A DNA stretch of 64,000 nt, from positions 36,766,001-36,830,000 of the forward strand of contig OZ024753.1 in NCBI GenBank assembly GCA_964016885.1. Reading direction: 5' to 3'. The stretch is from Eledone cirrhosa (Eukaryota). The notes beneath the pieces were generated by a model. The model was not told where the DNA came from, searched no databases, and saw nothing but the letters and a program-made list of their open reading frames with translations. This document shows, in pieces, positions 1 through 64,000 of the stretch. Both the position numbers and the translations under genes were made by a program. Position 1 is the first letter of the stretch. Each line of letters starts with the position of its first letter.

Positions 1-32226: not shown

Positions 32227-32868
32227 TATATATACATATATATATATGCATTATATATATATATATACTTGATATATATATATATATATATATGCATTAT
32301 ATTTATATATACTTGATATATATATAGATATAGATATATATATAGATATATAGATATAGATATATATATATATATATATGAATGAAAAATGGCGAGCTGT
32401 GCTGTTGTTGCAAATAGGATATATCTAATAAATGAATACATATATATATGTGTGTGTATTTGGAGAAGGGGAGGGAGATTATGGTAGGGGACAGTCGGTG
32501 GGGGGTGAGAAGAAGAATAAGGAGATGAAGATCTTGAAAAAGTTGAAGTTGAAGTGTGGGGTAGGCGAAATTTTAAAGAAAGGGGTTAGCAAATGATTAT
32601 CACACACCCCCAACCCTGTCCATTCGCAGGGGACCAGGCCTGAGAAGATCTCCTTTATTTATTAAAAATATTTGGCAAACAACTCATGAAAATTAACTTG
32701 GAAAGAAGTTAACGATAAGAAGAACACAAAGGAAAAAGGAAAAATAAAAAGAGAGGCGGATGATTAAGAGGAGGTGGAGTATGAGTAGGAAGGGGAGGAG
32801 GTGTGATGTTGATGATGGTGATGATTATAATGAGGAGGAAGAGGAGGAGGAGAATGAGGTTGGTGATG

Positions 32869-32901
<33 letters not shown>

Positions 32902-33218
32902 GTGATGGTGAGGCTGTGGTGGCTGGTACTGGTAGAAGCGATGCCGGTAGTACTGATATATATATATATATAACAAAGGAATTGTGGTAAGGAACCAGAT
33001 GGAGCATAACGCACCAGAGTACTCAATACTTAGGGTAGTAGAGCTCAAGCCGTTTCGACAAGTGGTTCCTTACCATAATTCCTTTGCTGGTTCCTTACCA
33101 CAATTCCTTTGTATTGAGTACTCTGGTGCGTTATGGTCCATCTGGTTCCTTACCACAATTCTTTGCGTCCAGAAATAGCCGTCGAAACGGCTTGAGCTCT
33201 GCCGTCGGGGTCATACTT

Positions 33219-33310
<92 letters not shown>

Positions 33311-33531
33311 AAATATGTGAAATCCTTGGTACAGTTAGGTATATTTGAAAAAAGGAAAAGAATGACTTCACTTGTAGTTCTAAACAATTTGATTTAATTT
33401 TATAATATTATAATATTATATTATAATATAAAATTAAATCAAATTGTTTAGAATTACAAGTGAAGTCATTCTTTTCCTTTTTTCAAATATATATATATGT
33501 ACATATATAAACCTGTGTATATATATATACA

Positions 33532-33644
<113 letters not shown>

Positions 33645-33704
33645 GTGTATATATATATATATGTATATATAAACATGTATATGTGTATATATATATGTAT
33701 GTAA

Positions 33705-33743
<39 letters not shown>

Positions 33744-33819
33744 GTATGTGTTCCTACGTGTAAAAAATACATATAGGGATACAAGTATTATCCAACTGTA
33801 TGCCAATGTGGTTCTATGG

Positions 33820-34049
<230 letters not shown>

Positions 34050-34254
34050 CATAATTATCTATTTACAAATAACTACTTATGTGTGTTTGTGCTCAGTACG
34101 TACATAAATTAATACACATTAAAAGAGTAAAAACGTTTCTATTTATATATATCTTAAATCGTAAGTGATTAATTAAACGGAAATAATTTAGGTTTAATTA
34201 TCAGTATAGACCTGTCGACAAATTAATTGATGCTAATTAATTTTATATGTATAC

Positions 34255-34305
<51 letters not shown>

Positions 34306-34429
34306 CGAATATATAAAATCATATATAAAATGTTTATATACAATAAACATACTACGTATATATGTATATATATATATGTATATATATATGTGTGTGTATG
34401 TATATATATTTATATATATATATACATAT

Positions 34430-34485
<56 letters not shown>

Positions 34486-34664
34486 ATGTGTGTGTATGTG
34501 TGCGTGTGTGTGTAATGCGGTAGAGACATACATAGATACATACATAAGATGATGATGAATTCGTTGTTGGTGACGATGATGATGATGATGATGATGATGT
34601 GTAGGAAGAGAAGGAGAGGCAGTATATATTTATTAACCACAATCTCTTATGATACCAACTAAAT

Positions 34665-35280
34665 ACTAGGCACAAATCCAGGAAGGGGAAACTCGGTTAT
34701 ATCAGCCCAGGTTTTGACTGATACTTTATTTTACCGATCTCTGAAGTATTATATCAAACGATCTAATGATTCTGCTAACCCTATGCCTTACGTTTCTCAA
34801 TAATAATGGTTTCTCATATAGGCACAAGGCCAGTAATTTGGGGAGAGGGGAAAGTCGATTAAATCGATCCCAGTGCGTGACTGGTACTTTATTTTATCGA
34901 CCGCGTAAGGATGAAAGGCAAAGTTAACCTCGGCGGGATTTGAACTCAGATCATACAGGGCCGTAACTCTATGCTGCAAAGCATGGCGTCCGAACTTCTA
35001 CCGATACTGCCAATCCACCGCCCTGGGTTTCTCAATAATAATAATAATTATATCAACATTGGTTTCTGATTTAGACACAAGACCAACAATTGTGAGGAAG
35101 GGGGTGGGAATTGATTAAATCGACCTCAGTGTGTGACTGGTACTTTATTTTATTGACATCGTCAGAATGAAAAGCATATCTAACCTCGACTTGATTTGAA
35201 CTCAGAACTTAAAGGAACGTTACTATATGCCACAAAGCCTGTTACCCGATGCTCTAACGATTCTGCTAATCCACTGCCCT
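34665..35280 (-). mobile_element. Three adjacent SINE copies of different divergence
   Basis: The block tactttattttatcgac...ggatttgaactcaga...ccaccgccc is repeated. Confidence 0.8.
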
Positions 35281-35878
35281 AGGTCCATCAATAACCATAA
35301 TTATATCAATAAAAGCAATAATTGCATTGATAAGTATAAAGCACAAATATTGGCTAGGTAAGAGATGGGTGAGTGAGAGAGTCAAATAATTGACAGACCC
35401 CATGTATCATTGCTATTTATTTACATCATGTTTCCTACGGGGAGAGAAAACACAAGCAGCATCAGCAGATACAGCAGCATTACCAGCATAGAATGTGTTT
35501 CAACAATTAATAACTCTAATAGTAACAATGATAATGTAATAATTGTTACACAAAATAATATGTTTGTTGTTTGGTAATGAGAATATATTCTATTTTTTTT
35601 TACAAATGTAATGCTTATCAAATATATATCAAATATATTATTATTACATTAGAGACGTCCCTTTACGATCTGAGTTCAAATCCCGCCGAGGTTGACTTTG
35701 CCTTTCATCCTTACGGGGTCGATAAAATAAAGTACCAGTAATGCACTGGGTAATTGCTGGCCTTGTGCCTAAAGTAGAAACAATTATTATTACATTAGAG
35801 AGAAAAGATGCACATATATTCATACACACACACAGATGAATATATTTAGTGTATATCTAATATATATATATCATACAA

Positions 35879-35974
<96 letters not shown>

Positions 35975-36084
35975 TACGTATCTATTTATACATACATACA
36001 TGTATACATAAAATACAAAATACAAAATACAAGCATGCACACTCATGTATATATAAATGTCTATGTAAGTGTATATATATATAA

Positions 36085-36128
<44 letters not shown>

Positions 36129-36341
36129 ACATATATATAAATATATGTATATATATTCATATGTATATACATACATATATGTGTGTGTGCTTATGTGAAT
36201 TCCTTCGAACGTAGATTAACTCATACATACACACATATATACATACGTAAGAACCTGAAATTGTTTACGTGAAGTGACTTTAATAGAATTAAAATTAATC
36301 TCGTTACTTAGAAAATGATATATGTATACATAAATATATAC

Positions 36342-36395
<54 letters not shown>

Positions 36396-36497
36396 GTAGA
36401 ACACTGGAGGGTAAGGTAAAACAATTGTTCTCGGTATGGTGAACTAACTGTTGTGTAACCACTTCTATATATATATATAGAGAGAGAGATAGATATG

Positions 36498-36810
36498 TTT
36501 CTTTATTAGCCACAGGGGAACAAAATAAGGGGACAATTACAAAGGGGGGAGTTTACATACAATAAAAACGTGTAAAATGTTATCACAATTGTAAATTAAA
36601 AGTAAATCGATTTTCCCCAATAGGGGGAGACAGTTCATATGGGTAGCACATACTCCCGAAAAAAATGTGCAACCCTCATCTCCAGGAGTACGAAGAGTTT
36701 GTACCACTTTCCTCTCTTCCTCTTTTTCCTCAACCTACAAGCTGATATAGAGAGAAGGCCCTCTCACTCGGGCCATTCTCGCCACTTTCACCCACCTTTC
36801 ATAAAACTTA
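36498..36810 (-). mobile_element. L1/Tx1-type LINE 3' fragment
   Basis: The minus strand encodes KFYERWVKVARMARVRGPSLYISL* (F..RW is typical of Tx1 ORF2 C-termini), followed by a 3' UTR ending aataaagaaa. Confidence 0.55.
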
Positions 36811-36944
36811 TAGATAGATAGATATAAATAGGCAAATGCATATACTCATATATATGAATATACCGATGCATATCTATCATATCTATCCATCTATCTATAT
36901 ATATATATATAGTATATTATATTGTATTATATATATAGTATATG

Positions 36945-37120
36945 GTGGTGGCTGCCAACTCGTTTTCGAGTACGGCCACTACTTTATATCCATGTAGGAG
37001 AACCCCTACCGATGCGCTGAACGAGTGTGACTTTTTAGTCCAGCCAGCGACTTGAAAACTCTGGTACAAACACTACACTTGTGACAATTATTGACACATA
37101 GTGCTGGCCCATGGTACCAT
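36945..37120 (-). mobile_element. RTE-type LINE 3' end encoding a terminal C2H2 zinc finger
   Basis: Translation [23 protein letters not shown] followed by a short 3' UTR with a ctcgaaaacgag hairpin. Copies at 11811-11982 (-) and 49716-49797 (+). Confidence 0.75.
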
Positions 37121-37282
37121 GTAACGCCAAGTGCAGAGAGATCTCCAGATATATAGCAATGCCTGTGCCGTGAAGCTTTTATAGTGAGCAAAGGCACTGC
37201 ACAAAGCCAGTGTATATATAGTATATATATATATATACAGTATATATATATATACAGTGTGTATATATATATATATATATAG

Positions 37283-37316
<34 letters not shown>

Positions 37317-37456
37317 TATATATAAAAATATAAATATATAAATATATATATATATAAAGGGGTAGTTGTGGTAAGGAACCAGATGGACCATAACGACTTT
37401 AGTCCAGAAATAGCCGACGAAATGGCTTGAGCTCTGCCGTCGGGTCATACTTTCTC

Positions 37457-37549
<93 letters not shown>

Positions 37550-37630
37550 TATGTATGTATATATGTGTATATGTATATATGTGTTTATATATATATGTGT
37601 GTATATATATATAATATACTTATTATGTTC

Positions 37631-37674
<44 letters not shown>

Positions 37675-38005
37675 TTTTTTTTTTTTTACTTGTTATATTT
37701 TATATATATATATATTTTTATATATATATATATATTTTTTTTTAATATATATATATATATATATTCATTACCGTTGTATTCGGTTAAGTTAGGACATAGA
37801 AGTAGTGTTGATGAGAATGCCCTATCGAAGTAAACAAAAAAATGACATTATTGATTTGTTAACTAATCGATAGCAGTTATGCAACCACATACTACTAATC
37901 TCAACTTCGAACAGGTATTTCTTCTGTCTATTGTCACAAACAATATCCATATATACATATATTCACACACACACACTTATGTACAAAGAAAAATAAATAT
38001 AAAGA

Positions 38006-38092
<87 letters not shown>

Positions 38093-38095
38093 ATG

Positions 38096-38139
<44 letters not shown>

Positions 38140-39279
38140 ATTTGTTGGGATTCAACAAGCTTAAACATTTATATCATTTATATATATATATATATATATA
38201 TATTTGTATATACAGGTATATGTAAATATGCATGTATATATATATATATCCATACTTATGGTTATATATATATTTATACATTTATATATAAGCATATGTG
38301 TATATCTATATGTATTTTCTATGCATATATTAGTAGATCCATTAGTTATGATTGTTAATCTTTAACCCAACGTCAACTCGGAACAAAGGCGTTCTTGTCG
38401 TGACAATCACATCCTACTCTCCCATGTGTCACCTTTATAAAATCTGAGTGTCATCAGTTTATAAAAATGTGGGTATTATTTCTAGCATGCCGGGTGACGT
38501 GTTAGGAGACGCCCGTTCCAAGTATCTTTCATTCATCAAATCTCTATAACTAGCCAGATGGAACATCATCTCCTTCTTTAACGTAGCATCTATAACAGAC
38601 TTTAACAGTAACTTACACACAGACACAGACTTTTAACTCTATCTATACCTACCTGTGTCTGTGTGTTTGTACCGTACTTTTTCTCTGTGTGTTACGGTTT
38701 CCCAATGTCTGTCTGTGACTGTGAAGGCGCGTGGCTGAGTGGATAGGGTATTCGGCTAACGATCGTAAAGCTGTGAGTTCGATTTTCCGTGGCGTGTTGT
38801 CTCATTGAGTATGATGCTTTATTTCATATTAGTGTGAGCTACTCAGTGGAATAATTTAAATTGCATCTGTATGCCAAAACCACAGCTTTTTCACACATTG
38901 TGTTACGCGGTTTCTTCCTGTGGCATTTGATAGTCGAGTCTATTTCTCTCAGAGAAGAAGAGAGAGATAGTGAAATAAAGATAAAGAGGCATAGAGGAGG
39001 AATCGTCCTCATTGTTCACTGGTATGTTTTTTAATCGACATCGAAAGGATGAAAGTCAAAGTTGACTTCGGCAGGATTTGAACTCAGAAAGCACAAAGAG
39101 CCTGGTGGAATAGTGCAAAGCATCCTATCCAATATTTTAACGACTCATATTGTAAAATGTATTTGTCCAAGATGTCACACACTAGGATCGAGAACGGGCC
39201 CTTATGATTTCGAAGCGAACTTCATAACCATTTGGGCATACTGCGTCCACTAGCAGAAAAAAAAGTAATGTTAAATATA

Positions 39280-39502
39280 CTGAAAAGTTCATAGGCTGAC
39301 CAAATAAGATTTATTTTTCATGGTATAACCAAATGGGTTTATGTTTCATGGTTTGACCAAATGAGGTTTATTTTTCAACATAGTCCTTGGAAAGAACCAA
39401 TACAGCTATTTATAAGAAGAGTTGAAATTAATGCATGCAAGATTACGCAGCTCTAGCCTCAGTCCTTCGTGGTCAGGCTGAACTTTTCAACCGACCCTCG
39501 TA
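39280..39502. mobile_element. Mariner-type non-autonomous element (MITE)
   Basis: The right end tggtcaggctgaacttttcaaccgaccctcgTA is the reverse complement of a TACGAGGG..TGAAAAGTTC mariner-like TIR; the left partial TIR is ctgaaaagttcataggctgacca. Confidence 0.7.
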
Positions 39503-39963
39503 TAAATATATCTGACCAATATGCCAAACACTGATATTGAAAATGGAACTTGATGATTGCGAAGCATACTTTGCAAAAATTCGGGAACGCTAGATTCATT
39601 TACAACAGCAGACAAAACAAAGAAAAAATGTTAATAAGATATTTGTTTGCAGAAATGAAGAGAAACAGAAGAGATTAATTAAAGTTTGTATGGCAGCTTA
39701 GAACTGGTGAAGAAGAGATAGAATTGACATTAGACATGTAAAGAGGCGTCAGTAAGGATTGAAAAACTACGATTGCTCAACTTGATAATCATGTATTTAC
39801 TCCTTAAATTCAACTGTTTAACATAGGTTTGTAGATTTGAGGAAAAGATTAAACATCTCTTTGTTGTAAACATGAATATGTACGCACACATGCACACATG
39901 CATACACACGCATATACCCACATATATATACATACAAATACACACAAGTATAATGTATATAAA

Positions 39964-40041
<78 letters not shown>

Positions 40042-40125
40042 TGAAGTGTGGTGAGGAACCAGGTGGACCGTTCAGAAAATGCTGTCGAAACGGCTGGAGA
40101 TCAGCCGTCGGGTCCTGACTCTTTT

Positions 40126-40228
<103 letters not shown>

Positions 40229-40326
40229 CGTCCGAAACGTTAACAGCCTCTTCCTGCTATATCAAGCGTTAACCTAATACATCCCTTCCATATACTGTAC
40301 CGATTGTGTTGTTATTTCTGTTTACC

Positions 40327-41327
<1,001 letters not shown>

Positions 41328-42204
41328 ATGTGACTTTTTGTTAATTTATATGACTTATTTATTCACTGTCAGTCTGTCTCTCTGTCTGCATGTATGTGTG
41401 TATGTATGTCTGCATGCATGCCTGCGTCTATGTAGGTATATATATTCGCGTGTGTATACGTATATGCGTGTATTATGTGACCATGTTTGTCTTTGTGCTT
41501 ATGCATATATGTATAAAAGTATGTATGTATACATGCCTTAATACATAAGCATAAATATGTACATATATAAGTATGCATATATATATGTCTGCATATATAT
41601 ATACATACACACACATATATATATGTATCCATGTATGTGTGTGTGTATATATGTATGTATGAATGTATGTAAGTACCTGCGTACGTGTATGTGTCTGTAC
41701 GTGTGCATGTTTTATACGCGCAAATGTGTATACGTGCGCATGTGAGATTTGGACAGCTGTTGAAGTGGCCAACCAACAGAGAGATAACTACACCTCCTCC
41801 TTCTCCGCCTTCCTCTCCTTTCTCCTTCTGCTCCTCTTCATTCTCCTCCTTCTTCTTCTTCTTCATCTCCTCTTCCTTCTCCCCTTCCTCTTCCTTCTTT
41901 TCTCCCCTTTCTGTAGGTGACCAGACCCCCTGTTGTCCAAGTGTCAAGCGCTGCAGGCCGAAACCGATATTTTTCTTTAGTTTCGAAACAAGAACCCATC
42001 ACCCACCCACCCAGCCACCCCTCCATTTTTCCATACCTCATTCTCCGCCATCTTTACTTCCACCCCTCCATCACATCAGCACCTCCACAATATAACACCC
42101 ACTCCTCCACATCCTCCCCAGTGTAGCTCCAAGACAACCACTTGAAAATGTTACCAACAGTTTGTGGACACACAAGCTTGTATATATGATATATATATGT
42201 ATGA

Positions 42205-42342
<138 letters not shown>

Positions 42343-42509
42343 AGAGAGAAGGAGAGAGAGGGAGAGAGGACATAGATAGATAGAGGGATCGTGAGAGAGT
42401 TAGACAGGGGTAGACAATCAGACAGATACTGCTTGTGCTCCTGCGAATACTACAAATGGACCACCAATACCACACCTATCAATACCATCAATTATATTAA
42501 TTATTATTA

Positions 42510-42820
42510 TTCAAATCCGCCGAGGTTAACTTTGCTTTTCATCCTTACGGGGTCGATGAAATAAAGTACCAGTAATGCATTGGGGTATTTGCTGGCCTTG
42601 TGCCAAAAGTAGTAACATTATTATCATAGGGCGGTGGATTGGCAGTATCGATAGAGGGTCGGACGCCATGCTTTCCAGCATAGTTATGTCCCTTTACGAT
42701 CTGAGTTCAAATCCCGCCGAGGTTGACTTTGCCTTTCATCCTTACGGGGTCGATAAAATAAAGTACCAGTAATGCACTGGGTAATTGCTGGCCTTGTGCT
42801 TAAAGTAGAAACAATTATTA
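42510..42820 (+). mobile_element. Partial + full tandem SINE copies
   Basis: Same family as 17341; the full copy starts ggcggtggattggcag at about 42629. Confidence 0.9.
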
Positions 42821-43048
42821 TCATTATTATTATAAGGCCAAATATTTTCGTTAGATAATCAAATATTTGTCTATAACCTCGTGCGTTAGAGCTAAGCATA
42901 AAGGTATGTATGCATGTATATATAAACACACACACATACACATACACGCGTGCGCGCAAGCACATATATATATACACACACATATACATGTCTGTGTATG
43001 TGTATATGAGCATATGCCTGTATATACCTATTCATGTGTATATATATA

Positions 43049-43121
<73 letters not shown>

Positions 43122-43224
43122 GAATAGGTATATACAGGCATATGCTCATATACAAATATGCTCATATACATATATATATATATATATATATAGATAGATA
43201 TATATATATATATATGTATGTATG

Positions 43225-43315
<91 letters not shown>

Positions 43316-43977
43316 TCATACATATTTGCCTATAAAAACATATTCAGAATTTTGAAAATTGAAAAACTATTTTTACATACTTTGTCATTCAAAAGTGATC
43401 TAAATTAAAAGATGGCTTTTTGTTAATAAAAAATATAATATTAAGAAGAAAAAATGTTATAAAAAATGTCATTTATATTAATATACGCAATAAATATACT
43501 GAAGGGAGGAGGTTAGAAATTTCGACGCCATTTTGTTTTTTTGCGTATATTTCATAAACTATCTTTGATTGACATCTTAGTTTCTATGGCTGTTTTTGTT
43601 GTAGTAGTTGTTATTGCTTTTGTTATCGTTCTTGTTGTTGCTACTGTTATTGTAGGTAGTGGTGGTGATAGTGGTGGCGGTGGTGGTCGTCGTTGTTGCC
43701 GTCATCGCTGTCACAGTGGTGTTGCTATTGGTGCTGTGGTGTCGGTGGTCGTGGTGTTATTGTTCGTAGTGGTGTTGTGGTGGTGGTGGTGGTGGTGGTG
43801 GTGGTGGTGTTATGGTGGTGGTGGTGATGGTTGTGGTGGTGGTTATGGTGGTGGCTGTTGGTTTGAGAAGGTAGTTGATGTTATGCTGTTTATTTTCAAG
43901 ATTCTTTTAGCAAGATTAATATATTCGCTATAATATATAATTATATATATATATATATATACAAATACACAACAATA

Positions 43978-44075
<98 letters not shown>

Positions 44076-44129
44076 AAATATACAAATACAAATACACAAA
44101 TATATGTACGCTAATATATATGTATACAT

Positions 44130-44178
<49 letters not shown>

Positions 44179-44226
44179 AAATACACAAATATATATTTAA
44201 GCAACCATATATATATATATATTTTG

Positions 44227-44258
<32 letters not shown>

Positions 44259-44830
44259 CATATACATACACATATGTGTGTGTGTGTGTGTCTATCTGTA
44301 TATATAAATACATAAGGTTTGAGTTTGTATGTGTGAGATAGTGTATATATATGTTTGTGTGAGTATATACCATAGCTACTTGTGGTATACCGTCTTAAAT
44401 TAAATTAGTTTCAGAAAGATAGTGAAATAAAACTATAAAGCAACAACAACAACAACAGCAAACAAAGAAGACAACAAGACAAGAAAACAACAACAACAAT
44501 AACAAACCAAAAAACCAACAAAACAACAAACAAACCACGTAACAAATATTGGAAATATTTGAAAAAATATAAATGTTCTGAGAACTGAAGGAATAGCAAA
44601 AACCAAAGCTGAATAAATATAAAATATAAATGTAGAAATATTGAAAGATGGATCGAAACTGTAAAAAAATGGTAAATAAATATTTCTATATATTATTGTG
44701 TGTATATGTGTCTATGTGTGTGAGTGTGTGTGCATGTAGTGAGTGTGTTTGTGTGCGCCTGTGTGTTTCTGTGTGTGTGTGTGCGTTATTTGTAATTTTT
44801 AATATCTTCAATAATTAAATATCTAGTAGC

Positions 44831-44869
<39 letters not shown>

Positions 44870-45221
44870 TGTTGTAGTAGTAGTTGTTGTTGTAGTAATA
44901 GTAAAAACAACGTTTGTCAAATGTTTCTCTGTGCTACCGCCAGAACACAAGGATGACGATGGTTATCTAAAAAAAACATAGCTTAATGAAGCTATGTGCT
45001 TCCTATCGAATCAAATAATATTATTATTTTTGCCTTTCATCCTTACGGGGTCGATAAAATAAAGTACCAGTAATGTACTGGGTAATTTCTGGCCTTGTGC
45101 CTAATATAGAAACAATTATTATTATTCGATATAAAATCCACGAATATATCTACGTATCCGCTATGTTAGAGCTAAAAACCAAATTCTAATTGTGTTCATA
45201 CATATATATACATATATATAT

Positions 45222-45462
45222 AGAAGTAAAAGTTAAGTGGAAATGTCCAAGAGTAAGAGCACTCGGTCCATAGGATGAGTTTAGTATAAATAATTATTAT
45301 AACAGTGACATAAACAGGTATTCAAGTTTCGTTGGGTTTTGGGCCCCAATTTCTTCAGCCTGTCATGAGAAAAATGGAAAACCATTTTTCTCATGACAGG
45401 CTGAAGATATTGGGGCCCAGAACCCAACGAAACTTGAATACCTGTTTATGTCACTGTTGTAA

Positions 45463-45470
<8 letters not shown>
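45222..45470 (-). mobile_element. Fold-back PLE-like remnant (family F); terminal fragment also at 11021-11068
   Basis: Palindrome centred at about 45379. The terminus agtaaaagttaagtggaaat(g/a)tccaag is shared with 11025. Confidence 0.8.
45396..45445 (+). ncRNA. Type I HHR motif (mirror copy 45314-45363, -)
   Basis: ACAGG-CTGAAGA-ta TTGGG gcccagaa CCCAA c-GAAA-cttgaa-TA-CCTGT. Confidence 0.75.
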
Positions 45471-45497
<27 letters not shown>

Positions 45498-45502
<5 letters not shown>

Positions 45503-45796
45503 GTTTCTACTTTAGGCACAAGGCCAGCAAATACCCAGTGCATTACTGGTACTTTATTTTATCGACTCCGTAAGGATGAAAGGCAAAGTCAACCTCAGCG
45601 GGATTTGAACTCAGATCGTAAAGGGACGTAACTATGCTGGAAAGGGCGGTGGATTGGCAGTATCGGTAGAGGGTCGGACGCCATGCTTTCCAGCATAGTT
45701 ACGTCCCTTTACGATCTGAGTTCAAATCCCGCTGAGGTTGACTTTGCCTTTCATCCTTACGTGGTCGATAAAATAAAGTACCAGTAATGCACTAGG

Positions 45797-45800
<4 letters not shown>
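45498..45800. mobile_element. Head-to-head SINE fold-back inserted in (TA)n
   Basis: 45498-45643 (-, 5'-truncated) abuts 45644-45800 (+, 3'-truncated). Confidence 0.9.
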
Positions 45801-45868
<68 letters not shown>

Positions 45869-46424
45869 GGCGGCGATGCGATGTGGATTGAAATATTTGT
45901 TGGCAGTGGTGTGGATGAGGTATTGGAATGCTTAGTTTTCTTTGTCTGTTTCATAACATAACCAAAGAAAACATATATATTCATACTACCATAACTACCA
46001 CCACCTCCACCACTACTACAGCCACCTCCATCACTACCACCACCTCCACCACTACTACAGCCACTACCATAACTACCACCACCTCCACCACTACTACAGC
46101 CACTACCATCACTCCCACCACCTCCACCACTACTACTGTCACCACCATCACTACCACCACCTCCACCACTACCACTACCACCGCCACAATCATCTCTATT
46201 ACCTATATCGCCACCACTGCTACCACCTCCACCATCACCATCACCATCATAATCGCCGCCACCACCACTATTTGTAATAGGTATTCGGCTTATTTATTAT
46301 ACAGGAAATAACTAGCTTATTGATGCTAATAAGGTAACCGGAAACATGATGATTTTACCGGAAGTTAGTTTCGTATAATGTAGTTAGCCTCTAGCTGAGG
46401 GATGGACAGAGAAAAACTTAGTGG

Positions 46425-46456
<32 letters not shown>

Positions 46457-46851
46457 GAAGATCAAGGTGATGACGGGGAAAGTACTACGGATGATTCTTC
46501 CACCATATTTATTTATCACTAATATAGAGGAAGAATCGTCCATCTTTACCTTTCTCTGGAATAAATCTGCTGTGTTTTGACCTGGAGAGGGAACCGGCTC
46601 CTCCAGAATTTAAAACAATGCCCTAGAAACGTCGTATGTCAGTACAGTGCCCCTGCGACTCCTTCAGGAGTTACGGGACCACACATATCTACATTTAAAT
46701 TAAAACCATCCAGTATAATTATATAATTATATAAAATAATTTCTAAGTCAAGTTATAAATACTATCTCAGTAATGAAATGAGTAATAATTTGAATAAATC
46801 CCTCGAATTTTTTTATTAATTAATTGAAACAGCGAATATTATTACTAATAA

Positions 46852-47405
46852 GGGTGGTGGGTTGGCAGTATCGGTAGAGGGTCGGACGCCATGCTTTCCA
46901 GCATAGTTACGTCCCTTTACGATCCGAGTTCAAATCCCGCCGAGGTTGACTTTGCCTTTCATCCTTACGGGGTCGATAAAATAAAGTACCAGTAATGCAC
47001 TGGGGTAATTGCTGGCCTTGTGCCTAAAGTAGAAACAATTATTACTAATATACGGTGAATTAGCAATATCGGTAGAGGGTCGGACGCCATGCTTTCTAGC
47101 ATAGAGTTACTGCCCTTGCCATTCTGAGTTCAAATCCTGCCGAGGTTAACTCTGCCTTTCATCCTTACTGGGTCGCTAAAATTAAGTACCAGTCATGCAC
47201 TGGGGTCGATTTAATCGACTTTCCCGTCCCCAAAATTGCTGGCCTTGTGCCTATATGAGAAACTATTATAAGTCTCTTTACGGTTTGAGTTCAAATCCCG
47301 TCGAGGTTGACTTTGCCTTTCATCGTTACTGGGTCTATAAAATAAAGTACCAGTAATGTACTGGGTTATTGCTGGCCTTGTGCCAAAAGTAGAAACAATT
47401 ATTAC
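46852..47405 (+). mobile_element. Tandem SINE cluster (three units)
   Basis: Same family as 17341; units start at about 46852, 47052 and 47271. Confidence 0.9.
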
Positions 47406-47663
47406 TAATACAGTAACAAAAGGGTTGAAAAAGGGAAAATAAGATGGTATATTTATATAAAGGAAATGATGCATACCTTATAGATTTCAGTATTAACCCT
47501 GACACCACCCAACTTACTATTAAGGCACAAGTAGTTATACTATTAACATTCATTCCAAATTCTAAAGTTTTAAAATGAAAACAAAAATAAACTTAATTGG
47601 ATTAAAAGAGGACAAAAAATTCAAAAAATAATAAGTAATTATCGATGATGATGTTAGTGTAGC

Positions 47664-47880
47664 GGTGGTGGTGGTGGTGGTGGTGGTGGTGGTGGTGGTG
47701 GTGGTGGTGGTTGTGGTGGTGGTGGTGGTGGTGGTGGTGGTGGTGGTGGTGATGGTTGTGGTGGTGGTGGTGGTGGTGGTGATGGTGGTGGTGGTGGTGG
47801 TGGTGGTGGTGGTGGTGGTGGTGGTGGTGGTGGTGGTGGTTGTGGTGGTGGTGGTGGTGGTGGTGGTGGTGGTGGTGGTT
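47664..47880. repeat. (GGT)n microsatellite
   Basis: Near-pure GGT run, followed by (GAT)n, (GAA)n and (CAA)n. Confidence 0.97.
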
Positions 47881-47905
47881 GCTGACGAGGCTGAAGCTAA
47901 TGATG

Positions 47906-47936
<31 letters not shown>

Positions 47937-48581
47937 AGATGATGATGAAGAGAATGACAAGGATGTTGGTGATGAGGAAAATGAAGCAACATACCAACTA
48001 TTGTGGGGGCTGGTACTTGTGGAAAAGGTGCCAGTGGTACTGATGATAATGATGATGATTAGATGATGATGATAATGATGATGGTGATGATGAAGAAGAG
48101 GAGGAGGGGGTGATGGTTCAGAAGAAGAAGAAGAAGAAGAAGAAGAAGAAGAAGAAGAAGAAGAAGAAGAAGAAGAAGAACAACAACAACAACAACAACA
48201 ACAACACCAACAACAACAACAACAGCAACAACAACAACAAGAAAAATAACAAGTACAAGAAGGACAAGACAAAGACGGCGTCGTCGATGGCGTCCACTGA
48301 AAATATAATTAAATTAAAAGGACCAAAACTAAGATCCCAGCACAACTATAAAAGAGATAAAAACTGTCTAACTTCATTATCTCTTCTAGGGGTGTATTTT
48401 TAGCAAAAATTCTTAAATTCTTTACAGAACTGAAAGGGCGGGAAGAATGAGATGTGTATTCTTTATGATCTTAACATTAAATTCAGCAATTGAGTCAATT
48501 ACTGGTGTGTTAATGCCTGTATATTTGGCTTTTTGCTTATGTTTGTCTTCCTGTTTGTGTATTTAATGTATATATATATGC

Positions 48582-48636
<55 letters not shown>

Positions 48637-48656
48637 TGTGTGTATAAATATATATA

Positions 48657-48717
<61 letters not shown>

Positions 48718-49305
48718 ATTTGAATATATGCACAAATATATGTATATGTATCTAAATTTAAATGTAGATACACACATATACATATATATATGCATATATA
48801 TGTATATGCATACATATAGACACGTATCCTTACATACATATAAGTGTATATATTATTTTGTATGCTCTCCCATTTTAACAAAAATATCGCCCTTCCATTT
48901 TGTTATTTTCTGTACTGTTTTGGCTTTGTTTGTTATACATAGAATATTAATTGATTCATTAGACATAAAGGACATTAAAAGAATTTACTGAAGGGCAAGC
49001 TCTTCCCAAATTTAGAAATATGATAATCAACCAACTTGGCTTTCATTAGCTTCGATTTTAATAAGCTATTTAGCAGCAAACAAAATAAAGAACTGCCCAA
49101 CATAGACATGGTAAACAAAGTGTTTCTCTTTATATCGTAAAATTTATCTTTTTACCATCTTTACCATTATACTTCATTCTCTACACTTCATTCTCTACAT
49201 CACTCACACTCCCTCTCTTTCTCTCTCGCTCTATATATATATATCTATATATCTCTATCTCTCACTCTCTTGTCTCACTTCTCTCTCTTTGTCTCTCTTT
49301 GTCAC

Positions 49306-49344
<39 letters not shown>

Positions 49345-49457
49345 TTGACTTTCAATATTCTATAACACCCAAACACAAAGAAATACACATAATAACATAC
49401 TCATATTTACATATCTCTCTTCCTTTCCATCTCTCTCTCACTATATATATATATATA

Positions 49458-49498
<41 letters not shown>

Positions 49499-49641
49499 GT
49501 CAATATATTTCTATCTCTCTCTCTCTAACCATCTACCTGTCTATCTCTATTTCTCTCTTACCCTTTTATTTTCGCTTTTAATATTATTTAAATCTCTCAT
49601 ACCCTCTCTCGCCATTTCTCTCCCTTTCTCTCTCTCTCTCT

Positions 49642-49714
<73 letters not shown>

Positions 49715-49794
49715 CACTCGTTCAGCGCATCGGTAGGGGTTCTCCTACATGGATGTAAAGTAGTGGCCGTACTCGAAAAACGAGTTGGCAGCCA

Positions 49795-49835
<41 letters not shown>

Positions 49836-49891
49836 CATATATATATGTATATCTATATCTATCTCTCTCTCTCTCTCTCTCTCTATCTCTA

Positions 49892-49946
<55 letters not shown>

Positions 49947-49954
49947 TTATATAT

Positions 49955-50004
<50 letters not shown>

Positions 50005-50429
50005 TATATTCAATCTGTAAGTCTCTAACTACCTTCCTGCAGGGTGTATATAATATATTTATGTGTTAACTTCTCTATTAATTCAATCCCCTGCAACGAT
50101 TTCTCTTCACGGCTCATTTTTTTCTCTTTCATTACCTTTAAAACACACACACTCTCTCTCTCTCTCTCTCTCTCTCGCTCGCTCTCTCTCTCACTCACTC
50201 TCTCTCTCTCCCTCTCTCTTTCTCTCCTCTATCTCTCTCTCTCTCACTCTCTCTCTCTCTCTCTCACTCTCTCTCTCTCTCTCTCCTCTCTCTCCTTCTA
50301 CGTCTGTTTCATTCTATCTATTTCCTATCTCTCTCTGTCTCCCTCTATCTCATTCTCTGTAACCATTTCTTTTCACAAAATTTTCACATCTCCATCTTCT
50401 CTCCCCACTCTCTCTCTCTCTCCCCACTC

Positions 50430-50503
<74 letters not shown>

Positions 50504-50869
50504 TGTGTTTATCTATCTATCTATCTGTGTCTTCCTCTATTCTATAATTGCATATAACATCATGAAACACAAAACACATATGCCTATAGCAAAGAAGACA
50601 GGAAAAATAAATCAATATCACTATTGATGATGAGAAGGTGAAAGTCTGGAAACATTCACAAAAATATTATTGGGCCAAACGCATTCTAGAGGCCTTAATT
50701 AGAAGATCTGAGTAGAAATTGAAACTGGAAAGTAGTCTTGTCTCCAATAACACACAAATTTATATATATATATATATAAATGTGTGTGTGTTATTGGAGA
50801 CATATATATGTATATATATATGTATGTATGTATTATATATATATATATATAATATATTATATATATATA

Positions 50870-50936
<67 letters not shown>

Positions 50937-50992
50937 TTATATATATATATATTTATTTATATATATATGTATAAATATATATAAATATATAT

Positions 50993-51826
50993 ATACAGAG
51001 AATTAGTATATCTACCAACATATGCGTACAGATGTACACTAATGCTAGCAAATACATAAGTTGTGTCATAGTACCTAGGTGGTTCAATGCAGGAGGATGC
51101 AGAACAATAATATGAAAGACGTAAAATAAGAAAATTTTTTAAAATATTAAAAATTAACTTACTAAAATTTTCACTCCAACTAATTAGTTTCTGTAATGGG
51201 ATAAAGATAGTTACGTAATATAACCATCGAGAATTCATTACGTCATTAGGGAGTCTATTCTCAGCTAAGTCTCCAGGCAATGCGCGGACACTAGGGACTC
51301 ATATAAAAATAATAATAATAATTCGGTGGAAGGAACAGCTAGCGGGGACTGGATTCCATGCACTGAAAAAGTTCGCTGCCTCTGGTCAAATGGCAGATTC
51401 TAAAGAATCAATCACGTGACACTGAGGCTAGTCGGAAGGAGTGGGTTGGTAAGATGACAGAAGCCTACTACCACACCAATGAATTAGTAGCGGATTTGGC
51501 AGGTTTGCTCAACAAATAAATAATTTGGAGATAAATACAGAGAATTAGTATATCTACCAACATATGCGTACAGGTGTACACTAATGCTAGCAAATACATA
51601 AGTTATGTCATAGTAATTATTATTATTTTTATATGAGTCCCTAGTGTCCGCGCATTGCCTGGAGACTTAGCTGAGAATAGACTCCCTGATGACGTAATGA
51701 ATTCTCGATGGTTATATTTACGTAACTATCTTTATCCCATTACAGAAACTAATTAGTTGGAGTGAAAATTTTAGTAAGTTAATTTTTCATTTTTTTTTTT
51801 ATTTTCTTATTTTACGTCTTTCATAA
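50993..51826 (-). mobile_element. Non-coding PLE/retrozyme-like element (family G): 542-bp unit + partial tandem repeat + inverted arm
   Basis: Direct repeat 50993-51073 / 51535-51615; inverted arms about 51112-51322 / 51616-51826. A collapsed remnant lies at 61861-61930. Confidence 0.8.
51681..51763 (+). ncRNA. Type I HHR motif (mirror copy 51173-51254 has mutated core CTAATGA)
   Basis: ACTCC-CTGATGA-c GTAATG...CATTAC a-GAAA-CTAATTAG-TT-GGAGT; stem III ACTAATTAGT is palindromic. Confidence 0.8.
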
Positions 51827-51886
51827 ATATATATATATATATAAATATATTCCTTTCTAGGGAAACATATATTTACATATATGTAT

Positions 51887-51974
<88 letters not shown>

Positions 51975-51975
51975 C

Positions 51976-52008
<33 letters not shown>

Positions 52009-52555
52009 CATACATACATATATATATACATATATATATACATATATACATATATATATATATACATATATTATTATTAAACGTCGGAGAAATATAGGAA
52101 CAGGACACTCGGAAGACACAAACTGAAGGACAATTCCCGCTCATTATCTGTCTTCTGGAGATCATTATACCTTCATGTATATGTATATGTGTATATGTAT
52201 ATATATGTATATATATATGTGGGGGTGTGTTATGGTTGTGTGATAAACTCATTAAACAGACATTGAATTAAGGACTCAATATAATAACAGTTATTAATGG
52301 TGACTGTTTACCTTCAATGTTTCGACAATGTTATTAGATTACATATATATATATGTGTGTATATATATATATGTATATACATATAAATATATACATATAT
52401 ATATATACATACATGCATACATACACAGATATATATATATACTTATATGTGTGTGTATACATATGCAAATATATGTATGTATATATGTGTACATATATAC
52501 ATATATACATCGGTGTATGCGTTTATGTATGTGTACATGTATGCATGCATATATG

Positions 52556-52640
<85 letters not shown>

Positions 52641-53294
52641 ATGTATGCGTATCTGTTAGGGTGATAGCGATCGCGTTGTTTGTATTACATGTCGTGGCAG
52701 GTTTTAGTAGTTATAGTGTTGCTTTTGTTCTAGTTGTTGTTGTTCTTATTGGTGGTGGTGGTGGTGGTGGTGGTGGTCATGGCAGTAGTGGTGGTAATCT
52801 TGGTGGTGACGTCATAAGCGAATAAGACAGAGAAATGGGAGAAAAGGAAAAACAAGCAAAACTAAGAGGAACGATATGAAAGGTAAAAATAGAATTAGAA
52901 GGTTAGATAGGAAGATACGTGAGGAGCTGAGATGGAACTGGGCGTCACATGACAGATTAGAAGAGTGAAGAGGTGAAGAGTAAAGGGAGATAAACGAATG
53001 ATACAATTACTGAAGAGAAATATTTGGCCTTATATAAGAGAAGTGTTAAATGGAGACATGTCTGTAAAGTAATTAAACGTCTATTAATGCTTATTAGTTC
53101 TTTAATTATTAGACTGTTAACTCTAAATAGGTTCCCTTTTATTTGTAATCATTTCTCAAATGCAGCTGTAAACATATAAGCATGTAAACATGATCCTTAA
53201 TTAACTTAAAAACATACTTCTTCTCTTCCAATCTATTTAGGAAGCAGTGTATATATATACATATATATGTGTGTATATATATAATATATATATG

Positions 53295-53372
<78 letters not shown>

Positions 53373-53671
53373 GTATACATATATATATATATATATATGC
53401 ATGTATATATACGTATGTATATATATATATATATACGGCATATATACATATGTAAACATATACATATATATATATAAATCCATATATATATGTATGTGTG
53501 CATATATATATATGTATGTGTGTATATATATATACATACACATATACATATATATACAGGTGTGTGTGTGTGTGTGTGAGTGTGTGTGTGCGTGTGTATC
53601 TGTTACTGGGTGTGCATGTGTCTGTGTCTATATGAGTATGTGTGTGTGCATTGTTTTGCAAACAAAATTAC

Positions 53672-54005
53672 ATAGGTAATAGTTAGCTGTTTATTAGACT
53701 AACGTAACAGTTGAACCTCGATTTAACGAAGGTTAATATTAAAAAATGAATAAACTGATTTATGAAAGAAAACTGAGCTTGTGTGTTACAGAAAAATTCC
53801 TGATCCTTAATTAAATTAAAAAGAAACCCTTCGACTGTATTTAGCAAGCTATAGAAATAGACACAAATTTATTAGAATCCAAGTTTACAAAATGAATCAT
53901 ATAGGTAACAAGTTTATTTTGCTGTTTATCAGACTAACATAATAGTTGAACTTCGGTTTAATAGAGGTTAATAAGAAAATATATATAAGCTGATGAATGA
54001 AAACA
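53672..54005. repeat. Old diverged tandem duplication (about 230-bp period)
   Basis: ataggtaa...gctgtttat(t/c)agactaac...agttgaac(c/t)tcg(a/g)tttaa...ggttaata occurs twice. Confidence 0.7.
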
Positions 54006-54195
54006 ATAATCTAAATATGGCCGTTTCATGGGTAAGTAAACATCGTTATTCTGTTTTTATATATACTTTAGTTTTCGATTACATCATATAGGCATTTATG
54101 AGCTATATATATGTGTGTGTGTGCGTCTGTCTGTGTATACATACATATATATATGTATATATATATAGAGAGAGAGAGATAGAGAGAGGGGGGGG

Positions 54196-54237
<42 letters not shown>

Positions 54238-54242
<5 letters not shown>

Positions 54243-54630
54243 GAAAACGAAAAATCAGTGATGCATCTGAACTCAATTTATTGTGTTACAATTGTTTCGC
54301 CGGCGGACTGCTCGAGACGCGATCATTGTGTGGATCTGTCTGATTCTGGACCCGCAGGTTCGACGGACACGTCTAATGATTTCTCTCGTGAGAGAATATG
54401 GTCCGAAATCATTAGACGTGTCCGTCGAACCTGCGGGTCCAGAATCAGACAGATCCACACAATGATCGCGTCTCGAGCAGTCCGCCGGCGAAACAATTGT
54501 AACACACAGTAAATTGAGTTCACATGCATCACTGATTTTTCGTTTTCTATTCTATCATACTATGCTCTGTAAGAGCATAGAGTGCTCAACCGGCATACCG
54601 CCTATGGAAGCATCTTAGCTACCATCAGAC
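54238..54630 (+). mobile_element. GC-rich fold-back PLE-like remnant (family H)
   Basis: Arms about 54238-54383 / 54405-54553. HHR 3' half GAAA-CAATTG-TA; 3' hairpin atgctct gta agagcat followed by agagtgctc. Confidence 0.7.
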
Positions 54631-54637
54631 ACACACC

Positions 54638-54704
<67 letters not shown>

Positions 54705-54707
<3 letters not shown>

Positions 54708-55030
54708 ATATAGAAAAGACTGGAACTGTTTCACTCGGGAGAAATCATAAGGAAGCTTCCTGATGATTTCTCCCGAATGAAATAGTCCTAGTCCTGTAGA
54801 AGCTTTTTCTATATTAAATATTTATGCTCTGCTTTGTATTGAGTTGCTTACTTACTGTGGTGACCCCCGATTGAACGCGGGATAAACTTATATATATATA
54901 TATATAAGTTATTCCGGGTTGAATTGGAGGTAACCACAGTAAGTAAAGTACTCAATACATAGCAGAGTATAAAGTTTTAATATAGAAGAGCTTCTACAGG
55001 ACTAGAACTGTTTCATTCATGAGAAATCAT
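54705..55030. mobile_element. Two tail-to-tail copies of PLE-like family C (54705-54890 and 54905-55030)
   Basis: Homologous to 61941-62135. HHR at 54753-54805 (+): AAGCTTC-CTGATGA-tttctcccgaat-GAAA-TAG tcctagtc CTG-TA-GAAGCTT. Confidence 0.8.
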
Positions 55031-55064
55031 CATATATGCATATATATATATATATATATATATA

Positions 55065-55315
55065 TGGAGGAAGTTATAGTTCACTTGAAGCATTGTGTAA
55101 TGAGGTATAAACGTTTGTATATGTATAATAAAGCCAAAACAATGCACGTATGGACATAGAATAAAGAATGCAAATGCAAAAGATATTTACCTTAGATTTA
55201 TTTAAATAAATCTAAGGTAAAAGACTAATTGTCAACAATATCTTTTGCATTTGCATTCTTTATTCTATGTCCATACCTGCATTGTTTTGGCTTTATTATA
55301 CATATACAAACGTAT
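55065..55315. mobile_element. Fold-back element in (TA)n
   Basis: Arms about 55111-55186 / 55237-55312, plus an inner perfect palindrome tttaccttagatttatttaaataaatctaaggtaaa. Confidence 0.65.
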
Positions 55316-55373
55316 ATATATATACGCTAAATGCTGATATTGGTTAGATTATCTATATTAGTAATTTTGGGCA

Positions 55374-55500
55374 CCCACTGATGAATTATAAGAGCCCACT
55401 TGAATATATATCTGTTGATCGTATACAAGCTCCTACATAAATTGGTATAATTTCACCCAAATTGTAGGAATCCTATAATGAAACGAGACGTCCGTCTGGG
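55374..55500 (+). ncRNA. Type I HHR motif with long stem II insertion
   Basis: CCCA-CTGATGA-ATTATA...TATAAT-GAAA-CG aga CG-TC-(cgtc duplication)-TGGG; a downstream actcac...gagtgagt hairpin follows. Confidence 0.6.
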
Positions 55501-55727
55501 AAGAGATATGTTCGATATGTCTCATATGAAATAATACAGCCAAATTTCCACACAATACTTTTAGTTAGCACCCCGAACGTTTAATTAGGAATATACTCAC
55601 TTATTTCCTAATGTTTGTTGAGTGAGTTGGAATTTGGCCGGAGTATCGCTAAAAGCTTTCTCCGATAATGTATTTATTTATATATATACATATATATATA
55701 TACATATATATATATATGTATGTATAT

Positions 55728-55787
<60 letters not shown>

Positions 55788-56237
55788 ATGTGTGTGTGTA
55801 AGTTTCTGTGAGTGCATGTGTGTCTGTGCTTTGAAGCATGGATAGGCATGTCTATGTTCATATGTGGTTGGATATATATATACATTTATATATATATATA
55901 TATGTGTGTATGTGTGAGTGATTATGTGTGTATTGTGCGTACATGTGTGTGTGTGTGTGTGTGCGCGCGCGAGTGCATGTGTGTGTGTTTGTGTGTTTGT
56001 GCAAACTAATGGCAACAAAGATAATAGAGAAAGTTTGGAACACGTCTACTTTTCATTTCCTGCCAATCTCAAAGAAATACTTAACTGCTTTTTTTATATA
56101 CACCATATTTACGCGTACACGTATGCATACATACATATATACATATATATACATACATACATATATATATATATATGCATATATGCATATATAGACATAT
56201 ATATGTGTATGTAAGTATATATATTTGTATATATATC

Positions 56238-56330
<93 letters not shown>

Positions 56331-57319
56331 GTAAGTTTGAGAGAGGTGTTTGTGCAGGTGTGATGGTTGTTGTTTGGTCGTTCTTTTTCGGATAGCTTGT
56401 CTTTACAGTTTGGTAAAGTATCCAGAAGTGTGCTCGCCATCCAGACACACATCCTCCTTTCTACCATGGCACACACCTCTACCACTACAACCACCACAAC
56501 CTCCACAACCACCATCACCACAACCTCCAATACCACGACAATCACATCACCACCACAACAACAACCATCACCAGTACTACAATCACAACCTCCAATACCA
56601 ACACAACCACCACCACAACCACCACCAACACAACCACCACCACTACCATAATCACAACCACCAATACCAACACAGTCAGCACCACAACCACCACCAACAC
56701 AACCACCACCACTACCACAATCACAACCTCCAATACCAACACAACCAGCACCACACCACCAACACAACCACCACCACTACCACCATCACAACCTCCACCA
56801 TTACCACCATCACAACCACCACCACTACCACAATCACAACCTCCAATACCACTACAGTAGCCATCACACATCACCCATCCCTATATATATCCGTTTTACA
56901 AGACAAACCTAATATTTTTCTGTGGATTGCTCAATCAAATTCAATAACGAAGCTGTGCTATTTCATCCCATTTCACGCCATTTCACGTCATTTCTCGCTA
57001 TTTCACGCTAGTTCTCATTGAATTTATATTTAATCTCATTCCTCGCAGACTTTATTCCCTCTCAGTCGTTCTTACATTACATTTCCTCTATGGCTGCCTT
57101 TTAATTCTTTGTTTTTCACTCTTTCTATCTTTTCTTTCTTCCTTTATTTCCTTTTTTCTATTCTCTTTTTGTTCCTTTCTTCTTTTACTTATTTATTTTT
57201 TCACTCTTTATCTTTATTTTTTCGATCTATCTATGCGCTATCTGTCTATCTATCTATCTGTCTTGTCTTTTTCTTTTTTCTCCTCTATCTCTCCTTCCCT
57301 TTTTCTCGCTTTCTCTCTA

Positions 57320-57357
<38 letters not shown>

Positions 57358-57854
57358 CTGTATATATATATAATGTATATGTATATATCCTATCTATATA
57401 TTTGATTTATCTTTCTATCAATCTATCTCTACCTTTGTATTTTTTTCCTCATTTCTCCTATTTCACACTGTCTCTTTCATTCTTCACTTCCTTATCTCTC
57501 CCTCCTCTCCTCCTCTCCCCCTCTCCCTCTCTCCCCTCTCCCCCTCTCCCCCTCTTTCTCACTCTCTTTCTTTCCCATTTATCTCAAGTTATTTCTTCAA
57601 GACTTGAAGTCATCAAGTCATCAAGTCTTCAAGTCTTTTCTTTCTGGTTAATTGTTTCATACTCCTAATACATTCTACGTATGTCTTATTTGTTTATATC
57701 CTTATATATCTATTTATCTATTTTTTTTTACTTTCATATATTTTTTATTTGTTGTATTTGTCTCCCTGTTCGACGTTCGGTTTTACTTTGCTTTTTATCA
57801 TATTTTTTCTTTTCTTTTACACCCATCTCTCTCTCTTTCCCCTCTCTCTCTCTT

Positions 57855-57915
<61 letters not shown>

Positions 57916-58081
57916 GAGTAAATACATATACGTATACATTCATACATGTATATATATAAGTATATACGTATATATATAAATATATATATATATATTTATA
58001 AATATATATATATAAATATATATATATAAATACGTATAATATATATATATATATATATAAATATATATATATATAAATACG

Positions 58082-58130
<49 letters not shown>

Positions 58131-58148
58131 TATATATATATAAATACG

Positions 58149-58188
<40 letters not shown>

Positions 58189-58398
58189 TATATATATATA
58201 CAGTATATATATACAGTATCTATATATATATATATATATTTATTATTTATTTATTTTTGTCTTACAATCAATCATTTTCTCATTATTTTTGCCTGTTTTA
58301 TCGTCTGTTTTGTTTGTTTTTTCTCTTGATTTCTCTTTTCACACGCACGTAATTGTTTTACTTCAATATTTTCGTTATTGCTTCTCTATTTCTTCTAG

Positions 58399-58746
58399 TC
58401 TATCATATATCCTGTAATCTTAAGAGATTTAACTCAGATCAAATCCCTACATCGTGAAACAAAGCTTAATATAACTATATGTCTTACAGAAGACAAAAAA
58501 GCTATTAGCCAGAAATACAAATTGTCGATTGTGTACACTCTCCATAGCCTGCAAAGTCCCGTAACTCCTGAGGGAGCCGTATGGGCGCCATATTGCAATA
58601 AGGTGTATGTAGAGCATTTTTTTAAGCTGGTGGATCCCATCTCTACTCCAGATATTGCAGATTTCTTCCAACGAAGGATAGTCAGAGTGAGAGAATGGAA
58701 GCGAGAAAGAAATATAGAGGAAGAGTCGCCCCCCAATACTAGACTG
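58399..58746 (+). CDS. Putative internal exon of an unidentified host gene (116 codons, phase 0/0)
   Basis: A polypyrimidine tract and ttctAG acceptor end at 58398. The frame is stop-free and high-complexity ([75 protein letters not shown]...PPNTRL), followed by GT at 58747 (weak donor gtactt). Confidence 0.55.
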
Positions 58747-58978
58747 GTACTTTTTTATGGACCACTCTCTCTATATATTTATATATATATTTATACATAC
58801 ACACACAGATATATATTTACATTTATATATATATTTATATATATATATATATATACACACACACATTTCTATATACATTTCTATATACATTTATATATAC
58901 TTATATATATATACATATATATACATTTATATATGTATATATATACATATATATATATAAATGCATATATAAATATAT

Positions 58979-59031
<53 letters not shown>

Positions 59032-59888
59032 AATATACAGTATTTTCCGTTGTGTTGTAATATAAATATTACACATAGTAGATTATCAGCTCACGTAGAG
59101 TTTGCTCGACGGTTCCAGTTGTAGTTCCAAAAGTAATCCGGAGAAAAATAGAAAGATTTGAATGGATACAGTTTAGTTGAAAGGAATTTATTGACACGTG
59201 TTTCTATAACAGTTACATAACCTAAAACAGCTATCTACAAACTTTTAGTTATGCAGACATTCAATATTTCAATGTTATTATTTACTGTCATTTCATCAGA
59301 ATAATATTACTGAGGACCTATTTAGTTTTTATAGAGAATATTAGGAGGAAGGGGTGAAGTTGTTAGAAGAATAGTTGAAGGAGTGGTTTTTCGATAGCAG
59401 TGAGAATTCTTGGTGGCAGTGAGTAATTAGATTCCCATCTGTTGTTTTGACATTTTTTATAGAATATATTATTGGTTATTTTTCTAAATCTATAGAAGGA
59501 TTAGAGATAGTAAAGATATGCGTGGTTGGTTTTGTGTTTGCACTTAACATTCAGACTTAAATTTTTCTTTCAAGTGTACGTATTCTTTCACCCACGCATT
59601 CACACACAAATATATTTGCACACCTCTACAAAATACATATACTCACAATTCACATATTCATACTTACATATATATACACATGCATACACATATATATACA
59701 CACATGTATTCATGTACATACATACGCGCTCATGTGTATACATTTTCATACTCAACTTATCTTTATATATACACACGTATAGACACACACATATATACAT
59801 ACATACTCTAGTCCATGTGTACACACATACACATACATACACATCCATATACACATACATACATACACATATATATATACATACATAC

Positions 59889-59935
<47 letters not shown>

Positions 59936-59936
59936 C

Positions 59937-59989
<53 letters not shown>

Positions 59990-60260
59990 AGCACTTTAAT
60001 ACATGAATACACTTACATCTAACTATACACATCAAACATATATATATATATTTACTTATTTATATACATTTTCACATATATATACATACTTATGGACGTT
60101 TTTAGACACATTCATTATCGCATATTTGTACCTATTCTCATCAGCATATCTTTTCATTATTAGTATGGTAATTTAAGGTTATTAATATATGTTGAGAAGA
60201 AATTGTTTTTATATTTTTCTAACTAGATTAAGGTTTATATAGTTGGGGGATGTCCCTCTT

Positions 60261-60480
60261 TTATGTAATATTCGGCTTGTAGTGGGAAAAAAGGGTTTTA
60301 GTTCTGTGACGGCAGAATAATGTTCGTTCAATTCTGTTATTCAGCAGTTTCTTCTTGTGTGTGATTATGTAATAAATCTCAAGATTACACAATTTGCAGA
60401 AATTTTGGCTCCTGGAAAAGCTTTGGGTTTTAGCTAATTTTTCCCATTTTAGGGTAAACTTTTGATTGCTATCTCTGAGC
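60261..60480 (-). pseudogene. C-terminal fragment of a PLE GIY-YIG endonuclease
   Basis: LRDSNQKFTLKWEKLAKTQSFSRSQNFCKLCNLEIYYIITHKKKLLNNRIERTLFCRHRTKTLF matches the PLE pattern kW.il.ka......C.LC..Ek..I.....LLN.R.E....CRH (recalled, not searched). Confidence 0.8.
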
Positions 60481-60600
60481 GTGTCTAAAAACGTCCATAA
60501 GTATGTATATATATGTGAAAATGTATATAAATAAGTAAATATATATATATATGTTTGATGTGTATAGTTAGATGTAAGTGTATTCATGTATTAAAGTGCT

Positions 60601-60653
<53 letters not shown>

Positions 60654-60654
60654 G

Positions 60655-60701
<47 letters not shown>

Positions 60702-61285
60702 GTATGTATGTATATATATATGTGTATGTATGTATGTGTATATGGATGTGTATGTATGTGTATGTGTGTACACATGGACTAGAGTATGTATGTATATATG
60801 TGTGTGTCTATACGTGTGTATATATAAAGATAAGTTGAGTATGAAAATGTATACACATGAGCGCGTATGTATGTACATGAATACATGTGTGTATATATAT
60901 GTGTATGCATGTGTATATATATGTAAGTATGAATATGTGAATTGTGAGTATATGTATTTTGTAGAGGTGTGCAAATATATTTGTGTGTGAATGCGTGGGT
61001 GAAAGAATACGTACACTTGAAAGAAAAATTTAAGTCTGAATGTTAAGTGCAAACACAAAACCAACCACGCATATCTTTACTATCTCTAATCCTTCTATAG
61101 ATTTAGAAAAATAACCAATAATATATTCTATAAAAAATGTCAAAACAACAGATGGGAATCTAATTACTCACTGCCACCAAGAATTCTCACTGCTATCGAA
61201 AAACCACTCCTTCAACTATTCTTCTAACAACTTCACCCCTTCCTCCTAATATTCTCTATAAAAACTAAATAGGTCCTCAGTAATA

Positions 61286-61402
61286 TTATTCTGATGAAAT
61301 GACAGTAAATAATAACATTGAAATATTGAATGTCTGCATAACTAAAAGTTTGTAGATAGCTGTTTTAGGTTATGTAACTGTTATAGAAACACGTGTCAAT
61401 AA
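61286..61402 (+). ncRNA. Type I HHR motif with long stem II (mirror/sense copy 59188-59304, -)
   Basis: TTATT-CTGATGA-a ATGACAGT...ACTGTTAT a-GAAA-CACGTG-TC-AATAA; stem III ACACGTGT is palindromic and the cleavage triplet is GUC. Confidence 0.8.
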
Positions 61403-61439
61403 ATTCCTTTCAACTAAACTGTATCCATTCAAATCTTTC

Positions 61440-61501
<62 letters not shown>

Positions 61502-61509
61502 TATATATA

Positions 61510-61600
<91 letters not shown>

Positions 61601-61713
61601 ATATATTTATATATGCATTTATATATATATATGTATATATATACATATATAAATGTATATATATGTATATATATATAAGTATATAGAAATGTATATAGAA
61701 ATGTATATAGAAA

Positions 61714-61862
<149 letters not shown>

Positions 61863-61940
61863 AATTAGTATATCTACCAACATATATATAAGTTAAATTT
61901 TATAATTTTTTTATTTTACGTCTTTCATATATATATATAT

Positions 61941-62129
61941 ATTCCGGATGCAATCGGGGGTAACCACAGTAAGTAAGGTACTCAATACAAATAGCAGAGT
62001 ATAAATGTTTTAATATAGAAAAGCTTCTACAGGACTAGAACTGTTTCATTCGTGAGAAATCATCAGGAAGCGCTTCCTGATGATTTCTCACGTATGAAAC
62101 AGTTCTAGTCCTTTAGAAGCTGTTCTATA

Positions 62130-62135
<6 letters not shown>
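61941..62135 (-). mobile_element. Fold-back PLE-like remnant (family C) with back-to-back HHRs at 62023-62071 (-) and 62072-62120 (+)
   Basis: Minus copy GCTTC-CTGATGA-tttctcacgaat-GAAA-CAG ttctagtc CTG-TA-GAAGC; the symmetry axis lies at 62071/62072. Confidence 0.85.
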
Positions 62136-62228
<93 letters not shown>

Positions 62229-62400
62229 CGAAGGAAATGTGGTAAGGAACCAGGTGGACCATAACGCACCAAAGTACTCAATACTTAGGGTAGTAGAGTG
62301 GGTAATAGGAACGAGTAGGACCCCGACGGCTGAGCTCAAGCTGAGTCCAGAATTAGCCATCGAAACGGCTTGAGCTCAGCCGTCGGGGTCCTACTCGTTG

Positions 62401-62493
<93 letters not shown>

Positions 62494-63049
62494 TATATAG
62501 TATTGGCTTCAGTCATAAGACAGTGGACATATATCGACAAGCATACGTGCAAATGAATGTAATCCATATGTATATGCGTTTGATGTTCCTACTGGAGCAT
62601 AACTCTCTCTACTTACGACCATATTTTTTAGGATGTTTTTTTTTAATGTTAACGATATTTTACTATTCATAGACCATCGAAATATACGCAGTTCATGTGA
62701 ATCGAAACGACATTCCAGTCCCTTGAAGATGAGGTTGACTGAACACAGGTGGGAAGTTGATTATATGCTTCACTATATGGAAAGAGATATGAAATGAATT
62801 TACCAACTGTTTATGAGAATATGAGAGGATGAGAACCATCTCTGTCGGATTGATATTTAACTTTAAGTACGCGGATCAATTTTAGTTTTCTACCTCACCT
62901 AAATCATTATATGGGAAAATAACAGTTCTTAGCACACGTACACACATACGTACACACATAGATACACACACACACAAGCACAGATTCACACACATATATA
63001 CACATATATATGGACACGTACCAACACACACAAAAACACACACACACAC

Positions 63050-63140
<91 letters not shown>

Positions 63141-63568
63141 CACATGATCGCACATATACACGCACATTTGAATTCATGCATTTTTTGCGACGCATTAAGT
63201 TTTGCATAACGTCTTTAGAAACAGACCTAGGGATGGCTCTGATCTCAGAAGACACAAACGAAGCTAGAGGCAGCTAACAAGGTAATAAAATCTGAAAGTA
63301 AAGCCCTTGACCCTTCAGAAACCGCTTGTATATAGTGTATATATTTATTTAAAAGTCTGCCTTCGTACTTTTAGGTAAGAAAGTTTAATCAATAATGCTC
63401 CAAATACCAGCTTAATAACGAGGAAATTAGTTCTATAAAATCTGTTTACTTTCTTCATTATTTTCACTATTATTTTAAAATCATAGACGCAGGCTCTTTC
63501 ATTGCAAATATGATAACAAGAGTTAATATATATATATATATATATATGTCATTTTAGTCAATTATATA

Positions 63569-63755
<187 letters not shown>

Positions 63756-64000
63756 CGTTTCTTTTGGCAATAAAACACGTCTGTTAAATGATGCTTACAC
63801 TAATAAGACACTCAAAAATGTCAAACCTCGACCGTTTAATAAAGATTTCACCGTTATGCTAATTTACTTGTTGAAAGAAAACGAGAAGTGTACTCTACTC
63901 GGGTAGGGTACGGGGCTGGGTTGTTAGATTGATTTCGTTTCTCCGGTAAATGCGTTGAAAAGTAAAAAGTCAATAGACCTTAGATAATAAGTTGTATTTC

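Follow-up and report, generated by a model that had tools for sequence, protein, structure and literature searches.

At positions 45499 to 45801 of the 64,000-nt stretch of Eledone cirrhosa DNA analysed here (the window), two copies of a SINE lie head to head inside (TA)n, among many fold-back elements that resemble insertions of PLEs. The locus raises the question of which enzyme folded a SINE back on itself, and whether this one insertion says anything about how the family as a whole is mobilised. A sequence-only reading had proposed that the SINE may be moved by PLE machinery rather than by a LINE.

Anatomy of the SINE fold-back

Alignment of the arms bore out the head-to-head arrangement inside (TA)n, with flanking tracts of 31 and 69 nt. 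The left, tail-bearing arm (45499 to 45644, minus strand) covers family positions 44 to 189 and is 5'-truncated with a complete 3' end, while the right, tail-less arm (45643 to 45801, plus strand) covers positions 1 to 159 and begins exactly at the family 5' start. The arms have a 2-nt microhomology, AG, in common at the inversion junction (45643 to 45644). The paired part (45529 to 45644 with 45686 to 45801) is 116 nt long and 96.6% identical; outside it are an unpaired 41-nt spacer (45645 to 45685, plus strand), which is the SINE's own 5' head, and the 30-nt SINE 3' tail (45499 to 45528, minus strand), which only the left arm carries. The predicted DNA fold of the hairpin has an energy of -139.6 kcal/mol (z of -29), and none of 100 shuffles was as good. 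A B-box-like Pol III promoter motif was matched at 45718 to 45728 (plus strand), and a degenerate stretch of the spacer at about 45655 to 45666, which a regular expression did not match, looks A-box-like by eye.

Five other full-length copies begin at the very base where the right arm begins, which indicates an RNA template, and the 3' junction and last 37 nt of the left arm are identical to those of the ordinary copy at 24493. The fold-back probably arose in one reverse-transcription event. Its form recalls two kinds of insertion. The PLE-like fold-back structure described by the sequence-only reading is present, in that the inverted 5'-truncated arm, the one-sided 30-nt tail and the TA flanks match the PLE-type fold-backs of the window; among the SINE loci, only this one combines a 5'-truncated, inverted copy with a one-ended tail. 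A tail-primed arm joined to an inverted, internally primed arm through microhomologies is also the arrangement of twin priming. The short gap or overlap at the inversion point that is typical of L1, and not defining for other LINEs, is replaced here by a 116-nt overlap.

The left tract (45471 to 45501, 31 nt) and the right tract (45800 to 45868, 69 nt), both given on the minus strand, each read ATT(AT)nAA in the sense of the tail arm. They may represent the 3' copy and the expanded 5' copy, respectively, of a degenerate target duplication. The duplications of usual twin-primed insertions measure 10 to 20 bp; on this reading at least one TA copy must have expanded, to 69 nt. The far edge of the right tract reads ATT, the usual target start of the SINE, as do 13 of the 299 TA-array starts in the window, this one included, in a test made after looking at the site. 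This edge is the independent part of the flank pattern and the same kind of site as that of copy 24493; by eye, no ATT edge was seen in the printed flanks of the PLE-type loci.

Both arms carry T at family position 91 (45597, minus strand, and 45733, plus strand), where the family has C. This variant, already noted from the sequence, was confirmed; it is a transition at a CpG site. C91T was found in none of the 16 other segments covering the site (15 have C and one A), a count that rests on 20 aligned segments, two of which do not cover the site, with the internally deleted segment 16879 left out. The exact 12-mer with the T variant occurs in the window only in the two arms. A private variant was common to 5 of 78 pairs among the 13 younger segments, namely the two arms, one tandem duplicate pair and three others, and these 3 of 76 other pairs put chance sharing at about 4%. 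CpG transitions were seen at 7 of 171 CpG positions, compared with 41 of 1617 for changes elsewhere (a count without copy 17737, which is a duplicate). Differences between the arms were found at three or four sites (positions 120, 121, 152 and 157). At position 157 the left arm has T, as do copies 24493 and 42510, and the right arm has A, a mismatch that calls for recurrent mutation, a target-derived base or two templates; in the right arm this base lies no more than 3 nt from the junction and may be target-derived. As to the suggestion that one arm was copied from the other, the arms most likely come from one event. That both come from one template is therefore likely but not proven.

The SINE family and its ordinary insertions

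The window is AT-rich (GC 19 to 42% per 2 kb), and simple repeat makes up 48% of it after masking. Within it, 20 SINE segments were aligned in a family frame of 189 nt. Position 1 is the start of six of them (the copies at 31769, 42633, 46854, 34803 and 35062 and the right arm of the fold-back), and the others are variably 5'-truncated; the family is thus interspersed and multicopy with a common 5' start and variable truncation, as expected of a SINE. A motif search matched the B-box in the head and found the A-box degenerate. ARAGORN, and Rfam at gathering thresholds, returned nothing in the window, including no tRNA, and Rfam judged by E-value in two regions returned sub-threshold, hairpin-driven microRNA-type matches only, with no hammerhead or tRNA. 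Stray copies were also sought in contigs of bacterial and archaeal genomes, and none was found. The family is most likely a SINE of the tRNA type, whose normal insertion would be LINE-like, through target-primed reverse transcription at sites that start with ATT.

The family presumably resembles octopus tRNA-derived SINEs in its box-containing head, its length of about 190 to 220 nt and its high density in an AT-rich, microsatellite-rich genome. These SINEs include OK, OR1 and OR2, reportedly described by Ohshima and Okada in 1994, and the tRNA-Core and tRNA-Deu complement of octopus genomes (PMC8967140); the passages on them contain no fold-back form. MetaSINE, which is defined by a 66-bp Meta domain after the tRNA head, was dropped as an assignment, no likeness being seen by eye to two bivalve MetaSINE alignments in the supplement of PMC4824008.

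Two forms of the family were observed, the younger being without about 33 nt that older copies have, and copies 17538 and 17737 are tandem duplicates of each other. All SINE clusters of the window other than the fold-back are head to tail (16870 to 18100, 34803 to 35275, 42510 to 42817 and 46854 to 47404) and have the appearance of insertions into the ATT tails of earlier copies. A reading of these clusters as PLE-like partial tandems was rejected, since their members are unlike at subfamily sites and carry duplications of their own.

Target-site duplications of at least 9 nt were found in 8 of 17 ordinary copies, all eight among the 13 younger ones, compared with 19 of 272 cross-pairs in a control, mostly nested neighbours (the 17 are those ordinary copies that possess a 3' end, which 16994 and 39018 do not). 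Of the eight, one coincides with the boundary of a tandem unit and another falls within pure (ATT)n; the remaining six are firm, measure 11 to 19 nt, start with ATTAT and overlap the (ATT)n end of the SINE. Such duplications next to a simple-repeat 3' end are those of a SINE, and their pattern points to LINE-type behaviour (PMC6007223). The copies at 24493 and 31779 do lie beside family D remnants and TA tracts, as the sequence-only reading had observed, but they have duplications of 6 and 14 nt, respectively. TA adjacency was found at 3 of 18 SINE loci, compared with 21% of all positions (P of 0.77) and 15% of ATTAT sites (P of 0.51), and a family-wide bias toward TA or microsatellite targets was rejected because this is the background level. 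The fold-back is 1 of about 19 SINE insertions in the window.

The SINE has no likeness to PLE-type 3' ends either: none of its comparisons with the tails of the 17 fold-back units, which cover the families of the window only, beat shuffles (best 31 of 200), none of the seven hammerhead topology matches in the window falls in a SINE copy, and the GAG(T/C)(A/G)CT tail motif of the PLE-type families is absent from it. With fold-backs rare, duplications frequent, TA adjacency at background and the shared variant at a CpG, most of the findings that had been named beforehand as telling against PLE mobilisation of the family were obtained within the window.

The SINE tail sequence had no match in the window outside the SINE copies, and no partner LINE was found there. 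By inference, R4/Dong is a candidate partner: its (TAA)n targets in molluscs fit the (ATT)n end and the ATTAT-starting duplications (PMC7998251), and it is the most numerous recently active LINE group in O. vulgaris (PMC13282606). RTE, CR1 and other LINEs remain candidates beside it; octopus genomes hold abundant SINEs, active Penelope families and Dong-R4, CR1, RTE and L1-Tx1 LINEs (PMC13282606, PMC8967140). A reading frame at 36930 to 37212 (minus strand) was seen to end in a C2H2 finger (37009 to 37212, Pfam), followed by a short hairpin and CAC repeats; an Atlas search with the C2H2 remnant returned generic C2H2 clusters. This combination would be typical of an RTE-type LINE 3' end. The remnant was not accepted as the partner, the score of the SINE tail against it being reached by 21 of 500 and 91 of 500 shuffles.

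PLE-type fold-backs around the locus

Masked self-comparison of the window gave 17 other fold-backs, a set that excludes the complex locus 32973 as well as separate copies that form inverted pairs. Their arms are 35 to 962 nt long (median 71), with an overlap of at least 100 nt in 5 of the 17; 15 have a one-sided tail of 22 to 112 nt (median 72), which is 40 nt or shorter in 3 of the 15, and (TA)n adjoins most of them. The nearest (45222 to 45470) has arms at 45286 to 45377 and 45382 to 45470 (89 nt, 96.6% identical) and a 64-nt one-sided tail (45222 to 45285). A topology scan placed a hammerhead-ribozyme-like core in it at 45401 to 45446 (plus strand; stem I of 6 bp, stem II of 5 bp, minimal stem III), with a mirror copy at 45313 to 45358 (minus strand), and Rfam gave no hammerhead match at this fold-back. 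The earlier description of a hammerhead fold-back directly adjoining the SINE pair is thus right as to the element, by topology and not by Rfam, but about 27 to 28 nt of TA separate the two, and the neighbour is probably a separate insertion.

In the window as a whole the topology scan gave seven matches, six of them in fold-back families, compared with zero to two in 30 shuffles; Rfam found no hammerhead in these families. The minimal stem III and an unpaired base before stem II fit PLE-type hammerheads (PMC4209133). In five multicopy families (B to F) the tail-less arm ends at a fixed site, and, as read from the alignments, its 5' reach exceeds that of the tail arm in 10 of 12 two-arm family loci and equals it in the other 2. 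The motif GAG(T/C)(A/G)CT, first chosen by eye, is present in 7 of 15 tails (6 of 13 families), a count reached by none of 5000 shuffles; the tails concerned are 12425 to 12510, 27365 to 27455, 30747 to 30826, 40432 to 40507, 45222 to 45285, 54553 to 54630 and 62228 to 62306, and family C carries the motif with one mismatch. It is a candidate cis signal for the reverse transcriptase. We also observed that it lies about 20 to 30 nt into the tails of otherwise unrelated families, and that an ACTC-like stretch able to pair with it often precedes it.

A Pfam scan of 136 of 175 complexity-filtered reading frames detected no PLE coding remnant: there was no reverse transcriptase or GIY-YIG domain and, apart from the C2H2 finger, only weak noise, so the label PLE-type rests on structure. 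The layout matches the published structure of PLE insertions (PMC8557442, PMC3846280) and the pair of internal start sites found in vitro (PMC11167929). The fixed internal ends, the polarity and the tail motif fit a model of two reverse transcriptases starting at two sites on one RNA, one trailing the other.

Several of these loci have peculiarities of their own. Fold-backs and inverted insertions with one-sided tails are dense in TA tracts between 12425 and 62402, where the 17 loci are joined by 37357 to 37457, 40036 to 40126, 28150 to 28462 and 40980 to 41153. One pair of inverted arms (59148 to 60109 and 60481 to 61442) is 962 nt long and 100% identical, with a 371-nt spacer, a 112-nt one-sided tail and no coding match; it is either a very recent insertion or an assembly artefact. 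A family B locus (32971 to 33223) has several extra tail fragments between its arms, which suggests that template jumps recurred within a single event. In families B and F (regions of 62342 and 40548) the tail-less arm appears by eye to begin inside or just after the hammerhead core, so that these copies would hold only partial ribozymes. The fold-back at 51150 to 51790 has a complete-looking hammerhead (51686 to 51763) and a 296-nt spacer that repeats upstream sequence at about 50995 to 51070, and the palindrome at 28546 to 29115 has its centre inside a TA tract, unlike the other fold-backs. Two of the three family D remnants (24335 to 24578 and 31781 to 32037), both tail-less arms, have a SINE copy no more than 40 nt away.

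SINE clusters are near PLE-type units more often than expected: 3 of 10 have one of the 28 units at a distance of at most 45 nt (P of 0.008, from small numbers and with a cutoff chosen after looking). P is 0.057 without the fold-back locus, and 0.023 for the other two clusters given their TA adjacency. A shared habitat and unrecognised PLE remnants could explain this proximity.

Origin of the fold-back and its place among known systems

Our tentative preference is for a single insertion in which both ends of the target primed on the same SINE RNA, the enzyme being that of the SINE's usual, putative LINE partner. Reverse transcription primed at nicked target ends is an established mechanism, as is twin priming. 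The enzyme would nick at the ATT edge of the TA tract, as at copy 24493, and both broken target ends would prime on the same RNA. One end would prime internally, at the AT-rich stretch at about positions 157 to 159, and run to the RNA 5' end at position 1; the other would prime at the normal 3' tail and, trailing, displace the first cDNA as far as position 44. Joining of the two cDNA ends through the 2-nt AG overlap, followed by fill-in, would give a 116-nt fold-back with a one-sided tail, and point mutations and TA expansion would come later. Snap-back of one full-length cDNA was rejected, since from the alignment it would make the tail arm the longer one.

Twin priming is known to give a tail-primed arm and an internally primed inverted arm with short microhomologies (PMC2912911, PMC12016303), and the exact start of the right arm at family position 1 would be expected of run-off at the RNA end. 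The ATT at the far flank slightly favours the normal LINE partner, for which the lack of a hammerhead, a tail motif and a tail match to the fold-back units also counts, although a PLE enzyme prefers ATT in vitro as well (PMC11167929). Polarity does not decide the enzyme, since it is the same in L1 twin priming and in the PLE-type neighbours. Against the LINE route, the 116-nt overlap is far outside that of L1 twin priming, which has a median of 12 bp and quartiles of 4 and 17 (PMC12016303). Inverted Alus are 1 in 5554 (PMC2912911) or 0.02% of 5936 (PMC12016303), and non-L1 LINEs were seldom inverted in cell assays (PMC4245944). The routine long overlaps of the neighbours, the TA expansion to 69 nt, T157, the CpG site of C91T and the failure to find a partner LINE in the window also count against it. 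Taken together, the evidence on the enzyme is close to even between the usual LINE partner and a PLE.

A one-off capture in trans, in which a Penelope-type reverse transcriptase/endonuclease would cut (TA)n, prime from both strands, as with its own RNA, and use SINE RNA as template, is unlikely but keeps real weight, because the 116-nt overlap is unlike L1 and like the neighbours. The architecture and polarity are those of the PLE-type families in the window, TA lies on both flanks, the 30-nt tail is within the published range of 30 to 40 bp (PMC8557442), and inverted Alus and non-L1 inversions are rare. A PLE protein is able to cut both strands, extend them and start at internal sites in the absence of homology (PMC11167929), PLEs can move other sequences in trans (PMC3846280), and besides the PLE-type unit 27 nt away there is the clustering of SINEs near such units. 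However, the published trans-mobilisation needed PLE terminal repeats in cis, with no cross-mobilisation between PLE types in the work described (PMC3846280), and the PLE protein needs its own 172-nt RNA region (PMC11167929); the SINE has neither hammerhead nor tail motif. Moreover, most PLE-type tails of the window are longer than 40 nt, the ATT flank is in keeping with the usual target of the SINE, and the neighbours are PLE-type by structure only.

A rearrangement at the DNA level is improbable. A full-length copy beside a hairpin-forming (TA)n would later have undergone inverted duplication through two microhomology template switches during replication or repair. (TA)n is self-complementary, short microhomologies are present at both junctions, and the shared CpG change would be explained as a mutation after insertion. 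Both switches, however, must fall at the first base of the SINE with no flanking DNA duplicated, and the result must copy the polarity of nearby RNA-derived fold-backs. Less probable still are two independent insertions that met head to head, one losing its tail later and C91T arising twice at the CpG. The family does nest in clusters, the arms differ at sites that include the T157 seen in other copies, and unrelated pairs do at times have a private variant in common; yet the other clusters of the window are all head to tail, the heads overlap by 2 nt with no duplicated target between them, and three coincidences are needed.

Dependence of the whole SINE family on PLE machinery, the larger claim of the sequence-only reading, is very hard to sustain. 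No partner LINE was found in the window, PLE-type units are close by, and a PLE endonuclease with an ATT preference exists (PMC11167929), but the younger copies have duplications far more often than the cross-pairs, TA is not enriched, no 3' end or motif is held in common, and about 18 of 19 insertions are unfolded whereas most PLE-type loci are folded back. Lastly, fold-back chimeras are a known long-read artefact, but the differences between the arms, the sequence-specific junctions and flanks that are not mirrored beyond the TA tracts leave an assembly or read artefact with next to no probability.

As it stands, the fold-back is one odd insertion, a one-off in this window. Inverted SINE insertions are known, and are very rare in humans; open-access titles and abstract openings yielded no PLE-format SINE insertion and no PLE use of SINE RNA without PLE signals. 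The fold-back would be of some interest with either enzyme, and little has been documented on non-L1 LINEs that twin-prime with long overlaps. If PLE capture were true and recurred genome-wide, the SINE would have a LINE route giving duplications and a minor PLE route giving palindromes. SINE fold-backs offer a simple genome-wide test of PLE reverse transcriptase selectivity in vivo. Of more use than the SINE pair may be the PLE-type fold-backs that surround it, and the two-start trailing model drawn from them would extend the two-start result obtained in vitro (PMC11167929).

Among known systems, twin-primed L1, Alu and SVA insertions (PMC2912911, PMC12016303) are like the SINE fold-back in having a tail-primed arm and an inverted, internally primed arm, with microhomologies of 1 to 3 nt, arms that may overlap and a possible target duplication. 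The fold-back differs in the length of its overlap (116 nt, against the 12-bp median of L1; PMC12016303), in internal priming just 30 nt short of the 3' end, on an RNA of 189 nt, in its ATT/(TA)n target and in a partner enzyme that is putative and not necessarily L1. PLE insertions of the pLTR-plus-tail form (PMC8557442, PMC3846280, PMC11167929) have the same head-to-head, inverted 5'-truncated copy with long paired arms, the same extension (30 nt here) at one end only and a (TA)n target. Unlike them, the SINE has no hammerhead, PLE sequence or common tail motif, although Naiad PLEs are also without a hammerhead (PMC8557442), and other members of its family insert with LINE-type duplications. 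The fixed internal start of PLEs is seen in families B to F, whereas the SINE fold-back is a single example. Non-LTR retrozymes and non-autonomous derivatives of PLEs, MRC1 among them (10.64898/2026.07.22.740005, PMC8557442), carry PLE terminal-repeat or hammerhead sequence, which the Pol III-type SINE does not, but like the SINE they are short and non-coding, and they are thought to be moved by PLE enzymes.

Follow-up and report, generated by a model that had tools for sequence, protein, structure and literature searches.

How did the end of a PLE gene come to lie between two stretches of DNA that mirror each other to the last base, and to which PLE clade does it belong? The locus is found in a 64-kb stretch of DNA, which is referred to here in its entirety as the window. 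The window consists of AT-rich and microsatellite-rich DNA; a dispersed repeat within it may resemble an octopus SINE. The reading favored here, to which a probability of roughly 60% is assigned, is a recent PLE retrotransposition. The end of a Hydra-clade ORF (72 codons) and about 1.2 kb of downstream DNA with a hammerhead would have been copied, together with an inverted shorter copy, by reverse transcription that started on each of the two strands where a (TA)n tract had been cut with a stagger.

The element includes two arms, a spacer between them, and a tail on one side only. The left arm (59148..60109, minus strand) is the 3' part of a longer sense-strand copy, and the right arm (60481..61442, plus strand) is an inverted, shorter, 5'-truncated copy that ends 45 nt past its own hammerhead cleavage site. 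The arms are exact reverse complements over 962 of 962 bases, and all six of their dinucleotide runs of at least five units are equal in length in both, as an earlier note on this DNA had observed of the mirrored arms and their internal microsatellites; a repeat finder stretches the arms to 967 nt by admitting two mismatches. Inside both arms is a microsatellite-like stretch rich in TA and CA (59600..60090, minus strand), delimited by dinucleotide content (TA, AT, CA, and AC dinucleotides make up 79% of 59600-60090 versus 31% of 59040-59599). The spacer (60110..60480, minus strand; 371 bp) is part of the longer copy only and comprises the ORF end plus about 150 nt of 3' UTR; a self-comparison of the whole 64-kb window revealed no second copy of it. 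The tail (59038/59040..59147, minus strand; 108-110 nt), also confined to the left copy, terminates 153-155 nt beyond the hammerhead cleavage site. At about 109 nt it exceeds the usual length of 30-40 nt, and its predicted closed multibranch fold is weak (z = -1.8, with 8 of 200 shuffles equally stable). PLEs are typified by a pLTR, direct or inverted, that bears a tail at one end, seen here as the 962-bp inverted arms and the tail, and the part of PMC8557442 consulted describes 5'-truncated copies that are inverted and tailed on one side as a known PLE arrangement. The arms differ at none of 962 positions (95% upper bound on divergence 0.31%), as against one substitution in 131 bp and unequal tract lengths in the palindrome of the flanks, which supports the earlier description of a recent PLE insertion.

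Perfect identity down to the lengths of microsatellites could also betray an artefact. A fold-back chimeric read or a mis-join might have made the right arm, or polishing, which can equalise inverted arms, might have wiped out the differences between older ones; the surroundings are highly repetitive, and the flank is inverted and duplicated as well. A fold-back should, however, give a symmetric palindrome, not a unique 371-bp spacer combined with a one-sided tail and a direct duplication. The flank palindrome shows a substitution and unequal tract lengths, and the window contains several diverged hairpins (76-96% identical) of the same build. The asymmetric ends and the candidate duplication of 13-16 bp argue against a fold-back artefact, and an artefactual origin of either kind is considered quite improbable.

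The flanks point to the DNA that received the element. The left flank (58772..59037), an interrupted (TA)n tract and the target site, forms the left half of an imperfect palindrome, and the right flank (61456..61807) contains the palindrome centre at about 61505 and the right half. Both assignments come from self-BLAST, which pairs 58772-60109 with 61807-60481. The left flank and the reverse-complemented right flank match at 130 of 131 positions, and their tract lengths differ. The candidate target-site duplication of 13-16 bp occupies 59022..59037 on the left and, in the same letters, 61440..61455 on the right (both given for the plus strand), where its first 3 nt are common to the arm end. 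When the insertion and one copy of the duplication are removed, five AAA interruptions stand opposite five TTT interruptions around the palindrome centre. These features are suggestive of an older palindrome that received the element and had 13-16 bp duplicated in the process. The strength of the duplication itself is likewise put at suggestive because the DNA is of low complexity and other registers match too, with shifted junctions yielding other, longer matches. The first two flank interruptions to the right of the arm retain the orientation of the left flank, which speaks for a real insertion and against the right arm having been copied onward into the flank after a skip of the tail.

An origin of the inverted arms after insertion was also weighed, either through break-induced fold-back repair or through recombination between two opposite nearby copies of the family and subsequent gene conversion. 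Some credit is lent to it by AT palindromes that bear no PLE mark elsewhere in the window (e.g., 19453-19702 and 28551-29110). Against it, a single target duplication brackets the whole unit, and both outer ends lie just past a hammerhead and point outward, as primed 3' ends do; such an origin is judged very unlikely.

The coding remnant is confined to the spacer. On the minus strand (60479-60261), 72 amino acids are followed by a stop, and translation and homology mark 60261..60479 as the last 72 codons and stop codon of a PLE ORF, that is, as an EN C-terminus with CxxC, E, N, and CxH. The peptide carries W..LAK..CKLC.LE...LLNNRIE....CRH, and the stop codon lies 14 codons beyond CxH; the motif had been reported earlier as W..LAK..CKLC..E....LLN.R.E....CRH in a peptide counted at 73 residues, one more than is found here. 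An exhaustive phmmer search with the 72-aa fragment returned 149 protein matches with E<=0.001, the strongest of them at 4.7e-8. The pattern CxxC..E..LN..E..CxH recurs in 126 of these, and a CxxC before YIG in none (0 of 149). When the fragment and 29 homologues are aligned, W12, C28, L30, C31, E34, I38, L46, E51, C56, and H58 are invariant, and N47 is kept in at least 90% of the 30 sequences. One of the 149 matches (P0010) is a repeat protein and was omitted from the C-terminal profile.

A search of proteins of 661-2000 aa with a profile of this alignment yielded 26 relatives, each 696-725 aa long. In every one of the 26, DKT lies near the N-terminus and CxxC/CxH at the very end of the C-terminus, and [YF]RDD, a strict linker pattern, and strict RWK are present in 13, 12, and 2 of them, respectively. 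An HMM of these long relatives matched only one of the 1851 stop-to-stop segments of the window, namely the spacer (E=6.6e-10), which aligns to HMM positions 625-700 of 702; the runner-up segment scored E=0.66. Across all frames of the 64-kb window this HMM did not match an RT, and RT is taken to be absent from the window because the spacer segment alone is matched. Profile searching accordingly places the spacer peptide at the C-terminal end of relatives with both RT and EN, in agreement with the likeness to PLE GIY-YIG C-termini that had been proposed, and hhalign pairs the fragment with the relatives at a probability of 94% (E=9e-8). A second decayed ORF end, sought in 59150-59600, was ruled out (profile i-E 19).

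Simpler searches gave less. A word-index search of the fragment alone against longer proteins returned seven candidates, none of them significant, and Pfam assigned the 72-aa fragment to no family; among the relatives, sub-threshold Pfam GIY-YIG matches were obtained for 4 of 20 short proteins and for 1 of the 7 full-length ones. One candidate among the 313 of a metagenome scan (locus L001) was rejected as a GC-rich contig of bacterial type with an 8-residue chance match. The predicted model of one relative, P0020 (pLDDT 87.5), had I-TevI as its top match in a wide structural search (Z 9.7, rmsd 2.3, 90 residues aligned), followed by T4 EndoII (Z 8.0) and the GIY-YIG domain of UvrC (Z 6.5). 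Foldseek with the same model returned nothing at E<=0.001, I-TevI standing at rank 3 with E=0.9. The GIY-YIG endonuclease characteristic of EN+ PLEs is represented here through a family whose model matches I-TevI. As judged by homology, what the spacer encodes is the C-terminal part of a PLE GIY-YIG domain, the core of which is missing from the window copy. With neither RT nor the GIY-YIG core, the window copy does not bear out the proposal of an autonomous, probably still active PLE; it would be unable to move autonomously and would need an intact copy elsewhere.

Downstream of the ORF end, one intact and one decayed hammerhead motif are predicted. The intact, type I motif (59188..59304, minus strand; core CUGAUGA at 59299, GUC cleavage nucleotide at 59193) was recovered by a descriptor scan, as was its mirror in the right arm (61286..61402, plus strand; core at 61291, cleavage nucleotide at 61397). 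The scan gave four hammerhead matches in the window versus a total of two across 30 shuffled windows, and it confirms that the motif at 59188-59304 lies on the same minus strand as the EN fragment and is in sense with it. This motif has a 5-bp stem I, an extended stem II of about 87 nt that is closed by A-U and not by the usual G-C, and a palindromic stem III, a feature tied to dimeric hammerhead cleavage in the part of PMC4209133 consulted. Its constrained fold has an energy of -19.6 kcal/mol, the active fold lying 4.6 kcal/mol over the free MFE, and stem II appears in the free MFE (z = -1.8). Rfam gave no match at gathering in the window, and at E<=10 it gave 93 microsatellite-driven matches, with no hammerhead family among them.

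The decayed, hammerhead-like motif (60091..60148, minus strand; CUGAUGA at 60144, GUC at 60095) was recognized by a relaxed scan and a constrained fold. It has a 4-bp stem I and an 8-bp stem II, and carries AAAAC where GAAAC is needed. The relaxed scan found three matches in the window and none in 40 shuffles, under criteria that were tuned once the motif had been seen. The decayed motif lies 117 nt past the EN stop, and the intact hammerhead lies 962 nt past it. Position 60109, where the inversion is joined, belongs to the 3' strand of stem II in the decayed motif.

The order of these parts, in which the decayed motif is followed by about 495 nt of TA/CA-rich DNA and then by a 560-nt module, bears on the nature of the copied RNA. 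In two Hydra consensi of PMC8557442 (seen in part), the hammerhead lies about 150 and about 250 nt past the stop, as counted by eye. The 560-nt module has no significant likeness to the first 3' UTR (198 of 500 shuffles score as well). It is slightly more probable than not that a composite RNA was copied, made up of the 3' end of a Hydra element along with its own decayed hammerhead, a stretch of microsatellite DNA, and another hammerhead-plus-tail module that is intact.

The assignment to a clade draws on both the protein end and the DNA that follows it. Naiads are characterized by an EN that is N-terminal and followed by RT, by a CCHH motif, and by the absence of canonical hammerheads, according to the sections of PMC8557442 consulted. 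For the Hydra clade, section 11 and Fig. S7 of the same source show CxxC and CxH on either side of the E and N residues and give DKT, hammerheads, and (TA)n targets as further traits. The stretches of the ORF in which the Hydra clade has DKT, RWK, and a CxCX5C linker but no CCHH, and in which Naiads have CCHH, a CxC domain, DKA, and IFD, are missing from the window copy. It calls the CxxC/CxH motifs potentially Hydra-specific, and the Fig. S7 rows of Penelope/Poseidon, Nematis, and Neptune that were compared are without the Hydra cysteines. The window copy resembles the Hydra clade in its C-terminal EN, which ends soon after CxH, in its cysteine motif (C28, C31, E34, C56, and H58 invariant in 30 of 30 sequences), in the canonical type I hammerhead that follows the ORF in sense, possibly as part of a second module, in a (TA)n target evident on both flanks, and in having long relatives of about 700 aa that carry DKT. 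It differs in that the last 72 codons are all that remains of the ORF, in the long tail of about 109 nt, and in an intact hammerhead that lies 962 nt past the stop, beyond the microsatellite stretch, and has a stem II of about 87 nt; a decayed hammerhead motif is found at the distance from the stop that is usual for the clade.

With Naiads the window copy shares inverted or tandem insertions, a tail, and a preference for (TA)n, as these are described in part of PMC8557442; it departs from them in that its EN is followed by a stop and noncoding DNA and not by RT, and that a canonical hammerhead is present in sense; the Naiad EN also carries CCHH, in a region that the window copy lacks. Assessed on its sequence, the fragment possesses every Hydra trait that can be checked on a fragment and neither of the two checkable Naiad-specific ones. 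The earlier note had placed the element, as likely, in the Naiad clade, an attribution that the terminal EN, the hammerhead after it, and the Hydra-type cysteines contradict. The larger proposal, in which the locus derives from an autonomous, active Naiad that would be behind the short hairpins of the window as well, can point to the shared (TA)n target, inverted copy, and tail, and to Naiads listed for Octopus species in the part of PMC8557442 consulted. It conflicts with the stop after EN, with the canonical hammerhead, with long relatives that are of Hydra type in 26 of 26 cases, and with the lack of sequence similarity between the window copy and the short hairpins, and it is regarded as scarcely tenable.

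Within the Hydra clade, two published elements invite closer comparison. Hydra-1_Obim, from Octopus bimaculoides, has an EN end with CKLC and LN.R, and differs from the window copy in the EN C-terminus, in the hammerhead core and stems, and in the 5' end, all compared by eye with the published rows that were available; membership in the Hydra-1_Obim family was rejected on the differing EN end and hammerhead. Penelope-13_HM, for which the portion of PMC8557442 File S1 consulted gives an inverted 5' copy of 966 nt, is unlike the window copy in its hammerhead sequence and in being a 3-kb consensus, as opposed to a single 2.4-kb copy. Three short motifs of the window element are absent from the supplement text of PMC8557442, as determined by a motif search. 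The window copy thus appears to represent a Hydra-clade family that is not among the published hammerhead and EN rows compared. It is likely a recent, 5'-truncated, non-autonomous Hydra-clade copy in a known inverted arrangement.

How the two copies came to be joined head to head can be framed by biochemistry from another PLE. A Poseidon PLE protein, predicted to be dimeric, cleaves AT-rich DNA in vitro and extends the two strands, and it begins reverse transcription at two internal positions, which mark the limits of the genomic tail; cleavage by the hammerhead is reported there to be dispensable in vitro (PMC11167929, in part). The element in question, Poseidon PAc of the green anole, parallels the window copy in its AT-rich target and in a hammerhead upstream of the RT starts, and would parallel it in two-strand cutting and extension from two such starts; it is unlike the window copy in belonging to another clade, in having its ORF start within the hammerhead, and in its short tail, as far as the consulted part of PMC11167929 describes it. 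By analogy with Poseidon, two-strand priming may be carried over to the Hydra-clade copy in the window.

In the favored two-strand reading, a PLE RT-EN protein supplied from elsewhere would nick both strands of the TA tract, 13-16 nt apart. Each 3'-OH would then prime cDNA synthesis on the element RNA, one start at about +154 and the other at +45 from the hammerhead site, and the offset between the two starts would constitute the one-sided tail. Both cDNAs would halt early, one at 60480 inside the EN gene and the other at 60109 inside the stem of the decayed hammerhead. Their 3' ends would be joined head to head via imperfect microhomology of 5-7 nt, and repair would leave the target duplication. 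The 45-nt right end is known from a single copy, by which a preferred start site is not demonstrable.

A single priming event might instead have sufficed if one cDNA snapped back at an upstream hairpin, recopied its own 3' part as the inverted arm, stopped about 109 nt short, and joined the target via TAT microhomology. Perfect arm identity is predicted by such a course; a predicted stem, which nearly complementary bases extend by 5 nt, contains the junction; the right end and the target have TAT in common; and the midpoints of several short hairpins in the window fall within hammerhead stems or slightly upstream of them. The left cDNA, however, would have continued 371 nt past the junction before turning, and the right flank is not an onward inverted copy of the adjacent left flank. 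The recurring two-end patterns of two hairpin families in the window (A and B) fit two primings, as does the initiation at two sites published for Poseidon (PMC11167929, in part). Snap-back is accordingly considered unlikely, albeit the foremost of the alternatives.

The end patterns just mentioned come from several head-to-head, hammerhead-bearing hairpins that lie within TA tracts of the window. Members of family A end 81, 84, 86, or 13 nt past an anchor, and members of family B end 83, 83, or 2, 3, 3 nt past it. These clusters fit two fixed start sites; the short ends in both families coincide with TA-like microhomology too. The spacing CTGATGAT...TGAA in family A is Hydra-like, for it also occurs in many published Hydra rows in the part of PMC8557442 consulted. 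A BLASTN comparison of the element with the rest of the window gave no match at E<=0.01, and a comparison with 10 hairpin regions gave a single 16-nt match (E=0.097). The element had been put forward as the link between the noncoding hairpins and a PLE. The two have no sequence in common, and the link is therefore one of architecture alone.

The element was compared with public sequencing data by shared 31-mers. At least half of the sampled 31-mers of 59040-60480 are held by 6 of 24 listed public runs (three organism labels from two studies), and at least 0.22 of them by 12 of the 24 (nine labels, eight studies). Shares from 0.79 to 0.22, if read as pure divergence, correspond to 0.8-4.8%, a reading that does not imply linkage of the parts. 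Low-complexity 31-mers make up about 12% of 59040-60480, too few to account for the high shares. RNA-type runs hold 0.04-0.07 of the 31-mers, which is uninformative on expression either way. The run that holds the most 31-mers may be the source sample. Going by these shares, close relatives of the element sequence are likely present in several species.

A literature search that included few subscription papers found no paper on the family of the window element or on twin priming as a source of PLE inversions. The formation of PLE inverted repeats and tails is stated to be an open matter in the part of PMC8557442 consulted, and the in vitro study of PLE insertion in PMC11167929 (seen in part) concerns the Poseidon element alone. 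Non-LTR retrozymes, described in bioRxiv 10.64898/2026.07.22.740005 (likewise seen in part), resemble the window copy in being hammerhead-bearing and non-autonomous and are proposed to be moved by PLEs; they are described as forming tandem arrays, in contrast to the head-to-head inverted pair with an ORF remnant seen here.

Taken alone, the window copy is another truncated PLE copy of a shape already described. It marks a Hydra-clade family and is itself young enough for its arms to be identical, and its undecayed junctions, tail, and candidate duplication suggest concrete start, stop, and join positions for PLE insertion. A more general process may tentatively, if doubtfully, be proposed. The intact hammerhead-plus-tail would serve as a mobile signal for priming and take along roughly 1 kb of any upstream DNA, in this case microsatellite DNA and the inactive terminal part of a Hydra element. 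A dimeric PLE enzyme would copy it from the two strands of a cut (TA)n tract, and the cDNAs would stall and join at hammerhead stems. If this is true, the process would account for the many hammerhead-bearing hairpins of the window, and PLEs would rank among the chief sources of palindromes and of shuffled microsatellite DNA in the genome.

An 8-bp inverted repeat delimits the one-sided tail of the Hydra-clade Penelope-like (PLE) element, an extra 3' stretch carried by the left copy only (59040-59150, minus strand), which places the 3' ends of the two copies at the foot of a single predicted stem; the predicted fold of this region on the same strand reaches a z of only -1.8. A further PLE-like complex (50989-51825) has inverted arms of about 210 bp that are 96% identical, a full hammerhead (51686-51758), and a one-sided tail, with a second tail copy inside (51531-51615). 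Short fragments belonging to this family are found at 61862-61942.

Hairpins of family A (61927-62133 and 54694-55032) are set in TA tracts and contain outward-facing, head-to-head hammerhead cores (CTGATGAT...TGAAACAGTT) with Hydra-like core spacing. Their arms are unequal, one being about 70 nt longer, and comparison within the window revealed no similarity to the Hydra-clade element. Family B hairpins (62228-62404, 30630-30830, 32960-33242, 37344-37476, and 40036-40146) are centered on a hammerhead-like stem with GAAAC downstream, and their outer ends recur at two sites about 80 nt apart (83 and 83 versus 2, 3, and 3 nt from an anchor). Additional, diverged hairpins with arm identities of 76-93% are located at 45285-45475, 12490-12890, 28190-28470, 54234-54556, 55106-55318, and 40505-40642; some contain CTGAnGA cores, and those at 12490-12890 and 28190-28470 are mutually related.

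Three inverted duplications (19453-19702, 28551-29110, and 33329-33502), in which 63-102 bp of complex DNA flank a central (TA)n tract and no hammerhead was seen, look like fold-back products. A repeat about 200-350 bp long, which may resemble an octopus SINE, is dispersed in many copies that are 85-98% alike (17202-17940, 31769-31989, 35655-35792, 42510-42825, 45497-45801, and 46835-47400), including an inverted pair at 45529-45801.

Public sequencing runs under nine organism labels from eight studies each contain at least 0.22 of the 31-mers sampled from the PLE element, which suggests that the element has close relatives in several species, whether through shared ancestry or transfer.
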